Notes under the pieces: model-generated | Seen by the model: only the letters and a program-made list of their open reading frames with translations | What the model was told of the DNA's origin: nothing | Databases searched by the model: none | Shown here: piece after piece, positions 1 through 64,000 of the stretch | Numbering within the stretch: position 1 is the stretch's first letter | Layout: each line of letters opens with the position of its first letter | Made by a program: the position numbers and the translations under genes | Source: a virus | Taxonomy: Duplodnaviria; Caudoviricetes | Virus record (IMG/VR): IMGVR_UViG_3300025915_000017 | Coordinates: 953 to 64,952 of that record | Strand: one strand, 5' to 3' | DNA length: 64,000 bases

Positions 1-50
1 TCGTCATTCCGTTCCCTGGCTGGTTTGTTGGTGGGCTTCTTGTCCTTCAG

Positions 51-998
51 ATGATCACGCTCGATGTAGCTGCGTTTGGCCTGGGCACTATGGCGAACCA
101 CGTCAAACGAAACGGCAACGAAGAGGCCGCTCAAAAAGCGGAACTGATGAGCAATGCGCTTATTGGCATCATGATCGTTACCGCGCTCAATGTGGTCATT
201 GATCTTCGTTTCGGCTCAGACCATGCAGTGGTTCATATGTGGACTGGCTACATTGATGATGTGCTTATCTTTGTGCGCATTATCGCTGTGATTTTGTATG
301 GTCACACGATCCGAAGTTTGCGTGAGGTCTCGCAGGCTATAGAGGTTGCCAAACAGGATGAAACCGACGATCTGAAAAACCAGATAGCCCAACTGCAAAG
401 GACACTGCAATCTGAGAGACGACAGGCCGCAGATCTGCAGACCCAATTGCAGAAGGATTTGCAGTCTGCACGTGCCGATTTTACCTTCCAGATTGATGCA
501 CTGAAACAATCACAAAACATGACGTTGCAGACGGCGGAAAGTCAAAATAGTGTGGTCAACGACCTGCAAAATCAACTACATGAAGCACTGCAAAACTGCA
601 ATTTGCAGACTGCAAAATTGGATCAGAAACAGCGCGATCTGGACCTGCAAACTGCAAAATTGCAGACTGCAACAACGGATCTGCAGACTGCAAAAATGCA
701 GATGATAGACCTGCAAAACCAACTGCAAGAGACTAAATTGCAGACTGCAAAAATGCCTGCAGTCTCGACTGCAAAAACGTCTGCACATAACGTTACCTCG
801 ATTGATCAGGCACGTGCAAAATATGAGGCTGCGGGAAGTTCTAAAGCCAAAGTAAGCGACGAAGAGATCCTAAAATTTAGGGCTGCAAATCCTGGGATGA
901 AGGTGGCAGAGGTAGCTGTACACTTTGGCATTAGTGAGAGAAAAGTCTATCTGGCAAAGCCTGCACAGACTGCAAATGCAGACGAGGCTGTGCAGTAA
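51..998 (+). CDS. Membrane-anchored coiled-coil protein with C-terminal helix-turn-helix (may begin upstream of the window)
   Basis: Hydrophobic N-terminal segments, long Q/L heptad region with LQTAK repeats, C-terminal HTH-like EEILKFRAANPGMKVAEVAVHFGISERKVY. Confidence 0.7.
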   Translation: MITLDVAAFGLGTMANHVKRNGNEEAAQKAELMSNALIGIMIVTALNVVIDLRFGSDHAVVHMWTGYIDDVLIFVRIIAVILYGHTIRSLREVSQAIEVAKQDETDDLKNQIAQLQRTLQSERRQAADLQTQLQKDLQSARADFTFQIDALKQSQNMTLQTAESQNSVVNDLQNQLHEALQNCNLQTAKLDQKQRDLDLQTAKLQTATTDLQTAKMQMIDLQNQLQETKLQTAKMPAVSTAKTSAHNVTSIDQARAKYEAAGSSKAKVSDEEILKFRAANPGMKVAEVAVHFGISERKVYLAKPAQTANADEAVQ

Positions 999-1095
999 TT
1001 TTCAGGTGAAATTGCAGTCTTTAGTCAGGAGGTTAGAGACTGCAAAATATTTCGAATGGGACTGCAAATTGCAGACTGCAAAATTGAAAAATGCA
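459..1095. repeat. Interrupted palindrome TTGCAG-A/T-CTGCAA repeat cluster
   Basis: Perfect copies at 603-615, 660-672, 738-750 and 1069-1081, near copies at 459 and 681, many ACTGCAAAA half-sites; continues past the stop codon at 998. Confidence 0.85.
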
Positions 1096-1295
1096 GTCGA
1101 AAGCGAGGGATTGAATGGATATCATTTATTGGATTATCGCCACGCTTTTAACCATTGTCCTGGCTGGTTCTGGTGTGTATCTTCACTATAGCCAGCGCAA
1201 AAAGTACAACTACAAACAACTGATTGCCGCGTTGGTGTTTCTGGGTATCGTAGGTTGGACAGTGTATAGATTGTTTCATTAATGAAAGGAAAAAG

Positions 1296-1526
1296 ATGAG
1301 CAGAGCCTTTCAACGGGGAGATCGGGTAGCGCCGATTGGCCCCTATCGTGAGCAGTGGGGGGACATCACTGGGACGGTGACACATTTGCATGGTGACTCG
1401 CCTGCTGATGGCAACCCTGATCCATTTCTCGCTACAGATGAGAGTGATGTGTGGGTGACATGGGATCAGCCTGCACAGGTGAAAGAGTGCTGGATGGCAG
1501 TGGATAATTTGGAGAAAGTTGGGTAA
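1296..1526 (+). CDS. Hypothetical phage protein
   Basis: 76-aa ORF with purine-rich RBS (aaggaaaaag). Confidence 0.6.
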   Translation: MSRAFQRGDRVAPIGPYREQWGDITGTVTHLHGDSPADGNPDPFLATDESDVWVTWDQPAQVKECWMAVDNLEKVG

Positions 1527-1724
1527 TTAGAAAGGGACACCTATGGCATATGAGACACGAATTGCATTGATCGATTTGGACCGCGTATGATGGTTTTGAA
1601 ACGAGAGTTTGAGCCTGTGCGAGAAGAAGAGAAAACTGACGACGAATAACATACTCTGACACATTGTAACTTGCCTGCTTTTATGCTACGCTTAGAGAAA
1701 GTCTAGCTAAGGCAGGCAATTTGT

Positions 1725-1946
1725 ATGGCTGATTTGAGTACAGGTGAATTGCAAGCTGTCCTGGCTAAGAAGTTTCCTTATTCGTACCAATTGTTCCCAC
1801 GAGTTGAACATGAGTGCAAAACGATAGCCACCTTGTATGAGGGACATGGCGAGGTGTGTTTACCTTTCCAGGGACTCTCCAGGGGAAAGTTAATTCTCAA
1901 GATTTTTATTACTAAATTAACAGGCCGTTTTACAGAGGGCGAGTAA
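1725..1946 (+). CDS. Hypothetical protein
   Basis: 73-aa ORF followed by a terminator-like hairpin. Confidence 0.5.
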   Translation: MADLSTGELQAVLAKKFPYSYQLFPRVEHECKTIATLYEGHGEVCLPFQGLSRGKLILKIFITKLTGRFTEGE

Positions 1947-1984
1947 GTGTAACACTATTTGGCGCGGCAGCATCGGAATGATAC

Positions 1985-2027
1985 CGGCGTCGAATTTCCA
2001 TTTTATGGGAGTTCGATGCCGTTTTTT
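1985..2027 (+). terminator. Intrinsic terminator
   Basis: cggcgtcgaatttcc / gggagttcgatgccg stem followed by a T run. Confidence 0.65.
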
Positions 2028-2749
2028 ATTGTCTTTTGTAGGGAGCACACATGCCACGATATTACGCAGCATGCACACCCAGTTGGCACACGCCACGAGA
2101 CACCACGTTTGAGTGGACGATTCTGTATCTCTTTGTGATTGACATATTTTGTCAATGTATGAGTCCGCTGCATGTCATCGGGTATTACTGCTGGCTGGCA
2201 GGGCTCACGATATCGCTGGGCATTTTTGCGTTGTTGGTTCTATTGCTGCGGTTTAGGAGGTGAGTGATGCCAGTCGCATTATGGTTGTTTGGTCTCGTGT
2301 GTCTGTTGGTTGGATTTTTGGGATTATTAGCCATTGCTGCGGGCGTCTTTAACCTGGCTGATGGCGGCGAAGACCAGCAGGAGCAATGATGGCTGCATGG
2401 AACTATCCTGGCCCAAATAGACGACAGCAGAAGAGGCAAGAATGCACGGAGCCTCGGTGGGGTAAACCGGGTTGGAAGTCGCTGGCCTGGATGACGCAGT
2501 TGTTAGCGGGGCTTGACCTGTTCTTCGTGGTGCTGATCCGAGCACCGATGCTGGGCGAGGCGATGTGGTGGCTTGCGCTGATCTCTACTTGTGTTGTGTT
2601 GGCGTTGGTATGTGTCTTGGCGGTGCGATGAAAATGGATGATGTTTGGTTCGCGGTGATTGTTGGTGGAACTTTTATTCTGAGTGTGGCGGGATTAGTGG
2701 CGATGTATTTGCATCTTATCGTGTTCTAAATTTTCCTTGAGGAGAGCCA

Positions 2750-3064
2750 ATGGAGCCAGAAGAGACGACAGGAAATCTCACATTTTTACCGATTAATAAG
2801 GCGACTTTCATTGACAGAATGATGGTCGATGCCCCTGCTGAAGAGATCCCGCCTTTCGGATTGTTTCATTTGTCCTTCAACAATAAGCGGCGACAGAAAA
2901 ACGGCCTGCAAACGCTCTATTGCCAGGGGACGCTCTACGAATCGGGCCGTGTGCATTTAGATACCAATGCACTTCCAACGCAGAGCTTTGATACGCTGAC
3001 CGATATGGAAGAATATCTGGCACAATTTGGTAGTTTCCACATTCAATGGCTACGGGGAGAATAG
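2750..3064 (+). CDS. Hypothetical protein
   Basis: 104-aa ORF with RBS gaggagag, abutting the next gene. Confidence 0.7.
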   Translation: MEPEETTGNLTFLPINKATFIDRMMVDAPAEEIPPFGLFHLSFNNKRRQKNGLQTLYCQGTLYESGRVHLDTNALPTQSFDTLTDMEEYLAQFGSFHIQWLRGE

Positions 3065-3067
3065 TAG

Positions 3068-4171
3068 ATGGACCTCATACGCACCTCGACCACAGACGTG
3101 GCTGGCAACCCAATTTGGCAAGTATCCCATACAGCCACAGCTAAAGACATATTAGATTTCTATGACAAAATCACCGCCAACCTTGCGCAGCTACAAACCG
3201 ATGCTGGTATTTCAACCTCACCAGTAACTACGCCGCCGGTTACACCTCCTCCAGTGATACCACCGACCACCGGGTTTCGAGGCATATTTGCCTTTAACAA
3301 TATGGCTAACCCGGCTCTGTTTGCAGATAAGGATTATATTGCTGGGACGGTTATCACGCGCTATCTGGCAGAGTTCTCTCCGAGTCAGGGCGTCTATAAG
3401 TTTGATGCCATTGATAATGATATCAAACCCTGGGCGGATCGCGGCAAGCAGATTATCCTGCGTGTTTCCACTGCTGGCCATACCAGCTGGCAGCCATCGC
3501 AGAATAGTAAACAGGGCACGCCGCAATGGATCTATGACCAGGGCGTGCCGTTCGTTACCGCCAACGATGGAGCCAAGAAACCTCAGTACTGGAACCTGAA
3601 ATTTCTCAATGCCCTCTCTGATTTCGTCAAGGCACTGGCGGCACGCTATGATGGACATCCCAATATCTTATGTATTGAGATTGGCGTGGGCGATGGTGGT
3701 GAGACGAAACCTGACACTACCAAAGATAGCAATGTGTTGACTCGGTGGCAGGCAATCCAGTATACGGATGCAAACTGGTGGCAGGCAATCCAGGCCATTA
3801 TTAACATGTATGTGCAGGCATTTAGTAAAACACCACTGGCCCTGATGCCTGATGCGAGCTTTTTAGGTGGGGCCAAGGGTTTTGATGAGTCCCTGGTGGT
3901 CAATTACGCGGCAAAGTATAACGTGTGGATGCAATGGAACGGGTTGGTGAGCGGTGGCAGCCTGCCGGGAAGCTTTAGCGGGCTGAAAAAGGGCTATCCG
4001 CTTCTTTTAGAACAGCTGAACTCAGCGACGGCAAATAAGAGGTCTTTGGCGAATGATTTACAAACTATGGTCAATCTGGGTGCGGTGGCTGCCCTGGTGT
4101 TCAATGATGATTTGCAGAATCCGGCGAATGTGGCGACGTTGCAAAGCGTGGCAGCGAAGGTTGGCAAGTAG
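3068..4171 (+). CDS. Glycoside hydrolase (GH-A clan TIM barrel, GH42/beta-galactosidase-like) with Pro/Thr linker
   Basis: EFSPSQGVYKFDAID, IILRV, QGTPQWIY, PQYWNLKFLNALSDFVKALAARYDGHPNI motifs typical of GH-A catalytic domains; PVTTPPVTPPPVIPP linker. Confidence 0.7.
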   Translation: MDLIRTSTTDVAGNPIWQVSHTATAKDILDFYDKITANLAQLQTDAGISTSPVTTPPVTPPPVIPPTTGFRGIFAFNNMANPALFADKDYIAGTVITRYLAEFSPSQGVYKFDAIDNDIKPWADRGKQIILRVSTAGHTSWQPSQNSKQGTPQWIYDQGVPFVTANDGAKKPQYWNLKFLNALSDFVKALAARYDGHPNILCIEIGVGDGGETKPDTTKDSNVLTRWQAIQYTDANWWQAIQAIINMYVQAFSKTPLALMPDASFLGGAKGFDESLVVNYAAKYNVWMQWNGLVSGGSLPGSFSGLKKGYPLLLEQLNSATANKRSLANDLQTMVNLGAVAALVFNDDLQNPANVATLQSVAAKVGK

Positions 4172-4184
4172 ACGAGGTGGCGGG

Positions 4185-4478
4185 ATGCAAGAGCAGGAAC
4201 CGTTTGTGCGCTGTCCCAACTGCAACAAATATGTCTTGCCACCTGGTCTGATTATTGTGGTGCATAGTAAACATGCAATGGAACAGTTTTGCGATACGCG
4301 AGGGGCCTGTGGACGGATTGAGTGTCCTGGTTGTGGCTTCTACGTCAACCCGCTCTACCACAGCCAGTGGGAGTGTAACTTCGCCAAAAGTGCTTATGAG
4401 CAAAGAGATGTGCCACTGGACAAGACTGAAGTGTTGAGCCAGGCCGAGGCAATCTTGAAAGAAGGGCGTCGAAGATGA
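4185..4478 (+). CDS. Small Zn-ribbon protein
   Basis: CPNC and CPGC motifs; start trimmed to the ATG at 4185 after gaggtgg. Confidence 0.6.
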   Translation: MQEQEPFVRCPNCNKYVLPPGLIIVVHSKHAMEQFCDTRGACGRIECPGCGFYVNPLYHSQWECNFAKSAYEQRDVPLDKTEVLSQAEAILKEGRRR

Positions 4479-4753
4479 ATTGTGAGATTTGTGGAAAGCC
4501 TCAAATACCACCAGGAACGCTTGTACTGACGCTCGGCACGTCCAGTGAATCGCCATATTGCTCGGGCCATGCTGAAGAGCGGGTGTGCTGTCCTCATTGT
4601 GGATCTATGGTACTAGCAAACATGCATCCGTTTCGAGCATGCCGCTATTTCCACACGTTGTATGGTGCATCGGGCCTGCCTCGCGTGGACGATGCGATTG
4701 CGGAGGCGGAGAAGATACTGAGAGATGCGCTGGGAGATGAGCATGCTTTTTGA
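4475..4753 (+). CDS. Small Zn-ribbon protein, similar layout to the previous gene
   Basis: CEIC and CPHC motifs, ATGA overlap, similar C-terminal AE(A)xxIL helix. Confidence 0.6.
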   Translation: MNCEICGKPQIPPGTLVLTLGTSSESPYCSGHAEERVCCPHCGSMVLANMHPFRACRYFHTLYGASGLPRVDDAIAEAEKILRDALGDEHAF

Positions 4754-5375
4754 GTGGTCCGATGATATAGCGATGCCTTCACAAGGAAGAAGCAACGAGT
4801 GGTACACTCCGGCCCGCTATGTTGATGCTGCGCGAAAAGTGATGGGCGGAATTGATCTTGATCCAGCATCGTGTGATATAGCGAATAAAGTAGTGAAAGC
4901 AACAAAATACTACACCCAAGAAGAGAATGGATTGATGCAGCCCTGGTATGGGCGTGTGTGGCTGAATCCTCCCTATGGACTTCTTGATGCCCCTGACTAT
5001 GGCAAACGATTTCATGGCGGCGGTGCAACTCCTGAGGAGAAGAGCTTGCAGACCATGTTCATCGGCAGGACACTGCAGGAGTACAAGGTAGGCAATGTAG
5101 AGCAGGTTATGCTCCTAGTTACAGCGAATACCACAGTGAGATGGTTTCAGTCACTTTGGGATTACCCAATGTGTACGCCTTTCCCAAAGATAGGTTTTAT
5201 TATCCCTGGCTCATCGCAGAGGCAGCGCCAAGTATTCGGTAATGTCTTCGTCTACTTTGGCCCCAATGAATCTGCTTTCCTTGAACACTTTTCCGAATTT
5301 GGCCGCATTACTAAAGCCATTGACACGCCTAAATCGAAGCCAACCATGCGTAGTTTGTGGGAGGTAGGAGAATGA
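4737..5375 (+). CDS. Phage DNA N6-adenine methyltransferase
   Basis: EWYTP, IDLDPAS and VWLNPPY motifs of the phage Dam-like family. Confidence 0.85.
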   Translation: MSMLFEWSDDIAMPSQGRSNEWYTPARYVDAARKVMGGIDLDPASCDIANKVVKATKYYTQEENGLMQPWYGRVWLNPPYGLLDAPDYGKRFHGGGATPEEKSLQTMFIGRTLQEYKVGNVEQVMLLVTANTTVRWFQSLWDYPMCTPFPKIGFIIPGSSQRQRQVFGNVFVYFGPNESAFLEHFSEFGRITKAIDTPKSKPTMRSLWEVGE

Positions 5376-5881
5376 GTGAGGGAAGATACAAACCGCATAG
5401 TCATCAGCCGCGCAACGTCAATTGCTTACATCAAGAGGAGCATGAGAGGAGCGGTATCAATCAGCGTATTGCTGTGGCCGTGACAAAGGGGCTCTCGACC
5501 ATGGCGGCTGTGTGGCTGGTGGTAGTGTTTATGGCCGTCTGGATTGTCCTGAATGCTCTTGGTATTTGGCGTTTTGATCCTGCGCCGTTTGCGCTCTTAC
5601 TGATTATCATCAATCTCCCTCAAATAGCCTCCACACCCCTGGTTATGGTTGGACAATCAGTTATTTCGCGGAAACAAGAACTCCAGTTCGATGAAGAGTT
5701 CAGGATGACAGAGAAAACCAGCCATGATCAAGCCGTCATCATCCAGCAAAACAACGAAATCATCCAGCAAAATGCCGAGATTATCAAACAGAATGACGAG
5801 CAAGCCAGGATGATTACCGCACTGCTTGCCGCTCCCATGACCACCCGGCGCAGGACACGTAAGGAGGTAGATCTGACGTGA
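5372..5881 (+). CDS. DUF1003-family membrane protein
   Basis: INQRIAVAVT, WIVLN..FDPAPFALL, STPLVMVGQ pattern and coiled-coil tail. Confidence 0.75.
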   Translation: MSEGRYKPHSHQPRNVNCLHQEEHERSGINQRIAVAVTKGLSTMAAVWLVVVFMAVWIVLNALGIWRFDPAPFALLLIIINLPQIASTPLVMVGQSVISRKQELQFDEEFRMTEKTSHDQAVIIQQNNEIIQQNAEIIKQNDEQARMITALLAAPMTTRRRTRKEVDLT

Positions 5882-6258
5882 TTTTGCTTTTTGATGATGC
5901 AACCACGCGCATGTGGACAGATGGGGAAAGCCTGCTCATGGCTGATACTGAGGCGGTCTATCTCTACCATCTGGCTTGCGGCGGGATTAAGATGTTTCAT
6001 TTGTTGTGTGGTGGAGGGAAAGAGGCACGCGAGATTGTGGACTCACTTGAACTTTCTCCACTGTGCCGGTGCTATCGTCCACCCGTCCGCTTTATCAACA
6101 AGAGTACGCCCGATCCTGTGCAACAAACGCTGGCCAATGTCTTTGTCGGGCTTGGCACATGCCCATCACTGAAGGGGCCTGCACTCGATGAGGTGAGATT
6201 GATGTTGGAAGAGATGGCATCGAGGGAAGAGATGAGCAGCATGGAGCAGGTCCTGTGA
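5878..6258 (+). CDS. Hypothetical protein
   Basis: Overlap-coupled ORF in the operon. Confidence 0.55.
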   Translation: MILLFDDATTRMWTDGESLLMADTEAVYLYHLACGGIKMFHLLCGGGKEAREIVDSLELSPLCRCYRPPVRFINKSTPDPVQQTLANVFVGLGTCPSLKGPALDEVRLMLEEMASREEMSSMEQVL

Positions 6259-6548
6259 AAAAGTCCTATCCCATTAACTGTGTGCCGACCAAAAAACGAT
6301 TAGCTGAAATCGGTTTCGATGATGCAGGCAAGCCGGTGGTGAGGTTGTGGTGTAAGGCATGTCGGATTGAGCATGTGTGTACCTTTGCCAATATGCAGCG
6401 CTCGTGGCGAGATATGCTGGCAGGGGATGATACAGCGCTGGTGGCGTTTCGGGATGTGCTCTGGGATGTCGTGAAGAAGATTGACACGGATTTGCGGGCG
6501 GATCTTGAAGATACTGGTAGAGTAGAGCAAAAAGAGGAGGCGTCGTGA
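6255..6548 (+). CDS. Hypothetical protein with CxxC
   Basis: Overlap-coupled ORF, WCKAC. Confidence 0.55.
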   Translation: MKKSYPINCVPTKKRLAEIGFDDAGKPVVRLWCKACRIEHVCTFANMQRSWRDMLAGDDTALVAFRDVLWDVVKKIDTDLRADLEDTGRVEQKEEAS

Positions 6549-6666
6549 TGATTGGACCGGATTCGAGCGATGATGATGGGACAGATGAGCACTGTAATAG
6601 TGGACCTGATCCAATTGAAGATGATGGCACTGATGACTAGTGCTGTTGTCTCGTAGCAAATTATGG

Positions 6667-6715
6667 TATAGTTCGAGAAAAGAGAGCCTCTGAGCCGTGT
6701 GCCAGAGGCTTTTTG
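6667..6715 (+). promoter_or_regulatory. Extended -10 plus GAGCC hairpin leader (copy 1)
   Basis: tggTATAGT, then stem agcctctg/cagaggct (6685-6710) and a T run upstream of terS. Confidence 0.6.
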
Positions 6716-6838
6716 TGTGCATGGGTACGGACAGCCGCTAAGTATCAGGTAAGCTTGCCCTATTGGGCGTTGGGACCCCTGTAAACCCATGCATCAAAAA
6801 TATGTGAAACTGACGAAATGGACAGGTAATTACGCGCA

Positions 6839-7393
6839 ATGAATGGGAAGCAACGTAAGCAGGTACAAAAAACGTTCATTGAATCTCTTCTACGAGATTC
6901 AAATGTTTCTCTTGCTTGCGAGGTGGCAGGGATTGCTAGAGCCACAGTGTACGTTTGGCGCGATGAAGATAAAGAATTTGCCGCACAATGGGATGATGCA
7001 ATAGAGCGTGCGCGAGATGTAGCGCGTCAATCCATTTATGCACGTGGTATCAAGGGATGGGACGAGCCGGTTGTGAGTATGGGGCAAGCCGTTTATGAGT
7101 ATGAGCCAGTCCTTGATAAGAATGGCGAGCAAAAAATTGATAGCAAGGGAAGACCTGTTACCCTTAAATCAAAGTTAATGGTTCATAAATGGAGCGATTC
7201 GCTAGCGGCGCTCTATGCAAAATCCAACCTTCCTGAATATAAAGAGAAGCAGCAGGTAGATCTGCATATGAACAACACAAAGGATCTACAAGCGTTGCAA
7301 GATGCGATTGCTCAGGCGCTTTTGCCTTATCCAGAGGCAGGCATAGCGGTGGCTGCGACTCTGGCTGAAATGGAGAAAGCCCGTGGCAACTAG
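6839..7393 (+). CDS. terS: Terminase small subunit
   Basis: N-terminal HTH (NVSLACEVAGIARATVYVWRDEDKEFAAQWDDA), position directly before terL. Confidence 0.8.
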   Translation: MNGKQRKQVQKTFIESLLRDSNVSLACEVAGIARATVYVWRDEDKEFAAQWDDAIERARDVARQSIYARGIKGWDEPVVSMGQAVYEYEPVLDKNGEQKIDSKGRPVTLKSKLMVHKWSDSLAALYAKSNLPEYKEKQQVDLHMNNTKDLQALQDAIAQALLPYPEAGIAVAATLAEMEKARGN

Positions 7394-8198
7394 TTTTGCA
7401 CGCCTTATGATGCAACTGGACCCGGTGCAAATGTCCTATGCTGCTGGTATTGAACCTGATCCCTGGCAAATGCGATTCTTGCGCAGTCGGTCCCCGCGTT
7501 TGTTACTCAACTGTAGCAGGCAGGTTGGCAAATCTACCACCACCGGAACACTTTCTATCCACACCGCATTCTATCAGCCAGAGGGCCTCATCCTCTTGCT
7601 TTCCCCGTCACAACGACAATCACAAGAACTTTTCAGAAAGTGTCTCGACGTATATCGGGAGCTTGATCGGTCAGTTCCTGCTAACGCAGAGAATGCGCTC
7701 AGTTTAGAACTAGAGAATGGTTCGCGTATCGTTTCATTGCCAGGGAAAGAGAGCACTATTCGTGGTATGTCAGGTGTGACCTTATTGGTGATAGACGAAG
7801 CCAGCCGCGTTCCTGACGAATTATACAAAAGCGTGCGCCCTATGCTTGCGGTTTCTGGTGGACGTTTAGTGCTGCTTTCCTCACCATTCGGCACACGTGG
7901 TTTCTTCTATGAAGCTTACAAGCAGAGGCAATCCTGGGACTACTACGAGATCCCAGCAACAGAGTGTCCACGTATTTCGCCGGAATTTCTCGAAGAAGAA
8001 AAACGGAACATGGGCGAATTTTGGTATGCCCAGGAGTATATGTGCCAGTTCTTAGATGCACAGGGGGCTGCATTTCGTGCTGAGGACATTGACCGTATTG
8101 TGCAGCCTGAGCTAGAATCCTGGTCCTTTGCGCCGTCTGCCTCGCCAGAAGTCCTGCGCGAACGCTACAAGACTCGGCCAACGGAGTTGAGCGCATGA
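7383..8198 (+). CDS. terL: Terminase large subunit, ATPase domain (separate gene)
   Basis: Walker A CSRQVGKST, Walker B LLVIDEA, coupling motif SSPFG. Confidence 0.9.
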   Translation: MATSFARLMMQLDPVQMSYAAGIEPDPWQMRFLRSRSPRLLLNCSRQVGKSTTTGTLSIHTAFYQPEGLILLLSPSQRQSQELFRKCLDVYRELDRSVPANAENALSLELENGSRIVSLPGKESTIRGMSGVTLLVIDEASRVPDELYKSVRPMLAVSGGRLVLLSSPFGTRGFFYEAYKQRQSWDYYEIPATECPRISPEFLEEEKRNMGEFWYAQEYMCQFLDAQGAAFRAEDIDRIVQPELESWSFAPSASPEVLRERYKTRPTELSA

Positions 8199-8899
8199 TA
8201 GAGATCAGAAACCCGGTCAACATCGGGATTGATGTGGGGCAAATTTCAGACCCGACAGCCATTGCAGTGGTTGAGGTGAGCCAGAAGCATGATGGACGGT
8301 GGCGATTTGGCGAACGCATTCCAGTGCGCGTGAGCGAGACTGGGCAACTTGTCCAGGCACATGACGCAGACCCGGTGTTGTCTGATTTGTACACAGTACG
8401 CTACATTGAACGGCTCCCACTTGGAACGCCTTATCCAAAAGTTGCTATCTATATCGCTGAGATGTTGTGTAGTCCGCTGTTGTACCGTCGCCGGGTACGT
8501 GTGTTGATCGATGTGACTGGTGTTGGCAGGCCTGTGTATGACGACTTACGGAGAGAGATTCGCCTGCGTCCAGAAGCACGCGATGCGACACTCAAGCCCA
8601 TCACGTTCGCGCACGGGGAAAGCTATGATCGCTCAAAGGGGCGCCTGGGCAAAGCCTATCTGGTGAGCCGTCTGCAATCTTTACTGCAAAATGGCAGTGT
8701 GCAGGCACCTGATACGCAAGAAGTTCAGGCCACGCTTGAGGAATTGCGCAACTACGAGATTAAGGTAAGCGATGACGGGAAAGACACGTATGGAGCGTTT
8801 AAGACGGGGACACATGATGACCTGGCAACGGCGCTTGGCCTGGCTGTTCTGGAATCGCCGTTTGCTGATAAAGTGAACTACAGCGCTCGTGTATATTAG
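8195..8899 (+). CDS. Terminase large subunit, RNase H-like nuclease domain (separate gene)
   Basis: GIDVGQISDPTA, IDVTGVG and HDDLATALGLA acidic motifs; ATGA overlap with the ATPase ORF. Confidence 0.85.
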   Translation: MIEIRNPVNIGIDVGQISDPTAIAVVEVSQKHDGRWRFGERIPVRVSETGQLVQAHDADPVLSDLYTVRYIERLPLGTPYPKVAIYIAEMLCSPLLYRRRVRVLIDVTGVGRPVYDDLRREIRLRPEARDATLKPITFAHGESYDRSKGRLGKAYLVSRLQSLLQNGSVQAPDTQEVQATLEELRNYEIKVSDDGKDTYGAFKTGTHDDLATALGLAVLESPFADKVNYSARVY

Positions 8900-8911
8900 C
8901 AGGGGAGAGAC

Positions 8912-10444
8912 ATGAATACATTTGCACCCACAGTTCAAACGCCGACGCCTCAGTTTGCCTCTCCGCAAGAGTACGCGCAACCTGAGTACGAGATCACGGA
9001 AGAGGATCGCAAGAGACAGAAGCGCATTACGGCAGCCTGGAAAGCGTATGATGGCGAGCTTGACCCGCCGCTGCAGAAGACGCCCGAGGGCCTCGACCCG
9101 AACGTCATGACCAATCAGTGCGGGCCAGTGGTGGATCGTGGCGTAGATTTTCTCTTCGGCCTTGAACTTGAGATTGCGGTTGAGGAGAATGCGCCTGCCG
9201 AAGCGCAGGAGATGCTTGATAAGATTTGGGGGCGCAAAGAGGCACGATTGCCACTGCTGCAAAAGCTCGCCATGAATGGAGCCATGGCAGGGCAGGCATT
9301 TTTACGGATTGTGCCAGGGAATAATGGCTCGTATCGGCTGGTGGCTGTCGATCCATCTATCGTGTTTGTGCAGACGATGCCCCAGGACTGTGAGACGGTT
9401 CTCTTGTACTGCATCGAATACTGCACTGATCAAAGGGTGCATGGGCAGGCCAATCCGCAACGGGTGTATTACCGTGAAGAGATGAAGCGTCTGGACCCGC
9501 ACGACCAATGGCGCGGCAATGACTACGATGATGAGCAGGAGTACGAGAATACGACTCCTGACGGCATTGATAGTGATGTGACGTGGCAGATACAGCACTG
9601 GACACGTGTTGGTGATCGCGGCCCCTGGATACCGGCAGGTGAGCCGATTGTTTGGGCTTATCCGTTTAGCCCGCTCTTTAGCTGTCAGAATTTACCCTAT
9701 CCGAATAAATTTTGGGGCAAGCCTGATATCACGCCCGATGTGATCGGTGTTAATGAGGCGCTCAATTTAGCGCAATCCTGCATGAATGCCGACGTGCTCT
9801 TTAATGGTCGGCCTATCCTCTATGCTACCGGCACAGGCGATCAAATTATTGACATTAAACCCGGTAAAATTATTGGTTTGCCGCTCTCAGAAAGCAAAAT
9901 TGTCGCCGTTCCTATTGGTAGCGACCTTGCCAATACGCTCAAATTGACGGCAGATCTGCGTAGTAGCATCGACGAGCAGACTGGCACACCTGGAGTAGCC
10001 ACTGGACGTATTGCCGATATGCCGAATGGGAACCTGCCGGGGATTACGGTTGAGTTGATGTTTATGGCGCTCCTCAAAAAGACTGATAAGCGAAGAGCGC
10101 TCTATGGGGAATTAATCATTGATGTCAGTAAAGCATTACTTGTTCTTAGTGGAATGAGTGATGATGTTGATATCACTCTTGCCTGGCAGAATCCACTTCC
10201 CAGTAATAGTCTGGAAGCAGCTCAAACGGCTGTCATCCTGCAGCAACTGGGAATCAGCAATACCTCATTGCAACGTGACCTTGGCCGAGATCCAGAAGAG
10301 GAGGCACGACTGAAGCAAACAGAAGATGAGCAAAAGCTGGCATCTGTCAATAAGGACTTTGGGCCCTACCCACCAGAAGCGTTACAGATTCGTATTCCTG
10401 ATACTCGCCCTGTGCTTCCACAACAGCAGGGAGGGCAAAAATAG
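8912..10444 (+). CDS. Portal protein (SPP1 gp6-like)
   Basis: 510 aa directly after terminase; YDGE, VDRGVDFLFG and GISNTSLQRDLG features. Confidence 0.85.
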   Translation: MNTFAPTVQTPTPQFASPQEYAQPEYEITEEDRKRQKRITAAWKAYDGELDPPLQKTPEGLDPNVMTNQCGPVVDRGVDFLFGLELEIAVEENAPAEAQEMLDKIWGRKEARLPLLQKLAMNGAMAGQAFLRIVPGNNGSYRLVAVDPSIVFVQTMPQDCETVLLYCIEYCTDQRVHGQANPQRVYYREEMKRLDPHDQWRGNDYDDEQEYENTTPDGIDSDVTWQIQHWTRVGDRGPWIPAGEPIVWAYPFSPLFSCQNLPYPNKFWGKPDITPDVIGVNEALNLAQSCMNADVLFNGRPILYATGTGDQIIDIKPGKIIGLPLSESKIVAVPIGSDLANTLKLTADLRSSIDEQTGTPGVATGRIADMPNGNLPGITVELMFMALLKKTDKRRALYGELIIDVSKALLVLSGMSDDVDITLAWQNPLPSNSLEAAQTAVILQQLGISNTSLQRDLGRDPEEEARLKQTEDEQKLASVNKDFGPYPPEALQIRIPDTRPVLPQQQGGQK

Positions 10445-10839
10445 TGGATGATGAAATGAGAAGGGAGCCTTTGCATGGCAGAAAAGAAACCAAAGTATGT
10501 GATGACTGGCAAACTCAAGAGCGGAGCGACGGCACCATCAGGCGGGGTCGTGAAGACGAAAAACGGCAAGCCAGTCAAGCAGACGAGGTAAATGTATCAC
10601 TGACAAATTACCTTGCCCTGATGCCTGATCACCCCCTTGCAAGGGGAATTAAACAGTGGATCACATCGCTAGACAAAATGTTTGCTGATGTATCCTGGTG
10701 GGAAATACGTGCAGGGCAACTGGCACCACATACATGGAAAGCATGTATCTCTGTGCAGTTTGCTGGGAATCCAACCAGATATAAAGATGTTTTTGTCTAC
10801 ACTGATATTGAATATCTGAAAGGAATAGATCATGGCTGA
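10444..10839 (+). CDS. Hypothetical protein (start uncertain; could be 10621)
   Basis: GTG start with GGAGG upstream; N-terminal part overlaps an alternative-frame basic peptide. Confidence 0.45.
   Translation: MDDEMRREPLHGRKETKVCDDWQTQERSDGTIRRGREDEKRQASQADEVNVSLTNYLALMPDHPLARGIKQWITSLDKMFADVSWWEIRAGQLAPHTWKACISVQFAGNPTRYKDVFVYTDIEYLKGIDHG
10475..10591 (+). CDS. 38-aa Lys-rich peptide MAEKKPKYVMTGKLK...KQTR (not in ORF track)
   Basis: RBS gaagggag 7 nt before the ATG; 9 K, 1 R, 1 acidic residue. Confidence 0.5.
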   Translation: MAEKKPKYVMTGKLKSGATAPSGGVVKTKNGKPVKQTR

Positions 10840-11011
10840 TACCAAGAAAACCGGGAAATTTCATGGCAAGTCGAACAAGTTGGGACACGGGGGCCGCGCT
10901 GCGCAGCTCAAAGCTCAGGGAGTGCCTGGGGGTGTCATTGGTGAGATTGCCAGGAAAAAGCATGCTGCCCCTGGCATGAAAAACTATCATGGTGGCAAAA
11001 AAGGGAAATAG
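10832..11011 (+). CDS. 59-aa Lys/Gly/His-rich peptide MADTKKTGKFHGK...GGKKGK (not in ORF track)
   Basis: RBS aaggaa, fills the gap to the next gene; 12 K, 2 R, 4 H, 2 acidic residues. Confidence 0.65.
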   Translation: MADTKKTGKFHGKSNKLGHGGRAAQLKAQGVPGGVIGEIARKKHAAPGMKNYHGGKKGK

Positions 11012-11012
11012 C

Positions 11013-11291
11013 ATGCCAAAGAATGATCTCAAGTCAAGATCCTCCCTTGAGAAGCCCGTGCCGAAGCCCGTGCATCATAAGCGGCGCACCGAGGACGAGT
11101 TGCGCAAGGCGTTGCGTGATTATGCCGAGGGCAAGCCGTTACTACGCGATGATGAACGCGAAGTGACGTTGGAAGATGGCATCACGGAACTGATTGAGTT
11201 ACGCCGTATTCTGCTCAATGTTCAGCAAGGATTGGGCGGTATGCAAAATCGAATGGTATCAGACATTCAAAAAATCTTGAGTCCAAACTAA
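11013..11291 (+). CDS. Hypothetical head-region protein
   Basis: ATG 1 nt after the previous stop. Confidence 0.6.
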   Translation: MPKNDLKSRSSLEKPVPKPVHHKRRTEDELRKALRDYAEGKPLLRDDEREVTLEDGITELIELRRILLNVQQGLGGMQNRMVSDIQKILSPN

Positions 11292-11327
11292 GCAATATTG
11301 ACAAATAGAGAAAGATATCTTACAGTT

Positions 11328-12005
11328 ATGGAAAATACTCCTTCCTCATCTGATGGAAGCGTGACGCCAACACCAGATACGCCCGTGACGGGCACCCCTG
11401 TTTCACAGAGCGTGACGCCTGAGAAGCCAACCACCACTGCAGCGTCTGAGGAGACAGCAGCGCGGATTGCTGAACTTGAGCGCGCATTGAAGAATGCAAC
11501 CGAGGAACGTGACCGGCACCGTAAAAAGCTTTCTGGCTATGAAGATGCAGAACGTAAGGCGCAAGAGGCGCAACTTTCCGAAATAGAAAAGGCGTCCAAA
11601 CGTGCTGCTGAATTTGAAGCCCGATCAGAGCAGTATCGGCAACAACTGGTTACTACCCAGATTAAGCTTGCGGCACAGTCCCAAGGCGTTATCGACCCGG
11701 ATTTAGCGTCATTGGCCATACAAGCTAGCCTGAAATATGGTGATGATGGGATGCCGACAAATATTGATGAAGCGCTTAAAGCATTGATTGAACAAAAGCC
11801 GTTCCTACTCGCGCCCAGACCTGCAGAACCTGCACAGCCTGCCGAACAGCCGCCTGCAAGGGTTGGTGCGCCTGCGGTTCCAGCGATGAATCCAGGGCGT
11901 AGCACGATTGCGGCGCCGGGTAGTACTCAGTCGGGTCGTATTCCGCGCCTGTCTGATCCTGGGGTATTGGTGCCACCGGGCACCGTCTCTCGGTATCAAC
12001 CGTAA
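11328..12005 (+). CDS. Capsid scaffolding protein
   Basis: Pro/Thr-rich N-terminus, central coiled coil, Pro-rich C-terminus, directly upstream of the major capsid gene. Confidence 0.75.
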   Translation: MENTPSSSDGSVTPTPDTPVTGTPVSQSVTPEKPTTTAASEETAARIAELERALKNATEERDRHRKKLSGYEDAERKAQEAQLSEIEKASKRAAEFEARSEQYRQQLVTTQIKLAAQSQGVIDPDLASLAIQASLKYGDDGMPTNIDEALKALIEQKPFLLAPRPAEPAQPAEQPPARVGAPAVPAMNPGRSTIAAPGSTQSGRIPRLSDPGVLVPPGTVSRYQP

Positions 12006-12030
12006 CATACATTTACTACTAAATCTTTTG

Positions 12031-12083
12031 TATCTCCTGGTCAGCACCTGGCACGATCAGATGTTGACCGGGGATAATGGGAG
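12031..12083 (+). promoter_or_regulatory. Structured leader with CCTGGCAnGATCAGA loop (copy 1)
   Basis: Stem cctggtcagca/tgttgaccggg around loop 12047-12061, followed by ATGGGAG RBS. Confidence 0.6.
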
Positions 12084-12092
12084 ACAACATAC

Positions 12093-13109
12093 ATGGCTAT
12101 TGCGTCGGGAACCGTCACGCTTGCCGATTACGCATTAATGAGCAACTCGCCATTAGTGCGGGCCGTGACTTATTCCCTCATCCTCTACTCAAACGTCATT
12201 CAGGACGTGCCGCTTTCCACCAAGAAAAGCTTGATTGTCAACGGCGCACGTTTTGAGGGCAACCTTCCTTCTGTCAACTGGAGCCAGCTCAACGCTGAAG
12301 GCGTCACCACACGTGGCACACCCACGGCTTACCAGGAACAAGCCTACATTATTCGCAACTACATTGATGTGGATAAGTTCCTGGTTGAAGAGGAAAACGC
12401 GATTGTGGACCCACGTGCGGTGCAGTCTGAGGCCTATCTGAAAGCACTCACCTACGATGTCAATTATAAGTTCTTCAAGAACGATCATGTCACTGGTGAT
12501 GTCAATGCCCCAGTAGGTATCCGCTATCGCATCGACAACGGCGGCACCTTTGGCGTGCGTCCAGAAAACAAAATCAACGGCGGTGGTTTGGACCTGTCTC
12601 AAGCAACGCTTGGCACCACGGCAGTTAATGGTAACAAATTGATTGAGTACTTGGACCAACTGCTCTGGTCAGTGGATAGCCCTGAAGGACAGGGTGTGAC
12701 GCTCTACATGAACGAAGTGATGAAGCGCAGGTTCACTTTTGCCCTGCGTAACCTGGGAACCGCAGGCGGTTTCGAGATTACACAAGATATGTTCAACCGT
12801 ACCGTTACGATGTATAAGGGTGCAGTTATCCGCGATCCTGGTTACAAGAGTGATCAGTCCACCCGTATCATCACGACCACCGAAACATCTGATGGCAGCG
12901 CTGACACAAGCTCGACATATACCAGCATCTACGCGGTGAACTACTCCACCGACCACTTCTCTGGCTGGCAGTTTGAACCCCCAAATGTTCAGGATTTGGG
13001 CTTGATCTACAACGGCGCGATATACCGCACTTTAATCGACTGGGCAGTGGGATTTAATAACGCTTCTACCCGTTCTATCGGTCGTCTGTACGGCTTGAAG
13101 CTCAGCTAG
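12093..13109 (+). CDS. Major capsid protein (HK97 fold)
   Basis: 338 aa after scaffold; N-terminal TLADYA, LPSVNWSQLNAEG, IDVDKFL and LDQLL pattern of HK97-fold capsids. Confidence 0.85.
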   Translation: MAIASGTVTLADYALMSNSPLVRAVTYSLILYSNVIQDVPLSTKKSLIVNGARFEGNLPSVNWSQLNAEGVTTRGTPTAYQEQAYIIRNYIDVDKFLVEEENAIVDPRAVQSEAYLKALTYDVNYKFFKNDHVTGDVNAPVGIRYRIDNGGTFGVRPENKINGGGLDLSQATLGTTAVNGNKLIEYLDQLLWSVDSPEGQGVTLYMNEVMKRRFTFALRNLGTAGGFEITQDMFNRTVTMYKGAVIRDPGYKSDQSTRIITTTETSDGSADTSSTYTSIYAVNYSTDHFSGWQFEPPNVQDLGLIYNGAIYRTLIDWAVGFNNASTRSIGRLYGLKLS

Positions 13110-13118
13110 AGGTACGCG

Positions 13119-13280
13119 ATGTCCATAGAATTACAAGAATTGCTTGTGCAGGCGAAGGCAGTTGCAATGAAAGATGCCGAGGTGGGACGGGTGCTCGTGG
13201 CCATCGTGAACCATCTTGCAAAGCTTGAGCATCCACCTGTGCAGGCAAAATCCTCAAAAGGGGGAAATAATGGCGACTGA
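13119..13280 (+). CDS. 53-aa hypothetical protein (not in ORF track)
   Basis: RBS gaggt; fills the gap after the capsid gene. Confidence 0.55.
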   Translation: MSIELQELLVQAKAVAMKDAEVGRVLVAIVNHLAKLEHPPVQAKSSKGGNNGD

Positions 13281-13665
13281 TGCCCTGCTAGCTTTACAGG
13301 CTAGCGTTACTAAAACGGCCACCTTTAATGGCGCCGCTCTCACCCTGGCTGGTGGTACACCCCGTCGTGGATTAGTGGCTCGCGTCATCTATAGCGCGGC
13401 AACAGCGGCCTCTGGCACTGATACCATCACATTTTCCATCGATGTGTCATATGACGCAGGCTCCACCTGGAATAGTGATTTTCTTGCGCCTGCTGTTGGC
13501 CCACTGACAACGACTGCGCTGTCGGGTGAGATCTTCATCCCATTCTCAATTTCGCCAACGAGTGTGGCGAATGGAACGCAGATTCGTCTCACTGCTACTT
13601 TCAGCAGTTCAGCCCACACGGATACCATCACTTATGCCGGGGATATTATGCTTGGGCGTCCATAA
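13270..13665 (+). CDS. Virion structural protein (possible capsid decoration)
   Basis: Beta-rich, T/A/S-rich, position after the capsid gene; RBS aaggggga. Confidence 0.6.
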   Translation: MATDALLALQASVTKTATFNGAALTLAGGTPRRGLVARVIYSAATAASGTDTITFSIDVSYDAGSTWNSDFLAPAVGPLTTTALSGEIFIPFSISPTSVANGTQIRLTATFSSSAHTDTITYAGDIMLGRP

Positions 13666-13687
13666 TCATTGAAAGGAGGCGTACACG

Positions 13688-14296
13688 ATGCCACGCTCAA
13701 CTATGGCGGCGCTTATTGCTCGCGTGCGCCTCCTTATCAATGACTCTGCGGGCGCTTCGCAAGTCTGGACTGATGACAACATCCAGGATGTGCTAGACGC
13801 CAGTCGTGCTGATGTCAAAAACGAGGCGATGATTCCAAGACCAACGTTTAGCGGTTCGACAATCCAGTTTCTGGACTACTACACGAAGCTTGGGGACTGG
13901 GAAGATGATTTAGTCATCAAACAATACTTGATCACTCAAGTTACGCCCACGACATCAGAGCCGATTGCAGGGCACTGGGCATTCAGCACGACAACTTTAC
14001 CGCCTTTGTTCATCTCGGGCAAAACTTATGATATCTACCGGAGTGCAGCGGACCTGCTTGAACGCCAAGCGGCGATGTGGGTGCTACGGTATAACGTCAA
14101 TGTGGATGGGCAGAGCTTGCAACGTGGACAGGTGACAACGGCACTTCAAGCGCTGGCCAGGACCTATCGGATGAAACAACGGGCAGGGGCTATTCATGTC
14201 GTGCGAACTGATATCAGGCAACCTGGACAGTTAGCTGGTGCTGGATTGGGGCCACTGGAGATAGATTATATGGCTGATGGGAACAAGGGAGGCTGA
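13688..14296 (+). CDS. Head-tail adaptor
   Basis: LIARVRLLIND...WTDDNIQDVLD and DIYRSAADLLE motifs; synteny. Confidence 0.7.
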   Translation: MPRSTMAALIARVRLLINDSAGASQVWTDDNIQDVLDASRADVKNEAMIPRPTFSGSTIQFLDYYTKLGDWEDDLVIKQYLITQVTPTTSEPIAGHWAFSTTTLPPLFISGKTYDIYRSAADLLERQAAMWVLRYNVNVDGQSLQRGQVTTALQALARTYRMKQRAGAIHVVRTDIRQPGQLAGAGLGPLEIDYMADGNKGG

Positions 14297-14299
14297 TAG

Positions 14300-14677
14300 A
14301 TGCTCGATGCTGCTGAACTGGCGCAAATCCGATCAGACGCCGCCGCTGCTGCGCTGGACTTATCCTGCACTATCCAGCGGAAGACACTCACCAGATCTGG
14401 TGATGGCCAGGCCACGTCTGTCTGGAACACGGTTGCAACCGTCAACGCTGGTATGACAGAGCCGACGGGCGGCATGCTGCAAAACTATAACTATCTCATC
14501 GAGGATCTGGCAGCCTGGGCCATAAAATTGCCCTACAATACTGACGTTCAGGCTCAGGATCGACTGCTTATCACTGGACAACTTGGCCAGCAAACCCTGG
14601 TGGCACAGGTGGTGCTCGAACCACGTTCGTACGCGGCACTCTTAACTGTGATCGCGGCGGAGGCCAAACAGAAATGA
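14300..14677 (+). CDS. Head closure protein (SPP1 gp16-like)
   Basis: Size, CTIQRK...GDGQ, LPYNTDVQAQDRL; synteny. Confidence 0.7.
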   Translation: MLDAAELAQIRSDAAAAALDLSCTIQRKTLTRSGDGQATSVWNTVATVNAGMTEPTGGMLQNYNYLIEDLAAWAIKLPYNTDVQAQDRLLITGQLGQQTLVAQVVLEPRSYAALLTVIAAEAKQK

Positions 14678-15114
14678 CGGAAATGACGATGGTGTTGGAA
14701 TGGATGTATAGCACGCTTGCAAATGACCCTACCTTGCAAGGCTATGCACCTGGTGGTGTCTGGCGATCTGAGGTGCCGGTTGGGGTTGATAACGACCCAA
14801 CGCCAACGCCATTTGTCATGATTACGTATCAGCCTCGGCAGAGCCGGGATGAAATTGTCTTTGGTGGCGCACGTGCCTACTCGGAGTTGTACTTTGAGGT
14901 GGTCATTGTCGGACACGTTGACGATTGGCAAACGCTGTCCAATGGTGCAACTCGCATTGATCAACTGCTTACCATTGGACGACAAACACCCATCACAGGC
15001 GGCACGATCTCTGCTGGATATCGCGTGCAGCCGATTGAAGAGGACCCGCTCATCGCAGGCGAGATCCAGACGAACACTGGCGGACTCTACAAGTTTATGG
15101 CGAAAGCAGCGTAA
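14674..15114 (+). CDS. Tail terminator / completion protein (DUF3168-like)
   Basis: LANDPTLQ..., PTPFVMI; synteny. Confidence 0.65.
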   Translation: MTEMTMVLEWMYSTLANDPTLQGYAPGGVWRSEVPVGVDNDPTPTPFVMITYQPRQSRDEIVFGGARAYSELYFEVVIVGHVDDWQTLSNGATRIDQLLTIGRQTPITGGTISAGYRVQPIEEDPLIAGEIQTNTGGLYKFMAKAA

Positions 15115-15117
15115 ATC

Positions 15118-15300
15118 ATGACAGAAGAACTGGCAAAGAAGCTCAAAAGCCTGGGTTATCCCGATTTCGAGATGATGCCTGGTGAGGATGCTATTGAAAT
15201 GCTCTACATCCAGGGCAAGCTCATTTGTGGTGTGAATCATGCACTTTCTCTGTCTGATGAGGACCTGAAAGCGCTCATTGACGAGACAGTGGGAGAGTAG
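15118..15300 (+). CDS. Hypothetical protein
   Basis: 60-aa ORF tightly packed in the operon. Confidence 0.55.
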   Translation: MTEELAKKLKSLGYPDFEMMPGEDAIEMLYIQGKLICGVNHALSLSDEDLKALIDETVGE

Positions 15301-15302
15301 CC

Positions 15303-15713
15303 ATGGCTTACACCGTCAGAATTGAGTGGGAAGGGCTTGATAATGCCATCTCCCACTTTGAGAACGTTGGATACTCTGTGTTGGACAAGGTTGAGCAACA
15401 GGGTGTGCAGTTAGCCAGGGATGGTCAAAGTGTCTGGAGGAGTTCAACGCCTGTAAGAACTGGCCGATTGATGGGCGGTGATAGAGGTGTTCCTAGTGGG
15501 TTGGAAATAGAGTTTATCAATAATGTAAAATATTACCCTTTTGTCGATTTGGGGCATCGAACACCATCATACTTCAGGCGTCACGGGCGTATTATCCCAG
15601 CAAAACGCCGATCATTTGTCTCTGGAAAGCAGATCACCGAAAAACTAATCGAGTTCCTTGAGGGAGCCGTTAACGAATATCTCAGAAAAGCTCTGGACGA
15701 GTTTACAGATTAG
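15303..15713 (+). CDS. HK97 gp10-like neck protein
   Basis: TPVRTGRL and YYPFVDLGH motifs. Confidence 0.75.
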   Translation: MAYTVRIEWEGLDNAISHFENVGYSVLDKVEQQGVQLARDGQSVWRSSTPVRTGRLMGGDRGVPSGLEIEFINNVKYYPFVDLGHRTPSYFRRHGRIIPAKRRSFVSGKQITEKLIEFLEGAVNEYLRKALDEFTD

Positions 15714-15755
15714 TAGATTAGGGAATTAGTACATTACTTGTTTGTTCATCTTATA

Positions 15756-15811
15756 CCTCGTGCTCAGTGCCTGGCAAGATCAGACATTGCATTGTGCAGG
15801 GGGTGATGGGA
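15756..15811 (+). promoter_or_regulatory. Structured leader with CCTGGCAnGATCAGA loop (copy 2)
   Basis: Loop 15770-15784 closed by cagtg/cattg, followed by GGGGGTGATGGGAG. Confidence 0.6.
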
Positions 15812-15818
15812 GTAGAAA

Positions 15819-16202
15819 ATGGCAGCTTTAGCAGGAATCGGCGCCTCATGCACCGAAGCTTCTACCGCCTTCACTGATGCGAGCAAATGGACGCTCTCAC
15901 TGAAGGGCGCTGTGAAGGATGTCACCCCTTTTGGTGCGAGCGGAAACTGGACAGTGAATCTGGCCACGCTCAAGAGTTGGAGCGGGAAGATAACCGCCTT
16001 CGTGGATACGTCGGATGCGGCACAAACCAACCTCTTCGCACTCATTGGTAGCACTGTATCGATGACATTTACCATCAGCAGCACACCTCATGCCTTCACT
16101 GGCTCGGCTATTCTCACCGGCATTGACCCGTCAGTTGACGTACAAAATGCACAAACGGTAGATTTTAGCTTTACAGGCACAGGGGCCATTACGTATAGCT
16201 AG
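15819..16202 (+). CDS. Tail tube protein
   Basis: 127 aa beta-rich; WTLSL...DVTPFGASGNW...LKSWSG and FSFTGTG tail-tube pattern. Confidence 0.8.
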   Translation: MAALAGIGASCTEASTAFTDASKWTLSLKGAVKDVTPFGASGNWTVNLATLKSWSGKITAFVDTSDAAQTNLFALIGSTVSMTFTISSTPHAFTGSAILTGIDPSVDVQNAQTVDFSFTGTGAITYS

Positions 16203-16214
16203 CGGAGGCAAACC

Positions 16215-16919
16215 ATGTCAGCTCTCGCAGGTATCAGTGGTGATGTATGGCTTTCCACGTCACCATCAACCGCTCTTGGGTCGCCGGAGTCCTGCACCGA
16301 TTCAGGCGACCATATCCACTACTTTACGAATACCCACCAATCGTGGGACCAGGTGCAAACGTTTACCGTGCAATGCAGCCCAAATGGCTCTACTGGCTGG
16401 GCCACCGTGACCGATTACGTCATGAACTGGCCTGTGGGCGAAATTGTCTTTAATTCGGCCCGTGTTCCTGGCACGAATAACTTTGTCAGGATTAATGCAG
16501 GCAGCTACTTCACGATGACTGCTCTCGATGGGGCGCACTCATGGAAAGCACAGGCAAAGGCGGCGACCAAGGATTGCACCACGTTCCAGGCATCAGGCGG
16601 CTGGGCGACATACACCGCGACCATCAAGTCATGGACCTTCACGGTGGAGTGCTTCCGCGACGATGCCAGGATCTTGAACGAGATGATTTCCCCAGGGGCC
16701 GTGGGTAACATCAACATTTCAAACGGGATTGTGCTTTGCCAGCTTTGGTGGGATGAGTCGAACGGCAAGCGCTTTCAGTTCTACGCGCTGCCCACTGGCG
16801 TCACGCAGACAGATGACGCTCATGACGTGGAAAAACAAAGCGTGACGTTCAGCGCAACCGGCCCGGTGTATGAGGTGACAAGCAATACATTCAGCACAAC
16901 CACAGTGGTAAGAATGTAG
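16215..16919 (+). CDS. Second tail-tube paralog with about 100-aa insertion
   Basis: MSALAGISG start and KDCTTFQASGGWATYTATIKSWT match the previous gene. Confidence 0.7.
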   Translation: MSALAGISGDVWLSTSPSTALGSPESCTDSGDHIHYFTNTHQSWDQVQTFTVQCSPNGSTGWATVTDYVMNWPVGEIVFNSARVPGTNNFVRINAGSYFTMTALDGAHSWKAQAKAATKDCTTFQASGGWATYTATIKSWTFTVECFRDDARILNEMISPGAVGNINISNGIVLCQLWWDESNGKRFQFYALPTGVTQTDDAHDVEKQSVTFSATGPVYEVTSNTFSTTTVVRM

Positions 16920-16929
16920 AAAGTGAACT

Positions 16930-17376
16930 ATGACGGATACAGCAGAGTTGGATACAAAGACAGAAGAGGCACCATCTCCAAACGGACACACTGAGGAAGA
17001 GTGGCTTGAATTTAGTGATGATATGGCCTTTATCCGCCACATCACAGAGCAGAAGCCAGCCGAGGAGATTGTGCCCGTTCCTGAGTGGAAGATGAAGGTC
17101 CTCTGCCGAGCGCTTAGTGCGGAGGATCGTGTTGCCGTGAACATGGCAGGATATGACGCCGAGACAAAGACGACAGATCTTCGCAAAGCACTTTTTGAGG
17201 TGGTTTTGCATGGATGTTTCAATCCAGCCAATGGACACCGGGCGTTCAGAGAATCTCACCGCGCTATGCTCACGAAAAAGCCTGAACACGGCGCAGCGGT
17301 TGAACGGCTGTTCATGGTCATCCTGCGCTTGTCCAAGATGCTGCCAGGGGTCACGGAGCAAGCAAGAAAAAACTAG
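16930..17376 (+). CDS. Tail assembly chaperone (gpG-like)
   Basis: VPVPEW..KVLCRALSAEDR motif; position before tape measure; ends in the slippery A AAA AAC. Confidence 0.75.
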   Translation: MTDTAELDTKTEEAPSPNGHTEEEWLEFSDDMAFIRHITEQKPAEEIVPVPEWKMKVLCRALSAEDRVAVNMAGYDAETKTTDLRKALFEVVLHGCFNPANGHRAFRESHRAMLTKKPEHGAAVERLFMVILRLSKMLPGVTEQARKN

Positions 17377-17675
17377 CAGTCCCTGCCGTCTATGACGCTT
17401 ACAAAGCCATGGACCGGCTGGGATATCAGCGTATCGGGGACTTCCTGAAAGATTATCAGGACGGCGAGGAACTAGCACATGTGATTGCTTACCTGTACCG
17501 AGATGATGAGATGCAAACCAACCGGCTTATCTATGCCATCCAAAGAGCATTCAATGGTGATGGCAAAACAAAGAAGCCAATTGAGGACGATGAAGAGTTG
17601 ATTGACACGACTGCGCCGGGATTTGCGGAGAAGTTCAAAGGTTTTACTGGTGTACCAGGGCAGCGCCCACGATAA
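17367..17675 (+). CDS. -1 frameshift extension of the chaperone (gpT-like)
   Basis: Heptamer AAAAAAC at 17367-17373; the -1 frame is open through the ATG at 17409 to the stop at 17675. Confidence 0.7.
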   Translation, partial: KKLAVPAVYDAYKAMDRLGYQRIGDFLKDYQDGEELAHVIAYLYRDDEMQTNRLIYAIQRAFNGDGKTKKPIEDDEELIDTTAPGFAEKFKGFTGVPGQRPR

Positions 17676-17705
17676 TACCACCCTTACGCGGGTGTCAGAA
17701 AGGAG

Positions 17706-20700
17706 GTGAGAGAGATTTCGGACGAAATTAAGGCCAAAATTATCATAGAAGCAGACACGAGCGGTGCCGAAGAAGCAGCGGCAGCCCTTGAAAAGTTGCA
17801 AGGGGCAACAGGGGCCAGTGCAGAGGGTGCTGGCGGTCTTGGCGACCAACTGGCGGCGATGGAAAAGCAAGCCAGTGCGACAGCAGGAGAGGTTGCGGGG
17901 CTTGCCGAAGAAACCGGGGGGTTTGAAGAAGCCGCAAAGTCAGGTGAGGAGACAGTTTCTGGCTTCAATGATACCCTGAATGAACATCAGCAGGCAGTGG
18001 AGGATATTCAGACGGCCTATGAAGGTCTACAGCCCTCAGTAGAGCAGACAACAAAGAGCCTCGGATCGATGCAGGAGACACTGGCAAAATCATCGCCAGC
18101 CGTCTCTCAACTTGCCGATAATATGGCAGCATTGCAGACATCATTAGCCCCAGATGCCCTGGAAGAGAACATGGGCGTGTTCCAAGATCTAGCCTCAACG
18201 CCACAGCCATTTTTGATGCTGCAAGGATACTTGCAAGAGACTGGCCAGAGCATGGATAGCTTCGCGCAATCCATCGGCAAGAACTATTCAGATGTCCTTG
18301 GCCAGATGCAACAGTCTAATGGTGCGTTCACAGACACCCAGACAGCCATGGAAGAATTTAATCGGGCCGATCCGTGGACAAACATGGCAGTTGACGCAAA
18401 GAATGCTGGTGAGAGTATTCAGGCAGTTGGCAAAGATACACAAGGTTTCGCCAGTCAACTCAACGCTGTAAATGATGCGGCGACGACAGCAAGTGAGGGG
18501 ATCAATAAGTTTGGCGGCGTGGGATCTTCGATGTACGGCCCTCTTACTCAAGCTGATACCCTCGCCAAGCAGTGGGATCTTACAGGCAACAGTGTTGAGA
18601 AGGCCATGTCTCAGATGGGCATGACAGCGGAAAGTAGTGGACTGGGTGGTGTTCTCAGTAGTGCATTTGGCGACCTTGGTGGAGTGTTGGAGGGTGCCAG
18701 CCGATTTGCGATGCCACTTATGGCGCTGCAGATGGTGGGCTCGATGGTCATGCAGGTCGGTCAAAGCATTTACGATTCTGCAGCCATTGCCGAAGGACCT
18801 GCTGCGCACTCCATGGGAACGTTCACGGGGACCGTTGATGCTCTTGGACAATCCATGCAGCAGACAGGAGCGATATTTTCTGAGAGCTTTGGGCAACAAC
18901 TTCTTCCAACACTGAACGCACTCAATTATCAAACCAACCAGGATTCGGGTGGCGCCGGGGGACTTGGAAAAACTCTGGGGGCAACAGCTTCCTATCTTGG
19001 CAACCTGGGACTCATGCTCGGCGGGGCCGTCTCTATGACAGTACCAGGGGGGCAGGGTATTGGCTGGGAAATGCTAAAGACCGGCTTTGAAGGACAAATT
19101 AACCAGTACGCCGAAGCATTTGGCATGCAGCAACCATTCCAGGGACCGGGGCCGCAAGCACAAACACAAATAGACTATCAGCGAAATTTTGCCAATTTGC
19201 CTCAAACAGTGGGGCAGGCATCTACAAACTTGAAGTATCAAGGCGATTTGATGATGGCAGAGGCCAGTGATCCCTCGTATTTTCAGAATCTGCAATACGC
19301 CAATGCTGCACAGGAGTACTACCAACAACAGCAAATATCCTATAATTCATCGCATCCCCCTATGACACCGCGACAGGCTGCTTTGCAATATCAAAATGAG
19401 CGAGGAACAGCAGCAGACCAAAATGCGTATCAGCAATATCTTGATCAGGGTGGCACTCCCATCACGCCTGATAACCCCTATGGCGGTGGTTGGGGATCCC
19501 CCAGCACTGGGGGATGGGGATCTGCTCTTCTTGGCCCTGGTAGGGGAATAGATTTTGGCGGCATTTTTAACGGTATTGGTAGCCTTTTTAGTAGTTTAAA
19601 TCCCTTTAGTGGTAATGATGTTAATGGGGCAGGTGGCTTTTACTCAACATCTGGTTGTTTTGTAGCGGGCACACGTATCTTGATGGCCGATGGCTCCGAG
19701 AAGCCGATAGAGACATTGCAGACTGGTGAGCATGTCATAGCACACGATGGCAAAAGACAACTCCGTGTCACAGTGCGTGATTGGATGACCTACGAAGACA
19801 AGCAGACGTATGAACTCACGTTCTCTGATAGCAATACGCTCACGCTCACTGATGCTCATCCGCTTTACTCGCCTGATGCTGGATGGAGATCACTTTCGCC
19901 AGAAGCCACGGCGCAAGAACATCCAGGGCTCATAACAACGGTTCTGCAAATTGGCGACACGATCAGCACTACTGACGGAACATGTACACTCATTGCTATT
20001 GAGAAGCAACACAGAGAACAAGTCTACAACATTACCGTCGATGGCCCACATACCTATTTTGCCAATCGGGTGCTCGTGCATAATGCCAAGATGGGAGGAG
20101 GATCGCTAGGTGGAGGAGCGCAAGAAATCCAGATGCCACATATTGACATGGGTTCGATAGCCTCCAATCTTGCAGGTCAATTTTCAGGCATCCAGTTGCC
20201 ACACTTAGATCTCGGGGGCATCGCCTCAAACTTAGGTGGCGCATTTTCCGGTATCTCTCTTCCGCATTTGGACCTGGGTGGCATCGGCTCCTCTCTTGCC
20301 GGAGCCTTTAGCGGTATTCAGTTGCCACATTTGGACCTGGGTGGCATAGCCTCTTCTCTTGGTGGTGCCTTCTCAGGCATTACGTTGCCTCCCATGCCAA
20401 ACATCGGCGGCATGATCCAGGGCGCACTCGGCGGTATGTTTTCAGGCATTACGTTGCCTCCCATGCCAAACATCGGCGGCATGATCCAGGGCGCACTCGG
20501 CGGTATGTTTTCAGGCATTACGTTGCCTCCCATGCCAGATATCGGCGGCATGATCCAGGGCGCACTCGGCGGCATATTTTCAGGTATCACACTACCTCCT
20601 ATACCAGATATTGGAAGCATGATCCAGGGCGCACTCGGCGGTATGTTTTCAGGTATCACACTACCTCCCATGCCAGATATCGGCGGCATGATCCAGGGGG

Positions 20701-21095
20701 CAATTGGCGGAATCTTTAGCTCTGTTCATATGCCTTCTATCCCTGACTTTGGCGCGATGATTAACGGTGCTATCGGCGGCATCTTCTCTAGTATCCATAT
20801 TCCTTCTATCCCTGGTTTTGCCGCTGGTGTCGAAGGTTTCAGCGGTGGCCTTGCAATGGTCGGCGAATCTGGCCCGGAACTCGTAACGCTACCAAACGGC
20901 TCATCAGTCTATCCCCTGACGAGTAGCGCACCACTTGGCGGCAACACTGCACCGATCTCACTTGGCGGCGGAGGGAACAGCGGAGCGCAAACCGCCAATA
21001 TCGCTGTCTACCTGGACAGCCAGATGCTTACCCAGATGCTGGGGGTTAACCTCGCAAGTTCGATTCGCGTTGGGCTAGGGAACAGATCATATTAA
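17706..21095 (+). CDS. Tape measure protein with internal Hint domain and 23-aa repeats
   Basis: 1129 aa after the chaperones; C-terminal GFAAG...AMVGESGPELV motif typical of tape measures. Confidence 0.85.
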   Translation: MREISDEIKAKIIIEADTSGAEEAAAALEKLQGATGASAEGAGGLGDQLAAMEKQASATAGEVAGLAEETGGFEEAAKSGEETVSGFNDTLNEHQQAVEDIQTAYEGLQPSVEQTTKSLGSMQETLAKSSPAVSQLADNMAALQTSLAPDALEENMGVFQDLASTPQPFLMLQGYLQETGQSMDSFAQSIGKNYSDVLGQMQQSNGAFTDTQTAMEEFNRADPWTNMAVDAKNAGESIQAVGKDTQGFASQLNAVNDAATTASEGINKFGGVGSSMYGPLTQADTLAKQWDLTGNSVEKAMSQMGMTAESSGLGGVLSSAFGDLGGVLEGASRFAMPLMALQMVGSMVMQVGQSIYDSAAIAEGPAAHSMGTFTGTVDALGQSMQQTGAIFSESFGQQLLPTLNALNYQTNQDSGGAGGLGKTLGATASYLGNLGLMLGGAVSMTVPGGQGIGWEMLKTGFEGQINQYAEAFGMQQPFQGPGPQAQTQIDYQRNFANLPQTVGQASTNLKYQGDLMMAEASDPSYFQNLQYANAAQEYYQQQQISYNSSHPPMTPRQAALQYQNERGTAADQNAYQQYLDQGGTPITPDNPYGGGWGSPSTGGWGSALLGPGRGIDFGGIFNGIGSLFSSLNPFSGNDVNGAGGFYSTSGCFVAGTRILMADGSEKPIETLQTGEHVIAHDGKRQLRVTVRDWMTYEDKQTYELTFSDSNTLTLTDAHPLYSPDAGWRSLSPEATAQEHPGLITTVLQIGDTISTTDGTCTLIAIEKQHREQVYNITVDGPHTYFANRVLVHNAKMGGGSLGGGAQEIQMPHIDMGSIASNLAGQFSGIQLPHLDLGGIASNLGGAFSGISLPHLDLGGIGSSLAGAFSGIQLPHLDLGGIASSLGGAFSGITLPPMPNIGGMIQGALGGMFSGITLPPMPNIGGMIQGALGGMFSGITLPPMPDIGGMIQGALGGIFSGITLPPIPDIGSMIQGALGGMFSGITLPPMPDIGGMIQGAIGGIFSSVHMPSIPDFGAMINGAIGGIFSSIHIPSIPGFAAGVEGFSGGLAMVGESGPELVTLPNGSSVYPLTSSAPLGGNTAPISLGGGGNSGAQTANIAVYLDSQMLTQMLGVNLASSIRVGLGNRSY
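19656..20084 (+). other. Hint (mini-intein / PT-HINT-like) domain, 143 aa, in frame within the tape measure
   Basis: Begins CFVAGT; TDAHP block B; ends VYNITVDGPHTYFANRVLVHN; +1 residue is Ala; no endonuclease. Confidence 0.9.
20140..20820 (+). repeat. Coding tandem repeats (18-aa then 23-aa units)
   Basis: FSGIQLPHLDLGGIASSL units, then GGMFSGITLPPMPNIGGMIQGAL units with near-identical 69-bp DNA copies. Confidence 0.9.
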
Positions 21096-21117
21096 TGGTA
21101 AAGAGGTATAAATATAT

Positions 21118-22674
21118 ATGACATTTATTAGTCTTGTCCCATCGATATTTACGAATGTGAAGCAGTACAACGTAAAAGGGGATGGTGTTACCGATGATAC
21201 CTCTACTATCGCTTCGGCCCTTTCCGCGATTAGTAGCACTGGTGGTGTGCTTTTCTTCCCACCTGGCACGTACCTCACTGGCAATCAAACGCTCCTGCCG
21301 AATGTGCATATCGTTGGCGCGGGTCTGGGCAATACCACGATCAAATTAAAAAATGGAGCGAACACTGATTTATTTTCCGCGCAGACAGGGAGTATCAATT
21401 TGTCAGCGGCGGCCAACGCTGGCAGTGCTGGCACACTACTCAGTTTCTCCGTCCGTGACTTGACACTTGATGGCAACAAAGCCAATCAGTCGAGCGGCAC
21501 ATCATACCCCCTCAGATTCTACGGTTACAACTTCATTCTGAGAGACTTGCAAATCATGAACGGCTACACAGGTGGCATTTTGATCGATTGGAATGGGGGG
21601 AGTGCGCTTTCCTCGCCGTCTGACCAGATGGAAAGTCTGATAGCCAACTGCAAGATCCACGATAACAACGGGATTGGCCTGCAAATGGGTGGGCCACACG
21701 ATAGCCGCATACAAAATGTGTTGAGCTTCTTGAATGGAAGCCATAACATCCATCTGGCCCCCAATGCGACGGGAACACTGGTGCTCAACAGCCATGGCTG
21801 GGGCAATCCCAATACGACTGGTGTGTGCTGCTGGATTATCGAAGCAACAGGGTGTCAGTTCAGTAACTGCGTGGCCGAAGGTTCCTATCATACAGATGTG
21901 GTTATTCTTGCCAACAACACCTCGTGGGCGGGCGGCTATGTCTATGGAGCAAGCGGTGGTGCCTCTGAAATCGGCTTTCAACTGGGACAAAATAGTGGGC
22001 AAACCCCCTATCCAGGCCAGATTTTACAATCGGCAGGTGTAACTACCTCTGTTAGTGTTGGTGGGTGTGTCATCCAAACGATGATTAATAGTTGCCCTGG
22101 TGGAGCACTCAATTGTGTCAATGAAGGCTCTAACTTCGTTGCTGCGAACATCTGGCAATCATCGGGGTCTGCTGTGATTGGGACGCCAAACACGAGTGAT
22201 GTGTATAGCTTGCAGGTGGGAGGCGCAACGGCTGATGGCACACTTGGAAAAGGTGGAGGGATACAGGTTGTTACTGGCGCTACAACTGGCTTTGTCGTCC
22301 TTGATACCAGCGGCAATACCGTATTGCAAGCCTCTGGGTTTGCTCCTGAAGGGATTATTGTTGGCGGAAACATTTCCACAAAACAATCATCAAGCGCTGC
22401 GGCTATTGCCACCAATGGAACCGTTACCACAGCAGGGATCGGTGTGGCCCGCGTAGCTCCTACCGGCAATGTGACCGGGATTATCTTGCAAGCGGGAACC
22501 ATCGCAGGGCAGCAAATTGTCGTGCTCAACGAAAGCTCATTCACATTAACGCTCAATACCACTCCTGCCACCTCCAATGTTGCTGATAGTGCAACAGAGC
22601 CAGTTATAGCCGCTCTGACAGCCAGAAAGTATTATTGGGACAGTTCTACCTCAAGATGGTATAGGAGCGCATAA
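21118..22674 (+). CDS. Pectate-lyase-like beta-helix tail spike / depolymerase
   Basis: NVKQYNVKGDGVTDDT, GGVLFFPPGTY and IVGAGLGNTTIKL (Pectate_lyase_3-type N-terminus). Confidence 0.85.
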   Translation: MTFISLVPSIFTNVKQYNVKGDGVTDDTSTIASALSAISSTGGVLFFPPGTYLTGNQTLLPNVHIVGAGLGNTTIKLKNGANTDLFSAQTGSINLSAAANAGSAGTLLSFSVRDLTLDGNKANQSSGTSYPLRFYGYNFILRDLQIMNGYTGGILIDWNGGSALSSPSDQMESLIANCKIHDNNGIGLQMGGPHDSRIQNVLSFLNGSHNIHLAPNATGTLVLNSHGWGNPNTTGVCCWIIEATGCQFSNCVAEGSYHTDVVILANNTSWAGGYVYGASGGASEIGFQLGQNSGQTPYPGQILQSAGVTTSVSVGGCVIQTMINSCPGGALNCVNEGSNFVAANIWQSSGSAVIGTPNTSDVYSLQVGGATADGTLGKGGGIQVVTGATTGFVVLDTSGNTVLQASGFAPEGIIVGGNISTKQSSSAAAIATNGTVTTAGIGVARVAPTGNVTGIILQAGTIAGQQIVVLNESSFTLTLNTTPATSNVADSATEPVIAALTARKYYWDSSTSRWYRSA

Positions 22675-25600
22675 ATGACGTATGCTTCTACTATTCTTGC
22701 AGATAACCCACAGGCATGGTATAGATTAGGCGATTTGTCTGGACTTGTAGCCGTCGATAGCAGCGGCAATGGCTACAATGCCACGTTACCGAGTACAGGT
22801 ATCACGTATAGCCAACCAGGGGCCATCTTTGGCGATAGCAATACCTCGATGGTGTTCACTAGCTCGGCCACGCTCTCACTGCCTTATAATCTCAATCCAT
22901 CCACATGGACTGCGCTCTCGTTGGAATTTTGGGTAAACACTTCTGGCATCTGGCAGTATGTGGTAGTAACTACGAGCAACTCAGGAACCACTACCACCTA
23001 TTTGAACGGCATAGTTTATAGTTCAGGCTCTGGCGATCCCGTCGTTATTGACACCGATATTTATTATGCTGGTAGCCCTCTTTCTGGAAATCTCGACGAA
23101 ATTGGCTTGTATAACTACGTCTTGACTTCTACCCAAGTCCTGAATCACTACCTCGTAGGACTGGCCGCATCGACATTCTACGCAAGCAACGTTGCCTCGA
23201 CAGTTAGCGGGCTCACGCTCTCCGATAAGATGAGCACGACGACGGGCGGAACCGAAACCAGCGTATCAGTCACCATGCCATCGTCAGGGGCAAATCTGTA
23301 TGTAGAACTGGCCAGCCAGGGCGGAACAATGAGCGGCACACCTGTTCTGCCTGCGCCCACGGGAAAAGGATGGTCTATTTCCTCGATTGCGGGTAGCACG
23401 ATCTTAGCGGGAAATTGGTCAGCAGTCTTTACGCTTGCCAAATCTGGTACGTCTAAGACTGGTGCGTCGCTTCTTGTGAGATGGTATAGGCGTACAATGG
23501 ATGGTGTGCATTATCCCATTGGTGTCTCGACGCTTTCATCGCAATCCTTCACGACTTCAAAAACCGTCTATGTTACACCTACCATTCTCTCCACACTCTG
23601 GCAGATCATACCAACTGACACGCTTTACATGGATGCATTTGTGTATAATGGTGGTTCTACCGCCTGGGCCAGTGACGTGTTTACCGTGTACGTCAGCAAT
23701 TCGGGATCTCAAGGGGTGGCGAATGATGGCGTGATTATCGCGCCACCAATGATTACGACGCCTACCGGGTTATCCTGCTACGTTGGCGTACCTGCGTTGC
23801 AAGCTGGGCCGAATATCTCAGTGAAAAATGAGTCATTCACGTTGGCGGACGCCGTTGACCAGCGCAGCGTCTTAACACTCACAGCCGAAGACCCAACAGC
23901 CGCACTTTCCCTTACGCCAAACATGCCGGTAGTGCTTGCAGATAGCACACAGGGCAAGCTCTACGATGGCTATCTGGCACCTGACAAGCAAGTCAGGCTC
24001 GCAGCTGGCAACTTATCACCACAAACAGAGCATCAACTCACCTTCGCGGATCACCACAGAGACTTCGACAAAGAAGCGAACCAGACGAATTACAGCAACT
24101 GGACTGCCGGGGATATCGCGTGTGACTTCATTCAGAGGCAACAATATAAAAATGGTGTGTGGGGTGAGTTTGCAATTGAGAGCGATTACACGCCTGCCAC
24201 ATTTGGCGCAGGCACCTTGAGCGGCACTGTGGCCACGAGCACCACCAGCCCGTTTGTGTACGCACCAAATACGTTAGTACCTCCTGTAACAACAAACACA
24301 GGGGATCTGGAATTGACGCGGGCTGGAACGCAATTCTCACTGACAGAGTCGGTCACGAGTGATTTTAGTACCGGCACGCTCACAAACATGGTAGCCAGCG
24401 GGAACGCATTGAGCCCGACGACGCAGAGTGCAATCAAGATGTCAGCAGAATTGCCACTAGCAGCCACATTGAATATTGCGGAAACTTCTAGCTATACACA
24501 AAGCGGCGGGTATTTCTCAGTCGGGGAATTCTTTGGTACCTGGGCCTATGCGCAGATATGGGCTGGCTCGAAGGTCATTGGAAGCAATGATACCTTTAAC
24601 TATGACATATGGATTTCTAGCACATCACCCGCTATTCTTGCCGGAATGGATTTTCTTTGTAGCGATGGAACGCAATTCACGCTGCAAAATGGGAATGTCG
24701 ATGTCAATGGCAGTACAGGCATCTTCGACCAGAACAATCTCTCTGTTGATGTGCTCACTGACTTGAGTGCGTATGCAAAAGATGCCTGGTTTACGCGCAA
24801 TTTCTCTATAGGCTCGCTCGCCGGGAAAACCATCACTGCTGTTTATGTGATCATTACCGGTTCTGCAGCAGGATACTATACGACCTACGTGAAAAATGTC
24901 TATCTGGGCAGTGCCTCTGGGAGCCCATTTTTCAGCACGACGGCAACTGCTACGCAGGTCAATCCACCATCTACAGCAACCGGTGGTGGCTACACTGATT
25001 CTGCAGTATTTACGTCGGTGGTTCAGGCATATCAACCTGCCACCTCATATCGTATCTCTCCGGCTCACTCCATCAGTGGGGTTGGGCTCGTGCAAGATTC
25101 AAATATTACCTGGACAGCAAGTCTTCCCGCCAATGGTCCCTCGGTAAGTACGGCAACTTCACCCTATGTTACAACCACGACCATTCCGCCAACCAATACC
25201 AGCCCATCACTTGTACTCCTGGCATCCTACGATGGGGTAACATGGCTCCCTTGTGCCAATAATAAGCCGTTACCAGGGCTACCAGCAGGAGCTAACGTGT
25301 CAGGGCTTTCTTTGTATCTCAAAGAGTCGTTTGCAGCAGGCTCCGACCCCTCGGCTATTCCATCGCTCCTGCAAGTAAACGCCATCATTAACAGTGCCGC
25401 AGCCCAAACCACGACAGACGTTGTGGCGGCATATGGCAATGCGACTGAGTGGAACAGCGGAACATATAGTGGAACAGGTTTAAATAGCAACAACCAACTG
25501 ACACTTGGAACCTATACACGCGACTGGAGTGATCACGGCACAGGGGGGCAGGTCTTTTCCTATACGTACGTGGTTGGATCTGCCACGCAATCTGCCTCCA

Positions 25601-28278
25601 CAGGTACCTATGTCATGACGGTTACACCGAGCGGGACGACCTGGGCCGCTGCTGCGCTCTCTCGCCTGGATTTTGTCGGGAACATCCAGAACTTTACTGT
25701 TGAATTTGATTTTTCCTTGTCATCCATCAATGCCAACGTCTATGCCAGTTTTGTCTATCGGGGTCAGGGACAGATGAATCCAATTACAACCACTGGCGGC
25801 GGTGGCCCAGTCGGAGGGCCATGTTTCAGCAGCGGTTATGCACTCTCTTTCTCCAACTCCCATGTCGTTTTCAACCCGTTTTCAGGGGGCAATATCTTTT
25901 TGAATGCCTTCAGTTCAACGTCCAATCCTTTTATCAGTGTAAGCCAGTCCATGTCGGCGAACACAACCTACCATGTAAAAATCGTCGTGAATGGCACCAG
26001 GCATACGCTGTACTGGAATCATGCAACAAGCCCCCTCTTCGATGTCACGGACAATGCGACCACTTCAGCAGGCGGTGTAGGCTTCCTCGGGTGGACGTTT
26101 AATGGAACCTCGACCCAGACTTTCAAGTTCGATAATCTCACAGTCACCCCTATCGCCACGAGCACATGGACCAGCCCAAGCATCTCTCTTTCAAGTTTGG
26201 GCACGTGCGGCAATACGCAAATTGTCTGGAATGAAGAGGCACCAACCGGCGCCACGCAATCAACTGCTCTGGTATCTGCCTCTTTTGACGGGGGGTTCAG
26301 CTGGCAGTTATGCACCAACGGTGCAACGATTCCAGGGCTAACGTCTGGTACCAACGTTTCAGGGCAAGACCTGCTTATTCAAGCCGTCCTCTATTCGGAT
26401 GGCAACACGCTGACCACACCAATTATTACCGGCTTGTATGTGAGGGTGTGCGGCTCATACGGCACCGTCACCGGAACGCGCATCTCACCTGTGCTCAATC
26501 TGACACCAGTGGGCTATGTGGCAAGCAGTAACGTCGCCTATCATGCCAATATCCCGACCAATACCAGTGTCACAGTGCAGACTACACAAGACTTGAGCAC
26601 CTATCACACCGTGGGGAACAGTGGAGCCGGGGAAGCGTTGCCATACTGGACAAATCAACCGAGTGCCACACAGGATGTATTTAATGCGGTCTCATCAGCG
26701 AATTACATCAGTACGTCCAAATCAGGCGGAAGCGTCGCTACTGCTACCTATGACACCAGCAATAGCCGTGTAACACTCTCTGGTGGCTCAGGTGCTCTGT
26801 ACTTGAATAATTCCATTTCGGCTACTGATGTAGATCTGCTCGTGGATATGGACGAGAGTGACGCAGGAGGGCTGTGTTGGCGCGAAGTGAGCACATCAAA
26901 TTACTACGAACTGGGCGTCTATGATGCCTCTAGCTCAGGTGGCTTTACCAATCAATTGCGACTCTATAAGGTGGCATCTGGCACACGTTCACTGCTTGGC
27001 TCTGCATCTAGCGTCACATTTACACGCGGCACGTTCCATAGAATCCGCGTGACTATGCAATCTGGCCTGATTAACATCTACTGGGATGGCTCCTGCGTGC
27101 AATCGTATTTGGACACGTCGCCGCTGGGTGCGGGCGCGTGCGGGCTGCGCAACGATGGCGGCACAAGCAGGGTGTACCAGTTGTGGATTCAACCGCTCGG
27201 CACCAACCTCAGTGGGCAGGCGCTCTATACAAAAGTGACAATGAGCACGAGCGATCCACAGTACATGCCGCAACTCTTCACTTTGGTGTGCTGCGTGCGT
27301 GGCCCGAGTATTGGCACAGGAGCCACCGTTGCACCGTTGCACCCACTTACACGGCCATTTGCGTCCTATTATGCGAGCGAGATGGACACGCTCACCCAAA
27401 TGTCTGGAGACTACTACTGGTACATAGACAGATGGCGGCAACTACACTTTGGCGCACGTCAAACCAGGCCCGGTGCCTTCCCGATTCAGTCAGTAGACGA
27501 CGTAGCGAAGGCGTCAGGATCGCTCTTGTACTTGCCACAAGTGACGGTAACAACTTCCGCTGATGTGCTGCGCAATGAGCAAATCATTCAGAATGCGAGT
27601 AATCTGGTGAGCCCGCCAACTGAGTTGAAAACCGCAGATGGAAGTACCACCAGTTGGACAGTTGGTTATCCCATCTATTCCCAACCAACCATCCTGATCA
27701 ATAACAGCCCTGCCACTGTGGGTATCCAGGGCATTGATAATTCTCGCCAATTGTATTGGCAGCCTGGCAGCGCAAGTATTTCGTACGATAGCAGCCTGCC
27801 AAAGTTGCCAAGCGGCACGATTATCAGTATCACGTACATTGGTCAATCTACCGTGAACGTCGTGCTGGATAGCAGCAGCGCACAAACTGCGCAGACACTC
27901 ATTGAAGGCGGGGGCATCCTCCCAAGCTCTGGCATTATTACCGAGATTGAAGATGCATACACCTTTGTAGGCAACACGACAACAAGCGGCATTTCTGGGA
28001 TGAGCGTGGCACAGGCGACGACGCTGGGCAACGGCATGCTGGCCCGATATGGCAATAACAGGCCGGTGGAGTTGGTAGGTACAACATTGTACGGCGGGTT
28101 GGTTCCCGGCACGGTCATCCAGGCGTTTGTTCCTGAAATGGGAGTGTGGAATTTGTCGTTACCGATTGTGAAGTTAACGACGACGGCGTTCCAGAGCAAT
28201 AACGGTATTGTCTATTTTTATAGCGTTGATGCAACGAATGGAGCAAATATCTCGAACTGGCAGAAGGTATTCTACTAG
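22675..28278 (+). CDS. Large tail hub / adsorption protein with LamG and DUF1080-like lectin domains
   Basis: N-terminal AWYRLGD...LDEIGLYNYVLT (LamG), two internal ConA-like domains, C-terminal hub motif DTLTQMSGDYYWYIDRWRQLHF. Confidence 0.75.
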   Translation: MTYASTILADNPQAWYRLGDLSGLVAVDSSGNGYNATLPSTGITYSQPGAIFGDSNTSMVFTSSATLSLPYNLNPSTWTALSLEFWVNTSGIWQYVVVTTSNSGTTTTYLNGIVYSSGSGDPVVIDTDIYYAGSPLSGNLDEIGLYNYVLTSTQVLNHYLVGLAASTFYASNVASTVSGLTLSDKMSTTTGGTETSVSVTMPSSGANLYVELASQGGTMSGTPVLPAPTGKGWSISSIAGSTILAGNWSAVFTLAKSGTSKTGASLLVRWYRRTMDGVHYPIGVSTLSSQSFTTSKTVYVTPTILSTLWQIIPTDTLYMDAFVYNGGSTAWASDVFTVYVSNSGSQGVANDGVIIAPPMITTPTGLSCYVGVPALQAGPNISVKNESFTLADAVDQRSVLTLTAEDPTAALSLTPNMPVVLADSTQGKLYDGYLAPDKQVRLAAGNLSPQTEHQLTFADHHRDFDKEANQTNYSNWTAGDIACDFIQRQQYKNGVWGEFAIESDYTPATFGAGTLSGTVATSTTSPFVYAPNTLVPPVTTNTGDLELTRAGTQFSLTESVTSDFSTGTLTNMVASGNALSPTTQSAIKMSAELPLAATLNIAETSSYTQSGGYFSVGEFFGTWAYAQIWAGSKVIGSNDTFNYDIWISSTSPAILAGMDFLCSDGTQFTLQNGNVDVNGSTGIFDQNNLSVDVLTDLSAYAKDAWFTRNFSIGSLAGKTITAVYVIITGSAAGYYTTYVKNVYLGSASGSPFFSTTATATQVNPPSTATGGGYTDSAVFTSVVQAYQPATSYRISPAHSISGVGLVQDSNITWTASLPANGPSVSTATSPYVTTTTIPPTNTSPSLVLLASYDGVTWLPCANNKPLPGLPAGANVSGLSLYLKESFAAGSDPSAIPSLLQVNAIINSAAAQTTTDVVAAYGNATEWNSGTYSGTGLNSNNQLTLGTYTRDWSDHGTGGQVFSYTYVVGSATQSASTGTYVMTVTPSGTTWAAAALSRLDFVGNIQNFTVEFDFSLSSINANVYASFVYRGQGQMNPITTTGGGGPVGGPCFSSGYALSFSNSHVVFNPFSGGNIFLNAFSSTSNPFISVSQSMSANTTYHVKIVVNGTRHTLYWNHATSPLFDVTDNATTSAGGVGFLGWTFNGTSTQTFKFDNLTVTPIATSTWTSPSISLSSLGTCGNTQIVWNEEAPTGATQSTALVSASFDGGFSWQLCTNGATIPGLTSGTNVSGQDLLIQAVLYSDGNTLTTPIITGLYVRVCGSYGTVTGTRISPVLNLTPVGYVASSNVAYHANIPTNTSVTVQTTQDLSTYHTVGNSGAGEALPYWTNQPSATQDVFNAVSSANYISTSKSGGSVATATYDTSNSRVTLSGGSGALYLNNSISATDVDLLVDMDESDAGGLCWREVSTSNYYELGVYDASSSGGFTNQLRLYKVASGTRSLLGSASSVTFTRGTFHRIRVTMQSGLINIYWDGSCVQSYLDTSPLGAGACGLRNDGGTSRVYQLWIQPLGTNLSGQALYTKVTMSTSDPQYMPQLFTLVCCVRGPSIGTGATVAPLHPLTRPFASYYASEMDTLTQMSGDYYWYIDRWRQLHFGARQTRPGAFPIQSVDDVAKASGSLLYLPQVTVTTSADVLRNEQIIQNASNLVSPPTELKTADGSTTSWTVGYPIYSQPTILINNSPATVGIQGIDNSRQLYWQPGSASISYDSSLPKLPSGTIISITYIGQSTVNVVLDSSSAQTAQTLIEGGGILPSSGIITEIEDAYTFVGNTTTSGISGMSVAQATTLGNGMLARYGNNRPVELVGTTLYGGLVPGTVIQAFVPEMGVWNLSLPIVKLTTTAFQSNNGIVYFYSVDATNGANISNWQKVFY

Positions 28279-28317
28279 TAAGTGGATATGGCTAGTGTTT
28301 TCTTGCATCACAATACC

Positions 28318-28380
28318 TGCTATACTAGAACCAACTAAACAACAAGACGAGCCAGTGAGCCAGGTGTTCACTGGCTTTTT
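28318..28380 (+). promoter_or_regulatory. Extended -10 plus GAGCC hairpin leader (copy 2)
   Basis: TGCTATACT, then stem agccagtga/tcactggct (28350-28376) and a T run. Confidence 0.65.
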
Positions 28381-28400
28381 TATTTTTGGATCGGAAAAAG

Positions 28401-28631
28401 ATGAGCGCACCAGTAAAAGAGAGTACGCGAAATAAAGCGCCAAGTGTCACACAGATTATCGCTGATCAGGAGCAACGCATTGCGCAACTAGAACAACGCA
28501 TTGTGCAACTTGAGCGGTCAGCCCACACTGAGCATACACTTGGGCCTGATGTGGTAGAGCAACTCGTCAAGCAAGTTATTCAACGGATCGGCAACGGGCT
28601 CGCCTCGTTAGTCGTGCCGCCAGCGGAATAA
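28401..28631 (+). CDS. Small coiled-coil protein
   Basis: EQRIAQLEQRIVQLER heptads. Confidence 0.65.
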   Translation: MSAPVKESTRNKAPSVTQIIADQEQRIAQLEQRIVQLERSAHTEHTLGPDVVEQLVKQVIQRIGNGLASLVVPPAE

Positions 28632-28643
28632 AGGAGAGCCTCA

Positions 28644-29252
28644 ATGCCTTCTAATTTTGGGTCCACTCCTACCAGTACAACCGCTTTGGGAACAAATCAG
28701 TTTCCAGTCAGCGCCGCCCGCGTGCCCAACGCAGATTCGGCTGGCAATCTTACCTCAATAGAAGGCATTGCGGTTAACACCGATAACTATAATTTCCAGA
28801 CCACAGCCATCCGCATAGGGCTCAAAGACGGAGACGACGCCACTCAAGGAACCTCCACCGATGCGGCTGGGGATAACACTGTCATCGGCCAACTCAAGCA
28901 AATCCGCCTGAACACTGCAAGCGTTACCATCGGCTCGGCCCTGCCTGCTGGTGGCAATTTAATTGGTGTCGTCGCCTTCGGCGGCACCACCACAACCTAT
29001 GTGCCAGCCAATAGCGGTGTCACGGCGGTGAAGTCCAGCGCTGGACGCCTGGCCAGCGTCATCGTCATCAATACCGGTTCGGCACAACTCAATTTCTACG
29101 ACAACGCCACGCAAGCCAGCGGTACGCCCATTGGTGCGGTCCCAGCGAACGCGGCTGTCGGTTCGGTTTATTCGTTCAATGCGCCAGCAGCGAACGGGAT
29201 TGTAGCTAATTCTGTAGCAAGCTGTTGCTCTGTCACTGTCTGCTACTACTGA
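28644..29252 (+). CDS. Fibre-like virion protein, paralog 1
   Basis: IGSALPAGGNLIG repeat and C-terminal VKSSAGRL...FYDNA...IGAVPANA module. Confidence 0.65.
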   Translation: MPSNFGSTPTSTTALGTNQFPVSAARVPNADSAGNLTSIEGIAVNTDNYNFQTTAIRIGLKDGDDATQGTSTDAAGDNTVIGQLKQIRLNTASVTIGSALPAGGNLIGVVAFGGTTTTYVPANSGVTAVKSSAGRLASVIVINTGSAQLNFYDNATQASGTPIGAVPANAAVGSVYSFNAPAANGIVANSVASCCSVTVCYY

Positions 29253-29262
29253 GGATTAAATT

Positions 29263-30600
29263 ATGTCAACAGTTAATGTTGGAAACAGTACAAGCAATCC
29301 AGTTCCAGTTAATGTCAGTACTGCGATTGCTGCTGGCGGGAATACCATTGGTAACGTCAACATCCAGGCGAGCGGCTCCGCCGTTACGCTTGGGCAGACT
29401 ACCATGGCAAGCTCATTGCCTGTGGTTATCGCCTCGAACCAGTCCAATTTGCCAGATAACCTCGTGCAAATTGCGGGGGCGTCTGTAGCAACGGCAGCCT
29501 CTGGTATCATCAAAGTTGGTTTGACCGATGGCACAGGCACTGCCATTACCTCTACCTCCAACGCCATTGATGTCAACATCAAATCGGGTGGTGGCTCTGG
29601 TTTCTCTGTGACGGATGAAGCAGCATGGACTGCTGGCACATCAGCATTTGTCCCAACTGGTGGCGTGTTTAATGATACCGCAGCAGCCCTCACGTCAGGA
29701 CAGGAAGGCTCCATCCGCCTCACCAACAACCGCGCCATCCATGTCAACTTGCGCGATGCCAGCGCCAATCAGTTGCTCGGCTCAAAGACTTCTGCCAACT
29801 CGCTGCCGGTGGTTATCGCTTCTGACCAGGGCGCGGTGGCTGTCTCACAATCCGGCTCCAACTGGTCGACAAACGTGGCCCAGATCGGCGGAACAAACAT
29901 TGTCACGGGTGGTGCAAGTGGCCTGATTGCCGTGGGCGGCCCAGTGGCCTCGGGCAGTTCTAACGCTGATAACCCGGTCAAGGTGGGCGGCGCATACAAC
30001 AGCACACAGCCAACCGTTACGACTGGCCAGATTGTTGATGCACAGATGTCTGCGCGAGGTGCGCAAATCGTTGCTACTGGCGCGGACACCTTCAATGTGA
30101 CCGTCAATGCTGCGCTTCCAGCTGGCGGCAACACCATTGGCGCGGTGACGCAGGCCAGCGGACCCTGGACAAACAATATCACCCAAATTGGTGGCTCATC
30201 CCTGACTCTCGGCCAAACAACTATGTCTGCCAGCGTCCCGGTCACTTTTGCCTCGAACCAAAGTTCTTTAGGCGTGACACTGCCAAGCAACAATACCACT
30301 ATGATTGGTGTGACCAGTCCCGGTGGTGTCTCTACCACAGCTATCGCGGCGGCTGCAACGAACACAGTGGTCAAAGCCAGCGCAGGCCGCTTATGCCGTG
30401 TGTTGGTCACAGCGGCAGGGACAGCAGCGCTCACGTTCTACGATAATGCAACGGGTGGTAGTACCACCGGCAACATCATTGGCTATATCCCTGCCAATGC
30501 CGCTGCTGGCTCTGTCTATGACTTTCAGTTTCTTTCAAGCACAGGCATTCAAGCGCCTGGTGGAGCAAACACGCCTGCTGTAACAGTTGGGTACATCTAG
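29263..30600 (+). CDS. Fibre-like virion protein, paralog 2
   Basis: Repeated AGGNTIG and SLPVVIASNQ units; the same C-terminal VKASAGRL module. Confidence 0.65.
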   Translation: MSTVNVGNSTSNPVPVNVSTAIAAGGNTIGNVNIQASGSAVTLGQTTMASSLPVVIASNQSNLPDNLVQIAGASVATAASGIIKVGLTDGTGTAITSTSNAIDVNIKSGGGSGFSVTDEAAWTAGTSAFVPTGGVFNDTAAALTSGQEGSIRLTNNRAIHVNLRDASANQLLGSKTSANSLPVVIASDQGAVAVSQSGSNWSTNVAQIGGTNIVTGGASGLIAVGGPVASGSSNADNPVKVGGAYNSTQPTVTTGQIVDAQMSARGAQIVATGADTFNVTVNAALPAGGNTIGAVTQASGPWTNNITQIGGSSLTLGQTTMSASVPVTFASNQSSLGVTLPSNNTTMIGVTSPGGVSTTAIAAAATNTVVKASAGRLCRVLVTAAGTAALTFYDNATGGSTTGNIIGYIPANAAAGSVYDFQFLSSTGIQAPGGANTPAVTVGYI

Positions 30601-30608
30601 GAGAAGCC

Positions 30609-31925
30609 ATGTCTACCATTAACATAGGCTCGGCTCTTCCGGCTGGTACGAATCTGATTGGGAACGTCAAGATCGTTGATACTGGGGGCACGAACCAGGC
30701 TGCAGTTGACGCCAACAATAACCTGCATGTGACCGTCTACAACGCTACGAACGCCATGGGCGTGGACTCTTCCAATAATGCCCATGTTGGCATCTGGAAT
30801 GGTGCCAACCAGATGGCCGTTAATAGTGGTGGCAATGCGGCGATCAATGTGGTACAGGTAGGTAGCTCGGCAGTCTCCACAGCGGCCTCTGGCGTGATCA
30901 AGGTTGGCATTGTTGGGAACGCGGGAGCAACGATTGATGGCACAGTAGCGGCAGGCACAGCGCCAACCAATGCCGTGGTTGTGGGATCAGTCTACAATAC
31001 ATCGGCCCCTGCACCAACGAATGGGCAAGCGATGGCATTGCAGGCAGACCAGGCTGGGAATCAGCGCGTGTTTCCAGGGATAGCATTGGCTGCACTCTCA
31101 GCCTGGAATAGCAGCACATCGTTGAACGCGACCCAGACCATCTTCACGAACTCGGGAGCCGAAGCGGTTCTGGTCCAACTGACACAGACCACCACGTTGA
31201 CGGCTGGAGCCGTGACATTTGAAGTGTCCTACGATGGCTCCAACTGGTCCACGATTCCTGCCAGCGCTGTGCTTGATCCTACATCGACAACCTTTGCTCA
31301 GATCAGTCTGCCATATACAGTGCAGGCTTCTACCAATAAACAGTTCCTACTTAACATGAACGGGGCTCAGGGCCTGCGTGCAAAGCTGTCCACACAGATC
31401 ACAGGAACCGGCGCCGTGACGCCTAATTACGCCTTGCTGCCAGCGTCACCTGCTGATACAGTAGTGGCTCTCTCGCCAACGGCTGCCAACTTTAATGCGA
31501 CGGTTGTGCAGAGTGGCACGTGGACCGTTCAGCCGGGAAACACTGTAAACTCCACGCCATGGCTTGTGCAAACACAAGCGGGGACAACAGGCGGCTCGAC
31601 ACCCTATCACCTGTTGAGCGCTGCAAACAATAACGCCACATCGGTCAAAGCAAGTGCAGGATTGCTCTATGGATATACGCTCTCCAATACGAACGCTGCG
31701 GCGCGATTCTTCAAGCTCTACGATAAAGCATCGGCACCAACACCAGCTAGCGATACCGTCAAGCATACCGTTCAGGTCCCAGCAAACTCCACCGTGATTC
31801 ATGTGTATCCCGAAGGCTTGACGTTTTCGACGGGCATTGCCTTTGCAGCAGTTGCTAACATTTCCGACACTGATAACACCAGCATCGGAGCATCTGACCT
31901 GTCCATCGATCTCAACTATAAGTAG
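30609..31925 (+). CDS. Fibre-like virion protein, paralog 3
   Basis: IGSALPAGTNLIG and TAASGVIKVG shared segments; C-terminal VKASAGLL...LYDKA module. Confidence 0.65.
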   Translation: MSTINIGSALPAGTNLIGNVKIVDTGGTNQAAVDANNNLHVTVYNATNAMGVDSSNNAHVGIWNGANQMAVNSGGNAAINVVQVGSSAVSTAASGVIKVGIVGNAGATIDGTVAAGTAPTNAVVVGSVYNTSAPAPTNGQAMALQADQAGNQRVFPGIALAALSAWNSSTSLNATQTIFTNSGAEAVLVQLTQTTTLTAGAVTFEVSYDGSNWSTIPASAVLDPTSTTFAQISLPYTVQASTNKQFLLNMNGAQGLRAKLSTQITGTGAVTPNYALLPASPADTVVALSPTAANFNATVVQSGTWTVQPGNTVNSTPWLVQTQAGTTGGSTPYHLLSAANNNATSVKASAGLLYGYTLSNTNAAARFFKLYDKASAPTPASDTVKHTVQVPANSTVIHVYPEGLTFSTGIAFAAVANISDTDNTSIGASDLSIDLNYK

Positions 31926-31934
31926 AGGTGTGCC

Positions 31935-32549
31935 TTGACTGTTTTATATGGTTCTTCCGTCGCTGATGGCACACTTACCACTGCCTGTGATATGGCCGCC
32001 ACGACAGGGGGAACAGAGACCTCAAAAACGACCACGCTCACTGGAGCCAACAATATTGCAGAAGTCCTGAGCAAAGGAGGAACATCTGCAACAGTGACCT
32101 CCATCCCTACAACACCAACCGGCAATGGGTGGGTCTATAAACCAGGATCGGGAATATTTGCCGCTGCAAACTGGTCTGCGGTGGTAACGGTCAGTGGTGG
32201 ATGGGGACCAGGGGGAACCGACACCCTGACGATTCGTTTCTTTAAGTATTCTGGTGGCTCCTATTCTTCTATTGGCTCGATTGTTGGCCCGAATATGACC
32301 AACACAGCCACAAAAAATGCCTGGTCATTTACGGCAACATCAATGCCTGCCACAACGTTTGTGGCAAGTGATCTCTTGTATATCGATTTGTGGCTTACTG
32401 ACGTGCTCGGGGCATTTGGAGATGACCCGGTGGTTTATGAGAGTACCAGTGCCACTGCTGGGGTGGCCAATGATATGCAAGTTACTACCTCAACATTTAC
32501 GCCACTGCATATCCGCAATTGTGATGGCTATGGGGGAGTGTTTAGCTGA
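31935..32549 (+). CDS. Virion protein paralogous to a domain of the large tail protein
   Basis: TTGGTETS, PTGNGW, NWSAV, LYID and GVAND match residues of about 170-350 in the 22675 ORF. Confidence 0.65.
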   Translation: MTVLYGSSVADGTLTTACDMAATTGGTETSKTTTLTGANNIAEVLSKGGTSATVTSIPTTPTGNGWVYKPGSGIFAAANWSAVVTVSGGWGPGGTDTLTIRFFKYSGGSYSSIGSIVGPNMTNTATKNAWSFTATSMPATTFVASDLLYIDLWLTDVLGAFGDDPVVYESTSATAGVANDMQVTTSTFTPLHIRNCDGYGGVFS

Positions 32550-32731
32550 TGGCAACTACACTAATGGTTCCAAGAACTCTGGGTGGCACCATCATCTTAG
32601 TGATTGGACCAACCACAGCCACAACCACCATCACCGCTCTTGGCCCAGACGGAAAGGTGAGCGGCAAAGGACGCGATGGAAAGATAGCATCCATTGGACG
32701 AGATGGACAAGTGATAGGAAAGAGGCAATAA
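32549..32731 (+). CDS. Small protein with GRDG repeats
   Basis: 60-aa ORF coupled to the previous stop. Confidence 0.5.
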   Translation: MATTLMVPRTLGGTIILVIGPTTATTTITALGPDGKVSGKGRDGKIASIGRDGQVIGKRQ

Positions 32732-32740
32732 GGAGGTAGC

Positions 32741-33067
32741 ATGAGCATCACGCCATGGATCAAGACACAACACCGAACACAATTAGCACCGTTATGGACC
32801 ATCAGCCTGACAACAGATTCAGGAGCCGCCAATCTCTCTGGCCTTGACGATACAGCACTCTCTATGTATTTCACCAACATCTCAACTGGCGCGGAAACAC
32901 AGGGTGCAGGGACACTCCATATTACATCGCCTGCCAGCGCAGGGGTTGTGACCTATCAAGTGGATACAACTGATGTGGTGGTTGGCAATTATCACGTGCG
33001 CCTCTGGGTCAATTTTGCAAACGGTGAAGAGCCATTCGATCTGGGAACCTGGACGGTAGAGGCATAA
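32741..33067 (+). CDS. BppU-N-like baseplate domain protein
   Basis: GVVTYQVDTTDV..GNYHVRLWVNF pattern; RBS aggagg. Confidence 0.6.
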   Translation: MSITPWIKTQHRTQLAPLWTISLTTDSGAANLSGLDDTALSMYFTNISTGAETQGAGTLHITSPASAGVVTYQVDTTDVVVGNYHVRLWVNFANGEEPFDLGTWTVEA

Positions 33068-33125
33068 TTGACGCGCTGGCAGAAGACCGCACAAGCAAGT
33101 ATACTGTGATGAGCATCCTTTATAG

Positions 33126-33187
33126 TACAATAGACCAAACGAGCTAGCAAGCGAGCCGGTGAGCCAGAGGGTTCACCGGCTCTTTTA
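33126..33187 (+). promoter_or_regulatory. -10 plus GAGCC hairpin leader (copy 3)
   Basis: TACAAT, then stem gagccggtga/tcaccggctc (33153-33182) and a T run. Confidence 0.65.
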
Positions 33188-33204
33188 TTGACAGGGACAA
33201 GAGG

Positions 33205-33561
33205 ATGCAACAATCACCAGATCAGAACACATTGCTCTACAGAATAGAACTCTTGGAAAGGATGGTGAGGGATCTACAGGTGCAGCTTCAACAATACGTT
33301 CGATCAAGTGAAAACAATTTGCATATCCAGGCCATCAAAGACACCTGTGAGAGAATCGAGAATGAGCTTGGCAAGGCAAAAACACAGTTAACCGAGTTGA
33401 ACAACAAGCTCATTGTCTCAGAAATCGAAGCACAAAAACGGGACGCAGCGCAGCGCGAAAGCCAGGATAAACTGCAAATCAGAGTGCTCTGGGGGACCGT
33501 CTCAGTCATTATCACTATTTTAAGCCTCATCATCGTGGGGTATATTACAAAAGTCTTGTAG
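33205..33561 (+). CDS. Coiled-coil protein with C-terminal TM helix (holin/XhlA-like)
   Basis: Heptad region, then VLWGTVSVIITILSLIIVGYI; lysis-proximal position. Confidence 0.55.
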   Translation: MQQSPDQNTLLYRIELLERMVRDLQVQLQQYVRSSENNLHIQAIKDTCERIENELGKAKTQLTELNNKLIVSEIEAQKRDAAQRESQDKLQIRVLWGTVSVIITILSLIIVGYITKVL

Positions 33562-33587
33562 ATATGTTCTAAGGGAGGGAGGGTCTT

Positions 33588-34253
33588 GTGAAAGCGCAAA
33601 CACTACGCACCTATATGATTATGTCCCTCGTCCTGACACTCTTCCTTCTCCTGTCCCTGGTGATTTTTAATTCGCTCGCTCTTTTCCCTTCCAATGATGA
33701 TATCGTGGTGATGCAGCAGGCTAATTTTCAACTAGCACGCGATGAGTTCCTTTCCAAAGATGTGATGGTCCTGGCTTATCGCCCTCTTTCCTACCATTCC
33801 CAGGCCATCAACGAACTACAAACGGTGTTGCCACAATTCCAGCAAGTCCAGACAGGACTGCTACAAGGGAACGCGGTACTTGGTCTGCCGAGCAATCCAC
33901 CTGACAATGTAAAAGCGGCTTTGCTGGCCTCACAATCGGATTATTTAGCCATCACGACTGCAGTGCAGCATTTACTGGCTCATCCCGACGCAACCACTCC
34001 TGATATGATCCAGGTGGAAATTGTGTTGCAACACGAGCGGTTCTATGTCGGTGAGATGTATCAGGTCGTCACGCTACTCCAGCAGAACGCCGAAGCGCGA
34101 AAGACCCAGTTGATTTTTATCAAGCTCACTATTTTAGGGGGAACAGGAATTGTGGTGGTGCTCAAATATACATTGTTTACTCGTTATGCTCTAGAAGGGA
34201 TGAGGAAGGCAGAGGAACAAGAGACAAAAGAAGAGAGCCGTTTCGATGAGTGA
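33588..34253 (+). CDS. Two-TM protein with a PilJ/NarX-like extracytoplasmic four-helix sensor domain and no output domain
   Basis: TM1, ANFQLARDEFLSKDV, GLLQGNAVLGLP, YVGEMYQVVTLLQQNAE, TM2, then a tail of only about 20 aa. Confidence 0.55.
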   Translation: MKAQTLRTYMIMSLVLTLFLLLSLVIFNSLALFPSNDDIVVMQQANFQLARDEFLSKDVMVLAYRPLSYHSQAINELQTVLPQFQQVQTGLLQGNAVLGLPSNPPDNVKAALLASQSDYLAITTAVQHLLAHPDATTPDMIQVEIVLQHERFYVGEMYQVVTLLQQNAEARKTQLIFIKLTILGGTGIVVVLKYTLFTRYALEGMRKAEEQETKEESRFDE

Positions 34254-34267
34254 AACGGCTCTCTTCT
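34229..34267. terminator. Bidirectional terminator between convergent genes
   Basis: Perfect 16-bp IR AGAAGAGAGCCGTTTC / GAAACGGCTCTCTTCT with a 7-nt loop. Confidence 0.75.
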
Positions 34268-34268
34268 A

Positions 34269-34508
34269 CTACATTTTTCCGTTCAAGGTATCTAGCATGC
34301 CTTGAAAGACTTGGATATGATACCCATCTTTGCGGTTAATAGCACCTTCCAGACGTTCTTGAGTCTCGGATCTCAATTTTGTAAGAGCCTCCTCTCTTGT
34401 GCCACTATAGCCAATGGCTGCCAGATTGTCGTATTCAAGATATCCATGGGCTTCTTCCACACCGTTCTCATAAGCTGCTTGCAGTTGTTCTTTGGTTAAG
34501 TTTGCCAT
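34269..34508 (-). CDS. Hypothetical protein
   Basis: ORF MANLTKEQLQ... coupled to the upstream minus-strand gene. Confidence 0.55.
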   Translation of the reverse strand: MANLTKEQLQAAYENGVEEAHGYLEYDNLAAIGYSGTREEALTKLRSETQERLEGAINRKDGYHIQVFQGMLDTLNGKM

Positions 34509-34753
34509 TAGTTTGTTGCCTTCTCCCAATACTCAAGCATGTCAAAATCCATCTCATGATCTTGCTGCCAGCGACGATTAAGCCGGAGACATTTACCATA
34601 AGCCGATTGACGATTGAGATATGTCCTATTAGGGCGTAGTTCCTCCCACGTGTTGGAAGAGTTATCTACCATTGCTACCACCTGATAAACATCACCTTCG
34701 ACACCAATGTTCTTTACTCGGTAGGGACCGAAAACTTTTTGTTTTGTTGACAT
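34508..34753 (-). CDS. Hypothetical protein
   Basis: 81-aa ORF with RBS ggaaggg. Confidence 0.6.
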   Translation of the reverse strand: MSTKQKVFGPYRVKNIGVEGDVYQVVAMVDNSSNTWEELRPNRTYLNRQSAYGKCLRLNRRWQQDHEMDFDMLEYWEKATN

Positions 34754-34871
34754 TGCTTATTTCCCTTCCTTTGTTGACATCGTTTTGATGTCAATTGTTT
34801 CCACCATCAATTTTCTCCTTACCCTTTGCATCCATCACAGCAAGCAAACCGTAATACAAACATACGTTCTA

Positions 34872-34940
34872 GCTCGCGGAGGCAAGGATGCCACCTCACC
34901 GGCAATGAGTAGATTACGAGTTCAAGTCTCGCCGCGAGCG
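34872..34940 (+). ncRNA. Non-canonical tRNA-like cloverleaf (anticodon position GGC)
   Basis: Acceptor GCTCGCG/CGCGAGC 7 bp, D stem GGCA/TGCC with AGGA loop, anticodon arm CCTCA-CCGGCAA-TGAGT, T arm ACGAG-TTCAAGT-CTCGC. Confidence 0.6.
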
Positions 34941-34964
34941 GTGCTTGTAGAGCCATCAAAGTTT

Positions 34965-35185
34965 TGCTATACTGCGATACTGCGATACGGCGTACAAGAT
35001 GGTGAGGCTGCCATCCCCCAGTGGTTGCCTCACTCCCCCAAATCTGCTACACTCACCCTAGCTTGTCTATTTGATCGTTATCCTGCTTCTATGATGCTAA
35101 GACAAGTCTTTGGCCCGGTTCTGTCGGAATGCTACCGGGCCAGCACACACGAGCCTTGAGCCATCGAAAGATGGTTCTTTTTTTG
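34965..35185 (+). ncRNA. Putative small RNA units (promoter-hairpin tandem)
   Basis: TGCTATACT 34965, hairpin 35002-35033, TGCTACACT 35045, hairpin 35111-35142, terminator 35158-35177 plus T run. Confidence 0.4.
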
Positions 35186-35199
35186 TTTTGGAGCAATGT

Positions 35200-35370
35200 A
35201 TGAAGACTTTTCTGCAGCCGCTGATGGCCCTTGCCTTCCTTGGCCTGGTCTTTGCCATTGACACAACAGTTAGTTGCGTCATAGCCAGAAGCGTAGTCCG
35301 TGCCATTTTTTACGGTCTTTCCGCTATCTTCTTGTTGTTGATTGTCGTGATAGCTTTGTTTGGGATTTGA
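35200..35370 (+). CDS. Small two-TM membrane protein (holin-like)
   Basis: 56 aa, almost entirely hydrophobic, directly before the endolysin. Confidence 0.5.
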   Translation: MKTFLQPLMALAFLGLVFAIDTTVSCVIARSVVRAIFYGLSAIFLLLIVVIALFGI

Positions 35371-35371
35371 T

Positions 35372-36337
35372 ATGAAGATCGTAGACGGGTGGATCGATTC
35401 TGCTACAGAGATAGACTATGGCAATAAATCCATGGATCGGCAGGGGTATAAACCTACTCACGTCGTGCTACATGGTACAGCTGGCGGCACAAGCTCTGAA
35501 GCGATTGCCAACTACTTCAAAAGCTCGGACGTGGAGGCCAGCGCACACATCATCATCGGCACCGACGGAGAAGTTACACAAGGAATTAGCATGGATGTGG
35601 CGGCCTGGGCCAATGGCGCAATTGTTCAACCTACCATGCCCTGGCCAGCCAACATCAACCCGAACCTGTACACGATCTCGATAGAGCACTGCAAGCCCTC
35701 AACGGATAATAGCGACCAACTCACGGAGCCACAAAGACAAGCCTCATTCCAGGTGGTGCGGACCATCTGCGACTATTATGGAATAGCCAAACGACGCGGA
35801 GATCTCCAGTCGGGAATTGTCTCTCATGCTGACTTCGACCAGGTAAACAGGGCACGATGCCCCGGTCCCTATCCGTGGGACGAGTTGATAGCTTATTTGC
35901 AGAATGGAGTTTCTATGGGCATTCCTGCCGGATGGAAGGACAATGGCACCATCCTCACTGCCCCCAATGGTCACACCGTCTCATTAGGTTTCAGAGACTA
36001 CGTACTTCATCACGACTGGGACGCTAACAACTGGCCGCTTGAAGAGTCACATGGTCAAACCCCACTTGAGTTGAGCAATCCTGGCTTGGGCGGCGGCACC
36101 CAGCAGGTTTTTAGAACCACAGTCTTAGAATGGACGCCATCAGGGGGTGTATTCGTTGCGTGGGTTGGTCAAGAATTGCTGGCACTCCGTAAGCAATCGC
36201 CACAGAATGCGCCACAGCCACCCATTGTTACTATCAACGTCTCTCAGGCCATCTCATCATTGCAGGCCATGCAAACAGCCTTACAATCGATGGAGACGGC
36301 TATACAATCGGTTATCAAGGATTTGGAACCCAGTTAG
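35372..36337 (+). CDS. Endolysin, N-acetylmuramoyl-L-alanine amidase (Amidase_2)
   Basis: VVLHGTAG, ASAHIII, AWANG, TISIEH and SH...CPG Zn-amidase motifs; C-terminal LGFP-like domain. Confidence 0.9.
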   Translation: MKIVDGWIDSATEIDYGNKSMDRQGYKPTHVVLHGTAGGTSSEAIANYFKSSDVEASAHIIIGTDGEVTQGISMDVAAWANGAIVQPTMPWPANINPNLYTISIEHCKPSTDNSDQLTEPQRQASFQVVRTICDYYGIAKRRGDLQSGIVSHADFDQVNRARCPGPYPWDELIAYLQNGVSMGIPAGWKDNGTILTAPNGHTVSLGFRDYVLHHDWDANNWPLEESHGQTPLELSNPGLGGGTQQVFRTTVLEWTPSGGVFVAWVGQELLALRKQSPQNAPQPPIVTINVSQAISSLQAMQTALQSMETAIQSVIKDLEPS

Positions 36338-36348
36338 AAAGGAGCATC

Positions 36349-36702
36349 ATGACACCACAACAGAGCATTTTCGCAGCACTCACCGCTATCCTGCCAGTAA
36401 TCGGCGTCATTCTTCCCGGCATTATCAAATCCGATGGACAGAGCGATCAGAACAATAGCCTTATCACATTTGTTATCCTGCTGGCCTTCGGTGGTGTGCA
36501 GGCGTGGAGCGCAGGCTACATCGGCACAAACCCCTGGCTCGACTTTGTGGCAGTGGAGGCAGCTATGGCGGCTTTGCTCGGAGGGCCGTTAAAGCCATTG
36601 GATGAGTATCTACAGACGAACATTGGACTGGGTCCGAAGCCAGCAACTACGCCACAGCCCGCATCGATCCCGCCAACTGACTCATCAAAACCGCCTGCGT
36701 GA
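36349..36702 (+). CDS. Holin-like membrane protein
   Basis: Three hydrophobic segments directly after the endolysin. Confidence 0.6.
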   Translation: MTPQQSIFAALTAILPVIGVILPGIIKSDGQSDQNNSLITFVILLAFGGVQAWSAGYIGTNPWLDFVAVEAAMAALLGGPLKPLDEYLQTNIGLGPKPATTPQPASIPPTDSSKPPA

Positions 36703-36830
36703 CAAGAGGTTGTGTAATTGGTATACTGTGCGTGGGCAATACACCCGAAGCAAGAGCACCAGGGCCAGCAGTAAAATTATTAGCAGAGCAGAGCAAAAAG
36801 GTTTTCTGTTGGCGGCCTGGTGCTTTTGTT
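36699..36830 (+). ncRNA. Putative sRNA with promoter and long hairpin
   Basis: GTGACA-N17-TATACT (36699-36727), then stem 36752-36771/36806-36827 and a T run. Confidence 0.45.
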
Positions 36831-36832
36831 AT

Positions 36833-37105
36833 TTAGTAGGGTTTGTACTTCTCGATATCCAGGTTGGGGAAAAATCCCTGTGCTTCCTCTGGTGAAAGAC
36901 TACTGCCATATCTTGCCACATTCTGCTCATCGATGTGCTTGTCTCTGCCATAACCAACGCCGATATATGCCTTCCATTGGTCGGTATAGGTTTCCACTGC
37001 AATGATACCAACACAAGCAGTGGTGTTAAAATCGAGAACCATATGGGCTAGCGTGCCATTGGTCCACCAGTGCGAGTCGAGTATTTTGTATTCTTCCATT
37101 ATCAC
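36833..37105 (-). CDS. Hypothetical protein
   Basis: 90-aa ORF ending the leftward operon. Confidence 0.6.
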   Translation of the reverse strand: MIMEEYKILDSHWWTNGTLAHMVLDFNTTACVGIIAVETYTDQWKAYIGVGYGRDKHIDEQNVARYGSSLSPEEAQGFFPNLDIEKYKPY

Positions 37106-37124
37106 TCTCTTGTTATTCTAGAGC

Positions 37125-37394
37125 TTAATAGCCAATGATCGTGGGCGGATTGCCAGACTTATACGCCTTCACCTGCTTGTCAATAAAGTCTTTATACTCC
37201 CCCTTAGAAAAGCCAGACAACACACGAATAAGTTTATCAAACTGGCTCTCATCAATCTGGTCTGCCTGGTAGACTTCCCATAGCTTGAGGACCGCACCAA
37301 CAATAAACCCTTGCCTATCTTCTGGTGAGTTTCTATAGTCTCTCTCAGCACTGGCCATATTGGTACGTATGGCACTTTCATAACGTCGCATCAT
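37125..37394 (-). CDS. Hypothetical protein
   Basis: 89-aa ORF in the leftward operon. Confidence 0.6.
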   Translation of the reverse strand: MMRRYESAIRTNMASAERDYRNSPEDRQGFIVGAVLKLWEVYQADQIDESQFDKLIRVLSGFSKGEYKDFIDKQVKAYKSGNPPTIIGY

Positions 37395-37396
37395 TG

Positions 37397-37693
37397 CTAT
37401 TCGTCTCCCGTTTCATCTATCCCGGCCACAACCACGTCACCACAGACGGTGATATGTCCATATCTACGAGGCTGATAGTGGTGGAGCAGTGCTGTTGCCA
37501 CCTGATTGACTGGCTTGCCCTTCAGCGAGTACTCGTCATCCATGAACATAAAAAGCCCGCCCTGGTCACGTCCAGTCAATGTTAATCCGGTCAGTGTGCC
37601 ATCTACCATATTGTGCAACTCCACATTGGTAAATTCCCGGCCAGCAGGGTGTACTTCTTCTTCGGTTCCATCAGATTTAATCCACCTGGCCAT
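37397..37693 (-). CDS. DUF3846-like protein
   Basis: IKSDGTEEEV, LHNMVDG, MFMDDE..LKGKPVNQVAT, CGDVVV. Confidence 0.65.
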   Translation of the reverse strand: MARWIKSDGTEEEVHPAGREFTNVELHNMVDGTLTGLTLTGRDQGGLFMFMDDEYSLKGKPVNQVATALLHHYQPRRYGHITVCGDVVVAGIDETGDE

Positions 37694-37694
37694 C

Positions 37695-37985
37695 CTATAA
37701 ACCTCCCTCTATTTCGTCTAACATTGCGAGCAATTCGGATTCTAGTTGTTGATCCTGCTCATAGGCTTCATCTGTTGGGGTATGGACGCCACGATTCATG
37801 CGCCGATCAAGATACGCTCGTTCGCGTTGCATTTTGACCTGCAATCTGGTACGTATCCCAGTGACCCAGATGCGTGCTTCATCTGGTGACATGTCCTTAA
37901 AGGGTTTGCGCGTGGTGAGCGTCCCCTGCGGAGTTGGTTGGTAATAGCTACTTGCTGGCTTCTGTCTTCGGCTCATGGCTCTCAC
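37695..37985 (-). CDS. Hypothetical protein
   Basis: Coupled to the integrase stop. Confidence 0.6.
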   Translation of the reverse strand: MRAMSRRQKPASSYYQPTPQGTLTTRKPFKDMSPDEARIWVTGIRTRLQVKMQRERAYLDRRMNRGVHTPTDEAYEQDQQLESELLAMLDEIEGGL

Positions 37986-38980
37986 TTTCTGCTTAGAAAT
38001 GCCAGTTTATCTACAGCGTTATCATCTAAGTTCAGTTTACGGCGTTGATAATGCTCTGTCTGTCTGGGATCTTTATGACGAGCTGCATACTGTACCTGAG
38101 TAAGCGTGGCGTTGTGCTCCAATGCTAGCGTGATAAATGTGGCTCGAAGACTGTGAGGGGTAAACCTGCGCCCAATCTTCTCGGCATACTTCAACACCAT
38201 GCGCTCTATCCACTTAGGATTAATCTGCTTCTCTGTGGGATGGTCGCCACGGTCAAATCCAACAAACAGCGGAGACTCTAGTGTAAGGTTTTTGCGCTCG
38301 GAGGCATCAAGCCATTCCTGTATGTAACGTTTTACATCAACTGGTAACTTTATCGTGTCCCTGTATCCACCTTTACCAGTGACACGAATGATATAATGCC
38401 CTCTATCCATATCGATGTTACCAACCTTCAATGCTGCACATTCAGCACGCCGCAGGCCAGTGCGCAGAAGAAGAGACATCACAGCATATTCTTGCTTGCC
38501 ATATTTCGTTGAGGTGTCAATGGCTTCCAACAATTGCAGCGCCTCGTTGTCGTCCAGGGCAATATGTGGCGAATCGTCCTCACTGATCTTGAGTGGTTTA
38601 ACACTCTCAGCCGGGTTGTAAGAAATCACCCCCATGCGTCTCTGCACGTCAAGGACCTGACGGGCGACAGTAAACATGCGATTGATGCGTCGTGGCGAGC
38701 GCCTCTTCCCTTCTTCGTTCTCCTCTCCCAGATAGTGCTGATAAGCGATCATATCAGCATAGGTAATATTGGTTGCATGAGTCAGGCCTCGCTCACCTAG
38801 AAAGGCAGCAAAGGTTTTTACGTCTCGCAGATATTCTAATTGTGAACGATCTGACTGGAGACGTTGTAAAACAGTTTCCATCACTTCATCGATGACAGGC
38901 ACGCCAACAGGTACAAGGTAATTGGTCAAGTAATTCTCCCCATAAAAACTTTGTATCTCAAAACGGGAATTTGTGTACAC
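37982..38980 (-). CDS. Tyrosine recombinase (XerC/D-like integrase)
   Basis: Catalytic set TGLRRAE (R), GKGG (K), HSLR, ARHKD (H), HYQR (Y); N-terminal SAM-like domain. Confidence 0.92.
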   Translation of the reverse strand: MYTNSRFEIQSFYGENYLTNYLVPVGVPVIDEVMETVLQRLQSDRSQLEYLRDVKTFAAFLGERGLTHATNITYADMIAYQHYLGEENEEGKRRSPRRINRMFTVARQVLDVQRRMGVISYNPAESVKPLKISEDDSPHIALDDNEALQLLEAIDTSTKYGKQEYAVMSLLLRTGLRRAECAALKVGNIDMDRGHYIIRVTGKGGYRDTIKLPVDVKRYIQEWLDASERKNLTLESPLFVGFDRGDHPTEKQINPKWIERMVLKYAEKIGRRFTPHSLRATFITLALEHNATLTQVQYAARHKDPRQTEHYQRRKLNLDDNAVDKLAFLSRK

Positions 38981-38988
38981 TATTCTTG

Positions 38989-39017
38989 AGTATACAGAAG
39001 AATTCGTTCACTGTCAA
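38989..39017 (-). promoter_or_regulatory. Sigma70-type promoter of the recombinase
   Basis: TTGACA-N17-TATACT on the minus strand, 8 nt before the GTG start. Confidence 0.7.
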
Positions 39018-39508
39018 TATATCGTTTAGTAGTTATTTTTCCTGTAGAATTCGTAGTTTGATAAAGTGATCCATTAACAAAGCCATTGCGAACAAAAAGA
39101 AAAGCACCAGGCAGATCGATCTTACCCAGTGCTGTGTAGTGATTCTTATGGCTACAAAGAAAAGCGGTTATCTGAACAATGTATTTTTTGTTACCTGCTC
39201 GGCCACAAGATCATGACTCGGCACTTCATAATACTCACTAGCCTTCTGTAATGCCTCTCCCATTGTGTTTGCATTCATATCTCCCAGATACTTACGTGGC
39301 TCGTCGGTATCAGCATTCTCGTAGTAAATCTTGAATGTGTGCATCGGTTTCTCCTTACTTATTTGGACTATTCCACTCTACGAATCGGGCCAGCACGAAT
39401 CCAGCCCCACAACAACTATGATGCTTTAATTAGAGGCTGCGCAGTATCAATGGTGCTAGCCAGTTGCTCACGTTGTTCACGGCTCAGCGTGGCGCCACCT
39501 GGCGGAAA

Positions 39509-39727
39509 CTACGCCAATCGCTCACCTACAATTTTGTCAAGCGCCTCTCTTGTGTCTGCATGCATTCGCGTACCATTGAACTCAGTAAAGAGTGGCTTTG
39601 CTTTCTCGTATCCCATGATACCTACAGGATTGAAACCAGCCGTTACAGCGTTATAGATAGCTGCTAGTTCCTCATTAGTCAGTTGGTCGGTGGTCATCTT
39701 TACTCCGACATACACAAATTTATTCAT
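39509..39727 (-). CDS. Hypothetical protein
   Basis: 72-aa ORF with RBS gaggag. Confidence 0.5.
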   Translation of the reverse strand: MNKFVYVGVKMTTDQLTNEELAAIYNAVTAGFNPVGIMGYEKAKPLFTEFNGTRMHADTREALDKIVGERLA

Positions 39728-39825
39728 ATTCTCCTCTTTCTCTTCAATTCATCGCCACAGCAGGCCCTCTCGCATCCGACGTGCAACCCAGTCACGAGAC
39801 AAGCCTGCTAGAAACGCATCCTACG

Positions 39826-40155
39826 CTACTCACTAATCTTCTTCAGATAGTCCGTCTCCATTACACCTGAGTTATATGCTGGCAGCGGAACCCACACAGC
39901 CGAGCTTGCTTTGTATGGTGCTATCTCGCTGAGATACTGCTCAACCTGTTCCATGGTATTGCAGTGCTTGTTGATAAGCCTATTCAAAGCAATCACCTGT
40001 ACACCATAGCCGCCACCCAGTTCATAGCGATCCTGTACAATCAGGATAAAGAGTCCAGATGCGCAGACAGCCAACTCACAGCCATATTCGCCAGTGTTCA
40101 AGGCATCGATAAGTGTATGCCGCGTTGGTAACGGCATTATTGTTTGATCAGACAT
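39826..40155 (-). CDS. Hypothetical protein
   Basis: 109-aa ORF with RBS aggag. Confidence 0.6.
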   Translation of the reverse strand: MSDQTIMPLPTRHTLIDALNTGEYGCELAVCASGLFILIVQDRYELGGGYGVQVIALNRLINKHCNTMEQVEQYLSEIAPYKASSAVWVPLPAYNSGVMETDYLKKISE

Positions 40156-40213
40156 ATACTTCTCCTACTACTTGATACAATTAAAACACAATCTATTTAT
40201 CTTTTCCCAGAAC

Positions 40214-40900
40214 TTACGAAGCCTTCTTGCTTCGGCTTTCTTCGATAATATCCAGCCCACGCGCCAACCTTGCGCACATTTCTGGTGTCCAGTTGTCTTC
40301 TGGAACATTTGCTTTAAGTACTTTCATCACCAATTGCTCAGGATTGATACCCAACTGGATGCTCCGTCTGCGCAGGTCGGCTGGCTCTGGCGCTCGTACT
40401 GTCGAAGTAGGCTGCGCAGATGGCTCATTTGGACGATCCACAGGCGCATCCACAATCCTATGCGCCTCGTCCAAATCGGGTGCAAACTGTGTACCATACC
40501 CTAACGCCGCAAGTGCTCGTCCAATTGCGCCCGTCTCTGCCTTCTCCAGCCAGTCAGGGAATGAAGCGGCCTTCTCCATCTTTGTGCCAGTAGCCACGCC
40601 ACCCTTCCCATCTCGCACCACCGCGCGAACAATGGCCACGCCACGTGCCGTCTTGACTACTTTTTCGCTGCGTCTCTTTTCGCTGTTCCAGGCAAATGTT
40701 TCTTCATCCATCTCTTTATCCAGATCCAGATGCACAATCTCTGTTTCAATCGTTCCTTGAGGGCATTGCTCGCGGAACCAGACAAGGCGCCACTGGACTG
40801 GTAGATAATCCTTGCTACCCTCACGACTCTTGAGCTGCAGCAAATGTTCTCTGGGGTTGAAGCTTCTCTGATTCTCTTCTGCCATCGTTTTCTTCTCCAT
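40214..40900 (-). CDS. Single-strand annealing protein (Rad52/Rad22-like)
   Basis: KDYLPVQWRLVWFRE, ATGTKME, EKAETGAIGRALAALGYG. Confidence 0.65.
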   Translation of the reverse strand: MEKKTMAEENQRSFNPREHLLQLKSREGSKDYLPVQWRLVWFREQCPQGTIETEIVHLDLDKEMDEETFAWNSEKRRSEKVVKTARGVAIVRAVVRDGKGGVATGTKMEKAASFPDWLEKAETGAIGRALAALGYGTQFAPDLDEAHRIVDAPVDRPNEPSAQPTSTVRAPEPADLRRRSIQLGINPEQLVMKVLKANVPEDNWTPEMCARLARGLDIIEESRSKKAS

Positions 40901-40905
40901 TCCAT

Positions 40906-41118
40906 CTAGGCGTTATGTAACGCCCTGAGATTTTCAATCTTTTCCGGTGCCATCATGTCGTAGTCAATCGTGCCAGATGCTTCTTGCTCTAACATTGCCG
41001 CGTGAAATAACAGCACTCGCGCCGTTTCACGCATCCTCTCGGCCTGTCGCAAGAGTGGGGAGATGCGGCGCTGTTCACGCTCGCTTCTCCACTGGGCCAG
41101 ATCAATCACGTTGCTCAT
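40906..41118 (-). CDS. Hypothetical protein
   Basis: MSNVIDLAQWR start coupled to the upstream gene. Confidence 0.5.
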   Translation of the reverse strand: MSNVIDLAQWRSEREQRRISPLLRQAERMRETARVLLFHAAMLEQEASGTIDYDMMAPEKIENLRALHNA

Positions 41119-41759
41119 CAAGCCACCTCTTGGTACTGGCACTCAGCAATCATCTGCTTCAACTCTGCCAGTACTGCCTGCCTGTGCTCGTCGCTGTCTG
41201 TCTCGATGAAACGGCAGGCCCAGTCCTCATAGCCACCAATAAAGCAAATGTTGTATCCCTGCTCATCCTTGAAGTGCTGCCATTTCCCATTCTCATCGCG
41301 GTATTGTGGCATCAGGTCGCCATGGCTGGGAACATTGCGTAGTTCCCGAGCCGCCACCTCAGTAGCAGGCTCAGGAGCAACAACACTGGACTTTTCCAGA
41401 TGGTCGGCGAGGATGTGCTGGTGTCGGCACACGTGGCGGATGCGTCCAGCCGGGCAGGTACAAGCGTGCTTGTTCAGGCTCTCACTCCACTTCAGCAGGT
41501 AGTACCAGCCCTGCTCATTGCTGGCGACGAAATAGAGTGTCATCCCTTTGAGTACCGAGACATCCTGCGTGCTGATGACTTGATAGCCATCTTTGCGCAC
41601 CCACATCGTCACGGTTGGCATTTTGAAGTCTTCACGAGCGCTTATCTTAACAACCTGACTTTTCGTCCAGTCAATTCTCACCATTAATGCTTGCTGCTCA
41701 GAAGATGGTCCCAACTTTTGGATTTTCAGGCTTCTTTTGCTTGTGCTATGTGCTACCAT
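41118..41759 (-). CDS. SWIM zinc-finger protein
   Basis: CTCPAGRIRHVCRHQ (CxC...CxH). Confidence 0.7.
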   Translation of the reverse strand: MVAHSTSKRSLKIQKLGPSSEQQALMVRIDWTKSQVVKISAREDFKMPTVTMWVRKDGYQVISTQDVSVLKGMTLYFVASNEQGWYYLLKWSESLNKHACTCPAGRIRHVCRHQHILADHLEKSSVVAPEPATEVAARELRNVPSHGDLMPQYRDENGKWQHFKDEQGYNICFIGGYEDWACRFIETDSDEHRQAVLAELKQMIAECQYQEVA

Positions 41760-41843
41760 GATTGTTACCTCCCTAGTGGATGGGCCACTCGCTTTGCTTA
41801 CCGGCTGCGTGAGTGGCGTTTTTTTGTTTCCTTCAATGATCTA

Positions 41844-41872
41844 AGTATACCTGATTGTCGCTACTTTGTCAA
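41844..41872 (-). promoter_or_regulatory. Consensus early promoter
   Basis: TTGACA-N17-TATACT on the minus strand, followed by a gccactc/gagtggc hairpin. Confidence 0.7.
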
Positions 41873-41972
41873 TACTTTAACAACGAAAATAACACCAATT
41901 TCCACCCTTGAAAATATTCATTTTACATGCTAAGATAGTAGCGACATAGTAGCTTTTCAAGAAGAGGGGAAC

Positions 41973-42314
41973 ATGGCAAGACTTTATACACGCACGCAAA
42001 TGAATGAGGCGCTTAAAGAACTGCGGATCAAGCCAGTAGAAAACAGAGTGACTAGCCAGGAATCTGCGGCTATTCTCTCCTGGCGAGCCAAACAGGAGCA
42101 TCAAACGGATTATACCTACACGGATAGATCAGTACGTCGTCACGTCACGCTGGGCAATCTCAAAGACATTAAGCGGGTAAGCACACGGCACAGCCTCTAT
42201 AGCCTAGAGGAAGTTTTTGAGTTACCACTCAAGCCAAGGCACCAGAGCCACAAAGATGGGGTGCTTGCTGGCTATGGCGATGCCAGCAAATCAGCACAAA
42301 AGCAGCAGTCATAA
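41973..42314 (+). CDS. MerR/excisionase-like winged-helix protein
   Basis: VTSQESAAIL...SVRRHVTLGNL...LYSLEEV. Confidence 0.6.
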   Translation: MARLYTRTQMNEALKELRIKPVENRVTSQESAAILSWRAKQEHQTDYTYTDRSVRRHVTLGNLKDIKRVSTRHSLYSLEEVFELPLKPRHQSHKDGVLAGYGDASKSAQKQQS

Positions 42315-42470
42315 TCAAAATGCATTAAATTGTCTTTTGGTGGATGTCGAAAGAGAAAAGCGGCAGTCATACTCCACCAAAACGCAAATCATTGCATATA
42401 CAAGATGCAATGCAATAACATGCAATTGACAATGTTATCCTCTGTTATGACTTTTGTGGATAAAAAAGAC

Positions 42471-42497
42471 GTGAGGCCGCTTTAAAAGCGGCCTCAC
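42471..42497. terminator. Bidirectional terminator
   Basis: gtgaggccgcttt / aaagcggcctcac IR flanked by A and T tracts. Confidence 0.7.
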
Positions 42498-42571
42498 TTT
42501 ACTTTTCCGGTTTTTAGGTTATACTTGTAGCAACCATTGAAAAAGGGGATTCTTACATTTCCAGATTTTTG

Positions 42572-43048
42572 TTAAGAGTCTCCTTCTTCCCCCTTGAATC
42601 GTGTCAGTTCTCCTTTCAATCGTTCAACCTCCTCCAGGGCCAGCGTTAAGTTGTGCTCAGGATCGTCTTTTCTCTTCAATGTCTCGACGACTCTTTTTCG
42701 CAACTCATCGCGCTCCCTGATCACTGTGGCAATGAATTCAATGTTGCGTAACGCTTCATCAGCCTGGCTGACAGTTCCATCCCCTCGAAACCAAGAAATC
42801 AAAAAAAATTTGTCCCAGGTAATCGGCAGCGGGATATTTTGCTGCTGCGCCAACATGTGATATTTTTCCATGATGGCAATTGCATGTTTGTCACTCACAC
42901 CCCCATCTCCATAAATGGATTGAGACAACGCCCCTCGTGTTATCCCAATGTGACGCGCTACTCGTGCGTAACTTGTTCCACAAATGGTATTCATGGCCTC
43001 CATCCATCTCCCAAAACGGTTTTTTTCGCCGGGGAGAGCCTCCGACAT
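42572..43048 (-). CDS. XRE-family HTH regulator (repressor candidate)
   Basis: SYARVARHIGITRGALSQ HTH; C-terminal coiled coil. Confidence 0.65.
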   Translation of the reverse strand: MSEALPGEKNRFGRWMEAMNTICGTSYARVARHIGITRGALSQSIYGDGGVSDKHAIAIMEKYHMLAQQQNIPLPITWDKFFLISWFRGDGTVSQADEALRNIEFIATVIRERDELRKRVVETLKRKDDPEHNLTLALEEVERLKGELTRFKGEEGDS

Positions 43049-43219
43049 TTTGCAACGTACCTCCCATACTTGTACTTTTGTTTAGTGATACTAAGCACTA
43101 AAAAGCTATTCAATTGGCTTATCAAGCCATTTCAACTATACAGCATGGGCGGTGACAATACTAGAAAAAGCTAAGAATCTTCTCAGCTTGTGCTGATGGA
43201 TAGAGCTATTTACACCTGT

Positions 43220-43636
43220 CTATTCGTGCCGATTTGTGTCAAAGAGCCACCCTGGCAATTGACTAGCCTGCTCATCCCCTCTCACAATTGCTTGTGTCTG
43301 AGTAGAATGATGAACATACGGCTCAGCCTTACGCAACTCCTCAAGCCAGCGGCGGGTTTCTCCATCTAACCCTAAGCCAACGGCTATGAGAGAGAGCGTT
43401 TTTTCGCTAATACTGGACTCTCCTTTGATTGCACGGCCAACGGTGGCACGATGGAGCCGTACGGTTGCCATGTCTGCAAGCAGTCTTTCGGCTGGATCAG
43501 GAATGGCATCAATCATCTCTTTCACTTGATCATTCGCGCGGCGTGCAATCTGGGCTGGTTTGAGTCCAGACTTACGCACCACCTGGGCGAGTGCTTCAAA
43601 GAAAGAAATGTCTGTGTCTGGTGACGTTTCTATCAT
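43220..43636 (-). CDS. XRE-like HTH regulator
   Basis: SGLKPAQIARRA...HRATVGRAIKGESSISEKTLSLIAVGL. Confidence 0.6.
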   Translation of the reverse strand: MIETSPDTDISFFEALAQVVRKSGLKPAQIARRANDQVKEMIDAIPDPAERLLADMATVRLHRATVGRAIKGESSISEKTLSLIAVGLGLDGETRRWLEELRKAEPYVHHSTQTQAIVRGDEQASQLPGWLFDTNRHE

Positions 43637-43680
43637 TTTGCGCCTTTCTCCATTTGATAAGAAAATGATAAGCAAAAAGC

Positions 43681-43710
43681 TTGACATGCTTAGTGTCGCT
43701 AAACTATACT
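43681..43710 (+). promoter_or_regulatory. Rightward promoter in the divergent control region
   Basis: TTGACA-N18-TATACT; palindrome gacaac-agaaa-gttgtc nearby. Confidence 0.55.
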
Positions 43711-44136
43711 TGCTTAGTCTTTTCTTGTTGTGCGACAACAGAAAGTTGTCAAGCAACATCGATAGTATACCATTACTCTGTAGTTAAGACGAGTTGATTG
43801 AAGAAATTGATGCGAATAGAGAGTTATATATTATTTTCTGACTATTCCTAAGTATTGGCACCTTATCACACAGAAATAGTTGCTCTCACTCTCTCCTCGT
43901 CACGTGCAGAGGATTGGTTGAGCCTATGTCATTGTAGCATAGGCAAAATACCTGCTTGCTTGCTTAGCGGGAAAAGTACTACTCAACTGGCATGATGCCA
44001 GTTGCGATCCGGTGGAAGGCATGGACAGGGATGAGGGCAGTATTCCACCACAGAGAACCAGGCGCGAAAGTAGGGCTCGCGTGCTGCTTCTCCTCTGTTT
44101 TTATTGTTTACGATGAAGTGGCAGAAGGGAAAGACT

Positions 44137-44658
44137 ATGCACAGTCCCATATCCCCTATACGACAAAAGGCCCTGGTTCGAGAATTACGGCACTTGATAG
44201 ATCGGCAATCCAAGATAGGCCGATCTCATGAAACGCCTTTCCACGGTGTGACTACTCCCCCTTATATCCCTATACCAACCATCGCATCAGTGCCAGCGAT
44301 GCAGGTGGAACTCATCCCAACAACCCGGCTAACCCTTAACACGAATAACACTGGAGATATTGACATGACCATCACCACGATTACACAAGAAGACAAGCAG
44401 GCAAGCGAACAAATAGAAGAGGTGGAAGAGCCATCAAGAGAAGAGATCCAACGTATCAAACGTCTGGTCCAAGAAAAACTCTTGAAACATTGGCATGAGC
44501 ATGACCAGAAGCTTCCCAAAAAAATCAGGATAAGCGCCCACAACTTGATTCCCCTGGTTGCAAATAACCTGGTGGAAACGGTGTTCTATCTCAAGGAGAC
44601 CAATGTTATCATCGAGTCTGACCCCAAGGTTGGTGACGATATTCAATGCGATGTTTGA
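44137..44658 (+). CDS. Hypothetical protein
   Basis: First long rightward ORF after the control region. Confidence 0.6.
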   Translation: MHSPISPIRQKALVRELRHLIDRQSKIGRSHETPFHGVTTPPYIPIPTIASVPAMQVELIPTTRLTLNTNNTGDIDMTITTITQEDKQASEQIEEVEEPSREEIQRIKRLVQEKLLKHWHEHDQKLPKKIRISAHNLIPLVANNLVETVFYLKETNVIIESDPKVGDDIQCDV

Positions 44659-44850
44659 TTTTTTCACTCGAAAACGCAAATTTATCAATCCATTAACACA
44701 CTATTGGTTTCATCGCCATCAGATCGCAGAGGATTTCCCGGTCTCTCTGCCACCAGAGGAGGATGAGACCGTCTTTACCACGACCCTAGTACTTGAAGCC
44801 ATAAATTATGAAACTGAACCTATGTTCACAGAAAAAAGAGGAAAAATAGC

Positions 44851-45090
44851 ATGAGTTACACAAAGAAAAATAACACAGAGCAAGTACCAGAGACACATGA
44901 CAAACTTTTGACCGTGGCCGAAGTCGCCCGCAGGCTGCGCGTTGACGATACAACCGTACGTCGCTGGATTAAGAATGGCGTATTAGATGCCATCGTCTTG
45001 CCTCACGTGCGAACCCGTCTGGCCTATCGCATCAGGCAGTCTACACTCGATGCTCTCTTTACCCCAGCAGAGAGAAAGGCGGCCTCATGA
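44851..45090 (+). CDS. Excisionase-like HTH protein
   Basis: LLTVAEVARRLRVDDTTVRRWIKNGVL. Confidence 0.85.
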   Translation: MSYTKKNNTEQVPETHDKLLTVAEVARRLRVDDTTVRRWIKNGVLDAIVLPHVRTRLAYRIRQSTLDALFTPAERKAAS

Positions 45091-45215
45091 TCATCCCGGC
45101 CAACACCACCATTGTTTTTCGGCACGGGCCATTTGCTCGTCTCTCACATTTGATACAACAGTGGCAAATCGAAAAATAGAGGAAGAACGAAAACGTTTTC
45201 GTACGGAGGTGCGCG

Positions 45216-45428
45216 ATGTCCGAGAGTCCACTGCCACAGTTGAACAGGGCGATTGCTCACATTGACACGCTCTGGCAACAACAGCAACAGATTGACCAGG
45301 GCACGATTAATCGGTTCCGTCTCATGTCTCTTTACGCACAGGTCTGGGGGCTCACGCTCCCGGCCCGCGCCGATTGGCAGTGCCAGATTGTCGAGGGCAG
45401 CATAAGCGAGGTACAAGATGCCCAATAA
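45216..45428 (+). CDS. Hypothetical protein
   Basis: RBS ggagg; coupled operon. Confidence 0.55.
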   Translation: MSESPLPQLNRAIAHIDTLWQQQQQIDQGTINRFRLMSLYAQVWGLTLPARADWQCQIVEGSISEVQDAQ

Positions 45429-45606
45429 TCTCATCCTGGCACGTCGCAACTTACAAACGATTTTACAGGCTCTGGCAGCTGCGTCTACACACTCAACCAC
45501 TGCCGAGTCTGAATATCGCACGTTGAAACGATTCGTTGAAAGCTGCCCAGAACAGCAAGTTTTTGAGCTAGTCGTGAGAAAGGAAAATAAAAAGCACCAT
45601 GCGTAA
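45418..45606 (+). CDS. Hypothetical protein
   Basis: Overlap-coupled. Confidence 0.5.
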   Translation: MPNNLILARRNLQTILQALAAASTHSTTAESEYRTLKRFVESCPEQQVFELVVRKENKKHHA

Positions 45607-45850
45607 GATCATAACTTGTGCGCAACTAAAGGGAGGCAATACATTTGATGTTGTGAACACTCAAACATCTCAGTGCCCACTCGCCGTCCATCTTCCTGAG
45701 TTCACACAAGACTTTGATTTGCTCCTTCGCTTTTTGATAGAGGCGGGGATCGTGCGCAATAACCGCGGGCATCTCGAATTTGCAGAGATGCATAGTTCCT
45801 GCCCATTCGCTCAACAAAAGACACAACCACTGGAGGAAAACCCATCGTGA
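45599..45850 (+). CDS. Hypothetical protein
   Basis: Overlap-coupled. Confidence 0.5.
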   Translation: MRKIITCAQLKGGNTFDVVNTQTSQCPLAVHLPEFTQDFDLLLRFLIEAGIVRNNRGHLEFAEMHSSCPFAQQKTQPLEENPS

Positions 45851-46104
45851 CCCATTATGACGTTCTCACTATCACCATACTGGCAGGCCTGGTCCTTCTT
45901 GTCCCGTTTGTTGCCATGGCATTTTACCAAAAAGGGTGCCGGGATACGTGGCGATCTGCTGATGAGATAACACAAGTCGAACCACTTGTGCCATTGCCAA
46001 CAACGGAGCCACAGCCCATGATGCTACACAGTAGCATCATCACCTGGGAAAAGATCACCACCAATTGCCAAACATGTCAGGATGAACAGGAACACGTATC
46101 GTGA
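45847..46104 (+). CDS. Small membrane-anchored protein
   Basis: N-terminal TM helix; RBS ggagg. Confidence 0.5.
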   Translation: MTHYDVLTITILAGLVLLVPFVAMAFYQKGCRDTWRSADEITQVEPLVPLPTTEPQPMMLHSSIITWEKITTNCQTCQDEQEHVS

Positions 46105-46298
46105 TTGTCTTGCTGGCCCTGCTCGGGATCATCCTGGCCAGAGGCTTCGATGTCATCTCAAGCAGGCACTTCTATGCAGCATTGATGGTGTGGAGCGTTC
46201 TGGTTCTGGCCCTGCAAGTGGTGGAAGAGTATAGACAACGGCTACACGAAGAAAATAGAAGTAACTAACTAATTATTAGCATAGGAGGTTCGTAGGGT

Positions 46299-46499
46299 AT
46301 GACCACACAAGAAATACAAAAATTACAACAAGCAGGTTTTACCATCGATCAGATAGCGGAGATTGACAAGAAGATGAGCAGGCGGGCTGGTTTTCGAGCA
46401 CTGATACGGATGGCGCAGACGGTGCAAGATTATGAGACGCCAGAAAGCGAGTGGACAGAAGCATGGAAAATAGCCGCGGTGATGAGGTGCGCACAATGA
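46299..46499 (+). CDS. Hypothetical protein
   Basis: RBS aggagg upstream. Confidence 0.55.
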   Translation: MTTQEIQKLQQAGFTIDQIAEIDKKMSRRAGFRALIRMAQTVQDYETPESEWTEAWKIAAVMRCAQ

Positions 46500-46982
46500 C
46501 CACAACAGAAGATCTGCCAGCGCTGCAACCAATCATCATCACCAAACAATGTAGCCATTCATGGCTGGCCTGGGTTGACTATGATCGTCTCATCAATACC
46601 GAATCGGGCTTGACGGAAGCCGAAGCCATAGGCAAGGTACACATGATGCATCCTGAACTATTTGGCCCAGTTCAGCGAATGGGGGATAGCCGTGAATAAT
46701 GACAAGTTTCGTGACTTCCCCGACTGGCCTCTGCGTCATAAACTGGCCCACTACGCCGGGACTGGCTGCGGCACTATCGTGAGTGCCGTTTTATTGGCTG
46801 TCATCTGGGCAATTGCCCTCTGGCAGTGGCTTTGGAGGGATCTGTGACGCGCAAAGAGTATGTATTTCTGGTGTGCTGGCTGGCAGGGAGTAGCACGCTC
46901 GCAATGGTGTTGCTGGTGGTTGGCTGGCCAGTGGTGTTTTGTCCATGGATCTGGCGTGGATATACCGCATGGAGCCTTGAAG

Positions 46983-47249
46983 ATGCTGAGTGAGCAACAG
47001 ATCCGAGCCATCATTGAAGCGCAGGGGCTCAATGGATATTTCCGTGAAAACATCAGCAGGCGAGGTGATGGCACGTCTCGCACCTATATCCAGGCATGCA
47101 AGTATGTGCGAGGTCGCGGCAATGTCCATATTGCCCTGGGCCGGATTGAGAATGTTGAGCAAATGAGCCAGGACAAATTGGTGGAGACGATCAAGCAGAA
47201 GTTTGCAGAGAAGTTGAACGCGAAGGTAGAGGCGGCACAAAAGAAATAG
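46983..47249 (+). CDS. Hypothetical protein
   Basis: Likely start MLSEQQ; followed by a hairpin. Confidence 0.5.
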   Translation: MLSEQQIRAIIEAQGLNGYFRENISRRGDGTSRTYIQACKYVRGRGNVHIALGRIENVEQMSQDKLVETIKQKFAEKLNAKVEAAQKK

Positions 47250-47414
47250 GGCCAGCTAAAAACAGCAGCTGCGTCAATCTCCCCACTGACGCAGCAACTA
47301 TTTCACACCACACAGGTGTTTCCACATCACATGGAATATAACACGGGACACCAACAAATTCGGGGATTTTACACAGGAAGTCATCAATATTGGCTATTAA
47401 GAGGTTAAGAAGAA

Positions 47415-47783
47415 ATGGACGAACAAGCGCCAGAGCAATCCAAACCCCTGCACTTCGACACAGCTCTTTTTGCCATTCGCGCCAAAACCAAACGTGGCAG
47501 CAAGGGACTGCGCGAAGCTGCACGCGAGATCGATGGTGTCAGTGCCTCCACGCTTTCACGTATTGAGAGCGAGCACACCGTTGACTTGCGAACCGTTGGC
47601 AAGGTTTGTCAGTGGCTTGGCATGTCTCCAGATGATTTCTTTTCCATGGAAGCAACACGGCAGCCAGAACCACTGACAGCCTATCAGCGCATTGAGTTTA
47701 TTCTGCGCTCGGAGACACAACTTGAAGAATCTGAAATCAATTCGATTATCACATTGATTATCGCGCTGGATTGCTGCGAATAG
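47415..47783 (+). CDS. XRE-family HTH regulator
   Basis: KGLREAAREIDGVSASTLSRIESEHTVDLRTVGKVCQWL. Confidence 0.85.
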   Translation: MDEQAPEQSKPLHFDTALFAIRAKTKRGSKGLREAAREIDGVSASTLSRIESEHTVDLRTVGKVCQWLGMSPDDFFSMEATRQPEPLTAYQRIEFILRSETQLEESEINSIITLIIALDCCE

Positions 47784-47904
47784 CATGCGAACGAGCTTTC
47801 AGGTTTGTATGGCACTACAGACAGTCACGCTTGAGGCTGGTAGCAATCGGCGTGGTGCTTATTGGAAAATATCAATTACCACTATTTTTGGAAGGTAGCA
47901 GCGA

Positions 47905-48240
47905 ATGAAACAATCCATTGAACAATCACAATTTGATGAGCTATCAGAGCAAGCCCGGATGCAATACATCACCTGGGCCGTTACCAATAGCCACAAAACA
48001 GGGGATTATACCGACGCACATCGCTCCATCGGTCATCTTATCCAGTTCATTGACGAGCACGGCGACAACTGGCGTGGCTTCGAGATCCAACGTGATATGA
48101 CAGAAGACGATGAAGGAATACTCGTCAAAGAAGCCTGGTCTGTTGATGTCTCCTACGGCAAATACACCACACAAGCGAATAAACTCGTCGATGCACTCTG
48201 GGAAGCCGTGAAACTGATACTGGAGGGCAATGAGCAATAA
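47905..48240 (+). CDS. Hypothetical phage protein
   Basis: RBS ggaagg; ends ANKLVDALWEAVK. Confidence 0.6.
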   Translation: MKQSIEQSQFDELSEQARMQYITWAVTNSHKTGDYTDAHRSIGHLIQFIDEHGDNWRGFEIQRDMTEDDEGILVKEAWSVDVSYGKYTTQANKLVDALWEAVKLILEGNEQ

Positions 48241-48491
48241 TGGATATACACAACGAAGTCGATCACATCCTGGCCAGCCTCTCGCAGCCACCACAACTGC
48301 GCTTCGAGTTTCACCAGAACGGCTGCACCATTGTCCTGGCCAACACCAGTGGTGAGCACAAGTACGAGATGTCCCTCTACCAACTGCTGACGTTGGAATA
48401 CCATTTCCGGGTCCAGGGCGAGGAGCATTTCTTGTTCCAGTGTATGCAGGCCGGGACCATCGCGTATTTCACCGAGGAGCCACAATCATGA
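48240..48491 (+). CDS. Hypothetical protein
   Basis: Coupled operon. Confidence 0.55.
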   Translation: MDIHNEVDHILASLSQPPQLRFEFHQNGCTIVLANTSGEHKYEMSLYQLLTLEYHFRVQGEEHFLFQCMQAGTIAYFTEEPQS

Positions 48492-48880
48492 ACATCCCAA
48501 AATGTAAAGCCTGGGACCAAACAAACAAAGAATGGCTCACCTATGGCTTCTGTCTACGTTTCGATGCCGATGGCAATTGTGAAGTGCTCAACGCCTTCGC
48601 ACAACCATTTACTGATCGCGTGGTGGTCCCGGTGTTCGGCACTGGCCAACAAGACTGCACAGGCAAAGACATCTACGAGGGTGATATTCTCAAAATAGAA
48701 GATGCTACAGCAAAAGTCGTATTCTGGGAGAGACCACCTGAATTTGGATTAGATTTCTACCACAACGAGGACAAGTGGTGCGAGGATTGGAACCTGACCG
48801 ATGATAGCGAGCGCATGGAGATCATCGGCAATATCTACGAAAACAGCGATTTGTTACCACAGGAGCCACAATCATGAACA
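48475..48880 (+). repeat. 20-bp direct repeats flanking the YopX gene
   Basis: AGGAGCCACAATCATGAACA at 48475-48494 and 48861-48880. Confidence 0.9.
48488..48877 (+). CDS. YopX-family protein
   Basis: KCKAWD, GTGQQDCTGKDIYEGDIL, MEIIGNIYENSDLL. Confidence 0.9.
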   Translation: MNIPKCKAWDQTNKEWLTYGFCLRFDADGNCEVLNAFAQPFTDRVVVPVFGTGQQDCTGKDIYEGDILKIEDATAKVVFWERPPEFGLDFYHNEDKWCEDWNLTDDSERMEIIGNIYENSDLLPQEPQS

Positions 48881-49116
48881 CCTTGATTATTTACACGCAA
48901 CACCCTCGCGCTGTTCAGGCTCTGCTCCAATCGCACGAGCTAGTAGACAGCCTGCCCACCATCATCTCGCTGCTCGATTCTGTGGCGGATCGCATGGAGT
49001 ACCACTATCCCGACGACTTACCAAGCCAGGCACTCACGTTCTGGTTTGCACTGGCGCAGGGCTGCGGATTGATTAGCGAGGAACCACAACTTATCCACCA
49101 GGAGTCGCAACAATGA
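48874..49116 (+). CDS. Hypothetical protein
   Basis: ATGA overlap. Confidence 0.55.
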   Translation: MNTLIIYTQHPRAVQALLQSHELVDSLPTIISLLDSVADRMEYHYPDDLPSQALTFWFALAQGCGLISEEPQLIHQESQQ

Positions 49117-49379
49117 GCAAAATCAAAATCACAGAACGCCGTATTGTCACCTGGGACTGCACACAATGCGGAGCAAATATCGGCATAGTTGAAACAAAAA
49201 ACAAAGACAATGTCTGCCGTACAAGTGTGAAAGTCATTTGCACTGATTGCGACACAGAATACTGCCTGCACTGGGGATTTAACGGTTTCGAGACGTGGGT
49301 GGAAGAGTGGGAAACCTATGCACTGCGTCATTCAAAACACGATGAGATGAGAAGCAAGGGCAAGCAATCATTTGAATAA
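49113..49379 (+). CDS. Zn-ribbon protein
   Basis: CTQC and CTDC. Confidence 0.6.
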   Translation: MSKIKITERRIVTWDCTQCGANIGIVETKNKDNVCRTSVKVICTDCDTEYCLHWGFNGFETWVEEWETYALRHSKHDEMRSKGKQSFE

Positions 49380-49518
49380 CAGGGAAGTGGAACTATGGCT
49401 ATTTATTTTATTTCGCATAATAACGGATGTAACGAGTATAACGGCAATACGCGAATAGTCCTTGATAATCAGGGGGCATATGTTACAATACTAGTAGGTC
49501 TAAATTGGGAGGGCAACA

Positions 49519-49716
49519 ATGCTAGTTATGGACGAATTACTCACACCAGAAGACGTGGCACGCATTCTCAGAATGAGCGAGGATACTGTCAGACTAAAAC
49601 TCAAGACGGGAGAAATCAAGGGCTTCAAGCTGGGTCATGGCTCAAGAAGTCACTGGAAGATCAAGCGCGAAGAATTGAAACGCTATATCGACGAGATGGA
49701 ATCTCAGCAAAATTAA
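49519..49716 (+). CDS. Excisionase-like HTH protein
   Basis: LLTPEDVARILRMSEDTVRLKLKTGEIKGFKLG. Confidence 0.85.
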   Translation: MLVMDELLTPEDVARILRMSEDTVRLKLKTGEIKGFKLGHGSRSHWKIKREELKRYIDEMESQQN

Positions 49717-49743
49717 AAGCCGCCTTTAGTCGGCGGCTTTTAA
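49713..49743. terminator. Terminator hairpin
   Basis: ttaaaagccgcc / ggcggcttttaa IR. Confidence 0.65.
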
Positions 49744-49906
49744 CAAAGCTTGAAGTAGTTCACACAATGTCTAAGGTTTTCCAGACAGTAGACACTGTGC
49801 TAGATTCGCGCTACCTCTATGCCTATTATAACTGGACACCCAGCAAGATTACAAGTCTTGTGCAATGTCTGGTTGATAGGTACGGGTGGCGGTTGGAGGG
49901 AATATC

Positions 49907-50881
49907 ATGAGTGAGAGACCCCCTATCAATACTATTGTACACGGAGACACGCTATCCGTTTTACGAACACTTCCCGATAACTATATCCAGTGTTGCGTTT
50001 CAAGTCCTCCCTACTTTGGTTTGCGGAGTTATCTACCTGATGGGCACCCTGATAAACATTTAGAAATTGGCTTGGAAGAGACACCAACAGAGTACATCGA
50101 GAAACTGGTACAGGTGTTTCGTGAAGTTCGCCGGGTACTCAAGAATAATGGGGTATGTTGGCTGAACCTTGGGGACTGTTATGCTGGAAGTGGCAAGGGT
50201 GGGGGTGGAAGTTATGCCCTCGATAAAATGACCTATGCAGAAGGTTTGGCTGTACCGCTCACAAGCGGCTTCAAATCCAAAGACCTTATGATGATCCCCG
50301 CACGTGTTGCCATAGCCCTCTGTGCCGATGGCTGGTATCTCCGTCAGGACTGCATCTGGAACAAAACCAATGCCATGCCAGAGTCAGTTACGGATCGCCC
50401 AACTACAGCCCACGAACATATCTTCTTGCTTGCCAAGAATGAACGATACTTCTATGATGCAGACGCAATAGCAGAAATAGCACTACAAAAAAGAGGAATC
50501 CCCAGAGCAACCCCACAACATAAGAGGGCGCATTTACAAAGCTTAAAAACAAGCACATTGGGAACCCATCAAGGATATGAACAAAAAAATGCCCGTTCCG
50601 TTTGGATGGTGCCAACCCAAGCATTCTCAGAAGCCCACTTTGCAGTAATGCCACCCAAATTAGTTGAACCATGTATTCTTGCAGGTTCACGTCCAGGTGA
50701 TATTGTGCTTGATCCTTTCATGGGCAGCGGCACTGTGGCCATGGTTGCCCTCCAACACAATCGCAATTATCTCGGCATCGAACTCAATTCTGATTATATA
50801 GCCCTGGCGCAGAAGCGCATTGCAGTAATACAACCCAATCTCTGGTCAGCAAATATGGAAAGTGACGGCGGTGCAGCATGA
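49907..50881 (+). CDS. DNA N4-cytosine/N6-adenine methyltransferase (beta class)
   Basis: SSPPY motif IV before DPFMGSGT motif I. Confidence 0.9.
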   Translation: MSERPPINTIVHGDTLSVLRTLPDNYIQCCVSSPPYFGLRSYLPDGHPDKHLEIGLEETPTEYIEKLVQVFREVRRVLKNNGVCWLNLGDCYAGSGKGGGGSYALDKMTYAEGLAVPLTSGFKSKDLMMIPARVAIALCADGWYLRQDCIWNKTNAMPESVTDRPTTAHEHIFLLAKNERYFYDADAIAEIALQKRGIPRATPQHKRAHLQSLKTSTLGTHQGYEQKNARSVWMVPTQAFSEAHFAVMPPKLVEPCILAGSRPGDIVLDPFMGSGTVAMVALQHNRNYLGIELNSDYIALAQKRIAVIQPNLWSANMESDGGAA

Positions 50882-52536
50882 GCAAACTAAGAGATTTTTC
50901 ACAACTTCCAAATATTCTTTTCGATATGGATCTTTTATCTGAAGATTCCTATTTAGTTGGTTTCTTACGCTTCTGGCGTCATTATGCCACCCGCAAAGAA
51001 AACTTTCGTGGTTCCTATCGAAAATTAGCCAACCTTATCCGTATGCCCAAATCCTGTGTCGCCCGAATGGTCCCTGAGTGGGAAAGGGCAGGATTTGTTA
51101 CTAAGGAGACAAAAACAAAAGAAGGTGAGAACCGAGAAGAAATGGTTCTTACTATCAATGTTGAGGCTTTTTGGGAGTTCAATTATGCATACTATCCAGA
51201 GCGTCCCAAATTGGGACAGCAAAATATCATTGTTTCCTCAAATATTCCATCAGAAAATAACAATGTCCCAAATTGGGACAGTAACGTCCCACCACGGGAC
51301 AACGGCGTACCAGATTGGGACAAAAGTGTCCCACGCGCAAGCACAAACTCGGACGTAATACTAGGTAATACTACTGTAATATCTGGTAATACTGAGGTTA
51401 CGAATTCGCGTGTGTCTATCGACAACGCGGCCCTCTCACAACTGCAAAATGAAAATGCATTACTCAAAGCACAAATCGCTCAACTCTTACAAGTAACAGA
51501 TCCTCCAAAGGGGAGTGCATACCCCACTACAGCCGGGAGAAATGCCAGTAACCAAGGCATAGCCTATCGCCAACATCTCGAACATTCATTTATTCGCCTA
51601 GACAATCTTGAACAGCCAACAGTGATGATTGTCACGTTGACTCCTGCTTTCCCTCATCCCTTTTACAGCGAGATGGAAGATAAACGTCGTGAGCGTGTTG
51701 CTGCCTGGGAAGTTCTGCCAACCTACAAGAAACAGGGCCTCGAGGTTGAAGTGCGATGGGAGCATGAAGTGGAGCGGCAGACCGTCGATGCTGCCACCAC
51801 TGCTATTGTCGAGAGTACGGCTGTCGTCGGGGGAAACACTCAATCGACACCCACCGATCACAATGCCACACAAAGCCCTACCATCGACGAAAAACAGGGC
51901 CTTACTCAAGAAAGTGCTGTCGTTGCCCATCAAAAAAATGTAACGCCAGAATCGCCGTTACAGCCTCAAGAAACACCATCGAGCACACAAGCCGTCAAGG
52001 ACTTGTCGAATCAAGCAACTGAGCAGGAACAGCAAGCAAGTGGTAATTCTTATAGCCCGCCGATGGCTACAAAAAAACCGAGCAAGTCTACAGGTAGCAA
52101 GGGAAAAGGCAAGCAGACAGAGATTAACGAGGTCATGCAAAAGCGTGTAGAGAAGGTTTATGAGTACTTTGACAAGCTCAAACAAGAGGTCATGCAAAAG
52201 CCTGATGCACGCTATCGCAGAACTGGCACCGATACAGATGCCATCATTGCCTGGTTAGATACCCATCCAACAGAAGAGATACTGCGCGAGGTTTACCTGC
52301 GTTTGTGGAATACGCCAGTTGATAAACGGACTAACTTCTCATGGAAGAAAAACATGTGGATACATTCAGTGCTCAAGCAGTATGAAACGATGGAAATGGA
52401 CATTGTTGATGAGAGGAACAAGCAAGCGAAAAGGAATGTCGTACCTGCAGGTGTAAAGAGTACCTTTGTGCCACCAGTCGAAGAAGAGGATGATGTGGTG
52501 TTTGTTCGCCCATCTGAGTTGAGAAAGCGAGGCTAA
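50878..52536 (+). CDS. Replication initiator (winged-helix N-terminus)
   Basis: GSYRKLANLIRMPKSCVARMVPEWERAGFV HTH, internal iterons, directly upstream of DnaB. Confidence 0.7.
   Translation: MSKLRDFSQLPNILFDMDLLSEDSYLVGFLRFWRHYATRKENFRGSYRKLANLIRMPKSCVARMVPEWERAGFVTKETKTKEGENREEMVLTINVEAFWEFNYAYYPERPKLGQQNIIVSSNIPSENNNVPNWDSNVPPRDNGVPDWDKSVPRASTNSDVILGNTTVISGNTEVTNSRVSIDNAALSQLQNENALLKAQIAQLLQVTDPPKGSAYPTTAGRNASNQGIAYRQHLEHSFIRLDNLEQPTVMIVTLTPAFPHPFYSEMEDKRRERVAAWEVLPTYKKQGLEVEVRWEHEVERQTVDAATTAIVESTAVVGGNTQSTPTDHNATQSPTIDEKQGLTQESAVVAHQKNVTPESPLQPQETPSSTQAVKDLSNQATEQEQQASGNSYSPPMATKKPSKSTGSKGKGKQTEINEVMQKRVEKVYEYFDKLKQEVMQKPDARYRRTGTDTDAIIAWLDTHPTEEILREVYLRLWNTPVDKRTNFSWKKNMWIHSVLKQYETMEMDIVDERNKQAKRNVVPAGVKSTFVPPVEEEDDVVFVRPSELRKRG
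51203..51340. repeat. Iteron-like palindromic repeats (putative origin)
   Basis: GTCCCAAATTGGGAC at 51203 and 51265; variants at 51286, 51307 and 51328 with a 21-bp period. Confidence 0.75.
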
Positions 52537-52538
52537 TC

Positions 52539-53891
52539 ATGGAGAAGCAGTTACCTCAGAACATTGAAGCGGAACGCGGTGTACTCGGTAGTATCATTAT
52601 CGATCCAGAAGCACTGGAACAAGTGGTGCCATTTCTCAAGGTCGAAGACTTCTACCGGGATGCACACAGATCGATTTATGATGTCATCCTGCGCTTATAC
52701 CAACAGCGTGAGCCAGCAGACTTTATCACCATTTGTGATGACCTGGAACGCAATAATAAGTTAGAGCAAGTTGGCGGGGCCTCTTACATTACCTCATTGA
52801 TTGATCGAGTCCCAACATCGGGCAATGTCGAATACTATGGGCGCATTGTTGAGCGGACTGCCATCTATCGCCGCCTAGTGCATGCCGCTGGTGAGATTGC
52901 GGCTCGTGCTTATAGTGAGGATGAAGAGGCTGTAGCGTACGCTGGACAACTTATCTTTCAGATTGGACAGGGACGCACTGGCAACCCGATTAGCAGCCAT
53001 GTAGATGCCCTGCAACGCTATTGGACGCAGTTAGAGGCCTTACATGAGCAATATAGCAAGGGCACGCTGACAGGGGTTCCCACTGGTTATAAGTTGCTCA
53101 ATACACTCCTGGGTGGTTTTCGATCTTCCAAATTGTATATTCTCGCAGCCAGGCCTGGAGAGGGCAAAACCGCGTTAGCTTTGAATTTTGCGTATGAAGC
53201 CGTGAAAAAAGGTTGTCAAATTCTCTTCTTCTCGATTGAGATGGATGAAGGCGAATTGATGCAACGCCTGGTGGCCATCGAGTCGAAAGTGGATGCGATG
53301 CACTTACGAGATGCTAAATTTGAAGATCCTGAAGAGTGGGAGCTAGTTATCAATGGCATGTCCCGACTACAGGCAACGTCAGGCAAATTGTGGACAGATG
53401 ATACTCCCGCCAATGATATCCAATCAATGCGAGCAAAAGCGCGTGCAGCACAAGCGGAACATGGCCTTGATATGATTATCGTGGACTATCTCCAGCTGGC
53501 GAAGGTGGCAGGTGGTGCATCTGATGGCAAATCTGATAGGAGACTGGAAGTTGAGCGCGTTAGCCGGGAGCTAAAAGAGATGGCCCGTGAATTAAAGATA
53601 CCTGTGTTGGCGCTGGCACAATTGAACCGGGATGTTGAGAGTAGGGCTAACCGTATGCCTCAATTGTCTGATTTACGTGAGGCTGGGGGCATCGAGCAGG
53701 ACTGTGATGTAGCCATGTTTATCTATCGTGATCCTGCAGTGCCGAAAGAAGCCTCAGAATATGACATTTCGCTACTTATCGAGAAACATAGAGGTGGACC
53801 AAAGGGCAATGTCAATCTTCACTTTGTAGGTGCTCATACACGTTTCTATCCTCAAGAGGCACAACTACGTATAGTGCATGAGGATGATTAA
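52539..53891 (+). CDS. dnaB: Replicative DNA helicase
   Basis: LPQNIEAERGVLG, Walker A ARPGEGKT, IIVDYLQL, LAQLNR, LSDLREAGGIEQD. Confidence 0.95.
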   Translation: MEKQLPQNIEAERGVLGSIIIDPEALEQVVPFLKVEDFYRDAHRSIYDVILRLYQQREPADFITICDDLERNNKLEQVGGASYITSLIDRVPTSGNVEYYGRIVERTAIYRRLVHAAGEIAARAYSEDEEAVAYAGQLIFQIGQGRTGNPISSHVDALQRYWTQLEALHEQYSKGTLTGVPTGYKLLNTLLGGFRSSKLYILAARPGEGKTALALNFAYEAVKKGCQILFFSIEMDEGELMQRLVAIESKVDAMHLRDAKFEDPEEWELVINGMSRLQATSGKLWTDDTPANDIQSMRAKARAAQAEHGLDMIIVDYLQLAKVAGGASDGKSDRRLEVERVSRELKEMARELKIPVLALAQLNRDVESRANRMPQLSDLREAGGIEQDCDVAMFIYRDPAVPKEASEYDISLLIEKHRGGPKGNVNLHFVGAHTRFYPQEAQLRIVHEDD

Positions 53892-54114
53892 TTATGAGCG
53901 GACCACAGGAGGTGCAACAATGTGGGATAGAGATATACCAAAATGGTTACAGAACATGAATTACGTATGTCTTTACGTAGTGACGACAAGCGAGAAAAAG
54001 AAGTGCGGACCCGGCCGCGAGAAATGGCAGCAAGATCTGGACAAGTTGACTGGTGAGCAGCGTGTAGCCTTGGAAGAGCGAATCGAGCGATGGGAAAGAA
54101 GGATAGCATCATGA
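53878..54114 (+). CDS. Hypothetical protein
   Basis: Overlap-coupled. Confidence 0.5.
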   Translation: MRMINYERTTGGATMWDRDIPKWLQNMNYVCLYVVTTSEKKKCGPGREKWQQDLDKLTGEQRVALEERIERWERRIAS

Positions 54115-54989
54115 CGCAGGTTCTACGGTCCCCGGTTAAGTGGATGGGCGGGAAATCAGCATCAGCCAGCCTGATAGTTGATGCTTTCCCGCTACCATCC
54201 ACCTACGACTTGTATGTTGAGCCGTTTGGCGGGGCTGCCCATGTCCTGATGGCAAAATCAGTCACTTGCAGGGAGGTCTTCAACGATCTGGATGATTTGC
54301 TCATCAACTTCTGGCAAGAAGTGCAGCGTAACGGGAAGGAGGTACAACAGCGTCTAGAGGCATTGCCGTATGCTCGTAAGTTCTATTACGATTACTGGCA
54401 TTCACTTTATGGTTCCAAGACCAAAAAGATTGCGCCAGATACCACACTCTCATCCACGGAGAAGGCTGTACGCTGGCTGTATATCCTGCGTAGCAATATG
54501 ACTGGCTTCATGCGCAATTCGCCACCATCATGGACATACATGAATGCCAGTATCCTCAAGAATGCCGCTGAACTGATCAGAGAGGTACAGGAACGCATCA
54601 AGTATGTGGCTATCGATAACCGGGACGCTATCGAGACGATCAAACGCTATGAGAAAATCCCTGGCAAGAAGCTCTTTTACGTGGACCCGCCTTACTTTGG
54701 CGCTGAGTGGTACTATCCAGCGAGTCGTGATGGCTTTGACCATGAGGGGCTCGCGCAAGCCTTGAATGCCCTTTCATCAGAGACATCGATGGTTGCACTC
54801 TCGTATTATCCTCATCCAGCAATCGATGCGCTTTATCCTGCTGAGAAGTGGAGGCGCATCACCTGGCAACAGCATAAGCCGAGTAATGTCTCAGTGAATA
54901 GCACAAATTTGGACATGGCTACTGAGATGTTGCTGTGCAATTATCCTGAGCCAGCAAGGTCATTGTGGGACATGGAGGCAGCATCATGA
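54111..54989 (+). CDS. DNA adenine methyltransferase (D12/Dam family, alpha class)
   Basis: KWMGGK, YVEPFGGAA, FNDLD and FYVDPPY. Confidence 0.92.
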   Translation: MTQVLRSPVKWMGGKSASASLIVDAFPLPSTYDLYVEPFGGAAHVLMAKSVTCREVFNDLDDLLINFWQEVQRNGKEVQQRLEALPYARKFYYDYWHSLYGSKTKKIAPDTTLSSTEKAVRWLYILRSNMTGFMRNSPPSWTYMNASILKNAAELIREVQERIKYVAIDNRDAIETIKRYEKIPGKKLFYVDPPYFGAEWYYPASRDGFDHEGLAQALNALSSETSMVALSYYPHPAIDALYPAEKWRRITWQQHKPSNVSVNSTNLDMATEMLLCNYPEPARSLWDMEAAS

Positions 54990-55204
54990 CATTCAAACAC
55001 GGCGACCCGGTCCGCAACACCAACGAACGCAGCATCCACTACGGCGTATCTGGCCTGTTCCAGCGAGTGCATAACAAGTGGACGTTCCCGACTGGACTGG
55101 CGTGCGATGTGAAGGTCGTTGGTGGGTATGGTCCGTATGGGTGCGAGGATGTCATTATGAGCGTTGCGGATCTGGAGCCAGCAGCAGAAAGTGAGGCGTC
55201 ATAA
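54986..55204 (+). CDS. Hypothetical protein
   Basis: MTFKHGDPVR start with ATGA overlap. Confidence 0.55.
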   Translation: MTFKHGDPVRNTNERSIHYGVSGLFQRVHNKWTFPTGLACDVKVVGGYGPYGCEDVIMSVADLEPAAESEAS

Positions 55205-55464
55205 TGCCAACTACGCGCAGGCCCACCCTCATGCAACGACTCACGACGATTTGCAACGCGCATGGTTGGCAGTGTGGCCGGGTCCGTGTGCTCAGTGATG
55301 CGCCACAATCGCCACAGAACACGGCGCAAACGTGTGCGAGGATGAATGCTATAGCAGTGTGGCGTGGCGCGAGAGTAGAGTACCTGGGGATGATTGCGGA
55401 GGTGCAGAAGTGGAGTGATGAGCAGATAGAAAAGAGATTGGATGAACTGGAGGCGCAGGCATGA
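55204..55464 (+). CDS. Hypothetical protein
   Basis: Coupled operon. Confidence 0.55.
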   Translation: MPTTRRPTLMQRLTTICNAHGWQCGRVRVLSDAPQSPQNTAQTCARMNAIAVWRGARVEYLGMIAEVQKWSDEQIEKRLDELEAQA

Positions 55465-55805
55465 GAAAACCATTACACATCCCGTCAAATGGGCAAGAAA
55501 TGGTCCTGGAAGGTTTCGACGTGCCATCATCGGTAAGTCAAGACAACACGTCGAGAATCGCACCACAATCACAACCGAAGCTATCCGTTGTCTATGGTGT
55601 CTGTTGCAAATGTGGTGATCGACCTGCCGTGTTAAAATCTCCATCAGGCAATCCAGGGAATATCTATTGTGAGAAGTGTGGGCGTAGTCGATGCGGGGTG
55701 CATACAATTGCGGATTTTGAACTGGATGAGAGTACTGGACTCTGGCTGGATCCGCATTGTATCAAGCGCGTTTGGAAACAACAGAATTTGGCTGAAGAGA
55801 AGTAG
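55461..55805 (+). CDS. Cys-rich Zn-binding protein
   Basis: CCKC and CEKC...C. Confidence 0.55.
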   Translation: MRKPLHIPSNGQEMVLEGFDVPSSVSQDNTSRIAPQSQPKLSVVYGVCCKCGDRPAVLKSPSGNPGNIYCEKCGRSRCGVHTIADFELDESTGLWLDPHCIKRVWKQQNLAEEK

Positions 55806-56468
55806 AGAGCTTTGTAGAAGAATAATCACTTCTTGTTTGAAGTACGAGCCAGGACCACAGAGGCCAGGGCGACCAGGACAATCCAGCAAATCACGAATAT
55901 CTGCATTCGGTATTCTCACTACTATAGACGCTTTACACACTCCAAAATCAAAAAAACACGCTGACGAGGATCATTTTCTACTTGGTAAAGCATTGTAACA
56001 ATGGATAAGTGGCATGAGTCAGCGTGCAGAGCTATTGTAACAGAAAGGGTGTAGCACGCCAACGTGGTTAGAAGTTCTTGCAACTTTGGTTTTGTCCGAT
56101 ATTGTTTAGCTATATTAAACAACGAAAATGTTGGCGTGCGTGTGTCAGTATATCGCAATATGTCGCTTGGCGATAGGGCTTCCCCGTTAAAAATGTATTA
56201 AATTATGTCAATCTATACTATTATGCTTGTATGGTTGCCAAAGTATAGCTAAACATTTCGATTGATGCTATCATGAGGGAAGAGATAATTCTCTGTGAAA
56301 GTAAATCTGACCTCACTGCAGGAGCCCTGGTTATCCGAGCCAGGGCTCTTTGCCGTTTCGGATGATTGGTTATCTGAACGCTTGTTCGTTGACACACCTA
56401 TACTCTACAACTACACTTCTAGCACATACATCCCTCATCCACTATTTTCACTCAAGAAAGGACTTATC

Positions 56469-56876
56469 ATGCGTCACTCTTTGCGCCAGCGGATCTGGAA
56501 TTCCAACCTGACTGGCTTCTTTATCATCGGTGGCATCCTTCTCTTCATGCTCTGCGCGTGTAGTAGCTCGCTCTACAGTCGGCAACTGGGCCTCTTCTTC
56601 CGCAGCCTTGCACCATCATGCTCCATTGGCGTAGACACGGCCACCGTGACAGTACAAGCCTGGTCCGCGAATCGTGATTGCCAGGAGATGCTATCAGGAC
56701 ACGGCAATTTCACGGAGATCGACTGGACACGATACGAGGCGGACCAGGTGAGCGCACCAAATATGACTGGAGCAGTGGTGTGCGAGATGGATATCGCTGG
56801 CAGGCACGTCACGATACGGGATAGCCCTGCGTCGAATGCGGGTGCTGACCTGTGCTATCTTTTGCGGCATGCGTGA
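56469..56876 (+). CDS. Membrane-anchored or lipoprotein-like Cys-containing accessory protein
   Basis: RBS aaagga before MRHSL; TM FFIIGGILLFMLCAC. Confidence 0.55.
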   Translation: MRHSLRQRIWNSNLTGFFIIGGILLFMLCACSSSLYSRQLGLFFRSLAPSCSIGVDTATVTVQAWSANRDCQEMLSGHGNFTEIDWTRYEADQVSAPNMTGAVVCEMDIAGRHVTIRDSPASNAGADLCYLLRHA

Positions 56877-56880
56877 TGTG

Positions 56881-57177
56881 AGAGAAGTGAGAAGGGATCG
56901 TTGCTGTTTGATCCCTTCGAGCAAAGGACTACACGCTTTTTGCCGTAGCGCAAGGATAGTATAGCATGAGAGGGGAAAGTGAGAGCAGATAGCGAGTAGT
57001 CTATCTGCTCGGTCTATAGAAGATGGTTCTGAGTATAAACCCTGAGCTAGTATAGCAGGTGAGGGATAGTGGAAGAAGTGAAAGGGACTCTACTCAGTAG
57101 TGAGTCCCTTTGTGAAGATGGTATTGCAGTGCGCGTAGACGCAGCCCCAGTATAACAGTGGTGATTCTTCCTGTCGA
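56881..57177 (-). ncRNA. Tandem array of three putative small RNAs
   Basis: TG(C/T)TATACT at 57148-57157, 57048-57057 and 56957-56966; each is followed 37-39 nt downstream by a 9-10 bp hairpin and TCACTT plus a pyrimidine tail. Confidence 0.55.
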
Positions 57178-57271
57178 ATTTCAATCCTCTCACGCTACGC
57201 CCTCAACAATATAAGGGTATCATGAATTTGTCGTGGGTAAGGGACAAATAAGCGCAGCAACAAAAAGTACA

Positions 57272-57337
57272 ATCTCAGGAATTTGTTGTGGGTGGGGACT
57301 CTTGAATGGACTGTCACCCACAACAAATTCCTGAGAT
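57272..57337. repeat. Perfect 23-bp inverted repeat with 20-nt loop
   Basis: ATCTCAGGAATTTGTTGTGGGTG / CACCCACAACAAATTCCTGAGAT; degenerate direct copy at 57224-57243. Confidence 0.85.
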
Positions 57338-57338
57338 A

Positions 57339-57503
57339 TCAGCTTTCTTTCTCAAATGCTTTATAGAATGCTGTCGGGATAGCTGTGGTTTGAGGGGTCT
57401 CACAGGTCCCGCAATAGTGAGAGTGACCAATCATGTAGAATGGCTTGCCACATTTGAGACAATCTACACGTGGAGGACAAATGTGTGTGTGGTTGTTTTT
57501 GTT
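57339..57503 (-). pseudogene. 3' part of a Zn-finger gene interrupted by ISL3
   Basis: Joins in frame with 59351-59400 after IS removal to give the 68-aa MIEYQRCARC...CLKC...CGTC...KES. Confidence 0.75.
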
Positions 57504-57532
57504 GGCTTTTCGGATTAACTGATTGATAGAGG

Positions 57533-58819
57533 TTAGAAAACCCCTTCCTCTATCAATCGTGTCAGGGTTGATACGCTCACTCCAAGAGTGAGCTGTCGCT
57601 GGTGATCAACCTTGTTCACATCAAAGCCGGTTCCATATTTGGGACGATGCTGGACATGCAGCCCCTTTGAATAGAGGATCTTTGCCCGAAGCGCCTCAAA
57701 CGAATAGCCTCTGCCAAGACGGTTGGCTATTTTTGTCAGGCCATTGAGCGATTCGACATAGGCCGTTGTATAAGGATGATCCCAGTAATTCAAAATCTCA
57801 TTGTGCCAGTTCCCCAACGCTGTGAGAAGCGGCTGGAAGGCAGGTGCTAACTCACCAGGAATAGCAGCCTTCCATTCACGAAAAGCAACCACAGCGGCAG
57901 GGCGATCTGGAACTTTCCAGATGTCAAAAAAGTCTTCTTTCAGCCGGTAGGCTGTTCCTAACAACGGGAAGTTGTTGATCCACGCTTCTAATATCAGACG
58001 CTTTTTCTCGTCTAAATCTTTCTCGCGTCGTAAAAGAATATATTTGTCGTGCATCAGCGTTCTTCTCTGGCGGTCACTTAAGCTGGCCCGTACCTCTTTA
58101 CGCACGCGATCTAATGCTTCATTTGCCATTTTGACCACATGGAAGTGATCGATCACGACCTTTGCCCCAGGCAGTGCTATGGTGGCCGCATCATAGTAAG
58201 GTTGCCACATGTCAATAGCAACCACTTCAATTTTGTCGCGGTTTTCAAGCATGCTCAGATACTTGAGGACCGTTTTCTTATTCCGATCTTTGAGCAGATC
58301 CACAATTGTTCGCTCTTTGACATTTGCCAACACGCAACGCATCTGATTGGCTAAATGCACCTCATCGATCCCTAAATGAGTAGGAGTAATAAAGGTATAG
58401 AGAGACTTCTGCTTCTCTGTGAACTCCTGAAAGATGAGCCTGACCAGTTTTTCGTCTACACCCACTTCATTAGCCACATGGGTAAAAGGGCGCGTGAGAG
58501 CCTGCTGTCCAATATACTCCACCAGGCGGATCGTCATATCGTGTTTCTCATCCACATCAGGCAAGGTTTCCGAAAAGGTTCTTTCGCAGGAATGGCAGAA
58601 GAAACGCCGACGCTGCACGAGAATACCTGTGCGTTTTCCTAATGTTGGAACATCCATAATGTGGTGATCACGTTTTCCATAACGCACAATGTTGGGAGAT
58701 GTACAGTAGAGGCAAGCTGCTGGGGTAGGGATTGGCTCTGCATGAACACGGTGATCGTATTCATTACTTTCAACATGAAACACGTTCCAATCCTCCAAAT
58801 TCAGGAGATTCATGGTCAA
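57533..58819 (-). CDS. ISL3-family DDE transposase
   Basis: Zn finger CLYC...CHSC, LGIDEV, VAIDMWQPY, VIDHFHVVK, YVESLNG..K...GRGY. Confidence 0.95.
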   Translation of the reverse strand: MTMNLLNLEDWNVFHVESNEYDHRVHAEPIPTPAACLYCTSPNIVRYGKRDHHIMDVPTLGKRTGILVQRRRFFCHSCERTFSETLPDVDEKHDMTIRLVEYIGQQALTRPFTHVANEVGVDEKLVRLIFQEFTEKQKSLYTFITPTHLGIDEVHLANQMRCVLANVKERTIVDLLKDRNKKTVLKYLSMLENRDKIEVVAIDMWQPYYDAATIALPGAKVVIDHFHVVKMANEALDRVRKEVRASLSDRQRRTLMHDKYILLRREKDLDEKKRLILEAWINNFPLLGTAYRLKEDFFDIWKVPDRPAAVVAFREWKAAIPGELAPAFQPLLTALGNWHNEILNYWDHPYTTAYVESLNGLTKIANRLGRGYSFEALRAKILYSKGLHVQHRPKYGTGFDVNKVDHQRQLTLGVSVSTLTRLIEEGVF

Positions 58820-58926
58820 GATGCTCCTTCAGTATCAACCAGTAATTCCGAGCAAGCTTGATCATGATACAAGAAGTAAGCACGGAGATCCAGTCCATTG
58901 CTTTCCCCGTGCTTACTTCTACGAAA

Positions 58927-59202
58927 CTATTCAACAACCTGATACGTAATCCGCAAGAGTTCATGAGGCTTGCCTTCCGATGTTCCCTCTGCACACTGAT
59001 GACGAACCTTTTCCGCGATAAGTCCTTTCCTAATCAATGCTCTTACTGTTCCAATAGCAACATCATCCATACCCAATCCCGCCCCGTAATCTTTGACTTC
59101 ATCTCCTGTAATGCTGCGCATAGAACACAGTGTTTTTCCTGCCCGCATTTTTTCCAGAATGCTTTTTTGTACTGTATTTGGCTTCGCTTGTGCTGCGATC
59201 AT
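58927..59202 (-). CDS. IS passenger protein of unknown function
   Basis: RBS ggagg; lies inside the TIRs upstream of the transposase, followed by a 14-bp hairpin at 58872-58920. Confidence 0.65.
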   Translation of the reverse strand: MIAAQAKPNTVQKSILEKMRAGKTLCSMRSITGDEVKDYGAGLGMDDVAIGTVRALIRKGLIAEKVRHQCAEGTSEGKPHELLRITYQVVE

Positions 59203-59350
59203 GGTATCCTCCATGTATATAGGTATAAAATCGGAATAAATGGTTGGTATTAAGAAGAGTATAACATGTAATTACAAGTTTGTCAACCAATAAATCCGAT
59301 TTTAGGGAAGTTTGTACAAGAGAGAGGTCAATCAGTTAATCCGAAAAGCC

Positions 59351-59400
59351 TTTTTGTTAAATGAGAGCTGGCAGCGAGCACAACGCTGATATTCGATCAT
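59351..59400 (-). pseudogene. 5' part of the interrupted Zn-finger gene
   Basis: ATG overlaps the TGA of the upstream gene; encodes MIEYQRCARCQLSFNK. Confidence 0.7.
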
Positions 59401-59717
59401 CTCTTTACCTCACAATCTTCATAGACCTGAGCCAGAGGAATGTTCTCACCATGCTTTCTCCGAGAATGCGTTCGGAAGTCGAATGCGATTCTCTCTCCCA
59501 ACTCATCTAATCCACAACAACAGGGTGTGCTCTCACCGTGAAGAGCACGAGCGTACCGACACTCTTCACTATGGTGCCCAAGCCTCACCAGTCCGTTGTG
59601 GAGTTCTTCAGCCAACTGAAGAAGTAGGTCGATATCTTGTTTCGTGCGTCCTTTTCTTCCTGCGTTTCGTTGCCGTATCTCGCCCAGTTGAATCTGCTCC
59701 ATCGCTTGTCTCTCCAA
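59397..59717 (-). CDS. Hypothetical protein
   Basis: RBS ggagc; HSEECRY...PCCCGL. Confidence 0.55.
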   Translation of the reverse strand: MERQAMEQIQLGEIRQRNAGRKGRTKQDIDLLLQLAEELHNGLVRLGHHSEECRYARALHGESTPCCCGLDELGERIAFDFRTHSRRKHGENIPLAQVYEDCEVKR

Positions 59718-59721
59718 AAAT

Positions 59722-60051
59722 TCAAGCGAGCGGCTCCTCTAGCCGCTCAATTACTTGTATCACTCTTAATACCCCAATATAATCAAGTAGGTGCTCACCA
59801 ATCCATCTGGTATAAGCCGGTGGGATGGCCTGGGCCAGTTCCCTTTTGTTCATCCAGCCAATGCCCATGGCCTCGCGCCCGATTTCGGCAGGAATGCTAT
59901 CTGGGCGTTTGCGCCCATCCTTGCGTGGTCTGCCATCATCGTCGATAAGATACGCTAACGTTTTCTTGATAGGGTGCAGCGCGAGTGTGGCATTATCCGG
60001 TAAGATGCTGGCAAAACTGAAGTACAATATCTCCTCATGTTCTACCATCAT
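59722..60051 (-). CDS. Chimeric ORF carrying the C-terminal segment of a phage C5-cytosine methyltransferase
   Basis: REAMGIGWMNKRELAQAIPPAYTRWIGEHL resembles the C-terminus of phage C5-MTases; no PC catalytic motif. Confidence 0.5.
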   Translation of the reverse strand: MMVEHEEILYFSFASILPDNATLALHPIKKTLAYLIDDDGRPRKDGRKRPDSIPAEIGREAMGIGWMNKRELAQAIPPAYTRWIGEHLLDYIGVLRVIQVIERLEEPLA

Positions 60052-60257
60052 TACGCCTCCACGTGAGGATGTTCGATTTCATCCTGCAATCGCTTGAGCG
60101 CCTTTGCCTGTGCGCCAGCGATCACTGCCAACCAATGGTGATAGTCCTGGTCACTGGTCTTGACGCAGATTTCGGCCAGTGCAGATTGATTGTGCGCTTT
60201 GCGTGTGTACTCCTCGATGAGCAATTGAATGTGTTGCTTGATTTGGGCTTCATTCAT
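60051..60257 (-). CDS. Hypothetical protein
   Basis: Coupled leftward operon. Confidence 0.55.
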   Translation of the reverse strand: MNEAQIKQHIQLLIEEYTRKAHNQSALAEICVKTSDQDYHHWLAVIAGAQAKALKRLQDEIEHPHVEA

Positions 60258-60436
60258 CGGTTATACTCCTTGTGAGGCTGCGTGCTCCACAATGCAACGT
60301 GCCTCGCTTCGTTGTCCCGGCGTTGGTTGTGCGGACCAGCGCCACCCACACTACAATTGACAATTGCCTGGAGCATGATTAAGACGTGAAGGCAGTCCCG
60401 GTGAAGAGACTGCCCTGCTTGTTGTAGTTGGCTCAT
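60254..60436 (-). CDS. Hypothetical protein
   Basis: ATGA overlaps. Confidence 0.45.
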   Translation of the reverse strand: MSQLQQAGQSLHRDCLHVLIMLQAIVNCSVGGAGPHNQRRDNEARHVALWSTQPHKEYNR

Positions 60437-60630
60437 GCTGCTACCTGCCAGTCATACGTATGATCCCCCAGGATCTCGATGGCCAGAGTGATATCCTGCT
60501 GGCTGGTTTGTTGCCATGGCACATCATTGTGATTGACCGTAAACGTGGCATGATATTGCCAATCGTTATGGCAACTATGGCCCGGATCGCCGCAATACAG
60601 TTTGTCGGGATGGTCTTGATTTGGCTCCAT
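60433..60630 (-). CDS. Hypothetical protein
   Basis: RBS ggagg. Confidence 0.55.
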   Translation of the reverse strand: MEPNQDHPDKLYCGDPGHSCHNDWQYHATFTVNHNDVPWQQTSQQDITLAIEILGDHTYDWQVAA

Positions 60631-61188
60631 GGCAATCTACCTCCGCAAACTGCTGCGCTGTAATTCCTGTGCATTTCGCTCTACGATGGAGGGCGATGCC
60701 TCCCACTGGTCCAGTTGATGTGTGATGGCCAGACGTTGCAGTGGCTCTGGCAAGTGGTTAATACGGGCCTGCTCGTCCAGATCGTCGAGCGTGTCCGCAT
60801 CGTTCTCGGTGATGTGCGATGGCTTTATAATTCGCATAGTTACCACCCCCACATTTGCAGGCAGGACCACGCGCCGCAGGTATGTTGTGAGCTACGTGCT
60901 ATATGTCCACAAATGCCGTACACGGGTTGGACCGCAGGGCGTGCGCTCGGAGATGGTTGTGGTTTGGTGATAGGGGTTGTTGGTTGTGTAGTAGCCTGCT
61001 TGACTGTTTGGCTTGTAGGAATGGTTGGATTCATGGTAAACTCTCCTTGTGCAGACCTGCTAAGGTTCCAAGCTAAACAGGGCTGCCGATGAATGATTGC
61101 CTCCTCGTCCTTGCCCGGTTGAGGAGGTTTTCTTTTTGTCAAAAATGCCAAATTTTACAGGGTTTATAGTTCCGAATGTGTAAGTAAC

Positions 61189-61404
61189 TTACAATATACA
61201 AGTACTATTTAACTTAAATCCTTGCTTGAAGCCGCGAACAAAATCTTCTTGTGGATCGATGTGTGCGTACCCTCGTTGCTGCATGAAATCAAATACCCGA
61301 TTGGCAATGATATTGATTTCATGCTCATCTAGAAGCGCTGGCTTCGCATGGTTTTTAACCTCTTCGCTCCCTGCAATAACACCTCGCCTTTCTGCGTTGA
61401 TCAA
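61189..61404 (-). CDS. Hypothetical protein
   Basis: RBS ggagga. Confidence 0.5.
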   Translation of the reverse strand: MINAERRGVIAGSEEVKNHAKPALLDEHEINIIANRVFDFMQQRGYAHIDPQEDFVRGFKQGFKLNSTCIL

Positions 61405-61504
61405 TTTTTCCTCCCCTATTGCGGAAATGTAATTCGTGTGTTACAATTGACTGTGTAAGACAGTATAACACAAATTTGACAGATATGCAACCCGAAGGAG
61501 AGAC

Positions 61505-62329
61505 ATGGAGAAGGAAAAACGGAAGCGTGGAGGCGACGTTAAAAAAGCGCCTCCAGGTTTTTATACAGCAAAGGAGGCACAAGCTCGGCTAGGAATGTCG
61601 CCATCACTTTTTCGTTACTATGTTCGCAATGGCAGGATTAAAAGGCATGTTCCTCCATTGCGTGTTGAAGGATTTTATAAGCGAGAGGAGATTGACCGCT
61701 TGGCGACAGAGATTGCATTGTTTTTACACTCTGGAGAAGAGAAGCAAACAACAGAGACGCGCATTGCTCAACCATCTGATGCGCAGGGTATCGTTGAGGT
61801 TTTGAGCGTGATGGGATGGCAGACAGCAACGGCAGATCAGCGCCGCTCCTGGTACAAGGTCAATCCCTATCAAGATTATGTAGCTGTGCGCGATGGGCAA
61901 GTTGCAGGCTATATCTGGGCCGTACCCCTGAAGGCGGAAGCGCTTGAAGATATGATGAGTGGCAGGAAACGAGGCTGGCATATTCAGCCGCAAGATATCT
62001 TGCCTTACGAACCTGGAAGATCCTACAACCTCTACGTTGGGGCTGCTACCCGCAAAGATGTAGAGTCACATGTGCAACGTGTTGGCTTTAGGCTCATCAG
62101 TGGTTTCTTCACATTTTTAGAAGAGTTGGCAGAGCAAGGGATAACGATTCATCAGCTCTACGCTGTCAGCGCCGAACCTGAAGGGCAGAAGCTTTGTCGC
62201 GATTTGGGATTTGTAGAGCAACCAGTACAAGAAGGCGATAAGTTTCCACGCTTTATGTTGGACTTGAGAACGTCGACTTCACATTTTGCGAAACTTTACA
62301 AGCAAGCAGTCCAATCGATGAAATCGTAG
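61505..62329 (+). CDS. MerR-like HTH fused to a GNAT-like domain
   Basis: YTAKEAQARLGMSPSLFRYYVRNGRI HTH; RIAQPSD...QVAGYI...LYAVSAEPEGQKLCRDLGF GNAT-like. Confidence 0.7.
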   Translation: MEKEKRKRGGDVKKAPPGFYTAKEAQARLGMSPSLFRYYVRNGRIKRHVPPLRVEGFYKREEIDRLATEIALFLHSGEEKQTTETRIAQPSDAQGIVEVLSVMGWQTATADQRRSWYKVNPYQDYVAVRDGQVAGYIWAVPLKAEALEDMMSGRKRGWHIQPQDILPYEPGRSYNLYVGAATRKDVESHVQRVGFRLISGFFTFLEELAEQGITIHQLYAVSAEPEGQKLCRDLGFVEQPVQEGDKFPRFMLDLRTSTSHFAKLYKQAVQSMKS

Positions 62330-62450
62330 TGTGTTGTTTGTTGTGTGCTCCCGCCTGATAGCCGCGAAACTGACAGGCAGGAGCGTTGACCGTTGGCAGT
62401 GGTAAGCCAAGAGTCATTGTGCATTCTAGCAAGTTGGCTCTAGAAGCGCA

Positions 62451-62639
62451 ATGGAAAGAGAGTTCGAAATGGGATTGACGCGAATGGAGAAGCGGACCAT
62501 TCAACTGGTGGCGCAGTTGATGGATGAGTGGGACTGGGTGATTGATGCTGGGACCGTGACAAAGTACGTCAATGATTTTACGCCGTGTCATGTGAGCTTG
62601 CGACAGGTTGAGTATGTATTGCGTGAGCAAGCGGCGTAA
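62451..62639 (+). CDS. Small hypothetical protein
   Basis: 62-aa ORF upstream of the membrane gene. Confidence 0.45.
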   Translation: MEREFEMGLTRMEKRTIQLVAQLMDEWDWVIDAGTVTKYVNDFTPCHVSLRQVEYVLREQAA

Positions 62640-62661
62640 GCGCCGGGAAAGGATTCTAATT

Positions 62662-63192
62662 ATGTCAGCAGTTGATAGTGTTCGAGAGCATGCGGGGCGT
62701 GCTCACAAAAAACTTGCCAATTCTCCGCTTATTATGTGGGCGCTGGGCTTATTGACCCTCTTGCTCTGGGTTTGTGCAACGGTTACGCAGATCCAGACCT
62801 CAGAGTATCTGGCCGAGGGCAGTAGCCAACGTGTGGCCAGCATTGCTATTAATGTTTTTCAGCAGCCCTGGTTGATCATTTCGGGGCAGGTGCCTATCGG
62901 GTACAACACACCATATATGTATGCCTGGATTGTTGAGTTATTGACGCTTGTTGTGGCCCTGGCCTTGACCGCAGCTTTCACAAAAATTGCTACCGTGAAT
63001 TCAACGCTTGCAAAAATCTTCATTGGCGCGGCTGTAATCCTGGTGATCCTCAATAGTTGGGCAGACTTCAGCGGCACGCCTGGCAACAATGATCTGGTGC
63101 GTTTCCTGGTTGCTGCTGCTCTTGGTATTATGGTTACTTGTGGCTTACCTCTGGGTATCGGCTTAATTGAACACGGTTGCGAGCAGTACTAG
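62662..63192 (+). CDS. Four-TM membrane protein
   Basis: RBS aaagga; four hydrophobic segments. Confidence 0.7.
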   Translation: MSAVDSVREHAGRAHKKLANSPLIMWALGLLTLLLWVCATVTQIQTSEYLAEGSSQRVASIAINVFQQPWLIISGQVPIGYNTPYMYAWIVELLTLVVALALTAAFTKIATVNSTLAKIFIGAAVILVILNSWADFSGTPGNNDLVRFLVAAALGIMVTCGLPLGIGLIEHGCEQY

Positions 63193-63206
63193 CAAGGATG
63201 AAGGCC

Positions 63207-64000
63207 ATGTCAGAAGCACAGAATGAAAATGATAAATTTGTCTCAGCAATCGCCATTGCGGGTGCTTCCGTTCCGATTGTCGAGGGGATCGTTGCTCTCT
63301 CAAATGGGGGCGTTGTTGGTGGCATTGTTGGACTGGGTATATCAGGGCTTGTATGGCTCGCAGCTGATGAGATGGCTAAAAAGGGCAGGGGCCTCGCGCT
63401 TCCTGCCTCCTCTCTGCCCAGACAAAGAGCGGCGCGTTCCGGTCAGCCGGGTATATTCTCTCGCATGTTGACTGGTAAAGATGACCGAGATGAGCAGCCA
63501 CAACCGAAAGATGCGCGTGACGAGATGATGCCTGAGCCACAAACAGAGAAGTTGCCAGAATTAGATGATCTTCCTCTGGCTCGCCCACGAAAGAATGTTA
63601 ATCTTGCCTCTGATCTTTCCATCCTGGTTGATGACATTGCTGGCAAAGCTATTCTCATCACTGGGATGAGACGATCTGGTAAGACCACGTTGGGTGCATT
63701 GTTGGCCGAGCAGTTTGGCAAGCTCTATATCCCCTTGTTCATTCCTGACTTTGAGGGTGACTATCTCTCATTGGCTGATGTTCTCCCTCGCGCGGTCATT
63801 GCTGGACATCCGAGCGCTGCCAGGCAGTATGTTGAGTATGACTTTGTTGGTGTGACCCATAGTGATGCCGCTAACCTGGGATATGCCCTTCTTGACCAGG
63901 GCTATCAAGTGATTCTTGATCTGGCATCCTATCCTACTCTGGAAGAGGGCCTTGCTGCCCAGATACAAACTATTCGTGGGATGTTCGCGTGGGCAGAGGC
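63207..64000 (+). CDS. Membrane-anchored P-loop ATPase, HerA/FtsK/VirB4-like (truncated by the window end; not in ORF track)
   Basis: Open frame from the ATG at 63207 to the edge: two TM segments, linker, AILITGMRRSGKTT Walker A, FIPDFEGDY. Confidence 0.75.
   Translation, partial: MSEAQNENDKFVSAIAIAGASVPIVEGIVALSNGGVVGGIVGLGISGLVWLAADEMAKKGRGLALPASSLPRQRAARSGQPGIFSRMLTGKDDRDEQPQPKDARDEMMPEPQTEKLPELDDLPLARPRKNVNLASDLSILVDDIAGKAILITGMRRSGKTTLGALLAEQFGKLYIPLFIPDFEGDYLSLADVLPRAVIAGHPSAARQYVEYDFVGVTHSDAANLGYALLDQGYQVILDLASYPTLEEGLAAQIQTIRGMFAWAE

Follow-up and report, generated by a model that had tools for sequence, protein, structure and literature searches.

The window analysed here, a 64,000-nt stretch of a Caudoviricetes genome (positions 953 to 64,952 of the IMG/VR record IMGVR_UViG_3300025915_000017), carries on its + strand a tightly packed head-tail module whose only sizeable gaps each hold a hairpin leader (Table 1). 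The stop codon of the scaffolding gene lies 20 nt 5' of the first pair of the hairpin model (12026), both elements stop 6-9 nt short of the start codons at 12093 and 15819, and A+U makes up 64% of the 30 nt preceding the hairpin, compared with 50% genome-wide. A scan found neither a promoter-like site on the coding strand nor a terminator-like site at the element, which, together with the packing of the genes, suggests that it lies inside a polycistronic operon.

Table 1. Features of the head-tail module around the two leader hairpins
Feature	Position	Strand	Basis
Head scaffolding gene	11298..12005	+	phrog_194
Leader hairpin copy 1, between scaffold and capsid genes	12024..12084	+	model R1 match 12022-12095
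Apex of copy 1 (C.A mismatch, 4-bp stem, 5-nt loop)	12047..12061	+	fold
Shine-Dalgarno GGGAG of capsid gene; pairs with CUUUU tract 12025-12029 in basal helix	12079..12083	+	fold
Major capsid (head) protein gene	12093..13109	+	phrog_212, E 7e-34
Leader hairpin copy 2, ahead of tail-tube gene	15749..15811	+	R1 match 15745-15821
Apex of copy 2	15770..15784	+	sequence
Shine-Dalgarno GGGAG of tail-tube gene, within basal helix	15808..15812	+	sequence and fold
Major tail (tube) protein gene, 127 aa	15819..16202	+	phrog_1407, E 1.7e-9

The original prediction had singled out two 15-mers as the loops of hairpins with differing stems, followed by a shared 3' flank. Both 15-mers are of one type, lie where they were placed and recur nowhere else in the 64,952-nt virus record (by simple arithmetic, chance would give about 0.005 further 15-mers with at most one mismatch in 128 kb); they are not open loops, as each forms a 4-bp apical stem and a 5-nt loop over a C.A mismatch. 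The stems around them do differ in sequence, with compensatory changes, and the flank ahead of the start codons, GGRRTRATRGGAG, occurs exactly twice against 0.03 expected. Copy 1 folds with an MFE of -29.4 kcal/mol (z -4.47), scores 72.7 bits with R1 and ranks in the top 0.4% of the 70-nt windows of the genome; the values for copy 2 are -27 kcal/mol (z -2.48) and 68 bits.

A conserved hairpin at the RNA level

Both stretches belong to a single conserved RNA element, a hairpin that acts in cis. Briefly, the element is one long, near-continuous hairpin of ~60 nt and about 26 layers (of which about 23 are standard pairs and three are conserved but non-canonical), which reaches down through the Shine-Dalgarno (SD) sequence of the capsid or tail-tube gene, held at the base of its 3' arm, and this single extended hairpin is the fold of every copy. 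RNAalifold gives 22 pairs, with compensatory changes in 11. Stem covariation in related phages, which had been put forward as a check, was assessed over 37 distinct copies: 95.7% of cells pair, compared with 49-58% when the partners are slid, double changes occur in 14 of the 22 pairs, and covariation scores 0.443 where the slid controls reach 0.08-0.13, an outcome unchanged in a MAFFT-only alignment. The element is a previously uncatalogued structured RNA family, well supported by covariation and, as first supposed, absent from Rfam: at the gathering threshold of Rfam 15 no family matches the leaders, the only passing match being a tRNA elsewhere in the window, and permissive scans of both leaders returned only noise (E about 5-10).

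Conservation is distributed unevenly along the hairpin. Sequence is kept in the lower helix and in the flank with the SD, pairing by covariation in the upper helix. Insertions of ~45 nt are tolerated at the tip, so that the 15-nt loop once taken for the conserved core is in fact the most variable part among relatives. The apex type of copy 1 is found again in relatives L025, L028, L062, L070 and L074; a genome-specific apex as specificity determinant was rejected, as copies are not grouped by genome and most relatives' apices differ. Conservation of the lower helix exceeds the needs of pairing, taking in a G.G mismatch, a C.A mismatch, a bulged A and fixed U.G/G.U wobbles, with U kept opposite G where a stronger-pairing C is possible.

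The conserved G.U wobbles render the fold strongly strand-specific: the sense strand reaches -29.3 kcal/mol against -16.5 for the antisense and is the better folder in 34 of 35 copies, and this difference of 12.8 kcal/mol identifies an RNA element rather than a DNA site. Every model match, moreover, lies on the coding strand and ends at a start codon. A DNA-level site, either a late promoter (e.g. the sigma-54-like TGGCAC) or a dimeric late-activator site on the inverted repeat, had also been entertained, and the apex does contain TGGCAC or TGGCAA together with GATC, within an inverted repeat upstream of late genes. We regard such a site as highly improbable, since the apex is not conserved in relatives, the wobbles leave an imperfect DNA repeat, the element has no promoter-like site on the coding strand, and no conserved sequence was found upstream of it in relatives. 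Sigma-54 promoters are spaced as TGGCAC, 5 nt, TTGC (GG to GC 10 nt apart); copy 1 lacks TTGC and the TTGC of copy 2 is 4 nt too distant, putting the -12 element off this spacing. A sigma-70 promoter was rejected on spacing and scan results. Intrinsic terminators consist of a G+C-rich hairpin and then a U tract; at these loci a spacer and then the start codon come after the hairpin, and no terminator appears there in the scan.

Distribution among relatives and the likely host

About 37 distinct copies of the element, a new structured RNA family, occur in related uncultured soil phages whose likely hosts, the Chloroflexota, are a poorly studied phylum. Genomes carry one to three copies, all within the structural module, where they precede two capsid families without sequence similarity to each other and, on the tail side, three tail-protein types and, in relatives, the tape-measure gene. 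The expectation that the motif would recur at homologous loci is borne out for the element, with a different apex in most relatives, and the restriction to exactly two mRNAs was too narrow, because some relatives bear a third copy ahead of the tape-measure gene; the proposed link to high-copy virion genes is supported, even though the tape-measure product is a low-copy protein. Presence at capsid genes and at tail genes is correlated across genomes. Close relatives use other leaders at the capsid gene, and a second leader type in relatives, CTCCTGG...CCAGGAG, occurs at capsid genes only, with no occurrence at tail genes. Cultured phages gave no DNA match to the element, and the best capsid identity among them is 28%.

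One and the same leader is thus attached to capsid and tail genes of unrelated families, in genomes with little else in common (five head genes are all that element-positive genomes share), which suggests a portable expression cassette. Such a distribution would also be expected of a recombination linker or mobile regulatory cassette, in which 60 nt provide homology for head and tail module swaps and any effect on expression is secondary; promoter-stem-loop cassettes of T4-type phages have reportedly been proposed to work in this way. The differing leader types among close capsid relatives fit this idea too. Homology, however, needs no RNA pairing, yet pairing is here maintained by compensatory changes in a strand-specific manner, and the distance from the end of the element to the start codon is always fixed, leaving a primarily recombinational role improbable.

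The host is likely a Chloroflexota lineage, an assignment drawn from two MAGs. Two related Chloroflexota MAGs encode RNase III, RNase J and RNase Y (J and Y above the curated cut-off), and RNase E/G was not found in them. A motif borrowed from the host was rejected, being absent from 150 further genomes sampled from the host class (32 candidates scored per genome). On the phage side, no encoded RNase III or dsRBD was found, and a tblastn comparison (E of 1e-4 or better) turned up no phage gene whose presence follows that of the element, in a test of low power because only two complete genomes are element-negative; the genes common to all element-positive genomes are head-core genes, also present in element-negative relatives. 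Copies do not cluster by genome and therefore show no sign of within-genome co-evolution, which, taken with the lack of a co-occurring phage gene, points to action by a host factor or to an intrinsic mode of action.

Processing, masking and recognition as candidate roles

The leader most likely controls the survival and translation of the capsid and tail mRNAs. The reading we favour, though tentatively, is that of an intercistronic processing and stabilising hairpin; of the earlier suggestion of a processing or stability RNA, the RNA-level cis element is established, and the processing role is the best-fitting interpretation. The late transcript would be one long polycistronic mRNA, in which the hairpin takes up the space ahead of the capsid and tail-tube genes. 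A host endonuclease would cut this mRNA at the element: RNase Y could act on the A+U-rich linker directly 5' of the hairpin, or RNase III on the long helix itself. The hairpin, along with a ribosome on the adjacent strong SD, would then shield the downstream capsid or tail mRNA from the 5'-to-3' exonuclease RNase J, such that these cistrons would outlast and out-express their neighbours, while the weak, wobble-rich basal helix would mask the SD only mildly (about 5 kcal/mol). A stable stem-loop does occupy the intercistronic gap immediately 5' of the cistron that would be favoured. The element offers a testable handle on the old question of how a single virion operon yields hundreds of capsid and tube subunits and few copies of their neighbours.

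Some observations count against a stabiliser: close relatives have those other capsid leaders, the capsid gene has no structured 3' element behind it that could act as a 3' stabiliser (the fold there is not significant), and in some relatives the element precedes the gene of the low-copy tape-measure protein.

Unmasking the SD costs 4.5 kcal/mol in copy 1 and a median of 5.2 kcal/mol across copies (range 1.5-7.9). Strong SD sequestration as the key feature was rejected because this cost is ordinary for the genome, the barriers of the two copies ranking 28 and 44 among 73 genes (median 3.8). The same values bear on self-contained translational tuning, in which the hairpin would insulate the ribosome-binding site against a changing upstream context and set a fixed, modest unmasking barrier with no nuclease or protein partner; temperature, or ribosomes reaching the stop of the preceding gene, might open it. 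The unmasking cost indeed stays narrow despite total hairpin stabilities of -14 to -58 kcal/mol, the retained U opposite G fits this reading too, and the hairpin lies a median of 13 nt from the upstream stop, placing about half of the copies within reach of a terminating ribosome. This distance spans 1-35 nt, however, so translational coupling is not general, and a helix of about 26 conserved layers far exceeds what insulation needs; with a barrier ordinary for the genome, we consider tuning of this kind unlikely.

The conserved G.G, C.A, bulged A and fixed wobbles hint at specific recognition, since a plain stabiliser needs neither sequence conservation in the lower helix nor fixed irregularities. 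They are the main attraction of a translational operator, where a trans-acting protein from the host or the head module (e.g. free scaffold or capsid subunits) would bind the lower helix and open or lock the SD, tying virion-subunit synthesis to the state of assembly. The SD belongs to the helix, the targets (capsid, tube and tape measure) are all parts of polymerising head and tail assemblies, and the correlation between capsid-gene and tail-gene occurrence would follow. Set against this are the freely variable apex, the lack of genome clustering or signs of co-evolution, and the fact that no phage gene sets the element-positive genomes apart, their shared head-core genes being found in element-negative relatives as well; an operator is therefore a somewhat unlikely candidate. 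Its fuller form, a dedicated feedback circuit in which a conserved factor reads the mismatch-bearing lower helix and gates translation or processing, we consider unlikely. If true, it would couple capsid, tail-tube and tape-measure synthesis to the availability of assembly initiators, through a portable 'assembly-checkpoint' RNA cassette common to otherwise unrelated mosaic Chloroflexota phages.

Parallels with known leaders and processing sites

Phage RNase III processing sites are hairpins of at least two helical turns, broken by minor internal irregularities and found between early or late cistrons (the T7 R sites, SP82); the SP82 site has a purine-rich, SD-like tract, a polypurine 5' stabiliser, just 3' of the cut, and the T7 R sites are not known to include the SD of the next gene. 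The leader likewise offers about two turns of dsRNA (20 bp or more) with few interruptions, a candidate substrate for RNase III, whose paired cuts leave a 2-nt 3' overhang. It has no homology to the T7 or SP82 sites and, unlike those of T7, contains the SD of the next gene. In fourU-type RNA thermometers, the SD is masked at the hairpin base by a weak helix that melts in the physiological range, in which a run rich in U forms A-U and G.U pairs with it; the base of the leader shares this pairing arrangement; it differs in serving phage virion genes, in the long stable helix above, in its ordinary barrier of ~5 kcal/mol and in matching no Rfam thermometer.

The SAS/ESAS of Cluster K mycobacteriophages, in which a conserved motif with GATAGGAG lies a few nt before start codons, sometimes behind an inverted repeat, is tied to unrelated gene families (PMC3203893, PMC12699233), and in this respect resembles the leader. 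SAS/ESAS occurs in 11-19 copies per genome, at non-structural genes only, with inverted repeats reported without support for RNA pairing (PMC3203893), whereas the leader has one to three copies, all before structural genes, and strong RNA covariation. Membership was rejected: the 13-nt consensus GGGATAGGAGCCC, allowing at most 2 mismatches and 3-7 nt ahead of a start codon, is absent at both copies, with a single chance-level match at 22658.

A literature search on processing upstream of phage capsid genes found nothing direct, and the nearest precedents are bacterial. In B. subtilis, cleavage of cggR-gapA mRNA by RNase Y yields a product that owes its stability against RNase J1 to a 5'-terminal hairpin (PMC11780869), and in the cip-cel operon subunit stoichiometry is set by intergenic stem-loops (PMC10311766). 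These operons and the phage share the placement of a stable stem-loop between two cistrons, right in front of the one required in larger amounts than the other genes of the operon; the likely host lineage has RNases Y and J, as does B. subtilis, along with RNase III, and, as in cip-cel, the products are subunits of a multi-protein assembly. The phage helix is unrelated to either in sequence and much longer; its own sequence is conserved from genome to genome, it takes in the SD, and it is reused as a cassette before unrelated genes, with cleavage so far putative. Leaders of this kind may find use in the design of synthetic operons for bacteria equipped with RNases Y and J.

Two leader hairpins in the head-tail module

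Both 15-nt sequences that the original prediction had placed in hairpin loops lie where it had put them, and they have no further copies in the 64,952-nt IMG/VR record (n=2), which the window covers almost wholly; the motif common to their 3' flanks likewise has exactly two occurrences, where 0.03 would be expected. As proposed, the hairpins stand ahead of the capsid and tail-tube genes; copy 1 is preceded by the scaffold gene. Instead of a 15-nt loop on a short stem, folding gives a long, extended hairpin. The 15-mer forms its tip (the apex), in which a 5-nt loop caps a 4-bp stem above a C.A mismatch. At its base the 3' arm consists of the Shine-Dalgarno (SD) sequence GGGAG, whose partner, by A-U and G.U pairing, is a CUUUU tract. 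The head-tail module is tightly packed and, if a small ORF at 13119-13280 is real, has no sizeable gap apart from the two that hold the element; no coding-strand promoter-like site and no terminator-like site was found there.

Of two adjoining genes with matches to phrog_1407 (major tail protein), only the first has the hairpin ahead of it. In the tail-gene copy, the tandem CATTG CATTG duplication in the 3' arm allows two pairing registers with the 5' arm, the covariance model taking one unit as an insertion. Elsewhere in the module, one of the genome's most stable local folds (~-32 kcal/mol on either strand) sits where genes 13270-13665 and 13688-14296 meet.

Positions of the leader hairpins and associated features (window coordinates unless a related viral locus, L, or phage genome, G, is named)
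Feature	Position	Family or score	Context
Hairpin, copy 1	12024-12084	-29.4 kcal/mol, z -4.5	before capsid gene
Hairpin, copy 2	15749-15811	-27 kcal/mol, z -2.5	before tail-tube gene
Apex 15-mers	12047-12061, 15770-15784		copies 1 and 2
Major head protein gene	12093-13109	phrog_212	after copy 1
Major tail protein gene	15819-16202	phrog_1407 (127 aa)	after copy 2
Second tail protein gene	16215-16919	phrog_1407 (234 aa)	no hairpin before it
CATTG duplication	15785-15794		copy 2, 3' arm
TACATT	12008-12013, 15730-15735		12-19 nt upstream of hairpin
Stable local fold	13671-13740		gene junction
Degenerate third copy	G004:C1:44615-44682 (= L059:1501-1568, minus strand)	41 bits	~30 nt before an ORF
ATC at start position	L074:790-792, L014:6532-6534
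Three-part capsid leader	L027:5920-6003, L029:2210-2288, L031:4980-5056, L033:5925-6003, L035:5930-6003		also L004, L023, L030

Covariation and conservation of the hairpin

A search with the capsid protein yielded 46 viral loci (46-84% identity), many of which keep the flanks of the hairpin but differ in the supposed loop. A MAFFT alignment of 15 sequences, from which a covariance model (R1) was built, contained 22 consensus pairs; compensatory changes occur in 11 of them. Stem covariation, the check suggested with the original prediction, was found across 37 distinct copies: double changes affect 14 of the 22 pairs, the covariation score is 0.443 (0.08-0.13 for slid partners) and paired cells amount to 95.7%, against 49-58% with slid partners; an alignment not fitted to the model agrees with this. 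Copies detected by R1 lie on the coding strand only and every one ends at a start codon, real copies scoring ~75 bits and mirror-strand matches 14-17 bits. In 34 of 35 copies the sense strand folds more stably than the antisense (mean -29.3 versus -16.5 kcal/mol); the element is therefore an RNA structure formed by the mRNA, not a symmetric DNA site, which disfavours the suggested DNA site for a late activator. Among relatives, no conserved sequence was found upstream of the hairpin. The element is a real, selected RNA element, previously uncatalogued; as anticipated, it has no match in Rfam, nor was one found in cultured phages.

Conservation differs along the helix. The upper half covaries freely, whereas the lower half is conserved in sequence with a few compensatory swaps; wobble pairs remain U.G or G.U and seldom turn into C-G, and a G.G mismatch, the C.A mismatch below the apex and a bulged A are kept across copies. 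The apex comes in a few types and can accommodate insertions of ~45 nt. Since the window's type is also seen in several further phages, ahead of capsid and tail genes alike, the shared apex type of the two window copies reflects a family subtype; neither copy has the other as its nearest relative, and the copies form no clusters by genome or gene context.

Gene contexts and probable hosts

The element precedes capsid genes of two families, the window type and phrog_267, between which no similarity was detected. On the tail side it precedes the 127-aa type of tail-tube gene, a gene in the major-tail position whose product has 341-432 aa and, at the loci L020 and L014, the gene for the tape measure. 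There are one to three copies per complete genome. In G004, a complete relative, the degenerate copy follows the tail copy at a distance of ~8.5 kb and stands before a GTG-started 177-aa ORF. At two loci ATC aligns with the start codon and the frame runs on as in ATG-started relatives, which points to non-canonical initiation at AUC or else to an error in the sequence. Mosaicism is extreme across the window, G001-G005 and G158-G162; nine phages with capsids 64-84% identical to the window's have in common with it only portal, scaffold, capsid and two connector genes (tblastn).

A metagenome scan recovered the element in only seven stretches. One capsid relative lies in a 557-kb contig of a Chloroflexia metagenome-assembled genome (MAG), and another, with two element copies, in a Ktedonobacterales MAG; as the element was not found in 150 other sampled genomes of the probable host class, at 32 candidates scored per genome, it is a feature of the phages rather than of the host. 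Genes for RNases III, J and Y are present in both MAGs, RNase E/G being detected in neither, and no phage-encoded RNase III or dsRNA-binding domain was found.

Candidate functions of the leader

Strong translational repression by SD masking is unlikely, because the cost of freeing the SD (median 5.2 kcal/mol, regardless of the hairpin's total stability) is ordinary among genes of the window genome. Nor can coupling to the upstream gene be general, given that the upstream stop codon lies 1-35 nt (median 13) from the hairpin. The element is of a broadly known kind, the intercistronic leader hairpin, and as its mechanism we infer, as the best fit, that it would act in mRNA processing and stabilisation. 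Experimentally studied systems work in this way: in Bacillus subtilis cggR-gapA, a 5'-end hairpin shields the RNase Y product from RNase J1 (PMC11780869), and stem-loops between genes of the cip-cel operon determine the stoichiometry of cellulosome subunits (PMC10311766). The helix is long enough for the element to be a putative RNase III substrate, the 30 nt upstream of the hairpin are 64% A+U (50% for the genome), and no significant structure was found 3' of the capsid gene. Simple stabilisation leaves unexplained both the conserved sequence of the lower helix and its fixed mismatches, which keep alive a model in which the element is a protein operator; comparison with nine related genomes revealed no window gene tracking its presence.

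The TACATT in both window leaders resembles UACAUA, the motif reported for B. subtilis EndoA (PMC11780869), and, not being conserved in relatives, may be a chance occurrence. The SAS/ESAS repeats of Cluster K mycobacteriophages are superficially similar to the element, which failed every defining test for membership.

Relatives lacking the element carry a different capsid leader in three parts, namely a CCAGGAG directly after the scaffold stop codon, a CTCCTGG and then another CCAGGAG, which serves as the capsid SD. As pairing of the CTCCTGG with either CCAGGAG would be possible, this leader may be an alternative-pairing switch tying scaffold termination to capsid initiation.

Follow-up and report, generated by a model that had tools for sequence, protein, structure and literature searches.

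The window, by which we mean the whole 64,000-nucleotide stretch of DNA that was analysed (positions 953-64952 of the 64,952-nt uncultured virus record IMGVR_UViG_3300025915_000017), carries at 34872..34940 on the plus strand a 69-nt non-canonical tRNA gene, and versions of the same gene occupy the same place in related soil-phage contigs. The reading that we favour, with a probability of roughly 55%, is that this is a genuine working phage tRNA of unusual build, with an acceptor/T stack divided 8/4, a miniature D arm and a C33 anticodon loop, which would be charged and would decode. The members of its family sit at a single fixed position ahead of the lysis-cassette leader; their carriers are temperate soil phages, and the host of these probably belongs to the class Ktedonobacteria. 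Analysis of the sequences establishes the fold and shows that it is conserved and covaries, that its place is constant and that the tRNA diverges in the manner of a cassette. Both 8/4 tRNAs and phage tRNAs are already known kinds, the former rare, and what we have not found described is the combination, at a lysis-leader slot in phages of the Ktedonobacteria type, of a class I body with C33, a D loop of 4 nt and GNC anticodons whose switches go together with those of the discriminator.

Against the Rfam tRNA model RF00005, which has a gathering score of 29 bits, the gene scores 40.3 bits from end to end (E=4.7e-5 for the whole 64-kb window), and it is the sole above-threshold Rfam match in the 64 kb. 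A first-pass annotation of this DNA had described the cloverleaf and proposed that it be scored with tRNA-finding programs and examined for covariation in relatives. The covariance-model score speaks for a tRNA, 40.3 bits against a cut-off of 29; ARAGORN, on the other hand, calls no tRNA in the 64-kb window and so misses the gene. For the isolated 69-mer both the minimum free energy (MFE) and the centroid structures are the cloverleaf (-27 kcal/mol, z=-2.8), with 1 of 200 shuffled 69-mers folding equally well, and R1, a covariance model built in this analysis for the phage tRNA family, gives it 92 bits. The fold is more than a chance one, since it recurs with compensatory changes at the same locus of related phage contigs.

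The elements listed in the first-pass annotation, namely the D stem with its AGGA loop, the anticodon loop CCGGCAA, a 5-nt variable region, the T loop TTCAAGT and a total length of 69 nt, are all present, and the sequence indeed encodes no CCA at the 3' end. It is the acceptor stem that needs revision. The helix, given as 7 bp, exists, but in the MFE fold it is 8 bp long once G8:C65 is counted (5' strand 34872..34879, paired with 34932-34939; G8 is 34879 and C65 is 34932). Likewise, G8 and the failure of A49 to pair with C65, which had been counted as two defects, are both present but amount to one feature, the G8:C65 pair. Because G8 pairs with C65, the acceptor stem has 8 bp and the T stem 4 bp ("8/4"), which add up to the 12-bp stack of ordinary tRNAs, and the original observation is confirmed in this refined form. 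A single linker nucleotide, A9 (34880), separates the acceptor stem from the miniature D arm (34881..34892), with a 4-bp stem and a 4-nt loop AGGA that retains GG; this arm is conserved in types A-D of the family (see below), pair 13:22 of its stem being often open. The anticodon arm (34894..34910), in which C27 and U43 are unpaired, exposes the loop C32 C33 G34 G35 C36 A37 A38 at 34899-34905, with the anticodon GGC at 34901-34903. A49 (34916) is unpaired, and the T arm (34917..34931), drawn from the MFE fold and covariation, consists of a 4-bp stem and the canonical 7-nt loop; the discriminator, at 34940, is G (G73). The variable region is 5 nt here and 5-6 nt across the family.

Using the conserved leader, holin and endolysin as anchors, we fetched related contigs and found five further versions of the tRNA at the same place. 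Next to the type A allele of the window stands type A2 (contig L020), which has the same anticodon loop and discriminator G, differs by one substitution in the variable loop and also reaches 40.3 bits on RF00005. Type B (L021, L023 and L024, 5'-truncated, and also runs X1, X2 and X7) has the loop CCGACAA, anticodon GAC and discriminator A. Types C (L027; 35 bits on Rfam, called tRNA-Val(GAC) by ARAGORN) and D (L033:719-786; 78.5 bits on R1) likewise combine GAC with discriminator A, and the more distant type E (L032:1632-1703; 40 bits) has GUC with U33 and discriminator G. Types A-D have in common G8, the one-nucleotide linker, a 12-nt D arm with GG, C32-C33, A37-A38 and a TTCRANT T loop. The conserved core nucleotides U8 and U33 are absent from these four types, their places being taken by G8 (paired to C65) and C33. 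The elements of the elbow are kept: the D-loop GG (AGGA or GGGA), T54-T55-C56, A58, G53-C61 and the T loop TTCRANT. The slot may also be filled differently or be empty. The sister phage L026 has a canonical tRNA-Pro(UGG) there (53 bits), its region 1270-1640 running from a strong consensus promoter through a hairpin of ~80 nt, the tRNA-Pro(UGG), a second promoter-like site and a terminator to the holin, which neatly illustrates how the slot is generally laid out, and the tRNA is absent in L002/L022 and L031, which retain leader or holin. The public runs in which close relatives occur come from soil and rhizosphere metagenomes. No near-identical match turned up in the phage collection, the closest cultured phages being distant protein matches only. 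IMG/VR had 0 matches to a 21-mer from the D arm and likewise to a degenerate pattern for the D arm and anticodon loop, and scans of it with endolysin, leader and holin gave two relatives only, both without the tRNA. One metagenome match, L019, was set aside as a chance hit within a coding region. In L032 (111 kb) we also observed, at ~1425-1535, upstream of the type E gene, a further tRNA-like stretch, called by neither ARAGORN nor R1, in which the T arm is canonical (GGGTTCGAATCCC) but a long insert or additional arm is present.

Covariation was examined in a model-based alignment of six distinct sequences over 20 core stem pairs. Standard pairs fill 96.6% of the pair cells, and double-sided compensating changes, the covariation that the first-pass annotation had suggested looking for, occur in 9 of the 20 pairs (3:70, 4:69, 5:68, 7:66, 11:24, 28:42, 29:41, 50:64 and 52:62), whereas 53:61 is an invariant G-C. 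None of 500 shuffles matched the observed pairing and covariation, and when partners were slid as a control, pairing fell to 30-47%. Since this alignment was fitted to the model, it leans toward structure; a plain MAFFT alignment of four sequences gives the same picture, with 7 covarying pairs. The 8/4 geometry itself is seen in all the sequences, 8:65 pairing in 6 of 6, while the canonical alternative 49:65 could pair in 1 of 6, type E only. In the window allele all 20 core pairs are intact and the D stem is better paired than in the other types. Judged by these alignments, we are dealing with a structured RNA family under selection that has nearly all the hallmarks of tRNA, rather than with a chance fold.

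Across the family the anticodon varies only at position 35, giving GAC, GUC or GGC, and the discriminator follows it: GAC is accompanied by A73 in three types (B, C and D), GUC by G73 in type E, and GGC by G73 in the window. A35, C36 and A73 are identity elements of ValRS, and G34, U35, C36 and G73 are those of AspRS, while a tRNA-Ala is recognised by its G3:U70 pair (and A73). The acceptor helix of the window allele has U3-A70 and zero G:U pairs, and its discriminator is G rather than A. As it lacks G3:U70, an absence already pointed out in the first-pass annotation, it is no normal tRNA-Ala, and the doubt expressed there about a working tRNA-Ala was justified; by its sequence, the combination GGC/G73/U3-A70 fits no standard synthetase identity set. 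The shifting of the discriminator with the anticodon, together with the tRNA-Pro in the slot of L026, favours a real, chargeable tRNA. Phage codon usage revealed no special need for GCC/GCU or GUC/GUU.

The tRNA has a different history from its surroundings. In the endolysin gene the window and type B phages share 97% DNA identity, with 5 amino-acid differences, and over endolysin and holin 17 of 178 four-fold degenerate sites differ (~10%), compared with 21 of 66 positions of the tRNA (32%; Fisher p=9e-5 vs silent sites). The divergent block ends one base past the discriminator, and on its 5' side the first listed difference of contig X1 lies at tRNA position 3. Similarly, the type B and D tRNAs are 82% identical, while the endolysins of their phages are only ~63% identical (protein). 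Since the history of the tRNA disagrees with that of its flanks, the simplest reading is that it was exchanged as a cassette by recombination in the regions on either side of it, the conserved 5' leader and the promoter region. With so few sequences, such exchange is inseparable from diversifying selection. When the window is compared with L020, the allele is nearly unchanged between diverged flanks: the tRNAs are identical at 68 of 69 nt and the flanks differ by ~4-6%, one difference where ~3 would be expected, which is not significant. That phages ~97% identical in the endolysin gene should differ in the anticodon is odd if the tRNA merely supplies codons. A diversity-generating retroelement was considered as the source of variation and rejected, the substitutions not being adenine-specific.

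Turning to cellular tRNAs, no match of R1 in the 151 Chloroflexota and 151 Ktedonobacteria-class genomes exceeded 49 bits, so that the family was not found in the genomes searched; the top matches there (49 bits or less) are Thr and Glu tRNAs of canonical build, which have U8 and U33 and whose D loops are full. In Thermosporothrix hazakensis the best match is a second, non-canonical chromosomal tRNA-Asp(GUC) on the minus strand (L060 1501-1573, which is G152:C18:2558-2630), adjoining a tRNA-His among housekeeping genes of a genome that also has a normal tRNA-Asp. Its 8:65 pair is A8-U65, a one-nucleotide linker leads to a short D arm, the T stem has 4 bp, the discriminator is G73 and the anticodon loop is CUGUCGA with U33; the gene recurs in four more related genomes (L154-L157) at 83-89% identity with compensated acceptor changes. 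With its purine-8/pyrimidine-65 pair it is like the phage family and closely resembles type E; unlike the family, it is chromosomal and has U33, its G49 could pair with U65, so that a 7/5 reading is possible, and it and its relatives score 38-44 bits on R1 against 78-93 for phage alleles. By sequence it is the nearest cellular relative that we found. T. hazakensis also has normal tRNA-Val(GAC), tRNA-Ala(GGC) and tRNA-Asp(GUC) genes with different anticodon loops, and the tRNA-Ala(GGC) genes of both this genome (G152) and another of the class Ktedonobacteria, G156, are canonical. The phage loops CCGGCAA and CCGACAA stand against cellular AUGGCAU and UUGACAU, differing at 32, 33 and 38 from these two genomes, of which the true host may be neither.

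Several observations bear on the host. The named homologues of the endolysin come from Chloroflexi MAGs, Ktedonobacteraceae and Thermosporothrix, and G156 contains prophages whose portal genes are 62-64% identical to that of the window, pointing to a host that is probably in the class Ktedonobacteria (Chloroflexota); these related prophages of G156 have no tRNA at their lysis loci. A tyrosine integrase gene (37982..38980, minus strand; PHROG phrog_1, 3.5e-42) lies ~3 kb from the tRNA, from which we take the phage to be temperate. Upstream of the integrase gene a 37-nt AT-rich stretch (39032-39068) is 89% identical to a site in G156 and may be an arm site of the integrase or a regulatory site. 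The window also contains an IS-type transposase gene inside the phage genome (57533-58819, minus strand; PHROG phrog_5749, 4.5e-124). Its nearest genomic relatives, in Bifidobacterium and Coriobacteriaceae, share 34% identity, and it was therefore rejected as a tracer of the host, a best match of 34% being uninformative.

Among known systems, the closest in geometry are the 8/4 tRNAs of Mukai et al. (2017, Nucleic Acids Res, PMC5389517), which include tRNA-Ser and tRNA-His of phage clusters, selC*-type tRNA-Cys and long-armed allo-tRNAs; irregular tRNA polycistrons were seen in soil metatranscriptomes, and some of the 8/4 tRNAs were active in E. coli while others were charged yet unused in translation (PMC5389517). 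The likeness, compared by description, lies in the 12-bp acceptor/T stack split 8+4 rather than 7+5, in the occurrence in phages and soil samples, in being missed by standard finders and in an anticodon that may disagree with the identity of the body. Those cases, however, are Ser, His, Cys, Sec or allo-tRNAs with a long variable arm, whereas in the phage family the variable region measures 5-6 nt and the D loop 4 nt, position 33 is C33 and the anticodon is GAC, GGC or GUC; the window tRNA, with a short variable region in place of a long arm or Ser-type body, has no allo-tRNA features, and in the family the tRNA stands alone at the lysis-cassette slot, unlike the tRNA clusters of the Mukai phage cases. 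In compactness the parallels are tRNA-Pyl and mammalian mitochondrial tRNA-Ser(UCN) (reviewed in PMC7609411), which share the single nucleotide between acceptor and D stems and the very small D loop; the tRNA-Pyl of D. hafniense even has G8, as does the window tRNA. They differ in that their anticodon stem has 6 bp, their variable loop 3 nt and their stack is 7/5 where that of the window tRNA is 8/4, and tRNA-Pyl is without the GG and T-Psi-C, of which the window tRNA retains GG and TTC. Finally, there are phage tRNAs for which an escape from the anticodon nucleases of the host has been proposed or shown: those whose anticodon loops are altered, where it is a proposal (van den Berg et al. 2023, PMC10264068), T5 tRNA-Lys against PARIS (PMC11464382) and tRNAs against retron effectors (PMC11555353). 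The family resembles nuclease-escaping phage tRNAs in having an anticodon loop unlike that of cellular tRNAs with the same anticodon and in its rapid turnover between phages, and it is unlike them in that the whole body is non-canonical, beyond the loop, and in being known from sequence alone.

The gene at 34872-34940 is one that standard annotation overlooks or mislabels, and the comparisons show that 8/4 tRNAs with a short variable arm (class I), a 4-nt D loop and C33 exist as a family under selection, carried by phages of a soil phylum that has been little studied. The family offers natural test cases for how far translation depends on the tRNA core (U8, U33, D-loop size), for the joint change of anticodon and discriminator at a switch of tRNA identity, and for whether phages trade in tRNA cassettes under pressure from tRNA-targeting defences.

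The tRNA gene lies immediately ahead of the lysis region. Directly upstream of it is a conserved stretch of ~45 nt (34826..34871, plus strand) that aligns with L020, L027 and L033 and is likely a 5' leader or a piece of a promoter; a sigma-70 scan of the window found no clear promoter upstream of the tRNA, and the sequence upstream of 34825 differs between the window and L020. Beginning 5 nt past the tRNA, and heading the lysis leader with no terminator between, is an extended -10 type promoter-like site read from the sequence (34945..34973, plus strand; a TTGTAG-like -35, 17 nt, TG-n-TATACT), which is also present in L002, L021, L023, L024 and L032 and may function as a promoter. It is followed by a conserved non-coding leader RNA (34990..35185, plus strand), conserved in L002/L022, L021, L023, L024, L026, L027 and L032 (counterparts at L002 3770-3975, L026 1478-1630, L027 484-790 and L032 1704-1910) and closed by a predicted intrinsic terminator (35158-35185, plus strand). 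Then come, both on the plus strand, a holin-like gene for a 56-aa membrane protein without family match (35200..35370) and an Amidase_2 endolysin gene (35372..36337; Pfam PF01510, 1.2e-20, and PHROG endolysin families). Upstream of the tRNA are two small minus-strand ORFs without family match. A long ORF that overlaps the tRNA (34785-35159) was rejected as coding because close relatives have 1-nt and 8-nt indels inside it. Pfam and PHROG searches of 40 window ORFs revealed no synthetase, CCA-adding enzyme, RNA ligase or tRNA nuclease.

For a working tRNA one may picture the following course. The tRNA would be transcribed with the short conserved 5' leader and, as no terminator intervenes, transcription would continue into the lysis leader. 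The tRNA would then be excised by RNase P together with a 3' nuclease, and CCA would be added. Once charged, it would be used on the ribosome during infection, where it could supplement a host tRNA or stand in for one that is scarce or attacked. A weak hint of expression comes from X7, a rhizosphere metatranscriptome, in which a contig of 301 nt, extending to the terminator, contains the leader preceded by 66 nt of the tRNA of type B, with a depth of 17 compared with 2-9 for contigs over the lysis genes; such contigs show no RNA ends, and the library may hold DNA. Uncovered stretches and contig ends in the run data were left out of the evidence. Several features nonetheless count against a working tRNA: types A-D have C33 for the near-universal U33, no U8 for the U8-A14 contact and a D loop of 4 nt, the window allele is rejected by ARAGORN and fits no synthetase identity set, and a promoter upstream was not found.

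Alternatively, the RNA may be tRNA-shaped without decoding, either as a decoy for a host defence that cuts or senses tRNAs, or as a structured 5' module of the lysis-leader transcript at which cutting by RNase P/RNase Z determines the ends or the stability of that transcript. We regard this as a serious rival, though a considerably less probable one than a working tRNA. It would account for the conservation of C32-C33 in four diverged alleles, for the "orphan" identity of the window allele, for a tRNA that abuts the leader promoter with no terminator between, and for the RNA-library contig in which a sister allele is joined to the leader. A tRNA far more divergent than its flanks and exchanged between phages is also what one would expect of an arms-race gene, and irregular 8/4 tRNAs that are charged but unused in translation have been described (PMC5389517). 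Against it stands the discriminator, which follows the anticodon as the synthetase rules predict. The leader, moreover, does not need this tRNA, since an ordinary tRNA-Pro sits in the L026 slot and L002/L022 and L031 keep the leader without a tRNA. The T loop and D-loop GG required for the L-shape are kept as well, although a mimic would need both too.

It is unlikely, though less so than the explanations taken up below, that the family as a whole is functional and only the GGC/G73 allele of the window has recently been disabled and is heading to decay. This allele differs from the GAC/A73 majority at 35 and 73, the positions that matter most for ValRS, its C27-U43 is unpaired, ARAGORN fails on it, and its promoter may have been lost, given that the sequence upstream of 34825 is not that of L020. 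On the other side, all 20 core pairs are intact, with a D stem better paired than in other types, and what sets the allele apart from types B-D is a large number of compensated changes rather than random mutations. Its near identity in two contigs with diverged flanks (1 difference in 69 vs ~3 expected, not significant) also counts against decay, and G73, being common to the GUC type, may be ancestral rather than a lesion.

A bolder reading, and a still more unlikely one, would make the GGC/G73 allele a deliberately mis-matched adaptor, derived from a lineage of bodies with Asp/Val signals and reading the alanine codons GCC/GCU. If this were true, a non-alanine residue would be inserted during infection, i.e. 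phage-driven mistranslation, or else the RNA, remaining uncharged, would occupy the pocket with which a tRNA nuclease or sensor of the host recognises anticodons. What phages exchange as an arms-race cassette would then be anticodon position 35 together with the discriminator and the sequence of the helix.

A link to integration is very improbable, whether the gene is an attP that holds a host tRNA gene in copy or serves as the replacement in tRNA-dependent lysogeny, where a host tRNA gene of the same type is destroyed by the integrase and temperate actinobacteriophages can depend on a tRNA of their own (Guerrero-Bustamante and Hatfull 2024, PMC10865867). The tyrosine integrase 3 kb away, the single tRNA of the phage, relatives with different tRNA types or none, and the mechanism described for actinobacteriophages (PMC10865867) would all agree with it. 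Yet the exact 20-nt 3' end of the tRNA has 0 matches in 185,579 species genomes, and there is thus no sign of a host tRNA copy or attB; nor did the surroundings of the integrase, searched as DNA against 169 Ktedonobacteria-class genomes, give a match overlapping a tRNA, the host species not being among the collections. Besides, an attP needs a mere 3' piece of a tRNA, not a full covarying cloverleaf unlike host tRNAs, lysis genes lie between tRNA and integrase, and the replacement-tRNA version is in any case a sub-case of the working tRNA. The decayed tRNA suggested in the first-pass annotation does not hold up as the principal interpretation, and the family as such is no decayed relic, as 20 of 20 core pairs are intact, 9 of 20 covary and the allele is 68/69 nt identical in a second contig.

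Some minor features of the region may be added. The intergenic region between the divergent genes contains, close to and upstream of the start of a minus-strand 81-aa ORF, a 21-nt perfect palindrome (34773-34793, of the TTGACATCG-TTT-CGATGTCAA type), which may be an operator, with a second TTGACAT copy nearby at ~34749. The leader (~200 nt) is conserved across phages whose endolysins are only 59-73% identical and contains promoter-like motifs of the TGCTA type, which are repeated, as well as a GAGCC-n-GAGCC motif that the phages share ahead of the terminator; compared with Rfam, it reaches no family above threshold, the best being BjrC174 with 26.6 bits vs 45. Just after the -10 of the leader promoter, at 34971-34986, the window has an 8-nt unit in tandem duplicate, present as a single copy in L021, L023, L024, L020 and the contigs of X1, X2 and X7; the duplication would lengthen the 5' end of the leader RNA. 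At 35166-35169 the terminator loop GAAA is replaced by its reverse complement TTTC in L023, L024 and run X2 with the stem unchanged, which looks like an inversion of the hairpin loop.

Follow-up and report, generated by a model that had tools for sequence, protein, structure and literature searches.

The 3' flank of a moron in a tailed, temperate phage from soil holds a tandem array of three short units on the minus strand. The best explanation, with a probability of roughly 55%, is that these are sibling small RNA (sRNA) cassettes whose copy number varies, in which the unit beside the moron (U3) is tied to it and the outer units are exchangeable payloads that act in trans. The arrangement of the units is beyond chance, and comparison with relatives indicates that the feature is real, selected, and modular.

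The window, meaning the whole stretch of 64,000 nt analyzed here, covers positions 953-64952 of a 64,952-bp IMG/VR virus record with a completeness rating of 100%. Its gene content includes a portal, a major head protein, a tail spike, an endolysin, DnaB, methyltransferases, and a tyrosine integrase (37982-38980). The capsid protein is 79% identical to a protein of a prophage in G184, a genome picked from Chloroflexota, the phylum of an Anaerolineales MAG. The host lineage of the phage probably lies in Chloroflexota, a placement settled to phylum level only. The transposase of an ISL3-family insertion near the array is uninformative for the host, with a best GTDB match of 34% identity.

Structure and surroundings of the array

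The elements of the array and of its surroundings are as follows.

57172-57177, minus strand: -35-like hexamer TCGACA of the first promoter (P1), at 17-nt spacing to the P1 -10
57149-57157, minus strand: extended -10 of P1, TGTTATACT
57076-57142, minus strand: predicted body of the unit 1 (U1) RNA, ~67 nt, opening with a +1 G at 57142 and closing with CACUU, whose last base is 57076
57110-57102 and 57090-57082, minus strand: arms of the U1 3' hairpin; the single-stranded stretch holds ACCAUCUUC
57058-57075, minus strand: spacer 1, pyrimidine-rich and G-free, between CACTT and P2; the related contig L121 has another sequence of the same composition here
57049-57057, minus strand: extended -10 of P2, TGCTATACT, without a -35
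56977-57042, minus strand: predicted body of the unit 2 (U2) RNA, ~66 nt, with hairpin arms at 57010-57001 and 56992-56983 and TCACTT at 56982-56977
56967-56976, minus strand: spacer 2, pyrimidine and G-free
56958-56966, minus strand: extended -10 of P3, TGCTATACT
56885-56951, minus strand: predicted body of the U3 RNA, ~67 nt, consisting of a 5' hairpin, the linker CCUUUGCUC, a 3' hairpin, and TCACTT at 56890-56885
56918-56910 and 56899-56891, minus strand: arms of the U3 3' hairpin
56469-56876, plus strand: moron, a predicted 135-aa exported or membrane-anchored Cys-rich protein with a lipoprotein-like N-terminus, MRHSLRQR..FFIIGGILLFMLCAC
56389-56417, plus strand: moron promoter TTGACA-17-TACACT, followed by the Shine-Dalgarno (SD) sequence AAAGGA
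57272-57337: perfect 23-bp inverted repeat with a 20-nt loop, with TGTACTTTTTG after it on the minus strand (tail TTTTTG), 3' of the stop codon of a Zn-ribbon open reading frame (ORF)
57504-59350: ISL3-family insertion sequence (IS) on the minus-strand upstream side of the array, with a DDE_Tnp_ISL3 transposase, 23/23 terminal inverted repeats, and the 8-bp target duplication AACAAAAA

The units repeat at intervals of 100 and 91 nt. In U1, U2, and U3 the hairpin is separated from the -10 by 38, 38, and 39 nt, and TCACTT lies 75-76 nt from the start of the -10 in all three window units. The stems are perfect and 9-10 bp long (AAGGGACTC/GAGTCCCTT, GAGCAGATAG/CTATCTGCTC, and GAAGGGATC/GATCCCTTC), and TCACTT follows directly after each (57081, 56982, and 56890). 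Apart from the 9-nt motif ACCATCTTC and the loop ACTACT that U1 and U2 have in common, the payloads of these siblings are unrelated; the mean column identity of 60% comes from the promoter and the tail. The motifs shared between units are ACCATCTTC, ACTACT, arms of the AAGGGA type, and CACTT. The three minus-strand units had been described in an earlier note with these -10s, periods, spacings, hairpins, and TCACTT motifs, as had the sequence and loop common to U1 and U2, and all are present. Its statement that the array holds no ORF stands for conserved ORFs: the only frames are 28-48 aa long and none is kept in L121.

Compared to shuffles, folding is much stronger on the minus strand, with z-scores of -4.8, -5.2, and -3.4 for U1 to U3, and less so with -2.0, -3.1, and -1.8 on the plus strand. 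The 5' hairpin of U3 includes two G-U pairs that become A-C mismatches on the plus strand and is hence specific to the minus strand. A triplet of the promoter motif TGNTATACT on the same strand within 210 nt is expected only ~1e-3 times.

On the upstream side, the ISL3 insertion interrupts the 68-aa Zn-ribbon ORF. That the array is cargo of this element can be ruled out because the array lies 327 nt outside the IS and is present in L121, where the IS is missing. The 23-bp inverted repeat is likely the terminator of the upstream minus-strand operon and marks where the array region is bounded on that side. The neighbors of the array (the exported protein and the Zn-ribbon ORF) have no Pfam or PHROG toxin match, and the phage group is highly mosaic in this region.

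On the downstream side, the array is located 3' of the moron and is convergent with it. The N-terminus of the moron protein resembles a signal peptide or lipobox, an exported Cys-rich domain is predicted, and three further homologues of the protein were found (P0002, P0003, and P0004, with 59%, 54%, and 63% identity). The plus-strand transcript of the moron meets no U-tract terminator ahead of the 23-bp hairpin. Compared to L121, the moron differs at 36 of 408 nt (91% identity), with 23 of the 36 differences at third codon positions, and in an overlapping 58-aa antisense ORF six of seven changes are nonsynonymous. Further on, the third-position periodicity of mismatches against the G184 prophage identifies 54965-55805 as plus-strand genes. 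The substitution patterns indicate that the plus-strand frame of the moron is under purifying selection and that the apparent minus-strand ORFs downstream of the array are spurious. Since the three promoters face no protein-coding gene, their product would be non-coding or antisense. Tandem promoters serving downstream genes are ruled out for the same reason, as there are no minus-strand genes there.

Relatives, promoter motif, and 3' ends

A metagenome scan with the moron protein led to three contigs, L120, L121, and L122. In L121, whose moron protein is 93% identical, there are four units, termed U0, U1, U2', and U3. U0 is new and has the stem GGGGAAC/GTTCCCC followed by TCCACTTTTC. U2' has a payload unrelated to that of U2 and a new 9-bp stem (AGAGGACGT/ACGTCCTCT), and it measures 107 nt compared to 91 nt (+16); the -10, CTCACTT, and the pyrimidine spacer are retained. 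In L120, whose moron protein is 100% identical, U3 stands alone. Homology between L120 and the window ends exactly at the P3 -10, with the -10 included, and an unrelated minus-strand coding gene lies upstream in L120. Homology between L121 and the window ends exactly at the P1 -35. Taken together, L120, the window, and L121 show that the number of units is one, three, or four, that one payload has been swapped, and that the mosaic junctions fall at cassette borders. The moron and U3 occur together in the window, L120, and L121. The earlier note's picture of modular cassettes, each with a promoter, a variable payload, a hairpin conserved in structure, and a conserved tail, gains support from the comparison of units, and relatives with another unit number or payload, which the note had proposed to look for as a check, do exist (four units with one payload replaced in L121, a single unit in L120).

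Identity between relatives was compared over a 61-nt body (offsets 16-76 from the -10, with the last CACUU bases left out). The U1 body of L121 matches the window at 61 of 61 positions, and the U3 body does so at 61/61 in L120 and 60/61 in L121. The unit bodies are therefore 98-100% identical compared to 91% for the adjacent ORF. The family is known from three contigs only (the window, L120, and L121), and recent recombination instead of purifying selection could lie behind the close match of U1 and U3. The sequence on either side of the bodies varies: the 6-nt discriminator of U3 (between the -10 and +1) is different in each of the window, L120, and L121, and the spacers after CACTT are rewritten between relatives with their composition preserved. 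The stretch that is conserved starts at the predicted +1 G and ends with CACUU (~67 nt), which fits the expectation for a discrete RNA product.

The geometry and the pairing of the hairpins are also kept. In four of the five distinct units, CACTT lies 76-77 nt from the -10. By direct inspection, the five distinct hairpins all differ in sequence, and each is a perfect 7-10 bp stem abutting CACTT. Across eight units (five distinct), 84.7% of cells are paired, compared to 74.5 +/- 2.8 in shuffles (0/500 reach it) and lower values in all slid controls, and six pairs show double-sided changes (3/500 shuffles); these counts lean towards structure, since the 8-unit alignment was fitted to the model. 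A more distant moron homologue (47% identical) in L122 adjoins a ~80-nt cassette that is driven by TGCTATACT, lies on the gene's strand, and has a canonical terminator. As this cassette and its gene share a strand, the convergent geometry is not universal.

The promoter motif can be followed beyond the array. TGNTATACT occurs nine times in the window compared to 1.18 expected, a count that none of 100 shuffles reaches. The window and ten genomes of related phages together have 57 sites; a long-ORF proxy takes up 75% of this DNA but contains just 16 of them (p~7e-14). The six window sites outside the array are all intergenic. Three of them face genes with an SD sequence and a start codon, and the other three precede segments of ~55-180 nt with canonical T-run terminators, at 34965 via a second -10. 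A G is found at offset 15 from the start of the -10 (7 nt after the -10) in seven of eight units, including all three in the window, with a C in U2', and the unit alignment places an invariant G at the expected +1. Enrichment, intergenic placement, and the +1 G make the promoter reading well founded, and there are good sequence grounds to regard TGNTATACT as a promoter motif of the phage group.

The 3' ends are less clear-cut. On a Carafa-type tail score, the unit hairpins reach 0.3-1.4, compared to 2.1-4.6 for canonical terminators in the phage and its relatives, and none of the three hairpins was called by a terminator scan. With C/U-rich tails that have no U-tract, the unit hairpins are not canonical intrinsic terminators; the low scores and the lack of calls make read-through likely, and discrete 3' ends are only putative. 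Two earlier claims are narrowed by this. The conserved TCACTT with a pyrimidine tail is present and the tail is pyrimidine-rich, but it is not a U-tract. Likewise, each unit has a predicted promoter of its own, but with such poor terminators (0.3-1.4), self-containment is at most putative.

The downstream spacers, 121 nt in total, comprise 61 C, 38 T, 21 A, and 1 G (p~8e-14 for the G shortage). That their sequence varies while the composition is kept indicates selection for an unstructured, C-rich, G-free tract. Such a tract is the textbook signature of Rho loading. It would equally suit pairing of an anti-Shine-Dalgarno-like kind.

Proposed mechanism and competing explanations

In the preferred reading, transcription of each cassette would start from a -35-independent extended -10 (TGNTATACT), with the initiating G 7 nt downstream. 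The variable 5' part of ~45 nt comprises a small hairpin and a single-stranded linker. It is followed by a 3' hairpin of 7-10 bp that differs in sequence by cassette and keeps its pairing. The cassette ends with the invariant CACUU and then a G-free, C/U-rich spacer leading into the next promoter. The products would be RNAs of ~67-75 nt with 3' ends at or just past CACUU, produced by weak intrinsic termination, through the action of Rho at the C-rich, G-free tract, or by processing. These RNAs may act via base pairing. U3 would most likely act in cis on the moron transcript or on read-through, as an antisense RNA or by transcriptional interference, and the outer units (U0, U1, U2, and U2') may be exchangeable trans-acting payloads with targets in the host or in phages.

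The same promoters could instead give rise to nested read-through transcripts with one to three hairpins, which run antisense into the moron or are cut at CACUU and silence or buffer it through convergent transcription or by forming dsRNA, with no separate trans-acting RNAs. This main rival is unlikely overall, but several observations speak for it. The tails are poor intrinsic terminators that the scan does not call, the array converges on a moron whose transcript would pass no U-tract terminator on its way to the 23-bp hairpin, and U3 and the moron are co-inherited as a module that ends precisely at the P3 -10. In addition, CACUU(U/C) may partly resemble an RNase E-type site (RN|WUU), a point in favor of read-through with processing. 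However, conservation that begins at the predicted +1 and ends right after CACUU is what discrete products of ~67 nt would leave. Interference needs neither a variable 5' payload within a conserved architecture nor the replacement of cassettes, and the L122 cassette lies on the gene's own strand.

The array occupies the gap between convergent genes in the window, L120, and L121, and in L120 and L121 no other terminator is found between the upstream minus-strand gene and the first unit, as would suit an insulator between two convergent operons in which promoter-hairpin roadblocks stop read-through from both sides and the RNAs have no function. This is quite improbable, since a roadblock does not need near-perfect conservation of the U1 and U3 bodies beside scrambled spacers, the hairpins would terminate only weakly in either direction, and the window already has the 23-bp hairpin upstream. 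Very improbable is the view that the plus strand is the functional one, with hairpins and purine-rich tracts serving as 3'-untranslated stabilizers of the moron mRNA and TGNTATACT being incidental. The array region does come directly after the moron stop codon, and the moron transcript probably extends through it. Against this are three exact promoter motifs at a fixed distance from the hairpins, each with the G at offset 15, the weaker folding of the plus strand, where G-U pairs turn into A-C mismatches, and the homology with L120, which ends at the -10 and includes it. The high mosaicism of the region in this phage group could also be taken to mean that the units are a chance cluster or, as the earlier note had allowed, decayed remnants of promoter-gene-terminator morons that lost their ORFs. 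This is barely credible given the constant geometry (75-77 nt), the motifs common to units, and bodies that are better conserved than the adjacent ORF.

Known systems and significance

Searches for family members and copies of the units gave little. No relevant Rfam family matched any unit, either at the gathering threshold over the whole window or at E<=10 over 56700-57400. Below threshold, STnc450 matches inside U2 (13.5 bits vs a gathering score of 37, E 6.4), CRISPR-DR9 matches at 57178-57198, outside the units (17 bits vs 45), and weak miRNA-type matches fall only on the separate 23-bp hairpin. A blastn search with 56000-58000 found no match among 50,697 phage records. Neither a DNA match to 54000-57503 nor a hairpin-TCACTT array turned up in the ten near-complete related phages (capsid 59-84% identical), and the array is likewise absent from relatives found via the DnaB helicase (49% identity). 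In IMG/VR, a two-unit pattern with TCACTT gave five matches, all due to chance, the exact U3 and U1 cores gave none, and a relaxed pattern gave 41 loci, none of which scored above 18 bits with R1, a covariance model built from the eight units. Across 669 kb of DNA from related phages, R1 scores only its eight training units; it has no match in 151 genomes of G184's order (Chloroflexota), in 40 IMG/VR loci chosen by pattern, or in the cassette pair at 35 kb in the window.

No significant target emerged from prediction within the phage. Pairing of AGUCCUUU in U3 with the moron SD AAAGGACU (8 bp) was discarded as evidence, as its cofold energy ranks 42nd among 322 initiation regions. The complement of the motif common to U1 and U2, GAAGATGGT, has 26 near-matches compared to 15 expected, one of them in the 35-kb cassette, and this excess was judged too weak.

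Several known systems can be set aside. A CRISPR array or an RNA anti-CRISPR is ruled out because the five distinct hairpins all differ and none of the CRISPR repeat models has a match within a unit. The guide, decoy, or anti-CRISPR role suggested in the earlier note is hypothetical; the hairpins are unlike one another and unlike any Rfam CRISPR repeat. Type III toxin-antitoxin (TA) systems, with toxI-like, near-identical repeats of ~36 nt and ToxN/AbiQ, are ruled out by a period of 91-107 nt, unrelated payloads, and neighbors with no toxin match. The array shares with the lambda PR'-tR' leader a promoter followed by a short structured transcript, and that layout fits other cassettes of the group upstream of holin genes (34965-35185 in the window, and in the G184 prophage). 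A lambda-type leader is ruled out for the 57-kb array, which has no gene on its own strand downstream that antitermination could reach.

Type I TA systems of Gram-positive prophages (bsrG/SR4 and txpA/RatA) use a convergent antisense RNA that overlaps at the 3' end. Similarly, U3 and the gene for a predicted membrane-targeted protein are convergent at the 3' end and are inherited as one module. The moron, however, is 135 aa long with a predicted exported Cys-rich domain, and a toxin of this type is a small hydrophobic peptide of <60 aa. The extra exchangeable units of the array also have no counterpart in these systems.

The nearest precedent is found in the lambdoid prophages of EHEC, whose homologous sRNAs of 51-60 nt (the anti-sRNAs AgvB and AsxR; EcOnc01-03) include some that act as anti-sRNAs (Tree et al. 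2014, PMC4104026). They are located between a moron coding sequence (CDS) and the next phage ORF, are convergent, and have variable 5' and conserved 3' parts (PMC4104026). The array resembles them in being phage-borne, in the predicted ~67-nt size of its RNAs, in its convergent position 3' of a moron CDS and ahead of the next ORF, in the same division into variable 5' and conserved 3' parts, and in having homologous copies. It differs in that it has no sequence or Rfam relationship to them and consists of one to four head-to-tail units, each with an extended -10. Its 3' hairpins have no U-tracts and are followed by the invariant CACUU and a G-free C/U spacer, and its host would be a member of Chloroflexota.

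Tandem sibling sRNAs such as PrrF1/PrrF2, OmrA/OmrB, AbcR1/AbcR2, and the csRNAs are also arranged head to tail with their own promoters and vary in copy number (Caswell et al. 2014, PMC4211561). They are usually >65% identical throughout and have canonical intrinsic terminators, and read-through of the first terminator can give a longer RNA, e.g., PrrH (PMC4211561). The units of the array likewise lie head to tail, with predicted promoters of their own, shared and divergent segments, and a variable copy number. Unlike these siblings, they have largely unrelated payloads and wholly different stems, one cassette has been replaced between 91%-identical relatives, and they are located in a phage.

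With such close precedents (PMC4211561 and PMC4104026), the earlier suggestion of an arrangement without a known counterpart finds no support. The array belongs with the phage- or moron-associated sibling sRNAs and is not a categorically new system. What sets it apart is the lack of a sequence tie to either sRNA class, the presence of up to four head-to-tail units in a phage, unrelated payloads with one swapped outright, and the non-canonical 3' module.

Riboregulation in Chloroflexota and their phages is, to our knowledge, almost entirely unexplored. The array supplies three to five sequence-defined candidate sRNAs, each with a predicted 5' end and a conserved, non-classical 3' motif. The natural variants, with one, three, or four units and one swapped payload, are a ready comparative experiment. 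If the RNAs are real, the invariant hairpin-CACUU and the G-free C/U tract would suggest that sRNA 3' ends are made or used here in a non-canonical way, be it through Rho, processing, or an anti-Shine-Dalgarno-like seed. A bolder idea, and a long shot, is that the locus is a platform for phage sRNAs that is shuffled by recombination. The junctions (hairpin-CACUU, the G-free tract, and TGNTATACT) would serve as exchange points, and payloads of ~45 nt would be gained, lost, or swapped between phages, each aimed at a different transcript of the host or a competitor, e.g., one with a defense or superinfection function. Such a platform, if true, would parallel, at the level of RNA, the traffic of morons or integron cassettes. 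Should the RNAs be real, the turnover of cassettes would mean that phages trade small RNAs as modules, as they do protein morons.

The moron gene and its surroundings

The moron is a plus-strand accessory gene (56469-56876) for an exported, Cys-rich protein. The family of this protein is very rare: only 4 matching clusters exist among 5.8 billion proteins, and neither Pfam nor PHROG has a match. Four Cys residues of its exported part are conserved in L121, a metagenome contig with a moron homologue and four array units. On L120, the contig with one unit, a truncated and diverged second copy (promoter region and N-terminus; positions 1-213, 77% identical to window 56308-56539) lies upstream of the intact gene, which suggests that the moron was once duplicated in tandem.

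Three small plus-strand genes at 54965-55805, one with CxxC motifs, are shown by third-position mismatch periodicity against the related prophage of the Chloroflexota genome G184. A 222-aa ORF on the minus strand at 55039-55707 is spurious. In the AT-rich 580 nt at 55806-56388, no convincing ORF was found.

An insertion sequence and an inverted repeat next to the array

Features between the array and position 59400
57504-59350, minus: complete ISL3-family insertion sequence (IS), 1,847 bp
58819-57533, minus: ISL3 transposase gene, inside the IS
59214-58927, minus: passenger ORF of the IS, ~95 aa
59400-59351 + 57495-57339, minus: Zn-ribbon ORF, 68 aa, split by the IS
57272-57337: perfect 23-bp inverted repeat with a 20-nt loop
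57220-57238: third direct copy of the repeat's 19-nt core, matching at 17/19 positions, 96 nt downstream in the minus-strand direction

The IS ends in inverted repeats that match at 23/23 positions (GGCTTTTCGGATTAACTGATTGA) and is flanked by an 8-bp target duplication, AACAAAAA. Its transposase is only 34% identical to the best relative among GTDB representative genomes, and the passenger ORF has a TTGACA-17-TGTTATACT promoter and a hairpin terminator of its own. The interrupted Zn-ribbon ORF encodes three CxxC pairs and one more Cys, and its start overlaps the stop of a 106-aa ORF upstream (ATGA). The third core copy lies just upstream of P1, the promoter of the first array unit; the inverted repeat and this copy may represent a terminator and an operator-like site, or else a small mobile remnant. 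The Zn-ribbon gene, the IS, and the inverted-repeat element are all missing from L121.

Other promoter-hairpin cassettes

Segments behind the phage group's extended -10 promoter motif, TGNTATACT
28318-28390, plus: promoter and segment ending in a T-run terminator
36719-36835, plus: the same arrangement
34965-35185, plus: the same arrangement

These segments, of ~55-180 nt with a canonical terminator at the end, are candidates for further small RNAs, and none is matched by R1, the covariance model built from 8 array units. A holin-like gene lies directly downstream of the 34965-35185 cassette, as it does for the counterpart in the G184 prophage (locus L040, ~13000-13130), a layout in both that resembles the terminated PR'-tR' leader of lambda. 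The related phage G411 (IMGVR_UViG_3300012200_000009) carries a pair of TGNTATACT promoters at 22631-22830, at a distance of 91 nt. Downstream of the first comes a canonical terminator, and its T-run passes directly into the -10 of the second; the second promoter is convergent with an Xis/HTH-like gene and reads into it. Cassettes of this small promoter-hairpin type seem to be common in the phage group.
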